This document shows positions 1-46,619 of a DNA stretch of 46,619 bases, piece after piece. The notes below the pieces were generated by a model, which was given only the letters and a program-made list of their open reading frames with translations, ran no database searches and was not told where the DNA came from. The position numbers and the translations under genes are program-made. Numbering within the stretch: position 1 is the stretch's first letter; each line of letters starts with the position of its first letter. Source of the DNA: Candidatus Bipolaricaulota bacterium (GTDB lineage: Bacteria > Bipolaricaulota > Bipolaricaulia > UBA7950 > UBA9294); NCBI GenBank assembly GCA_003979035.1, contig RXOA01000140.1:1-46619 (forward strand), given 5' to 3'.

Positions 1-1
1 C

Positions 2-382
2 CTCATCCGTTTCTTTACCGCTGATCCCGACGTCATCCGCCTTGGGACGAACATGCTTCTGCTGGTTGGATTCGCCTTCCCACTCATGGGAGTCATCGAA
101 GTCGTCCGCGGAACCTACCAAGGGTCAGGCCACACGGCGTACTCGATGGGATTCGATCTATTCAGGCTTTGGGCCCTTCGAGTCCCGCTCGTCTACATTC
201 TTGCCTTCACGCTCGGCATGGCTGCAAACGGCATATGGTGGGCGATGCTGGCGTCCAACTTCGGGACTGCTCTTGTTTCGTTGTTGTTCTTCATGACCGG
301 AAACTGGGAGAAGCGCGTTGTTCGGCCATCCGAAAGCCGTTTGGATGCCGATACGAAGACCTCCGCCGAGCTGGAGACATAG
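2..382 (+). CDS. MATE family efflux transporter, C-terminal fragment (5' end outside the window)
   Basis: Frame 2 is open from the window edge to the stop at 380-382. The translation (..FPLMGVIEVVRGTYQGSGHTAYSMGFDLFRLWALRVPLVYILAF..GIWWAMLASNFGTALVSLLFF) is the hydrophobic last-TM region typical of NorM/DinF-type MATE proteins. Confidence 0.6.
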   Translation, partial: LIRFFTADPDVIRLGTNMLLLVGFAFPLMGVIEVVRGTYQGSGHTAYSMGFDLFRLWALRVPLVYILAFTLGMAANGIWWAMLASNFGTALVSLLFFMTGNWEKRVVRPSESRLDADTKTSAELET

Positions 383-462
383 TCGCTCGATTGCCTTGCA
401 ATCAACGCAGACTGCACCTACCCTTTCCCCGACTTCGTGAATTGAACCGAAAGGGGGAGAGG

Positions 463-1758
463 ATGCCGGCAATCACCATCAACCACGCACGGGAACATAT
501 CGGCGAGCAAGTCACCATACAGGGGTGGCTCTACAACAAGCGATCAAGCGGCAAGATCCTCTTTCTTCAAGTCCGCGACGGGACCGGTGTGATTCAGGCC
601 GTCATTTCAGCCGTTGATACGTCCGCGCTCTTCGATCAGGCGGAGGGGTTGACTCGGGAGACATCTCTCGTGATGCGCGGGACCGTACGCGCAGATGACC
701 GCGCTCCTACAGGATGTGAGCTGCAACCGACGTCGATCGACGTGATTCACTCGCCGGACGTTCCGTTTCCGATCGACCTGAAGGAGCACACGCCGGGATT
801 CCTGATGGATCAACGTCACCTTTGGATCCGAACGGGGCGGCAGGTTCCGATTCTTCGGATTCGCGACGCGGTGTTCCGTGCCTTCCGGCAATTCTTCCAT
901 GACCGCGGTTTCATCGCCACGGAAGCCCCGATTCTGACCGGGACTTCGGTGGAAGGGACGACGACGTTGTTCGAACTTGACTACTTCGGTGACAAGGCCT
1001 ACCTCTCGCAAAGCGGGCAGCTCTACCTTGAAGCAACGGCAATGGCACTGGGGAACGTCTATTGGATCGGCCCTGCCTTCCGCGCCGAGAAGTCGAAAAC
1101 GCGCAAGCATATCACGGAATTCTGGATTGCCGAAGCGGAGATGGCGTTCTGCGATCATGCCGCCAACTTGGAGATTCAGGAGCAGCTTGTCTCGTACATC
1201 GTCGATTTCGTCGCGGGGGAACGGAAACAGGAGCTTCAACAGCTGGGCCGTGATCCAGCAGCGCTTCGCGCCCAGGTGAAGCTGCCGTTCCCGCGGATCG
1301 ACTACGCGGATGCAGTGGACAGGCTGAGCAAAGCCGGTCACGACATCACATTCGGAGATGATTTTGGCGCCCCTCATGAAGCGACGCTTGCCGAGATGTT
1401 CGGACGGCCCGTGTTTGTGGAGCGGTTCCCATCCGCGATGAAGCCATTCTACATGAAGCGTGATCCCAAGGATGAAGCACGCGTACTCGGAGCGGATCTC
1501 ATCGCCCCGGAAGGATACGGAGAGATCATCGGGGGAAGTCAACGCGAGGATTCATATGCCGCGTTGGTCGCTCACATGGAGGAACAGAAGCTTCCGCTTG
1601 ACGCCTATCAGTGGTACCTCGACCTCCGACGGTTCGGCTCCGTTCCCCATGCCGGTTTCGGGATGGGAATGGAGCGGGTCGTCACATGGCTCTGCGGCGC
1701 CGCTCACATCCGAGAGGCGATTCCGTTCGCCCGACAGATCAATCGGTTGTACCCTTGA
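463..1758 (+). CDS. asnS: asparagine--tRNA ligase (class IIb aaRS)
   Basis: ATG 463 follows an AAGGGGGAGAGG RBS. 431 aa. OB-fold N-terminus VTIQGWLYNKRSSGKILFLQVRDGTG; motif 2 region GPAFRAEKSKTRKHITEFWIAEAEMAF (EFW..E.E is AsnRS-like rather than AspRS-like); GGSQRE; motif 3 GFGMGMERV. The 169 start in the ORF track is an unsupported upstream extension. Confidence 0.85.
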   Translation: MPAITINHAREHIGEQVTIQGWLYNKRSSGKILFLQVRDGTGVIQAVISAVDTSALFDQAEGLTRETSLVMRGTVRADDRAPTGCELQPTSIDVIHSPDVPFPIDLKEHTPGFLMDQRHLWIRTGRQVPILRIRDAVFRAFRQFFHDRGFIATEAPILTGTSVEGTTTLFELDYFGDKAYLSQSGQLYLEATAMALGNVYWIGPAFRAEKSKTRKHITEFWIAEAEMAFCDHAANLEIQEQLVSYIVDFVAGERKQELQQLGRDPAALRAQVKLPFPRIDYADAVDRLSKAGHDITFGDDFGAPHEATLAEMFGRPVFVERFPSAMKPFYMKRDPKDEARVLGADLIAPEGYGEIIGGSQREDSYAALVAHMEEQKLPLDAYQWYLDLRRFGSVPHAGFGMGMERVVTWLCGAAHIREAIPFARQINRLYP

Positions 1759-2036
1759 GGCACGTCCGAAAGCGGTGCCAACACCTCTATACTTCAGCAC
1801 TTGGAACCTCTTCCGCGATGGAAACGAATCAAGAATAGGGGGTTCGCCGTGACGCCGCCTGCGCTTGTCGAGGCAGCCGCGAAGGTTGTTTGGGGCAGTC
1901 CACGCGAATCTCAAACGAGAAGAGCGACGTCTTCCCGATCAACCGATCTGACACCACCGGCTCGACGTCCTGTCCGATGGTGGATGTAAGTTCGCCCGCC
2001 GGACGCGAGGACTCGCTTGGACGTCCGGGTGCGTCC

Positions 2037-4160
2037 CTATGGGGACTCCCCCTTTTCTCCTTGCGTCCCACATGTGTCGATTCGGATCAGGATATCGACA
2101 GCTGCCGCACGATCCGCATCGGCAATGATCGGATTGACCTCAATCTCTGCGATCCCGGGAAGCTCCAATGAAAGCATCCCGATTCGAACAAGCGTATCCG
2201 CCAGCCGATCCAGATCGACGGCTGCCTGGCCGCGGAACGCTTCGAGAAGGGGGAACGCCCTGATTGAACGGATCATCCGCATCGCTTGATCCGGTGTGAT
2301 TGGGGCAATCCCGAACGCAACATCCTTGAGAACTTCCACAAGCGTGCCGCCGATCCCGAACATCAGCACGGGACCGAAGACCGGATCCCGCTTCATGCCA
2401 AGGATCAATTCGCGCCCTTTCAGCATCTCCTGAATGAGGATGCGCGCTCCGGAGAACTCCTCCCGTTCGGCAAGGGAAGACAATGCGCCAAACCCGGCTG
2501 CCAGCGATCGGTCCTCGCCAATCCCAGGAACCACAGCTCCGTGCTCAAACCGATGGAACAACTCCGGTGCGTCCAATTTGAGAACCACCGGATACTGCGA
2601 CCGTGCCACGAAGCCTCTTGCTTGCTCCAGATCGACGACGTATGAATGGCGGCAGACGTCGATGCCGTAGGCACCAAGAATCGTCGCTCCCTCTTCGAAG
2701 GTAAGCCCGCAGCGATGCTCGCGCGACGCCCGGCCAATCATCTCGGCCAGATCGTCCCTCTGGGTGATCGCCTGCCGAGGGTGGGGCCGGGGCACCCTAC
2801 GTGCCGCTTCAACCAAGAAGGAAGCAGCATCCACCGCGGATTCCGGAGTGATAAAGGACGGGATCCCGCGCGTGCTCAAGTGCGACGAGAACAACACAGC
2901 TTCATCGCTCCAACTCATCGGGCAGGCGACAATCGGAACCCTCGGTGTGGCGGCCGCCATACGAAGGATCGCATCCGCCACGGCCTTGGAGGATTCGTCC
3001 AGAACCAAGGGGGGCCGGAAGATCACGATCGCCAAATCGGTGTGCGGAAGAACTGTCTGCAGTGCTTGCTCGTAGTCGTCGGCCCCGGCCGTCGCGATCA
3101 TGTCGACGGGATTTCCAACACTGGCCTCCGCCGGGAGGAACGCACGCAATTCGGCCTGTGTATCCGGGTCAAGCGGGATCACGTCGAGTCCCGCGCGCTC
3201 GCACGCGTCAGCGGCAAGGATTCCCGCGCCACCGGCGTTGGTCAGAATCACGGCTCTGGCTCCTCGAGGCGGCGGTTGCTTGCCCAAAACACGGAGTGCG
3301 GTCAGCGCTTCATCCACCGTCGAAACGCGGACCGCACCAGATTGCCGGAGCAGGGCGTCGACAACGGCATCCGAGCTGGCGAGGGATCCCGTGTGCGACG
3401 CTACGGCGGCCGCGCCGGCCTCGGTGCGCCCCGCTTTGAGGACCACGACCGGCTTGGCTTGGCTGACGACCTCCACCCACGTCCGGAACACCGTCGGATC
3501 GGCGAAGCTCTCGAGGTAAAGGAAGATGACACGAACTTCGTCACTCGAGGACAGATACTCGAGAAAGTCGTTCTCCGTCAGCCCGACGCGATTCCCGAGA
3601 TTCACGAACAGGGACACCCCAAGTTGGACTTGCTCGAACAACTCGAGAAGCGTTTCGCCGAGCGATCCGCTTTGAGAAATGAACGCCACGCCGCCGGGGG
3701 TCGGAAACCACCTCGAGAACGAAGCATTCATTGAGACACCCGGGGCGCTGTTGATGATCCCCATGCAATTCGGTCCGACGATATTGAGGTGATGGCGTTT
3801 CGCCAATGACTCCAACGCCCGTTCCTGCGCGGCTCCTTCGGAGCCGGCCTCTTTGAATCCCGCCGTGATGATCACGAGGTTGCGAATTCCGCACATCCCG
3901 CATTGCTCGACAACACCATGCACGAGGCCTCGAGGAACCGCAATCACGGCCATGTCGGTTTCCGGAAGTTCGGACACATCCCGGTAGCAGCGCAATCCCT
4001 CCAGTTGGCTGTATTTCGGATTTACCGGGTAGAGCGTCCCTTGATACCCATGCCGAACGAGGTTGCGGAGGATTTCGCCGCCCACGGAGCCGGCTCGCTC
4101 GCTCGCTCCGATCACCGCAACCGCCGACGGAATCAGCAACCCTCTAAGATCTCTACTCAT
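2037..4160 (-). CDS. ADP-forming acyl/acetyl-CoA synthetase (fused alpha-beta, CoA-binding + ATP-grasp)
   Basis: 707 aa. N-terminus LLIPSAVAVIGASERAGSVGGEILRNLVRHGYQGTLYPVNPKY is the CoA-binding domain. ITAGFKE, HTGSLAS (phospho-His loop) and a C-terminal ATP-grasp-like half follow. Confidence 0.85.
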   Translation of the reverse strand: MSRDLRGLLIPSAVAVIGASERAGSVGGEILRNLVRHGYQGTLYPVNPKYSQLEGLRCYRDVSELPETDMAVIAVPRGLVHGVVEQCGMCGIRNLVIITAGFKEAGSEGAAQERALESLAKRHHLNIVGPNCMGIINSAPGVSMNASFSRWFPTPGGVAFISQSGSLGETLLELFEQVQLGVSLFVNLGNRVGLTENDFLEYLSSSDEVRVIFLYLESFADPTVFRTWVEVVSQAKPVVVLKAGRTEAGAAAVASHTGSLASSDAVVDALLRQSGAVRVSTVDEALTALRVLGKQPPPRGARAVILTNAGGAGILAADACERAGLDVIPLDPDTQAELRAFLPAEASVGNPVDMIATAGADDYEQALQTVLPHTDLAIVIFRPPLVLDESSKAVADAILRMAAATPRVPIVACPMSWSDEAVLFSSHLSTRGIPSFITPESAVDAASFLVEAARRVPRPHPRQAITQRDDLAEMIGRASREHRCGLTFEEGATILGAYGIDVCRHSYVVDLEQARGFVARSQYPVVLKLDAPELFHRFEHGAVVPGIGEDRSLAAGFGALSSLAEREEFSGARILIQEMLKGRELILGMKRDPVFGPVLMFGIGGTLVEVLKDVAFGIAPITPDQAMRMIRSIRAFPLLEAFRGQAAVDLDRLADTLVRIGMLSLELPGIAEIEVNPIIADADRAAAVDILIRIDTCGTQGEKGESP

Positions 4161-4707
4161 GTCGCGTCATCCCCCAAGCGATCACGGCCGCGAGACCCAA
4201 TGCAATGACCACATCGCCCACGCTGAATGCGGTCGATCCGGGAAGCCACGCCGGAAGGTACAATCGATCCCCGAGAAGATTGAGGCGCGTCACTCCGTCA
4301 CTCATCCGGATCACGTTGCCGACGACCCCCTCATCAACCAGTCGATCGGCGATGGCGCCATCCCCTGCCAGACGAAGCGCTGCGGGAAGCGACGGCATGT
4401 ACCCACCATTGATTCCAATGACCAGAACATTGAGTGCCGCCCCGGCGCCGGCGATCAACAGCGGGTAGCAGCGTCCATTCAGGAGAATGAATAGAAACAG
4501 CAACCCATACGATGCAAAATGCAGCGGCTCCGTTGCATACGGGAACAACGCTCTGGAAGAAAACAGCGGAAAGATCAGAAGCTGGATGACGAGCGCTCCA
4601 ACAACGAGTCCAAGAAATCGAAGCCGGATCAGCCGCAGATTGGAGAGGCGCCCTCGCAATGCATACCCCAGCAGGAGCCCTACGAGTACCCCAATGAGTA
4701 TCAGCAT
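4153..4707 (-). CDS. polytopic membrane protein, DUF5317-like
   Basis: 184 aa with about 5 hydrophobic segments. Overlaps the downstream acyl-CoA synthetase start by 8 nt. Sits directly after an HD-GYP gene, a context I associate with DUF5317; the family assignment is from memory, not a search. Confidence 0.55.
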   Translation of the reverse strand: MLILIGVLVGLLLGYALRGRLSNLRLIRLRFLGLVVGALVIQLLIFPLFSSRALFPYATEPLHFASYGLLFLFILLNGRCYPLLIAGAGAALNVLVIGINGGYMPSLPAALRLAGDGAIADRLVDEGVVGNVIRMSDGVTRLNLLGDRLYLPAWLPGSTAFSVGDVVIALGLAAVIAWGMTRHE

Positions 4708-4718
4708 AGCGAGACAGT

Positions 4719-6026
4719 CTACAGGGCGCAGGATGCGTTCTCAACGGCAAGAACCGCGTCGTCCTCCTCCTGCTCAAGATATGAGAGGAGGGCATCCGTG
4801 ATCGCAGGGTCAAGATCTCTTCCCTTCATCTCACAGAGGATATCTTTCGCTCTGGCAGAGGAGAAAGCCTTTCGGTATGGACGATCGGTCACCAGCGCGT
4901 CATAGACGTCGGCGGCACAGATGATTCTTGAGATCAGTGGGATCGCCTCGCCGGAAAGTCCGCTCGGATAGCCCGTGCCGTCCCAGTGCTCATGCTCATG
5001 CCGAACAGCATCGGCGACCGACGCGTAGATCTCCAGACCTTCAATCAACTCGGCACTAATCACCGGGTGCCGTTTCATCTCGACCCATTCCTCGGGCGTC
5101 AGCGGGCCTGCCTTGAGGAGAATCGAATCAGGAACGGCAACTTTTCCGATATCGTGGACGCGGGCGGCAACATCGATGGATTCGATCTGGCGTTGGGAGA
5201 GGCCCATCGTTCGTCCGATGCAGACAGCTAGTTCGGCGACCGACGTCGAATGCACGGCCGTGTAGTGATCCCGCTCATCCAGCAATTTGGAGATGTTTTC
5301 GAACGTTTTCCGAGCTTCCGTTTGCAGTTTCACCCAACCACGAAACGAAACGTGCACCAGCGCCAATGGGAACAACGCAAGAAAGACATGCCAGACGGAG
5401 ATCATGTACAGAACCGTGAGAAGAAGAGCCGCGACGCACAACACAACATACTGAACCGTGAATTCTTTCAATCCTCGAAGAAACGTGTAGATAAACGGGC
5501 GCCTCTCCGTCAAGCTGATGATGCTCGTCACCAAAGCAAGGTTGGCGATCAAGTAGATGGAGAATGCCATCACGGCATACACGTAGTCGGCTCCGGATCC
5601 CAAGACGAGAAGCTCATGCCCGGTAAATCGAAGGACAAGCCCGGAGAGCGTTGCCGTGACAATGAGTTGGCCGACGTTGAACAGCACGGGGATGACGAAT
5701 CCCTCGATCCCATCGCTGCGGTTATCCCAGCGCAGAAGCATTTCCGTGAACAGATTCGTCAAGAAGACAAGCAAGACAGCAAGAGGCAATCCGAGGATAA
5801 AGAGCGCGGCCAGGTAGATGGCAATCGAACTTGAGATCTCCATCCGAAACGCCGGAACCCAAGTCGCATACACTTCTGCAAGTCCGCCAAGCACAAGGAA
5901 AATGACGAACAACACAATCTGAGAACTGGTGATCGGCTCCCAGGTCGCCATCGCATAGGCAAGGCAGATCCCCGCAAGAACAACGAGAGCCCCTACATAG
6001 AAGCGAATCCTCGTCGCCGTGTTCAT
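4719..6026 (-). CDS. membrane-anchored HD-GYP domain protein (probable c-di-GMP phosphodiesterase)
   Basis: 435 aa. N-terminal about 230 aa is multi-TM. The C-terminus carries HDIGKVAVPDSIL ... HHEHWDGTGYPSGL ... ICAADVYDALVTDRPYRKA, i.e. HD and GYP signatures. Confidence 0.85.
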   Translation of the reverse strand: MNTATRIRFYVGALVVLAGICLAYAMATWEPITSSQIVLFVIFLVLGGLAEVYATWVPAFRMEISSSIAIYLAALFILGLPLAVLLVFLTNLFTEMLLRWDNRSDGIEGFVIPVLFNVGQLIVTATLSGLVLRFTGHELLVLGSGADYVYAVMAFSIYLIANLALVTSIISLTERRPFIYTFLRGLKEFTVQYVVLCVAALLLTVLYMISVWHVFLALFPLALVHVSFRGWVKLQTEARKTFENISKLLDERDHYTAVHSTSVAELAVCIGRTMGLSQRQIESIDVAARVHDIGKVAVPDSILLKAGPLTPEEWVEMKRHPVISAELIEGLEIYASVADAVRHEHEHWDGTGYPSGLSGEAIPLISRIICAADVYDALVTDRPYRKAFSSARAKDILCEMKGRDLDPAITDALLSYLEQEEDDAVLAVENASCAL

Positions 6027-6206
6027 GTCAAATGAGATTCAGCCTCCGCTTCAACAGAGATGTATGTCACATCCTATCAGAAGAAGCACTTGTCTGCTAT
6101 GTGCCTGACAAGAAGAGGCCGGGAAGATGGATTTGGGGGAATCAGTTCACGCGAGCACACCAAGAAGTCTCGATTCGTGAATCAGGAGCACCACATCCCC
6201 GTACGA

Positions 6207-6356
6207 TTAGCTGGGGTGCCACTTGATGCTCGAGCCGAGCAGCAATCCGAGCGTCGCGATCAACATCAACGCGTACAGCGCCTTGCTCCGAAACAGCCGC
6301 CCGACCAACTTGTTCGTTCGTTCCCCTGCCCGTTCGTTGTATCCGCCCCACTTCAC
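6207..6356 (-). CDS. small tail-anchored membrane protein, 49 aa (paralog A)
   Basis: GTG 6356 is preceded by AAGGAGG at 6 nt spacing. Translation VKWGGYNERAGERTNKLVGRLFRSKALYALMLIATLGLLLGSSIKWHPS, stop TAA. Not in the ORF track because it is short and starts with GTG; read by hand from the minus strand. Confidence 0.6.
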   Translation of the reverse strand: MKWGGYNERAGERTNKLVGRLFRSKALYALMLIATLGLLLGSSIKWHPS

Positions 6357-6404
6357 TGTCCGCCTCCTTTGTGATTGCGGTTCTTTCGATTCTTCTTCCC
6401 GTTC

Positions 6405-6554
6405 CTAGCTGGGATGCCACTTGATGCTCGAGCCGAGCAGCAATCCGAGCGTCGCGATCAACATCAACGTGTACAGCGCCTTCCCTCGAATCATCCGATG
6501 GAGCATTCGCGCAAGCCGTTCGCTCGCACCAAGGTTGTATCCTCCCCACTTCAT
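6405..6554 (-). CDS. small tail-anchored membrane protein, 49 aa (paralog B)
   Basis: Internal ATG 6554 of ORF 6405..6668, preceded by GGAGGGG. Translation MKWGGYNLGASERLARMLHRMIRGKALYTLMLIATLGLLLGSSIKWHPS. Same length and same C-terminal 27 aa region as paralog A. Confidence 0.6.
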   Translation of the reverse strand: MKWGGYNLGASERLARMLHRMIRGKALYTLMLIATLGLLLGSSIKWHPS

Positions 6555-6648
6555 AGGCCCCTCCAGCTCATATAGACGATACTCTGATATGTTACCTCGC
6601 ACGTTTCCTGAGTATACGATAAATTGACGCAAAACAAACGACAGCACA

Positions 6649-6670
6649 CGGTGTTCTTCTTCGTACACCG
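6649..6670 (-). terminator. possible intrinsic terminator downstream of hup-1
   Basis: 6-bp stem CGGTGT/ACACCG with a 10-nt loop. On the minus strand it is followed by TGTGCTGTCGTTTGTTTTGCG (T-rich). Lies 93 nt after the HU stop. Confidence 0.35.
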
Positions 6671-6762
6671 CTGGGCTGTCTATCCAAGAGCCTGTTCTCT
6701 TGCGTCCTCTGTATTCCCCATACTCCGAGCTCAGCTCACAGCCAGCACAACCCAGATCGGGA

Positions 6763-7053
6763 TTACTTTACCCGCACCTTCTTAGCAACGATCTCTTTGA
6801 GGTTCTTGCCCGCCTTGAATGCAGGTACCGTCTTTGCTGGTACCGAAATTCGCTTCTGTGTCTGCGGATTGATGCGCTTCGAAGCCTTTCGGACGCGCGC
6901 CTCGAACTTGCCGAACCCGGTCAGAAGGACGTCTTCTTTCTTGCTCAGCGCCTGAGCGACAAGCTCCACAAATGCATCAACAGCCAACCTTGATTGCTTT
7001 CTTGTCAACCCCGACTTAGCAGAAAGCTTGTTCACGAATTCCCCTTTATTCAA
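6763..7053 (-). CDS. hup: HU family DNA-binding protein
   Basis: 96 aa. MNKGEFVNKLSAKSGLTRKQSRLAVDAFVELV..LTGFGKFEARVRKASKRINPQTQKRISVPAKTVPAFKAGKNLKE is the canonical HU/IHF fold signature. Confidence 0.9.
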   Translation of the reverse strand: MNKGEFVNKLSAKSGLTRKQSRLAVDAFVELVAQALSKKEDVLLTGFGKFEARVRKASKRINPQTQKRISVPAKTVPAFKAGKNLKEIVAKKVRVK

Positions 7054-7087
7054 TGTGTCACCCCCCTTCTTCTAGATAAGTTTGAGC

Positions 7088-7117
7088 ATTATAGAGGCGG
7101 TAGATTGAGCTTGTCAA
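7088..7117 (-). promoter_or_regulatory. consensus sigma70-type promoter for hup-1
   Basis: The minus strand reads TTGACA (7117-7112), an 18-nt spacer, then TATAAT (7093-7088), about 35 nt upstream of the HU start. Confidence 0.6.
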
Positions 7118-7208
7118 GTGATGAAGGGCATTACAGTGACTCGTTCCCCAACGGACAACAACCAGCCTCGATGAGCGTACTTACGATCCCTACGAGGTTC
7201 GAACCGGT

Positions 7209-7237
7209 TTGACTTCACATCGCCGCCAAGGTAAAGT
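7209..7237 (+). promoter_or_regulatory. putative promoter of the rpsF-ssb-rpsR operon
   Basis: TTGACT (7209-7214), a 17-nt spacer, then TAAAGT (7232-7237), about 25-35 nt upstream of the rpsF start. Confidence 0.4.
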
Positions 7238-7261
7238 TATTTCCCGCAACGATAAGGAGAG

Positions 7262-7552
7262 GTGCAAGCGTTGAGAGACTACGAAATTGTCTATGTTCTC
7301 AAGTCCGACCTTTCGGAAGAAGATCGAACAGCCAAGATTGCCCGGATCCATGCATTGATTACGGACAACGGCGGGGAGATCGGGAAAACGGAAGAGTGGG
7401 GGAAACGCGTGCTTGCCTATGAAATCAAGCACAACAAAGAGGGATACTACGGCCTCGCCGAATTCCAGTTGGAGCCGTCGGCCGTGGAACAGATCAAGGA
7501 TCGCTTGAACATCGACGAGCAGATCCTCCGATATCAGATCGTCTGCCCCTAA
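7262..7552 (+). CDS. rpsF: 30S ribosomal protein S6
   Basis: ..RDYEIVYVLKSDLSEEDRTAKIARIHALITDNGGEIGKTEEWGKRVLAYEIKHNKEGYYGLAEF. The true start may be TTG 7271 (MRDYEIVY..), 9 nt after AAGGAGAG. Confidence 0.9.
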   Translation: MQALRDYEIVYVLKSDLSEEDRTAKIARIHALITDNGGEIGKTEEWGKRVLAYEIKHNKEGYYGLAEFQLEPSAVEQIKDRLNIDEQILRYQIVCP

Positions 7553-7567
7553 AGCAAGCGAGGAAAA

Positions 7568-7981
7568 GTGTCTGCCAGTCTCAACAAAGTCTTATTGATC
7601 GGGAATCTGACTGCCGACCCTGAGCTGCAGTATACTTCCGGCGGAACAGCACGCACTCGATTCAGTATTGCCGTCAACCGGCAGTACAAAGATCGCGAGG
7701 GGCAATTGCAGGAAGACGTTACGTTTGTGCCGATCGTTGCCTGGGGATCCCAGGCTGAGAACTGTGCCAATTACTTGAGCAAAGGCCGATCCGTGGCCGT
7801 AGAAGGCCGTTTGCGGATCTACAAATTCGAGACTGATGACGGAGACAAGCGTTCCATCACCGAAGTGGTCGCCCAGAACGTGCAATTCCTCGGTGGCGCT
7901 CAACGTGAACGAGTCGAACCGGGAACCGTCAAGAAGACGGATACATCGGTCATCCCCGAGGATGAGGAGGTTCCTTTCTAG
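7568..7981 (+). CDS. ssb: single-stranded DNA-binding protein
   Basis: 137 aa. LNKVLLIGNLTADPELQYTSGGTARTRFSIAVNR..FVPIVAWGSQAENCANYLSKGRSVAVEGRL OB fold and an acidic tail ..IPEDEEVPF. Confidence 0.9.
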   Translation: MSASLNKVLLIGNLTADPELQYTSGGTARTRFSIAVNRQYKDREGQLQEDVTFVPIVAWGSQAENCANYLSKGRSVAVEGRLRIYKFETDDGDKRSITEVVAQNVQFLGGAQRERVEPGTVKKTDTSVIPEDEEVPF

Positions 7982-7984
7982 ACC

Positions 7985-8239
7985 ATGTACTACCGACGAA
8001 GGCGCGTATGCCGTGTATGTGAGCGGAAACAAGAGCTGAACTATAAGAAGCCTGAGGAACTGAAGCAGTACATGAATCGCTTGGGGAAGATCCTCCCCCG
8101 TCGAGCGACCCGATTGTGTGCCAAGCATCAGCGACAATTGGCGCGCGAAGTCAACCGTGCCCGAATGTTGGCGTTGTTGCCCTACGTCGGCGTTGCATCG
8201 GCTGTTCCGAAGAAAAAGCGTACCACAAGACGAAGATAG
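7985..8239 (+). CDS. rpsR: 30S ribosomal protein S18
   Basis: 84 aa. RRRRVCRVC..LNYKKPEELKQYMNRLGKILPRRATRLCAKHQRQLAREVNRARMLALLPY, with a short basic C-terminal extension. Confidence 0.9.
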   Translation: MYYRRRRVCRVCERKQELNYKKPEELKQYMNRLGKILPRRATRLCAKHQRQLAREVNRARMLALLPYVGVASAVPKKKRTTRRR

Positions 8240-8291
8240 CGAACGATGCGCCCAAGGGGCCGTTAAGGTGTATCGTCTGAGAGTGTTGATT

Positions 8292-8324
8292 GCACACCCC
8301 GCTCAAGATGTGAGTGGGGTGTGC
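8292..8324 (+). terminator. hairpin (terminator or attenuator) after rpsR
   Basis: Perfect 9-bp stem GCACACCCC/GGGGTGTGC with further inner pairing, followed by TCTTCTCC. The GTG 8321 start offered by the ORF track lies inside the 3' arm. Confidence 0.45.
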
Positions 8325-8344
8325 TCTTCTCCAAGGACGATCCG

Positions 8345-9499
8345 ATGGAGCAACAAGCAGTGGGTGCCGTCCTCATGCACGGCCACATGGGCGCGACGCA
8401 AGAGCAACGCCTTGTTGAGCGGGCGCGTCTCGCCGTGCTGTCCGGCCACATCACATCGCTGCGAAACGCCGGCGTAGACGTCGTGGCCGTGGCCACCGAT
8501 TCAGTGTCCCTTGTTCGGCAACAACTCGAACAGAGGCCTGATCGGTGGATCCCAACACCCCATGTCGGCTTCGACTTCGGAGAGACGCTGAAGCAAGCGA
8601 TCTCATCGTTGTCGTTGTCCGCTTGCATCTACATGGGAAGCGGTGCCGGGGTGTTCCTTCGACCAGGAGACTATGACGCCCTGGTCGCATGGGCAAGGCA
8701 TTCACCTGTCGGCGTGCTCCTCAACAATCTCTACTCGACCGACTTCGCTTCGATCGCGCAAGCAAGGCATCTCCTCAAACTTCAGCTCCCGCAGTCGGAC
8801 AATGCCTTGGGAATGGCTCTTACGGACCAAGGCGTGCCCTGCCGCTCTCTTCCGAGAAATCTGAGAACCCAATACGACATCGACACCCCGATCGACGTCC
8901 TCCTACTCGGCGCAACCACCTGGCGAAGCGAGACGTTTCGCGCGGCCTGCGAACAGAATGTCGACATGTCCTCCATCGACGCCGTTTTGGATACCTTGAC
9001 CGACCGGTCGGGACGATTGTGGCTGTACGGGCGAGTCAATCCGGCGACTTGGGCGTGGTTTCAGGACAAGACGGCATGCCAGACCGCCGGCGTCATCGAG
9101 GGTCGCGGCCTACGGAGCTACAAGGGTTCGAGTGCCGGGGGCGCTGTGCCCTGCGTGAGTGGTTCTCTGTTCAGCAAGGGGGGATGGGACAGCTTCTTCG
9201 ATTCGCTGGCCGGGCACGCATCGGCGGCGATTCTCGATACGCGCCCCCTGTTGCCAATCGGATCCGGCGCCGCATCGACGGCCGATCGATTCCGAAGTGA
9301 TCTTCTTCAGGCCGAACGGATTGACAACCGGGGATGGAAGGCATTCACGCTGGCCGCAAGAGAAGCCTCCCTTCCGCTCCTCCTCGGCGGCCACAACCTG
9401 ATGAGCGGCGGACTGTATCTTCTTGGTCGAGCATGCTGGAAACGGCGAAACGTGGAACGTAGACTCTGCGGCAAGACGATGTTGGAGAAGAAGGAGTAG
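8345..9499 (+). CDS. hypothetical protein (possible N-terminal nucleotidyl/glycosyl-transferase-like fold)
   Basis: ATG 8345 (MEQQAVGAV..) is chosen over GTG 8321. 384 aa with no motif I recognise with confidence. The stop overlaps the RBS of the downstream SHMT-GcvT fusion (AGAAGGAGTAGTCATG). Confidence 0.5.
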   Translation: MEQQAVGAVLMHGHMGATQEQRLVERARLAVLSGHITSLRNAGVDVVAVATDSVSLVRQQLEQRPDRWIPTPHVGFDFGETLKQAISSLSLSACIYMGSGAGVFLRPGDYDALVAWARHSPVGVLLNNLYSTDFASIAQARHLLKLQLPQSDNALGMALTDQGVPCRSLPRNLRTQYDIDTPIDVLLLGATTWRSETFRAACEQNVDMSSIDAVLDTLTDRSGRLWLYGRVNPATWAWFQDKTACQTAGVIEGRGLRSYKGSSAGGAVPCVSGSLFSKGGWDSFFDSLAGHASAAILDTRPLLPIGSGAASTADRFRSDLLQAERIDNRGWKAFTLAAREASLPLLLGGHNLMSGGLYLLGRACWKRRNVERRLCGKTMLEKKE

Positions 9500-9501
9500 T
9501 C

Positions 9502-12500
9502 ATGCATGTTCACCCTGATCTTCGTACACTGGCCGACGTCGATCCGCTCACAGCCAAGCTGATCGACATTGAGGAGCGCAGACAACGGGAGAAGATTATT
9601 CTGATCCCGTCCGAGAGCTTTACGCAACCTGCAGTTCGCGAGGCGCTCGGCTCGGCGTTCACCAGCATTTATGCTGAAGGTTATCCACGTCGCGCTATGC
9701 GGCGCTCCACGGAGGGCGAGCTATCCGACATCGATGCACAGCTTGCTTCGCATCGGCGATATGCGGATTGGCGTTTCTACAAGGGAACGGAGCTCGCCAA
9801 CCTCATGGAGTCGCTTGCCGGACGGCGCGCCGCGATGTGCTTCGCGACACCGGACATCCCGGCCCATCAGATCTTCGCGAATGTCCAGCCGATCTCCGGT
9901 GCGGCGGCAAACCTTGCCGTGTATGAGGCGTTCGTGAATCCCGGCGAGACCGTGATGGGATTGGACCTGACCGAAGGCGGCCACTTGACCCACGGTTCCC
10001 AATTCAACATCACCGGGAAACGCTACAACATCGTGTCCTACGCCACCGACCCCGCGACCGGGAAGCTGGACTACGACCGAATCCGGCAGATGGCCCGTGA
10101 GTTTCGTCCCAAGATGATCATTGCCGGATTTACGTCTTATCCATGGCAGCCGGACTGGGCGCAATTCCGATCCATCGCGGACGAAGTCGGGGCAATCCTT
10201 CTTGCGGATGTTGCCCATGTTGCCGGGATGATCATCGGAGGCGTGTATCCCAATCCGGTCGGTTACGCCGACGTCATTGCCTTCACGACTCATAAGACCC
10301 TCTGTGGCGGACGTGGCGCTGTGATCCTGTCTACAGATCCGGCGATTGCCTCGCGCATCGATTCTTCGGTGTTTCCCGGGCAGCAGGGCGGCCCTCATGT
10401 GAACAAGTTCGCCGCACATGCAGTAGCGTTCAAGATCGCCCAATCCGATGCATTCCGCCAGCTGCAACACCGAATCGTCGAAAACGCTTCCGCACTGGCG
10501 GCGGCGCTCGTCGAAAACGGCTTGACGCTTGCCTACGGAGGCACGAACACCCATCTTCTGCTCGTCGACCTCAGATCCCTCGTCACCGATACGGGATTCC
10601 CGGTCATGGGCGAGATTGCTTCGCGCGTCCTCGATTTGGTCGGAATCGTCTGCAATAAGAACACGATCCCCGGAGACCGGAGCGCTGGCGATGCCCGCGG
10701 AATTCGCCTGGGGACACCTTGGGCAACCCAACGCGGAATGGGACCCGACGAGATGAGCGAACTGGCGCGAATCATCGCCTCCGTTCTGAAGAACATTCAT
10801 CCGTTCGAATACATCGGACTGGCGGGCCCCCTCTCGCGCGGGAAGCTCCCGCTCGATGTCCTCGAGGAAGCCCGTGAAGCCGTCCGGGCCCTAATTGCCC
10901 GTGTAGACAGTCATGTCTCTCCTCGTTCGGAGAGGAGCCTCGCCTCCGGATTCGCTCAGGAAGTGGGAATCCTTCGCGTCCATCAAGGACGCGCTTCAGA
11001 GCTTCTGAACGAGGCATCGACGCAAGACATCGAACAGTTGAGGATTGGAGAAACCACACGATCCCTGTTCTTCGACGACCACGCGGAACTCATAGACGAG
11101 GTCACCGTCGGGCGTTTGGGTGACCAAGATTTCCTCCTGCTCACGCATCGCGATCGGGTCAACCGCCTCCAGGCTTGGCTGCGAGGATTGGCGGACGGCT
11201 ATGTCCTGTTTGATCCGCAAGATATCTTCCGCAAAGTCCAGGGACCGGCAACCGTGGATCGGCTTCGCGCCGAAGAGGTTCCCGATGCATATCAAGGCTG
11301 GCTGACGCTCCCATTGCCTGAACTCCGGAGAAATCAGGCGGCCGCTTCCGTCCACAAAGAAACACCGCAAGCATTCGACATTACGAAGCCGTATTTCATC
11401 GGGCAGCAGATGCTCGAGCTTCCGACCTCGGACGCGACGCGGCGAGACTTCACCTGGGAGCCGAAGGATCAGCCCCTCAAGCGCACCCCCTTGTACGGAG
11501 CGCACGTTGAGGCCGGGGCGCGGATGGTGCCGTTCGCGGGATGGGAGATGCCGGTCTGGTACCAATCGGCACTTGCCGAACACCACGCCGTGCGGGAACA
11601 CGCAGGGCTGTACGACCTCGGCCACATGGGCGTGTTCTCGGTCAGCGGAACATCCGCCGCCGCCTTCCTCAACTCGGTGACGTCCAACTACGCGGATTGG
11701 CTTCGCCCGGGTGAGTCGCAGTACGCCTATCTCTTTGCGCCTGACGGATCCGTGCTCGATGACATTTTCCTCTACCGCCGGTCCACGGACCGATTCCTCG
11801 TCGTCGTCAACGCCGCCAATGAAGACAAGGATTGGGAGTGGCTTACCGGGATCAACAAGGGGCGCTATCTGATCGATACGCAGTTCCCGTCCCGCCGTCC
11901 ATCCGGACCGGTCACGCTGCAGAACCTCAAACAGGATCGCGATGTCATGGACATGGCCCTCCAGGGACCGCGCAGCCGGCAGATTCTCGAGCTTCTCTTG
12001 ACCGATGCCCAAAAGGCCCTGCTCGGATCCCTTCGCCGTACGGAGTTCTGTGAACTTGATGTAGAGCGCCACCAATTGCTGGTCGCAAGGACCGGCTATA
12101 CCGGCGAGGAGATCGGCTACGAGATCTATGTTTCGGGAACTGACGCCGTCTGGCTTTGGGAACGGCTTCTGGATATCGGATCCCCTCTCGGACTTGCTCC
12201 GTGCGGGCTTGCATCACGCGATTCGACAAGAACCGAAGCCGGTCTTCCACTCTATGGACACGAGCTGGCGGGACCCTATGGAATCAGTCCGTTCGAGGCG
12301 GGATTCGCGTCCTACGTGAAGCTCCACAAGCCGTTCTTCGTCGGTCGGGATGCTTGCGTGGCCTCCTACCGCCGGGGCGCTCGCCAGATTGTTCGCTTTG
12401 AAGCTCTGAGTGAAGCGAATCGACCGATCCATCCGGGTGCAACCGTCATCGATCCGAACGGATCATATGTCGGCCGTGTCACCAGCTGCGTCGTACTTGA

Positions 12501-12714
12501 GCGATCCCAGATCGGCCTCGCATTGATTGACGGTAAGCCCACGGCAATCGATCCTGATTCGCGACTAATCGTCCTCAACCCCCAGCGCCGCGATGAGGCA
12601 AGCAAGACGTCCGTGGAGTTGACTGCGGGAGACCGGGTAGCTATCCCCCTCCCCGTACGAGTTGTGTCTCGATTCATGCAACGCGCGCCCATCACGGATG
12701 GGGGAGCCGAGTGA
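9502..12714 (+). CDS. fusion protein: serine hydroxymethyltransferase domain + partial GcvT-like segment + complete aminomethyltransferase (GcvT) domain
   Basis: 1070 aa. N-terminal about 465 aa carries SHMT motifs (LIPSESF, YAEGYP, GGHLTHGS, TTHKTLCGGRGAVILS with the PLP lysine). From about nt 11480 there is a GcvT domain (TPLYGAHVEAGARMVPFAGWEMPVWY, YDLGHMGVFSVSG, ARTGYTGEEIGYEIY, GLASRDSTRTEAGLPLYGHEL). Confidence 0.85.
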   Translation: MHVHPDLRTLADVDPLTAKLIDIEERRQREKIILIPSESFTQPAVREALGSAFTSIYAEGYPRRAMRRSTEGELSDIDAQLASHRRYADWRFYKGTELANLMESLAGRRAAMCFATPDIPAHQIFANVQPISGAAANLAVYEAFVNPGETVMGLDLTEGGHLTHGSQFNITGKRYNIVSYATDPATGKLDYDRIRQMAREFRPKMIIAGFTSYPWQPDWAQFRSIADEVGAILLADVAHVAGMIIGGVYPNPVGYADVIAFTTHKTLCGGRGAVILSTDPAIASRIDSSVFPGQQGGPHVNKFAAHAVAFKIAQSDAFRQLQHRIVENASALAAALVENGLTLAYGGTNTHLLLVDLRSLVTDTGFPVMGEIASRVLDLVGIVCNKNTIPGDRSAGDARGIRLGTPWATQRGMGPDEMSELARIIASVLKNIHPFEYIGLAGPLSRGKLPLDVLEEAREAVRALIARVDSHVSPRSERSLASGFAQEVGILRVHQGRASELLNEASTQDIEQLRIGETTRSLFFDDHAELIDEVTVGRLGDQDFLLLTHRDRVNRLQAWLRGLADGYVLFDPQDIFRKVQGPATVDRLRAEEVPDAYQGWLTLPLPELRRNQAAASVHKETPQAFDITKPYFIGQQMLELPTSDATRRDFTWEPKDQPLKRTPLYGAHVEAGARMVPFAGWEMPVWYQSALAEHHAVREHAGLYDLGHMGVFSVSGTSAAAFLNSVTSNYADWLRPGESQYAYLFAPDGSVLDDIFLYRRSTDRFLVVVNAANEDKDWEWLTGINKGRYLIDTQFPSRRPSGPVTLQNLKQDRDVMDMALQGPRSRQILELLLTDAQKALLGSLRRTEFCELDVERHQLLVARTGYTGEEIGYEIYVSGTDAVWLWERLLDIGSPLGLAPCGLASRDSTRTEAGLPLYGHELAGPYGISPFEAGFASYVKLHKPFFVGRDACVASYRRGARQIVRFEALSEANRPIHPGATVIDPNGSYVGRVTSCVVLERSQIGLALIDGKPTAIDPDSRLIVLNPQRRDEASKTSVELTAGDRVAIPLPVRVVSRFMQRAPITDGGAE

Positions 12715-12821
12715 AGGGCTGTTCATCAGGAATGTACGTTCTGAACTACGTTTTCGCGAGGTATCGAGGTTGAGATCTTGTGCGTGGGTATCGAAAATGA
12801 CAAGGGAAAGAACCTGGGGAC

Positions 12822-12850
12822 TTGGCAATCGCCCTTCTGGCGACTAAACT
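12822..12850 (+). promoter_or_regulatory. putative promoter of hup-2
   Basis: TTGGCA (12822-12827), a 17-nt spacer, then TAAACT (12845-12850). A GAGGAGG RBS precedes GTG 12887. Confidence 0.4.
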
Positions 12851-12886
12851 GAGGCCCGAGTTCTGAAAAGCACGAGGAGGTACAGC

Positions 12887-13174
12887 GTGAACAAGGCAGA
12901 GTTGGCGGAGAAACTCGCGGCCAAGGCTGGGCTTACGAAGAAGGGGGCGTACCAGGTCATCGATGGAATCATCGACGTGATCACGGAATCGCTCACGAAG
13001 AGCGAAGCCGTGAACCTCACCGGGTTCGGGAAGTTCGAAGTTCGCTCCCGAAAAGCCACGACGCGGATCAACCCGCAGAGCGGAAAGAAGTTCAAGGTTC
13101 CCGCAAAGGTGGTTCCTGCATTCAAGCCCGGCAAGAACCTCAAGGAAACTGTCGCGAAGAAGGCAAAGAAGTAG
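12887..13174 (+). CDS. hup: HU family DNA-binding protein (second paralog)
   Basis: 95 aa. MNKAELAEKLAAKAGLTKKGAYQVIDGIIDVI..LTGFGKFEVRSRKATTRINPQSGKKFKVPAKVVPAFKPGKNLKE. Confidence 0.9.
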   Translation: MNKAELAEKLAAKAGLTKKGAYQVIDGIIDVITESLTKSEAVNLTGFGKFEVRSRKATTRINPQSGKKFKVPAKVVPAFKPGKNLKETVAKKAKK

Positions 13175-13195
13175 CCTGGCCGCAGCAGATGTCCT

Positions 13196-13248
13196 GCGCC
13201 GGAAGTGCTCATCAACCTGAAATGATGAGGGCTTCCGGCGCTTTTTTT
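13196..13248 (+). terminator. rho-independent terminator after hup-2
   Basis: 10-bp outer stem GCGCCGGAAG/CTTCCGGCGC plus inner stem CTCATCA/TGATGAG, followed by TTTTTTT (13242-13248). Confidence 0.8.
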
Positions 13249-13297
13249 GTTCGTCCGGCTGGATCCTGTTTCTTGAATCCGGCGGAGTGAGGTGAAG

Positions 13298-13732
13298 TCA
13301 GTTCAGACAGGGATCTCCTGCGGAAGGCGGAGCCGTCTTCCCCATCCACTGCAGATTCTTCGGGAGAACCGATTGCAGCGATGTCGCCAAGTCGCACCAG
13401 GCGTCCCGCTCGATGACGACCTCACGAAGCTTCTCTTGTAGGTATTCCATGATCAGCGTCGCGTGGACGTCGGATTGCCCTTGTTCCGATTCAAGAAGAG
13501 AAATCGCCTCTCCTCGCACCCGTTCGGCGGCCTCGCGGATCGGGATTCCCTCCTCGAGACGGAGCTCTTCAAGCCTTCGGAGAATGATCAGAGCTTCGTG
13601 AGTAAACACAAGCTTGTTGTTCTTGCCTCGTGATTGGTAGGCTTCAAGAAGATCGCTCAGCGCATCAATTCGAGCGCGGACTGCGCGTTTCGACATCCCC
13701 AGTTCGTTTGCAAGGTCTTTAAGCGTTGCCAT
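13298..13732 (-). CDS. HTH domain protein (MerR-like N-terminus) with coiled-coil tail
   Basis: Start taken at the internal ATG 13732 (MATLKDLANELGMSKRAVRARIDAL..), a helix-turn-helix-like N-terminus. 144 aa. The longer ORF-track N-terminus is Arg/Cys-rich and unconvincing. Confidence 0.55.
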   Translation of the reverse strand: MATLKDLANELGMSKRAVRARIDALSDLLEAYQSRGKNNKLVFTHEALIILRRLEELRLEEGIPIREAAERVRGEAISLLESEQGQSDVHATLIMEYLQEKLREVVIERDAWCDLATSLQSVLPKNLQWMGKTAPPSAGDPCLN

Positions 13733-13864
13733 GACGTACAGATTATACGATACGCAACGGAATGTGCACGCCGAAACAGAGAGGAAACCCGCTCCGGTTC
13801 GACAGGGATGTTGCCGTTCCGGAGGCGCGTTTCCGCTCCTCATGGTGCTTCGGTGCCTTTCCGC

Positions 13865-14446
13865 CTAGGGGGTGCTGCTTCCTGTCTGGACGATGGTCAG
13901 TTCGATTCGGAAGAAGGACGAAGATTCGCTCGCCGTGTTGGTGATTTCGACGTATGGCATGCCAAACGGTGGGCAGCACGGCACGGAGGACGGGACATCA
14001 CCACAGCATGTCAAACAAGGACACCAGCACGGCCCTACGCCGCACGGGCGTTCCACAAGTTCAATGACCGCTCCGAACTCGCCGACCGTATCCGTCAAGA
14101 CGACAACCCGATAAAAGCCCGCGGGGATTCGATTTCCCCACTGGTCGTGCCCATTCCAGGCCAACTCGAATCCGTGGGGTTTCGGCTCGGCAAAGGATGC
14201 GCTGCTGAGCGCGAAGCCGTCCAACGTCTCCACGCGCCATCCAACGACAAACGGCGTCGGACAACCGGAACAGGCAAAGAAGAAGTCCACCGGGACAACC
14301 AACTTGAAGAGAACCTGATCGCCACTCCAGAAGGACGTGTAGCAATCCGGAACGCCTTCTATCGTGGGCTCGCAGCCACATTGTCCCCATGCCGCTCCAG
14401 CAAACAGAGCGACCCCAATCAACGCCCACAGAAGCGATCGCCGCAT
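13865..14446 (-). CDS. secreted cysteine-rich protein with FlgD-Ig-like middle region
   Basis: Start at MRRSLLWALIGVALFAGAAWG (signal peptide). Contains AWNGHDQWGNRIPAGFYRVVVL (FlgD-Ig-type motif) and cysteine clusters QCGCEP..DC and CGVGPCWCPCLTCCGDVPSSVPCCPP. Confidence 0.6.
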   Translation of the reverse strand: MRRSLLWALIGVALFAGAAWGQCGCEPTIEGVPDCYTSFWSGDQVLFKLVVPVDFFFACSGCPTPFVVGWRVETLDGFALSSASFAEPKPHGFELAWNGHDQWGNRIPAGFYRVVVLTDTVGEFGAVIELVERPCGVGPCWCPCLTCCGDVPSSVPCCPPFGMPYVEITNTASESSSFFRIELTIVQTGSSTP

Positions 14447-14637
14447 CGCGCTCCTCCTCACCCCTTGATCCATGCACGGAGCCATCTGATGATTCCGCCC
14501 CGATCATCCCAGTCCGTCTTCCTTACGGCGGCAATTGTCCGCCTGTGCAAGCTACACCTGTACCCCCGATTCGTTTCCTCGCAAGACACCCGCGCACGGT
14601 CTGAACCGCGCAAGGATGCACACGACAGGCAGGAAGA

Positions 14638-15972
14638 TCAGCCGGACAACGGTTCCGTTCTTTCCTCGAATCGAATTCCCAGTTGTTCCAGCTCGGAAAG
14701 GACCGGTTCGTAGATTTCCGGGACCACCGGAATCTGCACGCCGGTGAGACGAATCTCTCCCTGCAAGATCAATCGCGTCGCGATCGCCGCCGGCAGGCCC
14801 ACCGTTCGCGACATGGATGTGTCGCCCCCGGGAACCCCGTAGTCGATCATCGTCGAAGTCGTCTTCTCCCGAGATCCATCCGCATACTGGGCGATGAACT
14901 CGTGCTGCATGACCAACATGTCACGCTCGCCCGGCGCATACGTCATCCGTTCAAGCATCCGCATCGCGAGCACGTCCAACAACGTCGTTGCGGCCGGCGG
15001 GAGCGGCGTATCGCTCAAGAAGCCGAGCCACTCAAGGTCCGAGATCGGTTTGCTGGCGGCGGGGATTCCAAGATGCGCGGCCAGCGCCTCGCGAAGATCG
15101 GGGGCGGCGGATTCCGCGCCAATCAGACGGGAGGTCAATTGAGAGAACGTGATGCCGCCAAGATCGTCGCGTTCGGCATCATCAAGCAGCCCCAATTCGA
15201 CGATCTTCACCAAGGTGTCGCACCACCCCGGGTAGCGTAGCGTTCCGCGGAACATGGTCTTGATTTCGGGGATGCCGTACGTCTCGATGTAGGGAAGGGA
15301 GTCGCGATTCGGATAGACCTCAAGGGTGCCGAACCCGGAAATCCTCGCCGGCCAGTGATGAGCGAACAGCTTCGTTCCGGGGATATCGATGGTTTTCCCG
15401 TCCTCGAGGAACCGCGCCGGATTCTTGCCGGCCATGACCACACCTCGCGGCGCCCAGGAGAATTTGTACCCCATCGGATTGTCGTTTGCCTCCGGGGCCG
15501 GGAGTCCACCGGTGTTGGAATGGAAGCTCACAAGCTGCCCATTCCGATCGTGAATGCGATGGATGATGTTCATCGCCGACATGTGATCGATCCCCGGATC
15601 CACGCCAATCTCGTTCAGCAGAACAACGCCTGCGCGCTTCGCATTCTCATCGAGGGCCATCATTGCGTCCTTCACATAGGACGTCGTCACCATCTGTTTG
15701 CCGTGCTTCACACAAAATCCGGCCACCACGGGGTGGTACACGTACGGCAGCAGACTCACGGCCAGATCCGCATCGCGGATCAATCTTTCCAGCGCCTCTC
15801 GATCATCTACATGGATGGTCGTCGCGCGCCCGTTCGAAGCGTCACCGACAAGCCGCTCGGCCCTGCTCAGGGTGCGGCTGGCCACGATGACCTCAAATTC
15901 AGGAACGGCAAGAAGGTACTGCACGAGAGGCTTTGCCACCAATCCGGCACCAAGGACGAGAATGCGTTTCAA
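14638..15972 (-). CDS. saccharopine dehydrogenase (LYS9 / AASS-SDH-like, L-glutamate-forming)
   Basis: 444 aa. KRILVLGAGLVAKPLVQYL Rossmann motif, TTSYV, NEIGVDPGIDHM, GGLPAPEANDNPMGYKFSWAPRGV: the typical saccharopine reductase family signature. Confidence 0.8.
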   Translation of the reverse strand: MKRILVLGAGLVAKPLVQYLLAVPEFEVIVASRTLSRAERLVGDASNGRATTIHVDDREALERLIRDADLAVSLLPYVYHPVVAGFCVKHGKQMVTTSYVKDAMMALDENAKRAGVVLLNEIGVDPGIDHMSAMNIIHRIHDRNGQLVSFHSNTGGLPAPEANDNPMGYKFSWAPRGVVMAGKNPARFLEDGKTIDIPGTKLFAHHWPARISGFGTLEVYPNRDSLPYIETYGIPEIKTMFRGTLRYPGWCDTLVKIVELGLLDDAERDDLGGITFSQLTSRLIGAESAAPDLREALAAHLGIPAASKPISDLEWLGFLSDTPLPPAATTLLDVLAMRMLERMTYAPGERDMLVMQHEFIAQYADGSREKTTSTMIDYGVPGGDTSMSRTVGLPAAIATRLILQGEIRLTGVQIPVVPEIYEPVLSELEQLGIRFEERTEPLSG

Positions 15973-17312
15973 CTCACACCTTCCTTTGCTGATGTCCCGT
16001 GTTGTCTGAGATGCTCATCAAGGTATGTGTAGCCGGGCGTAAGACGCCCGCGGTAAACAATGACCGCACGTTCAAGTTCGGGCGGCAGACCGCTCTGCTC
16101 GATTGGCTTCTTGAAATCCGCCCTGGCCAGCCCCGGCAGAAGTCCGGCAAGAATCCGGCTGAAGAACGCCGAGGATTCGCGCGGAAGCTCGGTGGGAAGG
16201 ATCTCCACCGCCATGACCACCGGACCTTCGCCTTCGACTCCATCGTGCGCTTCCCCACTTCGCGGATCGAATACATACACAGGATTGTCCGGCTCGGTCG
16301 CCCTGACCGTCGATTCGATCGAGCCTTCGATATCACAGGTGATATCTCCGATCACTTGCAGGCGTAGATCCCCCGACTCCAGCCGCTCTCGGAGATACGC
16401 GCGGGTCACCAACCGCGGATAGCGTGGTTCCCAATAGATGCAGTTGACGAGCACATCGAGCTCGTCGAGGAATGTCTCGAACCGTCCCCGAAAGACCTCG
16501 GGATGGTGGTAGTACGTTTCGAGATCGAATGGTTGATGGGGATCGATCGGCGTGGCCATGTGCCGCTCTTCGAACACCGTCTTGCCGATCACGAACGGCG
16601 ACAGTCGCGGCGAAGCGTGAATCCCTGAGAGCTCCTCGGGTTCGATCCGCTCGATCGGAAGCAGATCGAGAATCTCTTGGGCGCCTTTGGAGACGTTTCC
16701 GTATCCGGCCACGCCGATCACAAGCGGGCCGATCTCCGCCGGCAAACCGTCTATCCGGATCCTGTCTCCGATCTGAGAGATGTCGCGCTTTGCCTCTTCG
16801 AGGTCGCGATAGGCAAGGGCGCGGCGTACGTCCGAGAACGGAGATCGAATGCCGCGATGTTCGAGCCGCTGACCAAGGGCCCACAACGTATCGATCATCC
16901 CCGCCAGCCCGGCGAAGTTCCCGAAGAAGATCAGCCGCCGTCCTTGTTCGTCCACGATTCGCTCGTAGTCGATCAGCGTGCTGCCGAGATCGAGCAACCG
17001 CCGCAACATCGGCATGTTGTACGGCTGGCCCTTGATCGTGTGCGAGAAGTACAGGTAGCTCTTGTCCGATTCGAGAATCTCGTTGGGAATCTCCTTGATG
17101 CCGACAATGAGCGGACAATCGGAGAGGGATTCAACCACGGGGATCCCGGCAGCGCGGTATTCGTCGTCCGTGTAGGCACGCTTCGCCGAACTCTGGACAA
17201 CAATCTCCAGCCCTTCTTCGGTTCGGAGATAGCGTGCGTCTTCGGGAGTGAGGGGAGTCCGCCGCTCCCAAGCGTACATATCCTCGATGCGGATTCCGAT
17301 CCGCGGTTTCAT
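15969..17312 (-). CDS. lysine-ketoglutarate reductase-like protein (AASS LKR domain homolog, AlaDH/PNT family)
   Basis: 447 aa. RIEDMYAWERRTPLTPEDARYL, YLYFSHTIKGQPYNMPMLRRLL, LIDYERIVDEQGRRLIFFGNFAGLAGMID closely parallel the N-terminal LKR half of eukaryotic AASS as I recall it. The stop overlaps the SDH start (ATGA, 15969-15972). Confidence 0.75.
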   Translation of the reverse strand: MKPRIGIRIEDMYAWERRTPLTPEDARYLRTEEGLEIVVQSSAKRAYTDDEYRAAGIPVVESLSDCPLIVGIKEIPNEILESDKSYLYFSHTIKGQPYNMPMLRRLLDLGSTLIDYERIVDEQGRRLIFFGNFAGLAGMIDTLWALGQRLEHRGIRSPFSDVRRALAYRDLEEAKRDISQIGDRIRIDGLPAEIGPLVIGVAGYGNVSKGAQEILDLLPIERIEPEELSGIHASPRLSPFVIGKTVFEERHMATPIDPHQPFDLETYYHHPEVFRGRFETFLDELDVLVNCIYWEPRYPRLVTRAYLRERLESGDLRLQVIGDITCDIEGSIESTVRATEPDNPVYVFDPRSGEAHDGVEGEGPVVMAVEILPTELPRESSAFFSRILAGLLPGLARADFKKPIEQSGLPPELERAVIVYRGRLTPGYTYLDEHLRQHGTSAKEGVS

Positions 17313-17365
17313 CCTGGCCTCCTTGGATTGGTCACGAAGAGGAATCGGGGTCGTCTCGCGCGGCG

Positions 17366-17394
17366 AGTATACGCCTCCGTTCCGATGGTGGCAA
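17366..17394 (-). promoter_or_regulatory. putative promoter of the LKR-SDH operon
   Basis: The minus strand reads TTGCCA (17394-17389), a 17-nt spacer, then TATACT (17371-17366). AAGGAGG lies immediately before ATG 17312. Confidence 0.45.
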
Positions 17395-17432
17395 TCCCTA
17401 TATCGGGCAACAGAACTGTATTCCTTGCCCAG

Positions 17433-18221
17433 TCAGCGCCCCCCCCAGATCTCGAATGCTCTCTTGCCGTCTTCGGTCAGGAACGCCCAATGGAAGAGCT
17501 CGTTCACATCGCTGTGGAAGGTTTCGCCGGCGTCGGACAGCCACGCATGCAGTCCCTTCATCAGAAGATCGCAAGATTCCGTGGTTGGATCGCGCAACAC
17601 GGCGACCATCGCCGGATCGAGTCGATCTGCGCCATCGACAAGGGACAGCTCTTGCTGCGTCCAGTGTCGGACAGGCGGCCAGGATCCCCGCTGCAGGAAG
17701 ATCAGCTTTGCCAGCGCACGGACCGCCTCGCCGGCAAGAAGCCTGATTCCCAGTTCGGATTCGTCGCTCTCTTGTTGTCGATGTCGCAGTTTCCTGATCC
17801 GTCCGACCGCTTCGATGACTTCCAAGTAGTGAAGGATCATCCGCGCGCTTCGGACATCCTCGGGCAACGCAGCCAGCCGTTCGACGATGTCGGCAAGAAG
17901 GCCCTCCGGATCGTGAAGGATCTCTGCGTGCTGGTACGGACCGTGGAACAGGTCGTGGGTAGAAGAGATGAGTCCTTCGAACTCGGCGAGCGGCCGCAGG
18001 TAGAACTCGTGATCTACGCGCCGTGGCGGCCCGTCGTCGATGACGAAGACGTGTTTCTCATCATCGGGAAGCATCGCGTACGCTTTGTCGGTCACGATCA
18101 CTTCGAAGTCGTAGTCGGATAGCTTGTCGCGATACGGCCGGGTGGACGAACCCACCACGTAGATTCCGACCACGTCATCGCGCTTCGTGTACGGCCCGAT
18201 CAGCTCTCTTGCCCGCTCCAC
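17433..18221 (-). CDS. nucleotidyltransferase domain protein (Pol-beta superfamily, ANT/KNTase-like)
   Basis: Start reassigned to GTG 18221, 6 nt after GGAAGGGAGG, because the ORF-track N-terminus runs into tRNA-Val. Contains IYVVGSSTRPYRDKLSDYDFEVIV (the G-S..D-x-D NTase motif) and a helical C-terminal half. Confidence 0.65.
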   Translation of the reverse strand: MERARELIGPYTKRDDVVGIYVVGSSTRPYRDKLSDYDFEVIVTDKAYAMLPDDEKHVFVIDDGPPRRVDHEFYLRPLAEFEGLISSTHDLFHGPYQHAEILHDPEGLLADIVERLAALPEDVRSARMILHYLEVIEAVGRIRKLRHRQQESDESELGIRLLAGEAVRALAKLIFLQRGSWPPVRHWTQQELSLVDGADRLDPAMVAVLRDPTTESCDLLMKGLHAWLSDAGETFHSDVNELFHWAFLTEDGKRAFEIWGGR

Positions 18222-18281
18222 GGTCGACCTCCCTTCCTCAAACGAAACAACAACCGCCGGCCCTTCAGCCAGCGGTTGTTC

Positions 18282-18357
18282 TGGTGGGTGGTAGAGGACT
18301 CGAACCTCTGGCCTCATGCACGTCAAGCATGCGCTCTCCCAGCTGAGCTAACCACCC
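18282..18357 (-). tRNA. tRNA-Val (GAC)
   Basis: Hand-folded cloverleaf: acceptor GGGTGGT/ACCACCC, D arm GCTC..GAGC, anticodon arm CATGC-TTGACGT-GCATG, T arm AGAGG-TTCGAGT-CCTCT, encoded CCA. Confidence 0.9.
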
Positions 18358-18369
18358 CTTTGTCCATCT

Positions 18370-18444
18370 TGGAGGCGGCGACCGGATTCGAACCGGTGAA
18401 TCAGGGATTTGCAGTCCCTTGCCTTTCCACTTGGCTACGCCGCC
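18370..18444 (-). tRNA. tRNA-Cys (GCA)
   Basis: Acceptor GGCGGCG/CGCCGCC, anticodon arm AGGGA-CTGCAAA-TCCCT, T arm ACCGG-TTCGAAT-CCGGT, discriminator U, encoded CCA. Confidence 0.9.
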
Positions 18445-18674
18445 GTGGTGGAGTCGATTATAGACGCTCAGCCAAGAAGGGTCAATCGCCGGGATCGCTG
18501 CTGCCAATCCTGGGCCGCTGGTTGGTTTGACGTCCTTGGAACGGAAGTGTCCGTGGATTGAATCCGGGTCATGGCCGCTGCTCAAGCGCAGCCAGACTGC
18601 CACTTCGATGGTTCATTTCTGACCTGTTTTCATATAGACTGTTTGAGGTTCAATACATGTGAGAGGTGATCGAA

Positions 18675-21017
18675 ATGGAGATTCGGTACCCGCCCGCGAA
18701 CGGTTCGTTTGTCGGCAACTCGAGAGAACCCGAAAGGGAAGCCCGGGTGTTTCGGAGAAGACCCGAACCCCCTCTACGAATGCTACTTACACTTCTCGTT
18801 GTCAGCATCGTGGCATTCGCCGCGATGGGCGCCCCGCCGGACGTTTCGGTCGAGATCGCCGCGACACAGGATGATCCAACCCGTGCATCGCCGATCGTGT
18901 TTGAAGCCACGTTCTCGGAGCCGGTGACCGGCTTCGACGCCACCGACGTCAGCATTTCCGGAACGGGAGGACCAGGCATCGTCGCCGTGGCAACGGACAA
19001 CGACATGCTGTTCGCCATCGAGATCACGCTCGCCGAGGACGGAACCGAAGATGGGATGATCATTGTCTCGATTCCGGCCGGCGTCTGCTCCAGTGTTTCC
19101 ACCGCCGAGCCGAACGCGGCCTCGACGTCGCTCCATCATGACGTCCTGTACGACACACTCCCGCCACCGGAGCCAGCGGGCACTTGGCCTCCGGACGGGG
19201 CGATCCTCTCGGATACGTCGCCGACCTTTTCCTGGGATCCCGTCGAGGATGTGGCCGGGGGCAGCGGACTGAAGAACTACCGGGTCACGATCGTCGGTCT
19301 TGTTGAAAGAGATACCTACAAGACGACGACCTCCTACACCCCGCAACTCGTAGAAGGCGACTCCTACGCGTGGCGTGTCTATGCCCGCGACTGCGCAGGA
19401 AACGTCAGTTCCTATACCTGGACGGACTTCGTGATCGATGCATCCGCCCCTGTCAACGCAACAGTGAGCTCGACGTCGCATGTGATCGATACGTGGAGCC
19501 GTGATCGTGACGTCTCCATCGCTGTTGCCGGCGACGCCTGGGATGCCTGGACGGAGGTGGACGGCTTCGAGATTGACTGGACACAATCGGCCGCATGGAC
19601 AGGATCCGGGGCGGCGAACCGTGTTCCATCCTGGGCCGGAGACATCTTCACGGCAACCACCGATGGGGACTGGTGGTTCCACCTATCCACGGGCGATATG
19701 GCGGGAAACTGGAGCGATCCCGTGCATCTCGGCCCGTTCCGGATCGATGCCACGGCACCGGCCGATCCGCGCCTATCGAGCGCGAGCCATGCCATCCACG
19801 TCTGGTCAAACGCGAGCGCGGTCGAGATCGAAGCGGTCGGCGCCGGCGATGCCGGAGCCGGCGTGGACGGTTTCGAGATCGAGTGGAACCAATCCGCCAC
19901 CTGGTCCCCAACCGAAACAAGGAAGCACGAGGAGTCGTGGACTGGCGCAACCTACGCCGCAACATCCGACGGTGACTGGTATGTCCATGCCGCCACGGTG
20001 GATAACGCAGACAACTGGTCGGGGGGAACGACGCTCGGCCCGTTCCGAATCGACACGGAAGCACCGGCGAACCCTGCTGTGGTGTCCGCAACCCACGCCG
20101 TGGGCGTCTGGTCAGAAGAAAGGATCGTCTCCTTCTCGGAGTTCGAGACATCGTACGACGCGCACTCAGGCGTAGATGGATATGCCATCGAGTGGATCGC
20201 AGATGCAACAGGAACCGCCGCCTACACCAGATGGATGGATGTGGTTCATGGCGAGGTGGGCATCGAATCCGAGGACGGTTCCTGGCACCTGGCCTGTCAA
20301 ACGGTTGACCGAGCCGGAAACGCGAGTGACATTGCTCACTTCGGACCATACAGAATCGATACGACGGCTCCGGAGATTTTCGGCGTCCCACAAGATCTGA
20401 CCGTGATGGTTCCCCACGGACAGGAGACGGGCGCTTGCAGTTGGGAGGAACCAACCGCGACCGACCTCCACAGCGGCTTGGCCGGACTGCACGCCAGTCA
20501 CGCTCCGGGGGACCTCTTCTTCGTCGGCACGACCACGGTGACGTATGCCGTGACGGATCGATGCGGCAACTCGGCAACAGCATCGTTCGATGTCACGGTC
20601 GCGCAATCCCCCCAACAGCTGTCCATCGTTGCCTCGGATGAAGCCGGAAGCTTTCTTGATCGCTGTCTCGATCTGAACGAAGGGCAAGAACCGCCGATGG
20701 CCGGCCGCAGACCGCTGCAGGCGGTGTATGCCGCGGGAGAACCGATCGTCGGAAGCTGCCATGTCCTCGATTCCGCGGGCGCGCCCTGCGCGTCGACCTA
20801 CATCATCGTGAGCTTGTACACCGTCGATGTTGCGAGCGTTCCCGAAGCTTTGGAACTCCTCGATTCGTGGAACGGCCACTATGACCGGGATGAGGAATGC
20901 TACCGGTTCGAAGTCGACACCACCGCGCTTGCACCGGGCGTCTACGACCTGCGCCTCGGCTTCGAGGACGGATCTACGGAGTGGATCCGTGTGGAGGTGG
21001 TCGCGCCGGCAGTCTAG
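18675..21017 (+). CDS. large secreted/cell-surface protein: Ig-like domains, three approximately 102-aa tandem repeats, HYR-like domain
   Basis: ATG 18675 follows GAGAGG; ATG 18780 just before the hydrophobic signal/anchor LLTLLVVSIVAFAAMG is an alternative start. Ig-like SVEIAATQDDPTRASPIVFEATFSEPVTGFDATDVSISG, repeats ending GPFRID.xAP, then a HYR-like segment (TATDLHSG..GTTTVTYAVTDRCGNSATASFDVTV). Confidence 0.75.
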   Translation: MEIRYPPANGSFVGNSREPEREARVFRRRPEPPLRMLLTLLVVSIVAFAAMGAPPDVSVEIAATQDDPTRASPIVFEATFSEPVTGFDATDVSISGTGGPGIVAVATDNDMLFAIEITLAEDGTEDGMIIVSIPAGVCSSVSTAEPNAASTSLHHDVLYDTLPPPEPAGTWPPDGAILSDTSPTFSWDPVEDVAGGSGLKNYRVTIVGLVERDTYKTTTSYTPQLVEGDSYAWRVYARDCAGNVSSYTWTDFVIDASAPVNATVSSTSHVIDTWSRDRDVSIAVAGDAWDAWTEVDGFEIDWTQSAAWTGSGAANRVPSWAGDIFTATTDGDWWFHLSTGDMAGNWSDPVHLGPFRIDATAPADPRLSSASHAIHVWSNASAVEIEAVGAGDAGAGVDGFEIEWNQSATWSPTETRKHEESWTGATYAATSDGDWYVHAATVDNADNWSGGTTLGPFRIDTEAPANPAVVSATHAVGVWSEERIVSFSEFETSYDAHSGVDGYAIEWIADATGTAAYTRWMDVVHGEVGIESEDGSWHLACQTVDRAGNASDIAHFGPYRIDTTAPEIFGVPQDLTVMVPHGQETGACSWEEPTATDLHSGLAGLHASHAPGDLFFVGTTTVTYAVTDRCGNSATASFDVTVAQSPQQLSIVASDEAGSFLDRCLDLNEGQEPPMAGRRPLQAVYAAGEPIVGSCHVLDSAGAPCASTYIIVSLYTVDVASVPEALELLDSWNGHYDRDEECYRFEVDTTALAPGVYDLRLGFEDGSTEWIRVEVVAPAV
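19434..20354 (+). repeat. three in-frame tandem protein-domain repeats (each about 306 nt) inside the surface protein gene
   Basis: Units start at 19434, 19743 and 20049. Shared pattern: ID.xAP....SS.SH.I..WS......G.D...GVDG[FY]EIEW......DG.W..H..T.D.AGN.S....GP[FY]R. Diverged at nucleotide level. Confidence 0.75.
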
Positions 21018-21183
21018 GCACGACTCCAACTGCACCGCATCAGAACGTGAGGAGGGGCACCGCGGCGCGTTTCTCCTGTTGTCTTTGCACCCAAGGATCG
21101 CGAGCAGGCGCAGCCAAGCCAAGTACGCGCTGCCGGGGGGACGTCTTGACGCCCAGGGACTGTGTGGTCAACAAGGCCGGTCG

Positions 21184-21873
21184 CTACGGGCGCAGCAGCG
21201 CCATCAGGTAAGTGAAATCTTCGCCGTCGTCATCGATGACGGCTCGGCACCCCAGCTCCTGCTCCAGCCGCGCGGCAAGCTCGCTTGGGACGCTGGTGAA
21301 CACCAGCCCCGGTTTCCGTCCTTCGACCAGATGGCTGAACACAACCCCGACGGAGCATGCCTCGTAGGCATTGCGGAGGATGCGGATCATCGTCGCCATC
21401 GGGTCACTCCCGATGGCGTAGCCAAGCACGCTGATGATGTAGGCGGCATCGAATGTGTCCGGCTCCAACGGCTGAGTCAGGATATCCCGCAGCTCGAAGG
21501 AAACACCAGCATGTCCGGCGAGCCGCTGCTCCGCACGATCCACCATCGATTGGCTGACGTCGATCCCCCGGTACGCATCGAACGGCTGACGGTGATGATC
21601 AGCGAAGTCCACCAGATGCCCGAGACCGCAGCCGATATCCAGCATCCTTCCCTGGAGCGGCAGGAGCGCGGCTGCCCGGGAGAACAGCTTCTGCTGGCCG
21701 TCGACGCTGCCGTATTCCAGGGCCATCATCTGATCGTCGGCGCCATCGCCTTGGAACAGTCCGGCACGGGCGTCGTAGAACGCCCCACAGGCGCGGACAT
21801 CGGGGAACCCCCGCGGGGTGAACAACGCCATCCGTTGCTTCCAGCGCCTGGGGATCCATCGAGAGATGCTCAT
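21184..21873 (-). CDS. class I SAM-dependent methyltransferase
   Basis: 229 aa. Motif I MLDIGCGLGHLVDF followed by the usual acidic and post-I motifs. The start lies 1 nt from the atpD stop. Confidence 0.7.
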   Translation of the reverse strand: MSISRWIPRRWKQRMALFTPRGFPDVRACGAFYDARAGLFQGDGADDQMMALEYGSVDGQQKLFSRAAALLPLQGRMLDIGCGLGHLVDFADHHRQPFDAYRGIDVSQSMVDRAEQRLAGHAGVSFELRDILTQPLEPDTFDAAYIISVLGYAIGSDPMATMIRILRNAYEACSVGVVFSHLVEGRKPGLVFTSVPSELAARLEQELGCRAVIDDDGEDFTYLMALLRP

Positions 21874-21874
21874 C

Positions 21875-24228
<2,354 letters not shown>

Positions 24229-24231
24229 GTG

Positions 24232-25746
24232 CTACCCTCCGAACCGCTCTTTGAACTGGGCGATCGCCGTCTCGAATTGGGCCCGAATGGCATCGGTCAG
24301 TTTCCCTTCGGTGCGAATCGCGTCAAGGATCCCGGCATTCTCACTGCGCAGATAACGCAGCCACTCGTCTTCGAACCGCCTGATTTCGGACAACTCGATG
24401 CTTGCGAGATGGTTCTCGACGGCGACATAGAGCACCGCAACCTGCTCCTCGACCGGCATCGGGCGATACTGATCCTGCTTCAGGACTTCCATCAGCCGAT
24501 CGCCTCTCGCGAGCTGCGCCTTTGACTCATCATCCAAGTCGGCCGAAAACTCGGCGAACGCTTCCAATTCGCGATACTGCGAGAGTTCGAGCCGCAACTG
24601 CCCGGCAACTTGGTTCATCGCCTTGATCTGCGCCGCTCCGCCGACACGAGAGACCGATTTCCCCACATTGATTGCCGGGCGAAACCCCTGGTTGAACAGA
24701 TCCGGCTCGAGGTAAATCTGGCCGTCCGTGATCGAGATGACGTTGGTCGGGATGTAGGCGGAGATGTCGTTGGCCTTGGTCTCGATAATCGGGAACGCCG
24801 TCAGCGAGCCGCCGCCGTGTTCGTCCGATAGGCGGACCGCGCGTTCCAGCAAGCGCGAGTGGGTGTAGAAGATGTCTCCGGGATACGCCTCGCGCCCGGG
24901 CGATCGCCGCAGCAGCAGCGCCATCTCGCGATACGAGACGGCGTGTTTGGAAAGGTCGTCGTACACGATGAAGGCATCTCTGCCCTGATAGGTGAAGAAT
25001 TCGGCCATTGCGCAGCCGGCATAGGGAGCGATGTACTGCATCGGCGCCGGTTCGTCGGCCTCGGCGACCACGATGATCGTGTAGTCGAGCGCGCCGTGTT
25101 GCTTCAGCGTTTCCACGACCCGCGCCGTTGTCGACGCTTTCTGAGCGATGGCCACGTAGACGCAGACAACGCCTTTCCCCTTCTGATTGATGATCGTGTC
25201 GATCACGATGGCCGTCTTGCCGGTGCGACGATCGCCGATGATCAGTTCTCGCTGCCCGCGCCCGATCGGCGTCATCGCATCAATCGACTTCAGGCCCGTC
25301 TGCAGCGGCACATTGACCGGCTGGCGCATGATCACGCCCGGCGCCTTCACGTCCGCCTTGCGCCGCTCGTCCGAGGCAATCGGTCCCCGCCCATCCTTGG
25401 GCCGTCCAAGAGGGTCGACGATCCGGCCCAGAAGATCTTCGCCAACGACGGTTTCAAGAATCCGGCCCGTCCGGGTGACTTCATCGCCTTCCTGGATCAG
25501 TTCGCTGGCTCCAAACAGGGCCACGCCGACGCTGTCTTCTTCAAGATTGAGCACCATTCCGAACACGTCGTTGGGGAAGCCAAGGATCTCGGAGGACAGT
25601 GCGTTCTGCAATCCGAAGACGCGGGCGATTCCGTCCCCGACTTCCACGACCACGCCCACTTCATCCATCGCCAGATCCTGCGAGAATCCGCGGATCTGTT
25701 CCTTCAAGATCGCACTGATTTCATCTCGTCGTCGCTTCGTTGACAA
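24232..25746 (-). CDS. atpA: F0F1 ATP synthase subunit alpha
   Basis: 504 aa. Walker [37 protein letters not shown]. Confidence 0.95.
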
Positions 25747-25763
25747 GGTGTTCCTCCCCCTCG

Positions 25764-26303
25764 CTAGCCTTCCAACACGGTCCGCAAGCGCTCCAGTTTC
25801 CCCGCAAGCGAGCCGTCAATCGATCGGCCGCCAATCAGCAGTCTCAGTCCCCCGATGAGCGAGCTATCCACTTCTTCCCTCAGGTTCACCGGTCCGTGCA
25901 GGAGTCCCGCAAGGCGCTCGCCGAGCTTCCGGCGCCCCTCCGCCGAAAGCGGAATCGCCGTCGTCACATCCACTTGGGCAATTCCCGCACGAGTCGCAAG
26001 AAGCGTTCGGTACTCTTCAAGGATCAGATCGAGATGATCGGTCCGTTGATTTCGGATCATCATCCGCAGCAATCCATCGGCCACGGGATCGAGATCGGGA
26101 AACGCTCGCCGTAGGAAGCCGATCTTTCGCTCGTTGGGAATCAGCGGGTGGGCAAGAAAAACCTGGATATCGTCGATTTCTTCAATCGCGTCACGAACTG
26201 CTTCCAGCTGTTCGAGCACGCCGTCCACTGAGCCCCCGGCTTGCTCGACCGCCAGTTCGAATCCGGCCTCGGCGTAGCGACGGGCGATATCACGTGATCC
26301 CAT
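25764..26303 (-). CDS. atpH: F0F1 ATP synthase subunit delta (OSCP)
   Basis: 179 aa. [15 protein letters not shown].. and ..[29 protein letters not shown] overlap with atpF. Confidence 0.85.
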
Positions 26304-26830
26304 TATGGCGTCCTCGTCCTCAACATCTCTTCATCCAGCTCGGACAGCAACTCATCGAGGAATCGCTGGTGATCGTCCTGGTTGATCTCTCGATCGAGAA
26401 CCCGCGCCGCACCCATCACCGCAACTCCGGCGTACGCTTCCCGAAGCTCGGCAAGGGCCGTCTCCCGTTGCTGCTCGATCTCCTGGAGCGCGTCCTCGGC
26501 GACCCGCGCCGCTTCGTGGCGGGCGGCTTGCTTCGCCTCGGCGAGGATTCGCTCACCCTCCAATCGGGACTCGTCGATCATCTTCCGAATCTCATCCCTG
26601 GCCGCGGTCAACGCCCGCTCGCGTTCTCGCTGAAGCTCCGCCGCCTGTTCCTCGCTCCGCCGCGCCGCTTCCATGTGCTCGTGAATCGCCTCGCGTCGTT
26701 TGTCGAGGTATCGCAGCGCCGGCTTGAACAGCAGCCACCGCAGCAGAAGCAGCAGGATTGCGAAGTTGACCAGGTTAAAGACGAGCGTCCAGTTGATCGT
26801 CTTGACGATCGTCCCCCACTCAAAGCTCAT
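26303..26830 (-). CDS. atpF: F0F1 ATP synthase subunit b
   Basis: 175 aa with a single N-terminal TM (WTLVFNLVNFAILLLLLRWLLFKP) followed by a long charged helix. Confidence 0.85.
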   Translation of the reverse strand: MSFEWGTIVKTINWTLVFNLVNFAILLLLLRWLLFKPALRYLDKRREAIHEHMEAARRSEEQAAELQRERERALTAARDEIRKMIDESRLEGERILAEAKQAARHEAARVAEDALQEIEQQRETALAELREAYAGVAVMGAARVLDREINQDDHQRFLDELLSELDEEMLRTRTP

Positions 26831-26844
26831 GCGTCCTCCCCGCC

Positions 26845-27117
26845 CTACACGACAAACAACAGCACAATGGCGATCAGAAGCGAGTAGATTCCCGTGGTTT
26901 CCGTGATTGCCTGACCGAGAACCATCGTGCTCATCAGCGCACTGCGCATTTCCGGTTGACGCGCCATGCCGTCAAGCGCGTGTGACGCGGCCATTCCTTC
27001 ACCGATTGCGGGACCGATGGCTCCGATTCCCATACACAGTCCGGCGGCCACGTACTTCGCCGCCAACACGATGTCGGCCCCCGAGATCCCCACAGCACTC
27101 TGGACTTCCTGCAGCAT
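26845..27117 (-). CDS. atpE: F0F1 ATP synthase subunit c
   Basis: 90 aa hairpin: GIGAIGPAIGEG..ARQPE..STMVLGQAITETTGIYSLLIAIVLLF. Confidence 0.9.
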   Translation of the reverse strand: MLQEVQSAVGISGADIVLAAKYVAAGLCMGIGAIGPAIGEGMAASHALDGMARQPEMRSALMSTMVLGQAITETTGIYSLLIAIVLLFVV

Positions 27118-27137
27118 GCTTCCTCCCTACCTAGGAT

Positions 27138-27851
27138 CTAGCCGACGGCAACATCGATGTACGCCACGGCAAGAATCGCGAACACAAACGCTTGAATCGC
27201 TCCGAAGCCCAATCCGAAAACAAGATTGAGTCCCGAGGGAACAAGAACCGGAGCGAACTTGACCATCACGACAGTGACGAGGATCGTTCCCGCAAGAACG
27301 TTCCCGAACAGACGAAATGCATGAGACAGCGGCTTGCTGATCTCTCCGACCAGCGTGATCGGCAACAGAAACGCCATCGGTTCGAGGAATCCCTTGAGGT
27401 ATTTTCTGCCGCCCTTGGATCTCACCGCCAGCACTTGCGACACGACATACACCATCAACGCAAGGCCAAGCGTCACGTTCAGATCCTGAGTCGGGGAGCT
27501 CAAGTACGGGATCACCGACATCCAATTGCAGACGAGGACGTACAAGAACAACGTGGCGATAAACGGAAACATCTGCCGAGCAAGCGATTGGGAAGAGAAA
27601 TTCCCCAGAAGCTGTCCCTCGATGAACCCGATCAGACTGTCGAGCATGGCCTGGGTCCGCGTTGGTTTCTCATCGACCCGCTGGCGGAACCCGCGTCGAA
27701 GAACCAGGGCAAGAACGACAAGCACAGCCATGGCGATCCAACTCATGAGGATCGCTTCAACATCAAACCGGATGCTGTACCCCCCAAGATGGAGGATGGC
27801 CATCCGTTTCTCGCCTAGGTGATCGAGCAGCGGTGCTAATTGCTCGAACAT
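27138..27851 (-). CDS. atpB: F0F1 ATP synthase subunit a
   Basis: Start reassigned to ATG 27851 (MFEQLAPLL..) after AAGGGGGA. 237 aa. Stator arginine motif SHAFRLFGNVLAG. Confidence 0.9.
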   Translation of the reverse strand: MFEQLAPLLDHLGEKRMAILHLGGYSIRFDVEAILMSWIAMAVLVVLALVLRRGFRQRVDEKPTRTQAMLDSLIGFIEGQLLGNFSSQSLARQMFPFIATLFLYVLVCNWMSVIPYLSSPTQDLNVTLGLALMVYVVSQVLAVRSKGGRKYLKGFLEPMAFLLPITLVGEISKPLSHAFRLFGNVLAGTILVTVVMVKFAPVLVPSGLNLVFGLGFGAIQAFVFAILAVAYIDVAVG

Positions 27852-28243
27852 CGGTTCCCCCTTTGCACGGCTCGCGTGATCGCCAACTGCAGCTGCGACC
27901 CGAGCAACACGCCGATCGCGGCAAGCAACGAAGCTTGCCCCAACCGGGATACGAGCGCAAGCGCAACCCCCAGGAACACGAGCCGCGCCACCGTTCCCGC
28001 CGCAGCCCCGAGCTTCCCCGATCGAGGCGTTGCCGAAGAAGCCAGGGAGCGTGCAGCAACGCACAGAAACCAACTGTGCATGAAGTACAGCACGCCGCCG
28101 ATCACGGCACCAAGCGCTGCATCCGAACGGCCGACACCCGCGAGGACTCCCCCGAGGATGATCGCCCCGCCGAGCACCCACCCGCAATGAAGCCTCCGCA
28201 GCAACGCAAGAATCGGGATCTTCGTTTCGGTCGGAGCAGGCAT
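27836..28243 (-). CDS. AtpI/AtpZ-like small membrane protein at the head of the atp operon
   Basis: Start ATG 28243, 10 nt after the frr stop. 135 aa with about 4 TM segments. Overlaps the atpB start by 16 nt. Position and topology match ATP synthase protein I. Confidence 0.55.
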   Translation of the reverse strand: MPAPTETKIPILALLRRLHCGWVLGGAIILGGVLAGVGRSDAALGAVIGGVLYFMHSWFLCVAARSLASSATPRSGKLGAAAGTVARLVFLGVALALVSRLGQASLLAAIGVLLGSQLQLAITRAVQRGNRCSSN

Positions 28244-28253
28244 GATTGCCGGC

Positions 28254-28811
28254 TTAGATCGTCTGCAGCTGCTGACCCTTGTCGGCGACCAGCTGATCGA
28301 CGGTCTTCGAGAATTCGTGGACGGCATCATCGGTCTTGTCGCGCCGTTTCCGGTGCTCGTCCTCGGAGATGTCGCCGTCGTTCTTCATCCGATCGAGACG
28401 ATCGTTCGCGTCCCTGCGAATATTGCGTAGGGCCACCTTGGACTCCTCGCCCTTCGCCTTGATCACGCGAACCAATTCCTGGCGGCGCTCTTCGGACAAC
28501 TTCGGGATCTTGACGCGAATGACTTTCCCGTCGTTCGCCGGATTCAAGCCGAGATCGGCGGCAAGAATCGCCTTCTCGACCGACTCCATCTGCGTCTTGT
28601 CGTACGGCTGGATCACAAGCAGGTTCGGATCGGGAGCGGCAATCGTCGCCAGCTGCTTCAGCGGCGTCGGCGCGCCGTAGTACTCGACGACGACGTCTTC
28701 GACCATCGCCGGATTCGCTCGACCGGTCTGGACCTTGGCCAAGCCCACTTTCAGCACGTCCACGGTGCGGGTCATATGTTCGCGCATCTCGCGCATCGTT
28801 TGCTCTGGCAT
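28254..28811 (-). CDS. frr: ribosome recycling factor
   Basis: 185 aa. LAKVQTGRANPAMVEDVVVEYYGAPTPLKQLATIAAPDPNLLVIQPYDK, LGLNPANDGKVIRVKIPKLSEERRQELVR, ALRNIRRDAND. Confidence 0.95.
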   Translation of the reverse strand: MPEQTMREMREHMTRTVDVLKVGLAKVQTGRANPAMVEDVVVEYYGAPTPLKQLATIAAPDPNLLVIQPYDKTQMESVEKAILAADLGLNPANDGKVIRVKIPKLSEERRQELVRVIKAKGEESKVALRNIRRDANDRLDRMKNDGDISEDEHRKRRDKTDDAVHEFSKTVDQLVADKGQQLQTI

Positions 28812-29336
28812 CGCAACACCTCTGTTGGGGATTGTAATTCACCCGTGCACGAAGTCAAAGCAACGCGTCGATCCGCCACGCGCATCAAGCGCAAACAGGA
28901 TCGGCACTTCCTTCATCCATCGCGCCATGAACCGCCAAAAACAAGTCCGCCCAATCGTCGATGACATCCTGGAGCTTGTGGGTGAGAAGGAGGAGCGCCC
29001 AACGCATCGGCGAGATCCGGCAGATCCCATCCGCCATCGCCCACCGCTCCGACAAGGACAGCTCACATGCTCCGTTCGACGAACACCTCAAAGCTGCCGA
29101 TGTGCTGCGGCATCACTACGACAACCCGCAACTCGACCCGCATCCACGGCACCGCGGCAGGCTTGCACATGTGGAGGGAGAGTTCCAAGACGTCCGACTC
29201 TGCAGCGAGGAGATAGCGTGAATGAACGAATCGGCACGCGTGCTTCCAGAGTCAAGCCTACTCTTGGCGATCTGCGGTTGCGCCAGGGCATCCGAATGCG
29301 CTACCGTGGCGGCAACATCTACTTGGAGAGGTATCC

Positions 29337-30029
29337 GTGATCGCAGTCTCCCACAAACCTCGAGGCATGGGCACAATACCACGCCTTGCTGTCGTGTCTT
29401 TGTGCTTCGTGCTGTCGACAGTCGCGCCCACCCTCAGCGCACAGGCAGCAACCACCTATGATCGTCTGGCTGCTTGCCGATATGCACAAGACTACTGGGA
29501 CAAGACCTGCAGCGATGGCTACTACTTCGCCCACACCGATGGGCCGAGCTTGCTTGGGGCCGGGCAGCCGCTGCCAACCGAGACAGAAGGGTTCGATTGT
29601 GCGCACTTCGTGTCCTGTTGCATCGGCAGCGAGTCGAATGAGCCGGCCGGCGGGCTCGATATCCCCTCCAGAACCTCCGCCTACGGTGAGCCGGGCGCAC
29701 AGCGGCTGGTGAACTGGCTGATGCGGCAGGGCTCAACGCGTGTTGATGAGCTATCCGCCCTGAACCCTGGCGATGTCGTTGCCTACGATCACGAGCACGA
29801 CGGATGGATTGATCACGTGGCCCTCTACATGGGTGACGGCCTTGTCACGGCACACTCCCTTGGCCGCTTCAGCGAATGGACCCCCGATCCCGACGCCGAG
29901 ATCATCCTGCTTCATCTTCCCGGACCGTATGAACCGCCGCCGAATGCGCTTGGGTATGTTTGGCTGGCCACGATTGCCATCGTCGTCACCGGATTGCTCG
30001 CCGCAGTCCTTCTGCTGAAGTATCCATAA
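29337..30029 (+). CDS. exported amidase-domain protein (papain-like Cys/His, putative cell-wall amidase) with C-terminal TM anchor
   Basis: GTG 29337 follows GGAGAGG. Signal peptide ..LCFVLSTVAPTLSAQA, catalytic-type FDCAHFVSCCIG and IDHVALYMGDG, C-terminal VWLATIAIVVTGLLAAVLLL. Confidence 0.6.
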   Translation: MIAVSHKPRGMGTIPRLAVVSLCFVLSTVAPTLSAQAATTYDRLAACRYAQDYWDKTCSDGYYFAHTDGPSLLGAGQPLPTETEGFDCAHFVSCCIGSESNEPAGGLDIPSRTSAYGEPGAQRLVNWLMRQGSTRVDELSALNPGDVVAYDHEHDGWIDHVALYMGDGLVTAHSLGRFSEWTPDPDAEIILLHLPGPYEPPPNALGYVWLATIAIVVTGLLAAVLLLKYP

Positions 30030-30287
30030 CGCCACCGTCAGCTGATTCCCCGCTTGACTCCATGCGCAGAACCCAACGAGCACTGACGCTCCGGCAAGTG
30101 ATCACACTTAGTCGCTCCCAAGAGAAGAAGGTAGTGCAACATCACCACCAGAATCGGGGGCTTGATGCCTACCCTCGGGATGAAGAGCGACAGGCAGGGC
30201 TGATTGAGCTGTAGCCAAGCTGGAGTCCTGCAACAGCCTCACTACGGCCCCTGCACACAAGGCTTATCGTATGCCACTTGACTTGAG

Positions 30288-31844
30288 CTAGCTTGACAGC
30301 TTCGCCGCAACGATCCGTCCGACGGTTGTAGCATGAAGCCCAAGATGTTCCGCAACATCACGTCTGGTATACCCGTGCCGCGTCACCGCAGCAACTATTG
30401 CGCTATCCCTCTCTGCTTTGGTTGTGGCTCTGAAGAAGATCCTGTGTAGAGTCATTGGTGCTTCGCTTAACAGGAAGGCATACTGCTGGTTCCGGCCGAA
30501 AAGCGCCTTTCGGCTCTCAAGTGGAACATGGATTTCCTCTAGCAGGCATGAGCGGATCAGTACCGAAAGGGCTTGACTCAGGAAGTACAAATCCTTCTCC
30601 TTCGCAGCGCTCCGCTTCAGGTGCTCTGAGTAGTGTGTGTAGTAGTTGCGTGACCCGACGACGTCCTTGATGAACTCATCCACGTCTCCGACGACCGGGG
30701 GAAGGCTTTCACCTGCAGAGGCCACCAGCTGTCGAAGGCGATCGCGGAGTGAGAACTCGTTCTGCCACCTGAATTCGCCTTTCAGCCAGGATCGCAGCCC
30801 ATATGGGCAAACGCCGAGGATCTCCTTGCGGCGCTTCCTGAACTCGGGTTTCGGAAGGCGCTCTCCGGGGAATCGCCGCCTATGGTACACCTCAGCAGCC
30901 TGAGCTAGCATGAGGAAGGCCCTGTCTACTCCAATGTTTTCCGAGTACAGAGAGTGTGTGGTTAGCGCGATCGTGTTCTCAAGATCAGAGAAACATTCCA
31001 TCCATTTAGAAAGGCTTGCAGAGAAGTGAGAAGCGATGTCCTGATACGTGAACAGCATCCTGTGTGGAGCAAGAACTCCAGGATCATCCACAGGTACCAA
31101 TCTCGTGCGGAAGTAGACCTCCAGGGGATTCGGTCGCTCAATACCATCCGAGAGTGTATACGTGGAAGAGCTGCTGTTGACGACCAGACTGAGCAAGGCG
31201 GTTGCTCGATCAGTGCCCAGGCTGACCAGTTTCTGAAGAGGTAGTACCACTTTCTGGTAGATCTCCTCGATGTCCATTGCCTCTTTGAGCTCAACGTTGA
31301 ACTCAGCATTTCGTGAGAGCTCAATCCTTTGCTTCGGATTCCCTGTGTAGCTGTGCGAGCAGACAAGTCTCACAGTTCCACAGGGGGTGTCTGCCGCAGC
31401 AATCGGAGAGGAGGCATCGCAGAGCGCCTCAATCCTGCTGCCTTCGCCAACCTTGCTCGCCCGATGAATCCTAATCGGCGGCACTCGTGCCCAGTCGACG
31501 AGAAACTGCAACATGACACGGACCCTGGAGAATTCTCGGCTATTCGGCGTGTCAAGATGCGCTCCGGAATAGGCAACATCAGGTCGGTATCTTTCCCTGA
31601 ATGGACCACCGGTAGTGAAAGAGAAACCGGCGCTCCGGGCACTCTCAAGCGTGATGCTTCCGTGACCTTCGACTGCCCCAAGAATGATGGGGATCTCGTC
31701 AGGTGCCTTCGATGGGGTATCCGAAAGAGAACCTACAAGCCTCAGCTCCAATCCTTCAGTCCGAGAGAAGCGAAGGACACCGGCGACAGCATTGGTTTCT
31801 TGATCTGGGAGCCACCACAGGCCCATCTGCTCGAATGACTTCAC
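30288..31844 (-). CDS. ApeA-like HEPN defence protein with extra C-terminal HTH
   Basis: 518 aa. N-terminus GLWWLPDQETNAVAGVLRFSRTEGLELRLVG (ApeA N-terminal-domain style). HEPN Rx4H motif in VVGSRNYYTHYSEH. C-terminal AERDSAIVAAVTRHGYTRRDVAEHLGLHATTVGRIV resembles a DnaA-C/transposase-associated HTH. GTG 31844 follows GAGAGG. Confidence 0.65.
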   Translation of the reverse strand: MKSFEQMGLWWLPDQETNAVAGVLRFSRTEGLELRLVGSLSDTPSKAPDEIPIILGAVEGHGSITLESARSAGFSFTTGGPFRERYRPDVAYSGAHLDTPNSREFSRVRVMLQFLVDWARVPPIRIHRASKVGEGSRIEALCDASSPIAAADTPCGTVRLVCSHSYTGNPKQRIELSRNAEFNVELKEAMDIEEIYQKVVLPLQKLVSLGTDRATALLSLVVNSSSSTYTLSDGIERPNPLEVYFRTRLVPVDDPGVLAPHRMLFTYQDIASHFSASLSKWMECFSDLENTIALTTHSLYSENIGVDRAFLMLAQAAEVYHRRRFPGERLPKPEFRKRRKEILGVCPYGLRSWLKGEFRWQNEFSLRDRLRQLVASAGESLPPVVGDVDEFIKDVVGSRNYYTHYSEHLKRSAAKEKDLYFLSQALSVLIRSCLLEEIHVPLESRKALFGRNQQYAFLLSEAPMTLHRIFFRATTKAERDSAIVAAVTRHGYTRRDVAEHLGLHATTVGRIVAAKLSS

Positions 31845-31907
31845 GTTAGCCTCTCGAATCTACGCTTACGCGTTCCGTCGATACCCACATCTCACTCCTT
31901 ATATCGT

Positions 31908-31924
31908 ATCATGAATATCATGAT
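31908..31924. promoter_or_regulatory. perfect palindrome upstream of the ApeA-like gene (candidate operator)
   Basis: ATCATGA-ATA-TCATGAT, 64-80 nt upstream of the start, in a 43% GC spacer. Confidence 0.35.
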
Positions 31925-31990
31925 CAGATAAGGCAAGAGATCCGCCAGCGGTGTATGTCACCTATACATGAGATTGTCACAGGCCATGCA

Positions 31991-32392
31991 TCAATCTCTT
32001 GGGTGGAAGCTGCTTATGCACCTAAGCTGACGAAGAGCTGCGGCCATCTCTTCGTCACAGACGTGGTTGTAGATCGTTGTTGTCGATTTATCAGCATGCC
32101 CTAGCGCGTCCTGCACAAGGCGGATGTTTCGGCTTTCACGGAGAAAGTCGGCCGCAACCGTATGTCGGAGGGGGTGAGGGTGGACGTTCTTCATGATGCC
32201 TGCCTTGCGCGAGTGTCGCTTCGCCATTTGCTGGACATGGCATCTGGAAACAGCTCTCCCCGCGCGAGTTGTGAAGATATGAGTTGACAGGTGCTGCCAG
32301 AGTGATTGAGAGCACTGATCGAACAAGCAGAGACAAACGTCTGGGGCAATGGCGCAGGATCGCAACCGAGAGGCGACCTTGCTATTGCGCAA
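31991..32392 (-). pseudogene. tyrosine recombinase/integrase remnant (C-terminal catalytic part only)
   Basis: Retains HPHPLRHTVAADFL (H-x-x-R box) and LGHADKSTTTIYNHV (the catalytic Tyr region). The N-terminal about 200 aa, including the first Arg box, is absent. The upstream frame is closed and the next gene begins at 32615. Confidence 0.7.
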
Positions 32393-32614
32393 AATTGCAG
32401 CCAGGAGGCGATCCTGCTATCCCCCGCCGCTACGGGAACCATGAAATCGTTCGGCTGGTGAAGCCTGGGCAAGCAACTGGAGGTCTCTTGCTCTGACGTA
32501 TACCTGAGCCTAAAGTGGCCTTCCTAAGGATCTCCACTGCTTCGGCTTCTCGGAGCCACGTCTCAAGCGGGAGCCCCAACGGTGTACATGTGGAACACTA
32601 CGATGATTCTCGGC

Positions 32615-33757
32615 TCAAGTCCGCAAATCCCAATGGCTTGGTTTTCCATCTTTCGAGTCGTTCTGCGTTGGAGGCAGCGATACTCTACCCGTACGCATTA
32701 CTGTGTAGATAGCTTCAGTAACTACGTTATAGATGGTCTCACGAACTAGCGGATCTGCAGTCCGCAGCTCATGGACTACATCTTCGGAGGACAGGAATTC
32801 CCTGATGCCGAAGGTCGGGCCACGCACTTCCAGTTTGGCCCCCCTTCCGAATACTAGGTACTTCAAGGCGTAGAGAGCGGCACCTTCGCTTCCTCCCCTC
32901 TCCAAGCTAAGCTCCACCTTTCGCCTTACCTCTTCTTTGCTGTCCGCCGCAGTGAAACTCCCTTCGCTGTCCAGCACGTCCGTGTCGGCGCCAGTTAGGC
33001 TATGTGCAGTTGGTATGTACAGGTTCGTTAAGCGAAACTCCTTCTTCATACCGATGTACTCATGATAGGCATGCCATATTGCCCGTTCATCATAGCCAGA
33101 CAGTGTGAAACCGTACTTGCTGCTCGTACGAGACAGGTACACCATGTTCAGGAATGGTCTGATATACCGAACAAACGGAGACATCTCTACCAGATGGTGC
33201 TTGTAGGATGCGATTTCGTCAACGCTGCCCTTGGAGAGCGCACTGAAATACCCTAGCAGGCTTCCGAGAAGCGCATTCCCCCGGATTCTGGAGTTCAGGA
33301 GTCTACTCTCGTAGACGACCCTGTGCTGCACTCTCGACATACCTTGCCGCCGAAGGGCATCCACGAACAGCTTTGCGTCACGTAGGGCAGCTGCTTCGTC
33401 CCGGCCAGTGATCGCACCGTAGTATCTATCAAACACCAGGAGCCGGACACTCAAGCCTGCCCGAGTCAGGTCTTCCAGGTAGCGAAGGAAGGTAGCATGT
33501 ACCAAGTTGGGAGAATCCGCAGGCGTAACCGGCCAGTAAATGAATCGCTGACGGCGCATCATCGCTGGGTTGTCGAGCAACTCAGCATGTTCAAGCACTA
33601 GACCAGCCTCAACTAGATCGCGCACAAGAGACACATTTACCCCACCCTTCGTATGGGATATGAACCAGGCCTTCATCTGCTGTGGTGATCTATACCGCCA
33701 AAAAAGCCAAGCCATGATGAGAGTGACAACTGACAGGACTATCGTCAGAATCTCCAA
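32615..33757 (-). CDS. membrane-anchored protein with degenerate class-Ic aaRS (TyrRS/TrpRS)-like domain; function unknown
   Basis: Start reassigned to TTG 33757, 5 nt after GGAGGA, overlapping the radical-SAM stop by 13 nt. N-terminal TM EILTIVLSVVTLIMAWLFW. WPVTPADSPNLVHATF, AGLSVRLLVFDRYYGAITG and LTGADTDVLDSEGS occur in the order of the TyrRS HIGH / GDP / KMSKS regions, but the signatures are lost. Confidence 0.55.
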   Translation of the reverse strand: MEILTIVLSVVTLIMAWLFWRYRSPQQMKAWFISHTKGGVNVSLVRDLVEAGLVLEHAELLDNPAMMRRQRFIYWPVTPADSPNLVHATFLRYLEDLTRAGLSVRLLVFDRYYGAITGRDEAAALRDAKLFVDALRRQGMSRVQHRVVYESRLLNSRIRGNALLGSLLGYFSALSKGSVDEIASYKHHLVEMSPFVRYIRPFLNMVYLSRTSSKYGFTLSGYDERAIWHAYHEYIGMKKEFRLTNLYIPTAHSLTGADTDVLDSEGSFTAADSKEEVRRKVELSLERGGSEGAALYALKYLVFGRGAKLEVRGPTFGIREFLSSEDVVHELRTADPLVRETIYNVVTEAIYTVMRTGRVSLPPTQNDSKDGKPSHWDLRT

Positions 33758-34809
33758 TCGTATCCTCCAACGCTCTGATTGCGCCGCGCCACAAACAGCT
33801 GTGCCCACTCTGGACGGAGCGGGAACAGCCCCTGAAGTCCGCCGAGTATCTCGCGCACAGCTTCAGCGTCCCGCGTTCTTACATAGGGTAGCACGTTCCC
33901 TCTGGAAGCAGCTCCAGCTCGGCAAGCTGACATAGTACCGTCCGGAGAAATCCGGACATGGCAGAAGCCCTCCGAGCAGTATGAGCGCATTCCGCAATCA
34001 CGGCAAACCCCAGCAGTTGGGACTTGACCGAAGTCCCTCAGGATCAGCCGCGTGCTGTCCCCTTCGTAGAGGGTATTCGGGTGGCTGAACGGGCGCCGGT
34101 AGTTGCTCGGTCGCAGACCAAGCGCCCGCACGGATGCTCTGAACTGGTTGAGAGCGTCACATGTCTCCGCTGCCTCGGCGGGCACTCTCGGTATGAAGTG
34201 AAGAAATTCAGGTACGAAACCATACGTGTTGCAGAAATCGACGATCTCGCGGATCGCCGACATCGACGTAGTCAGCTCAGGCAACAACACAGTGTTCGTG
34301 TGAACTTCAATCTGAGACTTCGACAAGAGATCCGCATTCGCTAGAAGCACGCGTCGAGGCATATTGACGCCCGTGATCATTTTGTATGCGTGGGGGTTCA
34401 AAGAGTTGATTGAAAGGTTGATCCGTGCTATTGCATGGAATGCAGAGTGAAGAGGGAAGAGGGTCATGGAGGAATTTGTCGTCAGATGGACTTTCTTGCC
34501 TGTCGTAGTCCAGATCTGGAGGCACAGGCTTGCGAGGTCCGGGTAGAGCAACGGTTCTCCCCCAGCAATCGCGAAACCCTCCAGAAGAGGAAGTCCAGCA
34601 TCCGCAACGAATAGAAAGTCCTCAAGGTTCATCTCCTGCTGTGCGTCAGGAGACATGCCTTCGCTATGGCAGTATGTGCAGGAGTAGTTGCAGGAGGAAG
34701 TGACCAAGATACGAAGGATCTGCGTAATCGCCGCATTCGCATGCCGATCTGCAGAGCTGGCTGGATCAGGAAGCGACTCTTCACTCTGATGCTTTAAATG
34801 TTCCATCAT
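33745..34809 (-). CDS. radical SAM enzyme, MoaA-like architecture
   Basis: 354 aa. LRILVTSSCNYSCTYCHSEG (CxxxCxxC), GGEPLLYPDL, TTNS, and a C-terminal second Cys cluster CRDCGMRSYCSEGFCHVRISPDG, analogous to the MoaA auxiliary-cluster region. Confidence 0.75.
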   Translation of the reverse strand: MMEHLKHQSEESLPDPASSADRHANAAITQILRILVTSSCNYSCTYCHSEGMSPDAQQEMNLEDFLFVADAGLPLLEGFAIAGGEPLLYPDLASLCLQIWTTTGKKVHLTTNSSMTLFPLHSAFHAIARINLSINSLNPHAYKMITGVNMPRRVLLANADLLSKSQIEVHTNTVLLPELTTSMSAIREIVDFCNTYGFVPEFLHFIPRVPAEAAETCDALNQFRASVRALGLRPSNYRRPFSHPNTLYEGDSTRLILRDFGQVPTAGVCRDCGMRSYCSEGFCHVRISPDGTMSACRAGAASRGNVLPYVRTRDAEAVREILGGLQGLFPLRPEWAQLFVARRNQSVGGYDWRF

Positions 34810-34860
34810 TCCCTACCTTCAAACAGACTATTATACTGCGGAATTCCAGTGGCCCAAACC

Positions 34861-34933
34861 GGAGGTAATCGGATTCGAACCCGCACCCTCTCGCGTGTAA
34901 GGCAGGCGCTCTCCCGACTAGAGCTACATCGCC
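34861..34933 (-). pseudogene. decayed/chimeric tRNA copy (anticodon position reads UAC)
   Basis: The D arm and most of the anticodon arm fold. The T stem (GCGGG vs CCGAT) and acceptor stem (GGCGATG vs TACCTCC) cannot pair, and there is no CCA. About 85% identical to tRNA-Ala at 35243-35319. Confidence 0.7.
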
Positions 34934-35002
34934 AATGTCTGGGTCAAAGCGCTGGAGGTTATGGTGTTCTGTGGCGCGAAGACGGCTCACACGGATCTCG
35001 GG

Positions 35003-35045
35003 TTAACGATTCTCACGCTGTACCTTACGATTCCTTAACGATTCC
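35003..35045. repeat. three direct copies of TTAACGATTC-like 10-mer
   Basis: TTAACGATTC (35003-35012), TTACGATTCC (35025-35034) and TTAACGATTC (35035-35044), between the tRNA scar and tRNA-Ala. Confidence 0.6.
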
Positions 35046-35242
35046 TGGCACAGAGCACTTGGAGATCCCCCTCCATACAGAGACACGTGGAAACACTCAT
35101 CAAGGGTCGATGCAATTGAATACGGGGCTGGCGGTCTGTTGAAAATAAGACTGGAAGAGAAGATTGAAAGCCTCATCGGGGCACTTCTGGTTCGGAGAAG
35201 CGGGAGCCGCGAAGCCTCCCGGACACTTTTGCTGGTCAAGTC

Positions 35243-35319
35243 TGGTGGAGGTGATCGGATTCGAACCGACAGCCTCCCGCGTGCAAGGCGGGCGCTCTCC
35301 CGATTAGAGCTACACCCCC
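35243..35319 (-). tRNA. tRNA-Ala (UGC)
   Basis: Acceptor GGGGGTG/CACCTCC with the G3:U70 identity pair, anticodon arm CCCGC-CTTGCAC-GCGGG, T arm GTCGG-TTCGAAT-CCGAT, encoded CCA. Confidence 0.9.
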
Positions 35320-35343
35320 AATGTTTGGGTCAAAGCGTTGGAG

Positions 35344-35371
35344 ATTATAGCGTTCTGTGGCGCTCAGGCAA
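35344..35371 (-). promoter_or_regulatory. putative tRNA-Ala promoter
   Basis: The minus strand reads TTGCCT (35371-35366), a 16-nt spacer, then TATAAT (35349-35344), 24 nt upstream of the mature 5' end. Confidence 0.5.
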
Positions 35372-35388
35372 TCGCACGCTGTCGCCGG

Positions 35389-35772
35389 CTACAGGTAGAC
35401 AAAGTAGCACACGTGCCACGCGGTGTTGATGGCCAGTCCGGCCACCACGGATACGTTGATGACCGATGCGATGTTCCGTCCGCGAAGCAGGATGTACGCC
35501 GGAACGACAAGCGCCATCAGGCGAAGCGTGATCAGAAGCGCCAGCTCGCCTCCCGGACCGCCGTGTCCCGACAGGTAGAACATCCCCTGAACGACCCATC
35601 CCAGGACGGACATGCCGACAAAGACCCACGGGTTCAGGTTGTGTTTGCGGGCAATGTGAAGGACGCGCCCCAGCCACCAGACGATCGGACGGGTCACGCG
35701 CGCGAGCCGTCCTTCTCGAAGAAACACCAGGAACCCATCGAAGCTTCGGTGCAGTACGGTATCAGATTCCAC
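35389..35772 (-). CDS. hypothetical small membrane protein
   Basis: 127 aa with 3 hydrophobic segments (WVFVGMSVLGWVVQGMFYL, LALLITLRLMALVVPAYILL, VINVSVVAGLAINTAW). The opposite-strand ORF 35338..35892 looks like a shadow frame. Confidence 0.5.
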   Translation of the reverse strand: MESDTVLHRSFDGFLVFLREGRLARVTRPIVWWLGRVLHIARKHNLNPWVFVGMSVLGWVVQGMFYLSGHGGPGGELALLITLRLMALVVPAYILLRGRNIASVINVSVVAGLAINTAWHVCYFVYL

Positions 35773-35998
35773 TCTTCTCCAAAGCGAAGAGACCCTCAGA
35801 GGGGCCGCTTCGCGCTTGCGTTGCTAGAGTCTAGAGAGGCTTGGTCCCCTCATCGCTTCCCACGGTACGCGGCGAACATCAACGCACGATGAACATGCTG
35901 TGTGTATTTTGTGGGGTTGGCGCGAAATTGGCAAGGACACGCGACGCATCCCGCGTGGACATGCGCCACGAGACGTCGCCGATTGGCCGTGGCCTCGC

Positions 35999-37954
35999 AT
36001 GGTGGCTACCATAGCCCGAACCACGATGAACACGACCCCTTCATCCAAGATGTCCCCCAACGACGATCTCCCGGAGCATCCGACCCAGGCGGAACTCCAC
36101 GAGCCGGCGTCATCCGGCGACCTGGCGGCGAAGCTTTCCTCCCTGCCGAGGACCCCCGGTGTCTACCTCATGAAGGATCCTTCGGGAGCCGTGATCTACG
36201 TGGGCAAGGCGTCCGTTTTGCGAAGCCGCGTTCGTTCGTACTTCCAGGCCTCCGCCGGCAAGGAGGCGAGAATCCGCCGCCTTGTGGACGAAATCGCCGA
36301 TTTCGAGGTCATCCGCACCAAAACGGAGGCGGAAGCCTTCCTCCTCGAAGACACGCTGATCAAGCGGCATCAGCCGCGGTTCAATGTGCGCCTGCGCGAT
36401 GACAAGCGTTATCCGTACCTGAAAATCACCAACGAGCCGTATCCCCGCGTGCTGATCGCCAGGCGCCGTCGCGAAGACAGGGCTCGATATTTCGGTCCAT
36501 ACACCAACGTCAAGGCGATGCGCTCCACGCTCAAACTGGCGCAGAAGCTGTTTCCGATCCGCACATGCAGTCTGGCGCTGCCGCTTGGCTCGCCGCGCCG
36601 TCCGTGTCTCAACTACCACATCGGACGCTGCCTCGCTCCTTGCGCCGAGCTGGTGACGCCTCGGGAGTACGCACAGATCGTCGATGGAGCATCGCTGTTG
36701 TTCGAAGGCCGCGTCACCGGATTGATCCAACGAATCACGGCGGAGATGGAGGAGGCGGCCTCCGCAAAGAACTACGAAAAGGCGGCCCGCCATCGCGATC
36801 AGGTCTTGGCGCTTCGCAATACGCTCGAGCGTCAAGCGGTGGCCTTGTCCGATCTCAAGGATCGCGACGCCATCGGTCTCTACATCGACGGCTCGGCCGC
36901 CTGCGCAAACGTGTTCCAGCTTCGCGACGGACGACTGAGCGGACGCATCGCTTTCCATTTGCGGGTTCCCGATGGGGCGACGACGATCGACGTGCTCCCG
37001 GAGTTCCTGTCCCGGTTCTATTCGGCCGCGCACGCCGTCCCCCCGGAGATCCTTCTGCCAGCGCCCATGGACGAAGACGCGACCGCCGCCCTCTCCTCAT
37101 GGCTCACCTCGAAGCGAGGGAAGAAGGTGCGGCTTCACACCCCGCAGCGAGGTGAGAAGCGAGACGTCATCAGGCTTGCCGAGGAGAACGCACGCTATGC
37201 GTACAAGGCGGAACGGGCCGCGGTCACGCTGCAATCCAAAGCAACGTCCGCTCTGAGCGAGCTGGCGGAGGTTCTCTCTCTGTCGACGTTCCCGCAGAGG
37301 ATCGAAGCGTATGACATCTCCAATATTCAGGGCACGGAAGCCACCGGCTCGATGGTCGTCTTCATCAACGGACGTTCGCGACGCGACGCGTATCGCCGAT
37401 TCAAGATTCAGGCCGGCGGCCACCCCGATGACTACGCGATGATGGCCGAGGTGCTGCGGCGGCGCTTTCGCAGGGGGCTGAAGGAGATCTCCGATCCCAC
37501 CGTCTCCCGGGGCAAATTCTCGGAGCTTCCTGATCTGGTCATCGTGGACGGCGGCAAGGGTCAGTTGAACGTGGCCCGATCCGTGTGCTCGGAACTCGAC
37601 TTGGAAGGAATCGAACTTCTTGGGTTGGCCAAGCGGCACGAAGAGGTGTTCCGCCCGGCGCGGCCGCTTCCGCTTGTGCTTGCCAAGGACGGCGAAGCGC
37701 TGTTGCTGCTGCGGCAGATCCGTGACGAGGCGCACCGTTTCGCGATCACGTATCACCGAAACTTGCGCCGCAAGCGAACCCTGTCATCCACCTTGGATGC
37801 GATTCCCGGCATCGGTCCCAAGCGCCGCTCCGCCCTGCTTCGCCGTTTCGGCTCGCTAAAGGGGCTCTCCGCCGCATCGGCAGACGAAATCGCCCTTGTC
37901 CCGGGGATTTCACGCGATTTGGCCGACAGGATCCATGCCGCGGTGTCGCAGTAA
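35999..37954 (+). CDS. uvrC: excinuclease ABC subunit C
   Basis: GIY-YIG N-terminus (PGVYLMKDPSGAVIYVGKASVLRSRVRSYF), UVR domain, RNase-H-like endonuclease domain, C-terminal (HhH)2 (LDAIPGIGPKRRSALLRRFGSLKGLSAASADEIALVPGI). Start uncertain (ATG 35999, 36026 or 36050). Confidence 0.9.
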   Translation: MVATIARTTMNTTPSSKMSPNDDLPEHPTQAELHEPASSGDLAAKLSSLPRTPGVYLMKDPSGAVIYVGKASVLRSRVRSYFQASAGKEARIRRLVDEIADFEVIRTKTEAEAFLLEDTLIKRHQPRFNVRLRDDKRYPYLKITNEPYPRVLIARRRREDRARYFGPYTNVKAMRSTLKLAQKLFPIRTCSLALPLGSPRRPCLNYHIGRCLAPCAELVTPREYAQIVDGASLLFEGRVTGLIQRITAEMEEAASAKNYEKAARHRDQVLALRNTLERQAVALSDLKDRDAIGLYIDGSAACANVFQLRDGRLSGRIAFHLRVPDGATTIDVLPEFLSRFYSAAHAVPPEILLPAPMDEDATAALSSWLTSKRGKKVRLHTPQRGEKRDVIRLAEENARYAYKAERAAVTLQSKATSALSELAEVLSLSTFPQRIEAYDISNIQGTEATGSMVVFINGRSRRDAYRRFKIQAGGHPDDYAMMAEVLRRRFRRGLKEISDPTVSRGKFSELPDLVIVDGGKGQLNVARSVCSELDLEGIELLGLAKRHEEVFRPARPLPLVLAKDGEALLLLRQIRDEAHRFAITYHRNLRRKRTLSSTLDAIPGIGPKRRSALLRRFGSLKGLSAASADEIALVPGISRDLADRIHAAVSQ

Positions 37955-38013
37955 CCCGTGGGGATTGCGGGGGAGTTCTCTATAATCGCTTTCGCTTCAA
38001 AAGGGGGAAGGAC

Positions 38014-39072
38014 ATGAACGCAGTCCGATTGATCGCCAGCCTCTCCGATGCTTTCGGAGTCTCCGGCTTCGAGGATGAGGTGCGCGAGGTCATTCAGGAG
38101 CATATCTCGCCGTTGGTGGACGAGGTTCGCACCGATGTCCTGGGAAATCTCATCGCCATCCGACACGGCAAATCGAAACGAACCCTCATGCTCGACGCCC
38201 ACATGGATGAGGTGGGGTTCATCGTGAAATGGATCGATGGCAACGGGTACTTGCGGTTCTCGCCGCTCGGCGGGTGGGATCCGCGGATTCTCCCCACCCA
38301 CCGCGTCACGGTTCAGACACGGGATGGCGGGAAACGTCTCGGAGTCATCGGCGCCGCTCCTCCCCATATCCTTTCGGCCGAAGCGCGCGAACGGCCAATC
38401 CCGATGGAGGATCTGTTTGTCGATATCGGCGCCTCTTCAGGGCACGAAGCCACCGACATGGGAGTCCGTATCGGAGATCCGTTGACCATCCACTATCCGT
38501 TCACCGAGATCCACGACGGCTATGTTACCGGCAAGGCGTTCGACGACCGTGTCGGCTGCGCCGTCCTGATTCAAACGGCGGAGCGGCTGGCCGAAAAGGA
38601 TCTGGACTGGACGATCGCCTACTCGTTCGTCATCGGAGAAGAGGTCGGCTTGCGCGGAGCCCATACCGCCACTCACCAGATCAAGCCTGATCTCGCCCTG
38701 GCGATCGAGGGGACGATCGGGGCCGACATGCCGGGGGTTCGTGAAGATCAACAACCGGTGCGCCTGGGCCAAGGACCGGCGATCACGGTGGCCGATCGGT
38801 CGATCATCGTCTCTCGGCGCGTCATCGACGTGCTCGAACGGATTGCGGATGAATCCTCGATCCCGTTTCAGTACAAGCTCCCGACCTACGGCGGAACGGA
38901 TGCCGGAGCGATTCATCTGACCCGGGGCGGAGTCCTTTCGGGCGTGCTTTCCGTGCCCTGCCGGTTCATCCATTCGCCGGCATCCACCATGCGGATGAAC
39001 GACTTCGAGAACACAGTCAGAATGACCGCGAGGTTCGTCGAAGTGGCTCCCGGGAAGCTGTTCGAAGCGTAG
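38014..39072 (+). CDS. M42 family metallopeptidase (FrvX/glutamyl aminopeptidase-like)
   Basis: 352 aa. GVSGFEDEVREVI, LMLDAHMDEVGFIV, GKAFDDRVGCAVL, VIGEEVGLRGA, and the GTD..H region near the C-terminus. Confidence 0.85.
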   Translation: MNAVRLIASLSDAFGVSGFEDEVREVIQEHISPLVDEVRTDVLGNLIAIRHGKSKRTLMLDAHMDEVGFIVKWIDGNGYLRFSPLGGWDPRILPTHRVTVQTRDGGKRLGVIGAAPPHILSAEARERPIPMEDLFVDIGASSGHEATDMGVRIGDPLTIHYPFTEIHDGYVTGKAFDDRVGCAVLIQTAERLAEKDLDWTIAYSFVIGEEVGLRGAHTATHQIKPDLALAIEGTIGADMPGVREDQQPVRLGQGPAITVADRSIIVSRRVIDVLERIADESSIPFQYKLPTYGGTDAGAIHLTRGGVLSGVLSVPCRFIHSPASTMRMNDFENTVRMTARFVEVAPGKLFEA

Positions 39073-39096
39073 GACGGAGTCCGGATTCGGGATTGA

Positions 39097-39124
39097 GATC
39101 AAGATCAAGATCGAGATCACGATC
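39097..39124. repeat. period-6 GATC microsatellite
   Basis: GATC at 39097, 39103, 39109, 39115 and 39121 (GAGATC AAGATC AAGATC GAGATC ACGATC), with a sixth GATC at 39132. Lies in the intergenic region after the M42 gene. Confidence 0.7.
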
Positions 39125-39161
39125 GAGCTTGGATCGGGACGTATCTCTGACGCGAGAAGAG

Positions 39162-39211
39162 ACTTGGTCCGCACGGAGCTTTGGCTGGCACTCCCGCGCG
39201 GACCAAGTTTT
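39162..39211. terminator. bidirectional hairpin terminator between convergent M42 and aminotransferase genes
   Basis: 11-bp stem ACTTGGTCCGC/GCGGACCAAGT with a 25-nt loop. Followed by TTTT on the plus side and CTCTTCTC on the minus side. Confidence 0.5.
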
Positions 39212-39237
39212 CGATCGTGTTGACGACGGCTCTTCCC

Positions 39238-40464
39238 CTACGGGGTGATCACCGCCAGCTCTTCCCGGATGAGATCGCCCAGTCGGCGGATCCCTTCCTC
39301 GATGTCTTCCGTGGAAACAAGAGAATACGAGAGGCGCATCGTGTTCTCCCCGCGCCCGTCAACGTAGAACGCCGAGCCGATCACATAAGCAACCTTGTGC
39401 TCGATCGCTCGCGGGAACATCGTCTCGGTGTTCAGCCCTTTCGGCAAGCGAACCCAAAGGAACAACCCTCCGTCGGGGTTTGTCCAACTGATCCCCGCAT
39501 CCTTGGGCATGTGGCGTTCGAGGGCCTTGATCATCGCATCTCGTTTCACGCGGTAGATCTTGCGGATTTCGGCGAGATGGTCATCGAGTCCGTACCGCTC
39601 GATGTAGCGCGCCGCCATGTGCTGCGTCAGCTTGGACGTGCAAAGGTCGGTCGGTTGCTTCACCCGAACCAGCGCATCCATCAGGTCTCCGCTGGCGATC
39701 AGCAACGCGAGTCTGAGTCCAGCGCAGAGCACTTTGGAGAAGGTGAACAGCATCATCACCCGTCCGGCGCCTTCATCGTCGAGGCTGAGAATCGACGGAA
39801 TCGGATCGCCGGCGAATCGCAGTTGCCCGTAGGGGTTGTCCTCGAAGATCAGGAGGTCTTCGCGGCGAGCGATCTGCAGCAAGCGTTTCCTCTTCTCAAG
39901 CGACATGCTGATCCCCGAGGGGTTCTGAAAATCGGGAATCACGTACACCGCCTTGAGTCGATGCCCGGCGGCCCGCTCAGCTTCGATCCGTTGCTCGAGC
40001 ATGTCCAGGTTCATGCCGTCGTCTTCCAGATCGACACCCACCATGCGGCTCTCAAACAGCCGGAACGATTGGATGGCGCCGAGGTAGCTCGGCAGCCCGC
40101 AGAAAATCACATCGCCGGGGTCAATGAATGCCTTGCAGAGAAGATCCAGCCCCTGCTGCGATGCCGTCGTCACGAGAAGCTGGTCGATCGTGACGTCGAT
40201 CCCTTGAGGGCGCAGCCACTCGGCCATCAGCTTTCGTAGGGTACGGCTTCCTTCGGTCGATCCGTATTGCAGCACGTTCTGCGGGTTCTCCCGGATCACT
40301 TCGGCCGCGATGTCCGCCATCTGTTCATGGGGGAACGTTTCCGGAGCCGGTAGTCCCCCTCCGAACGAGATGATCTCGGGACGTTCCGTCAACTTCAGAA
40401 GCTCACGGATCGCGGATCGCTTGGATCCCGATGCCCGTTTCGACACGTGTTGGATCATACACAT
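39238..40464 (-). CDS. PLP-dependent aminotransferase, class I/II (LysN / 2-aminoadipate aminotransferase-like)
   Basis: 408 aa. SAIRELLKL..IISFGGGLPAPETFP, YGSTEGSRTLR, PDFQNPSGISM, FEDNPYG, FTFSKVLCAGLRL (PLP lysine). Confidence 0.8.
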   Translation of the reverse strand: MCMIQHVSKRASGSKRSAIRELLKLTERPEIISFGGGLPAPETFPHEQMADIAAEVIRENPQNVLQYGSTEGSRTLRKLMAEWLRPQGIDVTIDQLLVTTASQQGLDLLCKAFIDPGDVIFCGLPSYLGAIQSFRLFESRMVGVDLEDDGMNLDMLEQRIEAERAAGHRLKAVYVIPDFQNPSGISMSLEKRKRLLQIARREDLLIFEDNPYGQLRFAGDPIPSILSLDDEGAGRVMMLFTFSKVLCAGLRLALLIASGDLMDALVRVKQPTDLCTSKLTQHMAARYIERYGLDDHLAEIRKIYRVKRDAMIKALERHMPKDAGISWTNPDGGLFLWVRLPKGLNTETMFPRAIEHKVAYVIGSAFYVDGRGENTMRLSYSLVSTEDIEEGIRRLGDLIREELAVITP

Positions 40465-40526
40465 CCTCCCGTCGTCACGATGTTCCTTCTCGGGTGCCGG
40501 ATTCTAATTGGCCCGTTCGGATCTTG

Positions 40527-41135
40527 TCAAAGGACAAACTGAAGAAAAATAGGTAGAAGATGAGAGCTGATCGTCGTTCCAAGGATCGCGCCGCCAATCA
40601 CATCCAATGGATAGTGCTCGTTAACGTAGACCCGCGACAGACCAATCAGCGCCGCGCCGCTGTAGGTGGCCAGGCCAACGGCCAGGCTGGGATATACCGA
40701 CGAGATGGCCCACGCCACGCCATAGGCGATGGTCGTATGTCCCGACGGGAAAGAATACGTGTCGATCTTCCACGCTCGTTCATCCGGAGTCAGGAGCTGC
40801 GGCCGCGGCCGGGTGAACGCCATCTTGAACATGCGAAAGATGGTGATGTTGATCACCGTAATCGAGAGCGCCACCAACACATAATCGCGATCGAGCGACG
40901 AGCCGAAAAGGATCAGCCCCAATGCCAGCGCCGCCCAAACATAGCCGTCGCCAAGATAGGTCGCCGCGCGGAACAGCCAGTCGATCTTCCGCAATCGTGG
41001 ACTCTCGCTGATTGCACAGAGCGTCCGTTCGTCCCAAACCGTGATCGCATCAATCCATCGATCAAAGCGCTTGACGAAGGCCACAGCGGCTCCTTGTTTC
41101 GTTCGTGCCGGACGAAATCGAGGTACCGGGAACAA
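40527..41135 (-). CDS. PAP2 family phosphatase (membrane)
   Basis: KMAFTRPRP, SFPSGHTT, SRVYVNEHYPLDVIGG: the three PAP2 motifs. Confidence 0.85.
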   Translation of the reverse strand: MFPVPRFRPARTKQGAAVAFVKRFDRWIDAITVWDERTLCAISESPRLRKIDWLFRAATYLGDGYVWAALALGLILFGSSLDRDYVLVALSITVINITIFRMFKMAFTRPRPQLLTPDERAWKIDTYSFPSGHTTIAYGVAWAISSVYPSLAVGLATYSGAALIGLSRVYVNEHYPLDVIGGAILGTTISSHLLPIFLQFVL

Positions 41136-41281
41136 GACGCGTCGAGAATCGCCCGCGGTTCCGCGATCGGTCGTGCGGAGCGCGCAATTCCGGCTCCGAA
41201 CCCGTCAATCCCCAATCCATGCCGCCGAACGGCATTCCGGATGCCTGTCGACACGGTTCGGACCGGCCGTACACAGATTCG

Positions 41282-41302
41282 TCCCGCCACGATGTGGCGG
41301 GA
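41282..41302 (-). terminator. strong hairpin downstream of greA (no U-tract)
   Basis: Perfect 9-bp stem TCCCGCCAC/GTGGCGGGA with a 3-nt loop, 43 nt after the greA stop. Confidence 0.3.
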
Positions 41303-41344
41303 TCCACTTCCGCCACCGCGTTCCGACAAGGGGATCCAGCTCGT

Positions 41345-41821
41345 TCACTGGATGGCGATGACTCGGAAGTGCGCCTTTCCTCGGGGAAGGTCGACGACGA
41401 CTTCCTCGCCTTCTTTCTTCCCGACAAGGGCTGCCCCTACGGGAGATTCGATGGAGATCTTCCCCTTCTCCAGATCGACCTCCGCCGAGCTGACAAGGCT
41501 GAACGAGCCGCTCTCCATGAACTCGTAGTCCTGCAAGATGAAGCTGGATCCGATTCCAATGACATCGGAGGAGATTTCCTCGTCGGGAATGATTTCCGAT
41601 GCTTCGAGCACCGACGTCAGCCGACGGACTTCACGCTCGTAGTACTGCTGCTCGCTCTGCAGATACATGTACTCTTTGTTCTCGCGAAGATCGCCGCCAT
41701 TGATCTTGGATGCCTTCAGCTTCTCCGGGATCTCTTCGTAGAGGATCTTCTTCGTGTGATCAAGCTCCTGCTGCATGAGCTCATGGCCGCCCTTGGTCAG
41801 GCGGATTGTCTCCTTGTTCAT
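41345..41821 (-). CDS. greA: transcription elongation factor GreA
   Basis: Start at ATG 41821 (MNKETIRLTKGGHELMQQEL). Contains GDLRENKEY and a C-terminal ISIESPVGAALVGKKEGEEVVVDLPRGK FKBP-like domain. Confidence 0.85.
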   Translation of the reverse strand: MNKETIRLTKGGHELMQQELDHTKKILYEEIPEKLKASKINGGDLRENKEYMYLQSEQQYYEREVRRLTSVLEASEIIPDEEISSDVIGIGSSFILQDYEFMESGSFSLVSSAEVDLEKGKISIESPVGAALVGKKEGEEVVVDLPRGKAHFRVIAIQ

Positions 41822-42191
41822 CGCATCCCTCCATCGCAATCACTGCACGTGCTTGACTGAGCAAGGTCCGGGCCACGGCCTGGTGGTCCTGCCCGCGACA
41901 CGGCGGCCGGGGATGAACCACGATGTCAACACCCGCGAACAGATCTTTGTTCTTGCGGTAGGTTTCCCGGATCAACCGTTTGATACGGTTCCGTTCCACC
42001 GCGGATCCGTATCGGCGGCCAAGGGAGATCCCCAATCTCCCGGGAGTCGCCGTCGTCAACACGTGCAGCGTGAACCACTCGCTCCGATTGACGCGCCCTC
42101 CTCGCATCACGGGGTCAAACGCTCGATACCCCTTGATGCGACGGCCGGCCGGAAACCGCTCCGAACCCTTGCCCCGCATGGCAAGAATCAT
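41781..42191 (-). CDS. rnpA: ribonuclease P protein component
   Basis: 136 aa. LGISLGRRYGSAVERNRIKRLIRETYR (the RNR motif). The C-terminal tail overlaps the greA start by 41 nt. Confidence 0.75.
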   Translation of the reverse strand: MILAMRGKGSERFPAGRRIKGYRAFDPVMRGGRVNRSEWFTLHVLTTATPGRLGISLGRRYGSAVERNRIKRLIRETYRKNKDLFAGVDIVVHPRPPCRGQDHQAVARTLLSQARAVIAMEGCDEQGDNPPDQGRP

Positions 42192-42271
42192 ACGCTACAA
42201 ACGCCCTACATCTCAAACATCTGGCCGTTCTTTCCCTATCCGGAGGCCGCCCGGTTACACTGTCTGTCGGA

Positions 42272-43531
42272 ATGCTTAATGAACCCATCTACACCGTGTC
42301 CGAGATCAACCGAAAAGCCAAGGATCTTCTCGAACAGCAGCTCGGCGGATTCTGGATCGAGGGGGAGATCTCCAATCTGAAGCTCGCTCCATCCGGTCAT
42401 GCCTATTTCACCCTGAAGGACGAGTATGCCGAAATCTCCGCGGTTCGCTTCCGGCCACGCACGGGAGGGTTGTCCGCCATGGCCGCGCCGGCTGATGGCG
42501 ACCATGTCGTTGCGTTCGGCCGGCTTTCGATCTACGAGCCACGCGGGCGATACCAGTTCATCGCTTCCATGATCCAGGCCGCAGGGCAGGGACTTCTTCA
42601 ACTTGCGTTCGAGAGGCTCAAGTCCAAGCTCGAATCCGAAGGACTGTTCGACGCAAAGCACAAGCAGCCGCTGCCGCCGATCCCTCGGCGCGTGGCGGTC
42701 ATTACGTCTTCTTCCGGTGCTGCGATCCGCGATATTGCTTCGGTGGTCGAACGCCGCTTCCCGCTGATCGAGCTGCTGTTGTTTCCGAGCTCGGTCCAGG
42801 GAGAATCGGCGGCGCAGGAACTGATTGAAGCGATTCGCCGCGTCACCCGCTACCATGCCGAATCGGAGCCGTTCGATGCATTGATCATCGGTCGCGGGGG
42901 TGGATCGGCGGAAGATCTCGCCGTGTTCAATGACGAAGGGCTGGCGCGTGCGCTTTTTGCGTGTCCGATCCCGGTCATCGCCGCCGTCGGCCATGAAGTG
43001 GACTTCACCATCACCGATTTCGTCGCCGATGTTCGCGCACCGACGCCGTCTGCCGCGGCCGAACTCATCGCCCCGGATGGAGCGGAGATGCTGTCAAGAA
43101 TCCTGCATTGCTCGGGAAGGATCGGACGCGCAACCACCTCGGCGTTCCGGAGCCGGCAAGGCGATTTGACCCACGCCGTGCGCCGCTCGGTCCTTCGTCT
43201 TCCCGGAGATCGCGTCCGGCGGTTGTCGCAGCAGCTTGATCTGTCGATCGCATCGCTCAGTTACCGGGTCGGCGGCGCGCTCAGCCTTCGATCACGTCGG
43301 CTCGAACGGGTCTCCGAGATCATTCGCTTCTCGGACCCGTGGTTGCCGCTGCTACGCGGCTACAGCATGACGTACGCTGAAGGGGAAGCGACGCCCCTGC
43401 GGGATATTTCGGGAGTTTCGAGCGGGGCTAGGCTTCGAACCCGATTGGCGAACGGAGAAATCCTGTCGATCGTTGAGGAGGTGAACAAGGCTGTTGAACG
43501 CAAACGTAGATCAGGCGCTGAAGAGACTTGA
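42272..43531 (+). CDS. xseA: exodeoxyribonuclease VII large subunit
   Basis: 419 aa. YTVSEINRKAKDLLEQQLGGFWIEGEISNLKLAPSGHAYFTLKDE, IGRGGGSAEDLAVFNDE, GHEVDFTITDFVADVRAPTPSAAAE. Confidence 0.9.
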   Translation: MLNEPIYTVSEINRKAKDLLEQQLGGFWIEGEISNLKLAPSGHAYFTLKDEYAEISAVRFRPRTGGLSAMAAPADGDHVVAFGRLSIYEPRGRYQFIASMIQAAGQGLLQLAFERLKSKLESEGLFDAKHKQPLPPIPRRVAVITSSSGAAIRDIASVVERRFPLIELLLFPSSVQGESAAQELIEAIRRVTRYHAESEPFDALIIGRGGGSAEDLAVFNDEGLARALFACPIPVIAAVGHEVDFTITDFVADVRAPTPSAAAELIAPDGAEMLSRILHCSGRIGRATTSAFRSRQGDLTHAVRRSVLRLPGDRVRRLSQQLDLSIASLSYRVGGALSLRSRRLERVSEIIRFSDPWLPLLRGYSMTYAEGEATPLRDISGVSSGARLRTRLANGEILSIVEEVNKAVERKRRSGAEET

Positions 43532-43715
43532 GGAGATTGCATCCATGCTGGAGGCTGCGGAGCTCCCGCTGGAGGACACCCTGGCCCTCTTCGAAGAAGG
43601 GGTCGGACTGGCGACAACGGTTAAGACCCAGCTTGAGCAGGCGAAAATGCGAATCAGGACCGTCGTCGAAAATGCTTCAGGATTGCTTTCTCTGGAGGAT
43701 TTCGACCTCTCCTGA
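43494..43715 (+). CDS. xseB: exodeoxyribonuclease VII small subunit
   Basis: 73 aa. LKRLEEIASMLEAAELPLEDTLALFEEGVGLATTVKTQLEQAK. Overlaps the xseA 3' end. Confidence 0.85.
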   Translation: MNANVDQALKRLEEIASMLEAAELPLEDTLALFEEGVGLATTVKTQLEQAKMRIRTVVENASGLLSLEDFDLS

Positions 43716-43734
43716 CCCTATACTTCCTACCGCC

Positions 43735-44739
43735 ATGAGCAAGCGAAGTGCGGATCTTGCAATCATCGGAGCAGGCCCGGCCGGACTCACCGCGGCGATT
43801 TACGCGCGGAGAGCCCTCCTGTCTACGGTCGTATTCGAGAAACGGACTCCCGGAGGACAGCTCAGAGAAACCGAATGCATCGAGAACTTCCCCGGCATCG
43901 ATGAAAAGACAACCGCCCCCGCGTTGATGGATCGGATGCGCCACCAGGCCTCGCAGTTGGGCGCGGAAATCGTGTTGGAGGAAGTCGTCGAGATCGGGGT
44001 TGCCGACAGGCCCCCTTCAGGCCATCCGCAGCTCGAGAAGCGTTTCCATCTGGTCACGTCAGATAGCACGTGCACCGCGCGCGCCGTGATCATCGCCTCG
44101 GGGTCAAGACCCCGCCCGCTTCCGGCAAAGGGGGCCGATCGCTTCAAAGGAAAGGGCGTCTCATCCTGCGCAACTTGCGACGGCTTCTTCTTCCGGGAGA
44201 AGCGCGTGGTCGTCGTCGGCGCCGGGGATTCGGCGTTGACGGAAGCGCTTTACCTGACACGCTACGCAAACTGGGTCGGTATCGTGATCCGTCACCCAGA
44301 AGAAGATCCAAAGGCATTCCGAGCCAGCAGGCTTCTGCGGGACCGAGCGCAAGCACATCCGGGAATCGAGTTCCTGTGGAATCGCACGATCAGCGAAGTT
44401 CATGGAGAGGCTTTCGTCTCAGGCGTCACGTTTCGGAATGCCTCGACCGGCGATGAAGAGCGGCTTCCCATCGACGGAGTCTTCGTCAGCATCGGACACA
44501 CGCCTGAAACGGGCTTCCTGCAGGGAACGGTCGAGCTCAACGAGCATGGCTACGTCATGACGGATGCGGCGCTTGGAACCAATGTCGCCGGGTTGTTCGC
44601 CGCCGGCGATGTCCGGGCATTCACCAGCCGCTACGCGCAGGCGGTCATCGCCGCCGGCGATGGGGCGATCGCCGCCATCGAAGCGGAGCGCTACCTCTTT
44701 GATCTTGATCGCACGCCCGCCATGACAAGAGCTTCTTGA
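43735..44739 (+). CDS. trxB: thioredoxin-disulfide reductase
   Basis: Start at ATG 43735. DLAIIGAGPAGLTAAIYA, redox-active CATCDG, VVVVGAGDSALTEALYL, GLFAAGDV. Confidence 0.9.
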   Translation: MSKRSADLAIIGAGPAGLTAAIYARRALLSTVVFEKRTPGGQLRETECIENFPGIDEKTTAPALMDRMRHQASQLGAEIVLEEVVEIGVADRPPSGHPQLEKRFHLVTSDSTCTARAVIIASGSRPRPLPAKGADRFKGKGVSSCATCDGFFFREKRVVVVGAGDSALTEALYLTRYANWVGIVIRHPEEDPKAFRASRLLRDRAQAHPGIEFLWNRTISEVHGEAFVSGVTFRNASTGDEERLPIDGVFVSIGHTPETGFLQGTVELNEHGYVMTDAALGTNVAGLFAAGDVRAFTSRYAQAVIAAGDGAIAAIEAERYLFDLDRTPAMTRAS

Positions 44740-44888
44740 CACGACGCCGTCCAATTCGCAAGGTAGCAGAGTGGCAAGCCAACGAAGTCGGCCGGCGAGC
44801 AGGCAGGCCGATGAAACGAGATGAGGAGAAATCGTGGCTCGATACGGTCGCCTCATCATGGGGTGGGAGCGGAGTACGGAGGAGACTG

Positions 44889-46562
44889 ATGTATCCAACG
44901 CTAAACGAGATGTTCGAAACGTCTGTCAAGCGTTTTGCAGACAATGTGGCGCTGCGGATGCTGATCCCGACGGAGCGGAAGAAGGGCAAAGGGGTTCAGC
45001 TCGTTCTCAACGAGATTAGTTACAGCCGTTTGGGGGAAACCGTGGGGCGGCTGGGAGCGGCGCTCCAGGCTCTCGGCGTCAGAAAAGGAGACCGGGTTGC
45101 CCTGATCTCGAAGCCGCGCGCAGCGTTCGCGATGGCCCTGTTTGCGGTTCTCCGGTGCGGAGCGGCCGTGCTGCCGTTGGATCCGGATCTGCAGCGCGGG
45201 GAATTGAAGCGAATTCTTGAAGAGGCCGGTGTGAGCGCGGCCATCTTCTCCGGCAGCAAGGCGGAGGATCTGGCTGCCATCCGAAGTGAATCCCTTCCGG
45301 ACATGTCGTTGATCTGCATGGATCGCAGCACCCTCGAGGGGATCGAGTTCATGGATGCCGTGGTCCTCGGTCACCGCCCGACCGCTTCCATTCCCGTCAC
45401 GCAGGATGATCTGGCAATTCTGATGTACACATCGGGCACAACCGGAAACGCCAAGGGGGCGATGCTGACCCACAGGAATATTGCCTCCAATACCCTCGCG
45501 GCGATCAAGGTCGTCGACCTCTCCGAGAAGGATGACTTTCTGTCCATCGTTCCCTGGTATCACATCTACGGATTGACGATCACGGTGATGTGTCCGATCG
45601 CCGTCGGCGCAACCACCACCTATACCCCGGTCGACCGCAACCTGATGCAAGTCATGCACCGCGCCCATCCCACCGTAATCCTCGGCGTGCCCAAGCTCTA
45701 CAACGTCCTCTACGAAAGGGTTCACTCGAGCATCGAGAAGAGTGCTCTCAAGCGCTTGATCACCAGAATGTCGCCGGCGCTGATGGGAAAGCTGGTCGTG
45801 CACAAGCTGTTCGGCAACCAGTTCCGGTTCTTCACATCCGGAGGGGCGCCATTGAATCCGGAAGCCGCCGCGGGATTTCGCCGTTTGGGCATCGGGATCC
45901 TCGAAGGCTACGGCCTCACGGAGACCTCTCCGCTGCTGACCGCCTCTGAGCTATTCGCTTCGGAGCCGGGGATGATCGCACTTGACGATGTCGAGATCAA
46001 GATCCTTGACCCCGGCGAGGATGGCGTGGGAGAAGTGCTCGCACGAGGTCCGAACATCATGGCCGGCTATTACAAGAACCCTCAGGCAACCGCGGAGGTC
46101 ATCGATGACGAACTGTGGTTCCATACCGGCGATCTTGGAGTTATCTCCAACGGCCATCTTGTGCTATCGGGCCGAGCGAAGAACGTGATCGTTCTCGATA
46201 CCGGCAAGAACGTCTATCCGGAGGAGCTGGAGTGGGAGTTCAATAGCATCCCCGCCATCGAAGAGATCATGGTGTACGAGGACGAACGGCAAGGTGTTCC
46301 TGTGGTCTCCGCGTTGGTTTATCCCAGTGAGTCGGCTCTCAAGGAGCTGGGCATCACCAACAAAGACGATGCCCTTGACCACATCTGGGAGGAAATCAAG
46401 AAGGCCAACGAGAACCTGGCGATGTTCAAGCGGATTCGCTACAAGGAGTGCGTGCGACTCGTCGATGAGCCATTTGAGAAGAGCGTGAAGCTCGACATCA
46501 AGCGGTTCAAGGTCAAGCTTTCCGCTTCCGGCGAATCCCAACCGGCCGATCAGCCCCTCTAA
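44889..46562 (+). CDS. AMP-dependent acyl-CoA ligase (long-chain fatty-acid--CoA ligase-like)
   Basis: Start at ATG 44889 after GGAGGA. AMP-binding motif YTSGTTGNAKGAML, GYGLTETS, FHTGDLG, and the K near the C-terminus (KLDIKRFK). Confidence 0.85.
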   Translation: MYPTLNEMFETSVKRFADNVALRMLIPTERKKGKGVQLVLNEISYSRLGETVGRLGAALQALGVRKGDRVALISKPRAAFAMALFAVLRCGAAVLPLDPDLQRGELKRILEEAGVSAAIFSGSKAEDLAAIRSESLPDMSLICMDRSTLEGIEFMDAVVLGHRPTASIPVTQDDLAILMYTSGTTGNAKGAMLTHRNIASNTLAAIKVVDLSEKDDFLSIVPWYHIYGLTITVMCPIAVGATTTYTPVDRNLMQVMHRAHPTVILGVPKLYNVLYERVHSSIEKSALKRLITRMSPALMGKLVVHKLFGNQFRFFTSGGAPLNPEAAAGFRRLGIGILEGYGLTETSPLLTASELFASEPGMIALDDVEIKILDPGEDGVGEVLARGPNIMAGYYKNPQATAEVIDDELWFHTGDLGVISNGHLVLSGRAKNVIVLDTGKNVYPEELEWEFNSIPAIEEIMVYEDERQGVPVVSALVYPSESALKELGITNKDDALDHIWEEIKKANENLAMFKRIRYKECVRLVDEPFEKSVKLDIKRFKVKLSASGESQPADQPL

Positions 46563-46619
46563 CCGGATCGGATCCTGAATCCCTGGATGCCGTGCGGCGT
46601 GTCCCATCGACGCTGCACG

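Follow-up and report, generated by a model that had tools for sequence, protein, structure and literature searches.

Radical-SAM enzymes stand at the centre of two multi-gene anti-phage systems, HXS and Ophion (PMC13128918; bioRxiv 10.1101/2025.09.30.679545). The HxS-repeat effector of HXS is matured by HxsB/HxsC, i.e., a radical-SAM-matured defence system is already known (PMC13128918); the partners in Ophion are a PHP and a PRTase protein. CDPSs derive from class Ic aaRS; their closest structural counterpart is archaeal TyrRS, and they have no ATP-binding motif (PMC4159871). Cam1 (PMC10808066) and Csx23 (PMC11014256) are effectors with an N-terminal TM segment and a cytosolic ligand-binding domain.

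The window studied here, i.e., the whole analysed stretch of 46,619 nt from a Candidatus Bipolaricaulota bacterium, harbours a radical-SAM gene together with a gene for a TyrRS-like partner. An aaRS-like protein is part of neither HXS nor Ophion, and the HxsB/HxsC models reach just 21-25 bits on the window enzyme. Both ORFs of the first-pass annotation were confirmed on the minus strand:

33745-34809, minus strand: radical-SAM gene, 354 aa, MoaA-like ("clade A"); ORF, Pfam Radical_SAM E 1e-16
32615-33757, minus strand: partner gene, 380 aa from a TTG start; ORF, TyrRS matches by PDB profile and Foldseek
33745-33768, minus strand: coupling junction with GGAGGA (33768-33763), 5-nt spacer, TTG (33757-33755) and TGA stop (33747-33745)

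Re-reading of the sequence also bore out the TTG 5 nt past GGAGGA and the 13-nt overlap of the partner ORF with the end of the radical-SAM ORF. Junctions elsewhere are equally tight (14-nt overlap in L003, 1-nt overlap in L005, 1-nt gap in L016). Since the N-termini of homologues fall 0-16 residues ahead of the shared hydrophobic helix, the TTG start is favoured over an upstream GTG at 33808.

Genomic island at a tRNA-Ala gene

The pair resides in a region (30100-34860) with a GC content of 54.4% vs 59.7% elsewhere in the window, agreeing with the previously described low-GC island between a tRNA scar and an integrase remnant. The following features define its setting:

35243-35319, minus strand: intact tRNA-Ala(TGC) gene; ARAGORN, Rfam 62.8 bits
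34860-34977, minus strand: degenerate tRNA-Ala copy with upstream flank ("tRNA scar"); Rfam tRNA 25.5 bits, below the gathering score
31991-32392, minus strand: C-terminal fragment of a tyrosine recombinase, 133 aa; Pfam Phage_integrase, profile positions 90-171 of 172 only
30288-31844, minus strand: gene with ApeA-NTD and HEPN domains and a C-terminal HTH; Pfam ApeA_NTD1 7.6e-39, HEPN_Apea 4.4e-29

The degenerate tRNA-Ala copy marks the island boundary and forms a direct repeat of 117 nt (87% identity) with 35247-35363; the intact tRNA-Ala gene is the probable integration target. The recombinase fragment, fitted by XerC/XerD models through their C-terminal third only, is an integrase remnant. 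The ApeA/HEPN gene (PADLOC PDC-S58, 1.1e-87) starts 771 nt downstream of the partner stop and is missing at all other pair-carrying loci; it represents a candidate single-gene defence system of its own, outside the pair.

A MoaA-like radical-SAM enzyme

The radical-SAM product, labelled "radical SAM protein" by NCBI (MBN1859481.1), displays the motifs and the MoaA-like layout noted earlier, with GGEPLL at residues 83-88 between two cysteine-containing elements:

34669-34692, minus strand: CX3CX2C cluster motif CNYSCTYC, residues 40-47; sequence reading
33922-34005, minus strand: C-terminal Cys-rich block CRDCGMRSYCSEGFCHVRISPDGTMSAC, residues 269-296; sequence reading

MoaA (GTP 3',8-cyclase) is the nearest relative in sequence and in fold. 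The closest named models are those of MoaA, and Foldseek with the AlphaFold model (pLDDT 68) ranks S. aureus MoaA (1tv7) first (E 3.6e-11, TM 0.63-0.68). AbmM, viperin and BlsE are also among the best 12 structural matches, and SuiB, SkfB, EpeE and anSME are further structural neighbours. As in MoaA, an N-terminal CX3CX2C motif is combined with a C-terminal Cys-rich beta-hairpin region. The block CRDCGMRSYCSEGFCHVRISPDGTMSAC aligns with the C261...C278 region of S. aureus MoaA and probably forms an auxiliary Fe-S site, judged from its cysteines; C269, C272, C278 and C296 as well as H284 and R286 are invariant in the clade-A sequences (n=3). Moreover, the alignment places R33 and R286 opposite R17 and R268 of MoaA, i.e., two of the three arginines replaced in the Arg17/266/268 triple mutant (PDB 2fb2) have retained equivalents.

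In contrast to MoaA, the spacing of the C-terminal cysteines is CX2CX5C(X4C)...C rather than CX2CX13C, a His occupies the position of Arg266, and the basic segment ahead of GGEP is gone (K-K-I-R in S. aureus MoaA, E-G-F-A here). Scores of 80-95 bits fall 2.5- to 3.5-fold under the curated NCBIfam equivalog cut-offs (231-325). As noted earlier for the neighbourhood, Moco genes are absent: tblastn with MoaC, MoaD, MoaE and MogA query sequences gave no homologue in the window, and moaB/C/D/E never stand alongside the partner gene in 12 loci. Because of these low scores and the 12 loci without Moco genes, the window enzyme is classed as MoaA-like, not as MoaA.

Neither chain-terminator chemistry as in prokaryotic viperins (pVips), the analogy drawn by the first-pass annotation, nor an NTP as the substrate found backing. 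A radical-SAM enzyme within a defence-island setting is common to both, but in the window enzyme the similarity to viperin models is confined to the generic radical-SAM core (PADLOC residues 35-174, 55 bits; NCBIfam 44 bits vs cut-off 180). The auxiliary Cys block has no counterpart in viperins, and pVips have no aaRS-like partner. Weak matches near full length to viperin models were obtained with the second type of partner-linked radical-SAM enzyme, clade B (PADLOC pVip 81 bits in L012; NCBIfam 52-72 bits).

TyrRS fold and predicted membrane helix of the partner

The following elements were recognized in the partner (numbering from the TTG start):

33698-33754, minus strand: N-terminal hydrophobic helix EILTIVLSVVTLIMAWLFW, residues 2-20; Kyte-Doolittle mean 2.27 over 19 residues
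33488-33535, minus strand: HIGH-region relic WPVTPADSPNLVHATF, residues 75-90; alignments with human and M. jannaschii TyrRS, N-L-V-H vs H-I-G-H
33074-33112, minus strand: GFTLSGYDERAIW, residues 216-228; counterpart of the TyrRS GG-x-(D/E)-Q ribose/amino-group motif
32957-32998, minus strand: LTGADTDVLDSEGS, residues 254-267, at the KMSKS position; aligned with human LTGSKMSSSEEESK and M. jannaschii KMSSS

Three approaches agree on a TyrRS-like soluble part with motifs in the order proposed earlier: (i) the family profile matched human, A. fulgidus and N. equitans TyrRS in the PDB (E 9e-8 to 8e-3), (ii) hhalign against M. jannaschii TyrRS gave 93% probability over 260 columns (residues 30-300), and (iii) all 50 of the 50 Foldseek matches listed for the structural model (pLDDT 70.7) were TyrRS chains (best E 1.7e-12, TM 0.5-0.68). 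Similarity to human TyrRS is strongest from the GxDQ motif through to the C-terminus. According to these profiles and the model, the partner is a full-length archaeal/eukaryotic-type TyrRS fold behind an N-terminal helix, comprising Rossmann domain, CP1 and C-terminal domain; its likeness to TyrRS exceeds chance. Within the family, conservation is lowest in the C-terminal domain, and in most members the soluble part has a basic pI (8.4-9.5).

Judged from the alignments, the ATP-activating motifs are replaced: HIGH by N-x-x-H, KMSKS by T-x-V-L-D and GG-x-D-Q by SG-x-D-E. The HIGH and KMSKS signatures had both been regarded as lost. This holds for KMSKS, where T-D-V-L-D takes its place in the lysine-free LTGADTDVLDSEGS (family consensus G-x-x-T-x-V-L-D), but not for HIGH: WPVTPADSPNLVH aligns with the HIGH region, and the last His of HIGH is kept as H87, invariant together with P76 and P79 in 40 family sequences. 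GFTLSGYDERAIW aligns with GGMEQ of M. jannaschii and GGIDQ of human TyrRS; in the same 40 sequences G221, D223 and W228 are invariant and E224 almost so. D223 corresponds to the acidic residue of GG-x-(D/E)-Q and N204 to M. jannaschii Gln155, whereas Asp158, which binds the tyrosine hydroxyl in M. jannaschii, stands opposite an alignment gap. The pocket has its own set of invariant residues (N-x-x-H, FD-x-Y, N204, G-x-D-E-x3-W), with H87, D110, N204 and D223 among them. Also unlike TyrRS, the partner gives no Pfam tRNA-synt_1b match, carries the additional N-terminal helix and is encoded on mobile islands with a radical-SAM enzyme.

The helix EILTIVLSVVTLIMAWLFW, also present as helix in the model, is a predicted membrane anchor; since a positively charged flank directly follows it, the TyrRS-like domain should be cytoplasmic. 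This layout is common to ~33 of the 40 family members, while in 4 of 40 the hydrophobic stretch comprises just 12-14 residues.

CDPSs share with the partner the TyrRS-related class Ic origin and the loss of the ATP-binding motif. However, CDPSs are soluble proteins made up of the catalytic domain alone, whereas the partner keeps the C-terminal domain and has the predicted membrane helix. The partner has no CDPS Pfam match, its invariant residues differ, and its family teams with radical-SAM enzymes rather than with the usual CDPS tailoring enzymes.

Conservation of the pair and possible function

The partner family is very rare (~40 representatives among 1.84 billion), and none of the models in Pfam, NCBIfam, PADLOC or PHROG covers it, in line with the initial failure to recognize any named system. 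The co-occurrence search proposed at that stage placed a radical-SAM gene beside the partner in 11 of 12 independent loci, in either gene order and usually overlapping or a few nt apart; in L002 (4.2 kb) the partner is present and the radical-SAM gene absent. Pairing persists down to ~20% identity, and a locus GC content from 25% to 60% indicates broad taxonomic spread and horizontal transfer. The window pair, both ORFs of which are intact, has an identical copy assembled from read set SRR13394437. The radical-SAM enzyme and its partner are a real, conserved functional pair.

The radical-SAM enzymes linked to the partner form two non-orthologous families, alignable with each other in the core only, with the CX3CX2C motif unchanged throughout both. 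Clade-B enzymes have no auxiliary-cluster cysteines and possess an N-terminal extension of ~70 aa, part of which can be aligned to the segment ahead of the core in SuiB and CteB; by sequence they are closest to SkfB (E 6e-18) and SuiB, viperin being at most equal. Some loci add a SerB-like HAD phosphatase and a cytidylyltransferase-like (TagD/RfaE-II-like) enzyme, and the third gene in L003 and L016 encodes a 255-aa protein with the pol-beta-type motif G-[NS]-S...D-x-D. The cassette family is rare, horizontally mobile and so far undescribed, its core consisting of a radical-SAM enzyme and a "pseudo-TyrRS" with a predicted N-terminal membrane anchor.

Proximity to defence genes was judged from the three contexts of sufficient length (window, L001, L012), and all three proved rich in defence or mobile elements. 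The window pair is adjoined by ApeA/PDC-S58; L001 includes PDC-M33A (742 bits) together with AbiEi and a type II MTase; the L012 context is an ICE that carries relaxase, MobC, MTase, REase-like and HNH genes. The sequence signature WPVVP-x6-IH ... GxDE-x3-W of the TyrRS-derived domain, not present in genuine TyrRS, recurs in distant relatives of the partner family (E 1e-4 to 1e-7). These comprise class III cyclase fusions, a cyclase-domain-TIR protein (TIR 189 bits to PDC-S66, 120 bits to ThsB), a Metallophos protein that resembles, in its N-terminal part, the enzymatic portion of a CBASS effector model (79 bits), HTH_3 proteins and proteins with 2-3 TM segments. This joining to TIR, cyclase, phosphoesterase, HTH and multi-TM modules indirectly supports a role of the partner as sensor or effector. 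Like Cam1, Csx23 and the Pycsar/CBASS TM effectors, the partner would combine an N-terminal TM helix with a cytosolic domain (ligand binding being hypothetical), and its domain family likewise occurs in fusions with TIR, nuclease-type and further output modules. In contrast, its sensor fold is TyrRS-derived instead of CARF, SAVED or cNMP-binding, and its operon partner is a radical-SAM enzyme instead of a cyclase, CD-NTase or Cas10.

The best explanation, tentative and with less than an even chance of being right, is that the pair acts as a conflict (anti-phage) module, in which the radical-SAM product is a nucleotide-like ligand and a membrane-anchored effector senses it through the pocket that once held Tyr-AMP. 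The MoaA-like enzyme, with its counterparts of the GTP-binding Arg17 and Arg268 of MoaA, would convert a purine nucleotide (GTP-like) to a modified nucleotide by means of its radical-SAM and C-terminal auxiliary clusters; in other cassettes, the cytidylyltransferase-like or pol-beta-type nucleotidyltransferase and the SerB-like phosphatase may help to make a nucleotidyl-X compound. The pseudo-TyrRS, presumably unable to adenylate amino acids, would bind the product where genuine TyrRS holds Tyr-AMP. Ligand binding would alter its assembly at the membrane, and growth would stop or the membrane would be damaged, as modelled on the single-TM nucleotide-gated effectors Cam1 and Csx23. Against such a conflict module stand the locus without radical-SAM gene, the four members with short hydrophobic N-terminus, the N-terminal extension of clade B and its likeness to the peptide maturases SkfB and SuiB, the distant relationship of the fusion proteins and the number of just three long contexts. 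Furthermore, with two non-orthologous radical-SAM families and varying accessory enzymes, one shared ligand is not the simplest expectation, and a radical-SAM enzyme acting as signal synthase would, to our knowledge, be without precedent.

The retained C-terminal (anticodon-binding-type) domain and the basic soluble part both fit tRNA binding and count against the conflict module as well. They could point to a pseudo-TyrRS that binds tRNA (Tyr-type or a different one) without aminoacylation and presents it for modification or inactivation by the radical-SAM enzyme; in other cassettes the nucleotidyltransferases and the phosphatase would work on the RNA end, with translation shut-down in a conflict setting as outcome. 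tRNA is a substrate of many radical-SAM enzymes, the ATP-activation motifs alone are lost from an otherwise whole TyrRS architecture, and the pol-beta-type motif recalls nucleotidyltransferase toxins such as MenT, which modify tRNA 3' ends. Nevertheless, this action on tRNA appears unlikely, considering that SerB-like HAD and TagD/RfaE-II-like enzymes normally act on small molecules, that conservation in the family is lowest in the C-terminal domain, that membrane anchoring would have no evident use, and that the cyclase, TIR and phosphoesterase fusions suit a sensor more than an RNA-presenting subunit. Rather doubtful, too, is a cassette for small-molecule biosynthesis, possibly of a chemical defence or an antibiotic. 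Here the pseudo-TyrRS would be catalyst instead of sensor, transferring an amino acid from aminoacyl-tRNA or an X group from nucleotidyl-X onto the radical-SAM product, while the anchor would site synthesis beside export or a lipid acceptor. CDPSs provide a precedent, as they use pre-activated substrates and therefore lack ATP motifs; in addition, the pocket shows the strong conservation to be expected for an enzyme, AbmM and BlsE are structural neighbours, the four-gene version (HAD, cytidylyltransferase-like, radical-SAM, partner) resembles a short pathway, and radical-SAM enzymes acting on cytidylylated small substrates exist, e.g., Fom3 in fosfomycin synthesis. On the other hand, a Pfam scan (E up to 1) assigned the partner to neither CDPS nor another enzyme family, the cassettes are free of transporter, regulator and resistance genes, the version in the window comprises just the two genes, TIR, cyclase and HTH fusions are atypical for biosynthetic enzymes, and the neighbourhoods are defence islands rather than biosynthetic clusters.

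Maturation of a protein or peptide, with either the pseudo-TyrRS or a small peptide that escaped annotation as the target, would have HXS as precedent and, with the partner as substrate, would explain two unrelated radical-SAM families more easily. SuiB, SkfB, EpeE and anSME among the structural neighbours, the sequence matches of clade B to SkfB and SuiB, and the clade-A CX2CX5CX4C arrangement, which resembles the SPASM/twitch signature, point in the same direction. Such a function is nonetheless improbable: no candidate precursor ORF is present in the window module and none is conserved across loci, clade B is devoid of auxiliary-cluster cysteines, clade A retains the equivalents of the GTP-binding arginines of MoaA, and the accessory nucleotidyltransferase and phosphatase would be left without a role. 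That an ordinary MoaA of Moco synthesis stands by chance beside an unrelated gene, or that both are decaying island cargo, is very hard to credit, even with MoaA as top named match in sequence and fold and with signs of island decay in the truncated integrase and the degenerate copy of the tRNA gene; the equivalog scores, the altered segment before GGEP, the absence of Moco genes from the window and all 12 loci, the intact ORFs with their identical second copy and the pairing kept at low identity all speak against it.

The earlier interpretation of the pair as a nucleotide-modifying anti-phage module with an aaRS-like sensor or effector is partly supported. As no described system was matched, the cassette may represent a novel type of immune or small-molecule module in microbes.

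Gene pair, conservation and genomic setting

The unit of a MoaA-like radical-SAM gene and an overlapping gene for a TyrRS-derived protein (pseudo-TyrRS) appears to represent a new gene system, for which a role can be proposed from sequence, fold and context only. According to ORF reading, positions 32615-34809 are filled by two minus-strand ORFs, the upstream one encoding the radical-SAM enzyme with the following features, the motifs being read in the sequence:

33745-34809, minus strand: radical-SAM gene (354 aa), upstream ORF of the pair
Residues 40-47 of the enzyme: CNYSCTYC, CX3CX2C cluster motif
Residues 83-88 of the enzyme: GGEPLL, GGE SAM-binding motif
Residues 269-296 of the enzyme: C-terminal Cys block CRDCGMRSYCSEGFCHVRISPDGTMSAC

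The partner most likely starts at TTG 33757, located 5 nt after GGAGGA and overlapping the radical-SAM stop by 13 nt, as the first-pass annotation had proposed. The in-frame GTG at 33808 was rejected as start codon, since homologues begin 0-16 residues ahead of the same hydrophobic helix. In a different assembly, automatic gene calling places the partner's start at Met45 and so misses this helix. The single N-terminal TM helix claimed at first reading is present as a predicted hydrophobic helix; about 33 of 40 family members share it together with a positively charged flank, from which a cytoplasmic location of the TyrRS-like domain is predicted (positive-inside), while 4 of the 40 have an N-terminal hydrophobic stretch of 12-14 residues only. 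Scans of its surroundings for promoters and terminators performed no better than on shuffled sequence.

The family is rare. Word-indexed protein searches gave 3-7 relatives each (six among 5.8 billion clusters), and an exhaustive HMM search of 1.84 billion representatives yielded 40 proteins at E <1e-30 and 88 at E <1e-3. Scanning 185,579 GTDB species-representative genomes with two differing sets of patterns gave a family member in 1 genome only, at the Clostridia MAG locus. No relative was found in IMG/VR viral contigs, nor was there any tblastn match in PLSDB plasmids and INPHARED phages with the window partner, the recovered protein P0045 or the TyrRS-like part of a cyclase fusion as queries. 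A radical-SAM gene is adjacent in 11 of 12 independent partner loci, a count that includes truncated contigs with a radical-SAM fragment located at the contig edge by tblastn, so that the neighbourhood of the two genes is conserved, against the refuting outcome named at first reading; the 4.2-kb contig L002 carries the partner without a radical-SAM gene. The order of the two genes differs among loci, and junctions are tight, with overlaps of 1-14 nt or a gap of a single nucleotide. Partners of paired loci are as little as ~20 % identical to the window protein, and locus GC ranges from 25 % to 60 %. This conservation implies that the pair is functional.

The pair resides in a stretch of 54 % GC on a contig of 60 % GC, flanked on one side by a tRNA-Ala with a degenerate, 87 % identical copy, and on the other by the C-terminal fragment of an integrase, beyond which lies an ApeA-NTD/HEPN gene. 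Both the low-GC island between a tRNA scar and an integrase remnant and the nearby ApeA-like HEPN gene, noted earlier by eye, are thereby recovered:

34861-34977 and 35247-35363: 117-nt direct repeat (87 % identity), the whole tRNA-Ala plus ~44 nt of upstream flank
30288-31844, minus strand: ApeA-NTD + HEPN gene, PADLOC PDC-S58, 293 bits

The downstream tRNA-Ala copy scores 25.5 bits as a tRNA, under the gathering threshold; at the usual att site, only the 3' half-site is duplicated. The ApeA gene starts 771 nt downstream of the pair, and its product has an additional C-terminal helix-turn-helix (residues 478-513; weak HTH_Tnp_ISL3 and HTH_23 matches). Since no other pair-carrying locus contains it, the ApeA gene was rejected as a member of the cassette.

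Defence or mobile-element genes are abundant in all three contexts with long flanks, a small sample: (i) the window, with ApeA/PDC-S58, integrase remnant and tRNA site, (ii) locus L001, with PDC-M33A (742 bits), a type II methyltransferase and AbiEi, and (iii) locus L012 (identical to L017; Clostridia MAG GCA_045590215.1, locus 1-20172), where a four-gene cassette is located inside a conjugative element. The latter cassette is bordered on one side by a 2611-aa SNF2-LPD28 protein, NikA/MobC and a relaxase, and on the other by an FRG-domain protein (weak PDC-S15 matches) and a methyltransferase / REase-like HATPase / HNH cluster.

A further low-GC stretch of the window (6000-7600; ~1.5 kb, GC 52-54 %) is devoid of ORFs of at least 150 aa and of Rfam matches reaching the gathering threshold; next to it, a gene (4719-6026) encodes a membrane protein that resembles the HD-GYP type as judged by eye.

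Radical-SAM enzymes and cassette variants

The window enzyme matches Pfam Radical_SAM (E 1e-16) and is named just "radical SAM protein" in the NCBI record of the contig, which belongs to a Candidatus Bipolaricaulota MAG. The MoaA-like layout assigned to it at first reading (CX3CX2C, GGEPLL, C-terminal Cys block) agrees with MoaA being its best match in sequence and fold. MoaA models are its best named relatives (80-95 bits), S. aureus MoaA is the top PDB match by sequence, and MoaA 1tv7 is the top Foldseek match (E 3.6e-11, TM 0.63-0.68) of an AlphaFold model of modest quality (pLDDT 68). Subsequent structural neighbours comprise nucleotide/nucleoside enzymes (AbmM, viperin, BlsE) as well as peptide maturases (SuiB, SkfB, EpeE, anSME).

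Nevertheless, TIGR02666, TIGR02668 and NF001199 score 80.6, 95.5 and 86.1 bits versus curated cut-offs of 284, 325 and 231. As the first-pass annotation had stated, Moco genes are lacking in the vicinity: moaB/C/D/E, mog and moeA are absent from the precomputed Pfam lists of all 12 loci, none of which places the pair in a Moco operon, and a tblastn search of the window with MoaC/D/E/MogA from E. coli gave no match below E 0.1. A bona fide MoaA function in Moco synthesis was thus rejected. Viperins (pVip) convert CTP, UTP or GTP to the 3'-deoxy-3',4'-didehydro-NTP. A bona fide viperin was likewise rejected, since only the generic radical-SAM core matches: NCBIfam viperin_w_prok reaches 44 bits versus a cut-off of 180 across residues 36-151, and the PADLOC pVip model 55 bits, limited to residues 35-174. 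Judged by these curated sequence tests, the window enzyme is neither MoaA nor viperin.

Residue conservation was assessed on three close homologues. R33 and R286 are invariant and align with the GTP-binding Arg17 and Arg268 of MoaA, whereas an invariant His284 occupies the position of MoaA Arg266, and K-K-I-R ahead of GGEP in MoaA is replaced by E-G-F-A. In MoaA, three C-terminal Cys (CX2CX13C) hold the GTP-binding auxiliary cluster. The C-terminal block of the window enzyme has five Cys, of which C269, C272, C278 and C296 are invariant (spacing CX2CX5C...C); C278 and C296 alone align with MoaA C261 and C278, residues 262-282 being modelled at pLDDT <50. A radical-SAM peptide (RiPP) maturation system would combine a SPASM/twitch auxiliary-cluster domain with an adjacent precursor gene. 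The CX2CX5CX4C arrangement resembles SPASM, and SuiB and SkfB are among the fold matches. In the window, the interval from the tRNA copy to the integrase fragment holds no candidate precursor-peptide ORF, and no small ORF conserved among loci was found.

Partners are paired with two non-orthologous radical-SAM families. Clade A (MoaA-like, with Cys block) is represented by the window and loci L005, L010 and L011, clade B by L001, L003, L004, L012, L013-15 and L016. Clade B enzymes possess a ~70-aa N-terminal extension and no C-terminal cysteines, have SkfB and SuiB as best PDB matches, and match viperin models weakly over nearly the full model length. In profile-profile comparison of the two clades only the radical-SAM core aligns, and partners with 35-39 % identity to the window protein occur with either clade. 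Curated equivalog models cover neither.

The window cassette is the minimal two-gene form (2.2 kb). Four-gene cassettes also encode a HAD phosphatase of SerB-like type (90 bits) and a cytidylyl/adenylyltransferase resembling TagD/RfaE-II. In two loci a third gene follows the clade B radical-SAM gene:

L003 2301-2843 and L016 3709-4476: third gene, 39 % identity between the two loci

Its product (255 aa) shows a pol-beta nucleotidyltransferase-like G-[NS]-S...D-x-D motif read by eye; the Polbeta match is weak (Pfam E 0.03), and a PDB search gave no match. In L013, a 399-aa Metallophos protein (1684-2883), which has a signal-like segment at its N-terminus and a TM at its C-terminus and may be membrane-anchored or secreted, is encoded directly upstream of the four-gene cassette; this neighbour may matter, since a Metallophos domain is fused with a TyrRS-like domain in the recovered protein P0088. 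Locus L006 (282-3508) harbours a clade A homologue (P0009) that is 33 % identical to the window enzyme and has no pseudo-TyrRS partner; the genes after it encode a pentapeptide-repeat protein (342 aa) and a protein without family assignment (375 aa).

The TyrRS fold of the partner and a wider domain family

Pfam, NCBIfam, PADLOC and PHROG have no model for the partner, and Pfam tRNA-synt_1b fails to match it at E up to 1; genuine TyrRS proteins from the same search (P0077, P0061) match this model at 7e-37 and 3e-78. The TyrRS-like fold postulated from motif order is borne out by three independent lines: (i) a six-homologue profile matches human, A. fulgidus and N. equitans TyrRS in PDB (E 9e-8 to 8e-3), (ii) hhalign of a 40-sequence profile with M. 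jannaschii TyrRS residues 30-300 yields 93 % probability, and (iii) all 50 Foldseek matches listed for the AlphaFold model (pLDDT 70.7, pTM 0.69) are TyrRS chains (best E 1.7e-12, TM 0.5-0.68). The partner therefore has an archaeal/eukaryotic-type TyrRS fold, composed of Rossmann catalytic fold, CP1 and C-terminal domain.

Pocket motifs of TyrRS and their counterparts in the partner family, from alignments

HIGH region: TyrRS H-L-G-H; partner family N-(L/I)-(V/I)-H, last His invariant
TyrRS A-D-L-H; partner family F-D-x-Y, D110 and Y112 invariant (numbering from the TTG start)
TyrRS Gln155; partner family N204, invariant
TyrRS GG-M-E-Q / GG-I-D-Q; partner family SG-x-D-E-x3-W
KMSKS region: TyrRS KMSSS; partner family (D)T(D)VL, without lysine

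The window partner has N-L-V-H where TyrRS has H-I-G-H, and (A)DTDVL at the position of KMSSS; the TyrRS residue that binds the hydroxyl group of tyrosine, Asp158, falls in an alignment gap. Of the earlier claim that both signatures are lost, the part on KMSKS holds (no Lys), while HIGH is lost only in part, its last His being conserved. With both signatures replaced, the partner should be unable to activate an amino acid with ATP. It has not decayed, its pocket having invariant residues of its own. Assignment to the cyclodipeptide synthase-type (CDPS) proteins was rejected, since there is no Pfam CDPS match at E up to 1 and the architectures differ: CDPS are soluble and consist of the catalytic domain only, whereas the partner keeps the C-terminal domain and the N-terminal hydrophobic helix.

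Proteins matched more weakly by the profile (E 1e-21 to 1e-4) have in common the signature WPVVP-x6-(I/L)IH ... [SAC]G-x-DE-x3-[WYF], which is absent from genuine TyrRS. Some of its carriers have 2-3 TM segments, about ten are fused to class III nucleotide cyclases, and one combines a cyclase-like region, the TyrRS-like domain and a TIR domain (189 bits to PDC-S66, 120 bits to ThsB). In the Metallophos fusion P0088, the only protein on its 2.2-kb contig (L018, no neighbours), the N-terminal part reaches 79 bits to the enzymatic part of the CBASS "Effector endonuclease" model. The fusions with cyclase, cyclase plus TIR, or Metallophos are P0067, P0070, P0072, P0079, P0085, P0086, P0088-P0091 and P0094. 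In the close partner family, one member is fused to HTH_3 and another, of 719 aa, is extended at its C-terminus. The N-terminal domain of P0037 appears TIR-like by eye; its lone match, to PADLOC Csx1/Csm6, is weak, and neither Pfam nor PDB gave a match supporting TIR.

A comparable pattern is seen for the sensor domains of signalling defence systems, where a single ligand-binding module is joined to interchangeable outputs. The TyrRS-derived domain appears to be a still unannotated module of predicted immune proteins and, if the pair is functional, is likely a new building block of such proteins in prokaryotes. Neither full-text literature searches nor term look-ups in papers on radical-SAM defence, conflict systems and effectors of type III CRISPR brought up a TyrRS-like protein that is partnered by a radical-SAM enzyme or serves in defence; the full-text searches likewise gave no TyrRS-derived domain in conflict systems.

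Possible function of the cassette

The best model, advanced tentatively, is that a radical-SAM product is sensed by the membrane-anchored pseudo-TyrRS as effector. The radical-SAM enzyme would make a nucleotide-like compound, to which nucleotidyltransferase and phosphatase may contribute in other cassette versions; the compound would be bound by the former Tyr-AMP pocket, and binding would switch the effector, as with the single-TM effectors Cam1 and Csx23 (PMC10808066, PMC11014256). Like ligand-gated membrane effectors, the partner is predicted to have a TM and a cytosolic domain, and its domain signature recurs with other predicted outputs. That the "WPVVP...H / GxDE...W" domain constitutes a new class of small-molecule sensors in prokaryotic immunity, with the radical-SAM enzyme as ligand synthase here, appears rather unlikely at present.

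Several observations speak against the sensor model. The soluble part of the partner is basic and retains the TyrRS C-terminal domain; tRNA-directed modification or inactivation is a conceivable, if unlikely, alternative. Closely related partners occur with two unrelated radical-SAM families, and to our knowledge there is no precedent for a radical-SAM signal synthase. Doubtful to a similar degree is a biosynthetic cassette with a catalytic partner using pre-activated substrates in a CDPS-like manner (precedent in PMC4159871); the pocket has invariant residues of its own, and the architecture differs from that of CDPS. A further point against the sensor model is that clade B has affinities with peptide maturases. 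Maturation of the partner by the radical-SAM enzyme, as in HXS, the precedent for such maturation (PMC13128918), is improbable. An ordinary MoaA or decayed cargo is very improbable indeed: MoaA is the closest named relative, but its cut-offs are unreached, and the pairing is conserved.

Should the domain be such a new sensor class, no earlier immune pathway would have a membrane effector gated by a radical-SAM product, rather than one from a cyclase, CD-NTase or TIR; its receptor would derive from an aminoacyl-tRNA synthetase (aaRS). At just 2.2 kb, the cassette lends itself readily to cloning and phage challenge. The products of the unnamed MoaA-like and viperin/SkfB-like radical-SAM enzymes, and the former aminoacyl-adenylate pocket as a receptor, are the questions raised. 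If the pair is functional, the pseudo-TyrRS represents a new kind of aaRS paralogue, devoid of ATP-activating motifs, membrane-anchored, carried on mobile islands and obligately partnered with radical-SAM chemistry. Whichever outcome applies would be without precedent, be it an immune ligand made by a radical-SAM enzyme, a radical-SAM defence that targets tRNA or a biosynthetic enzyme derived from an aaRS.
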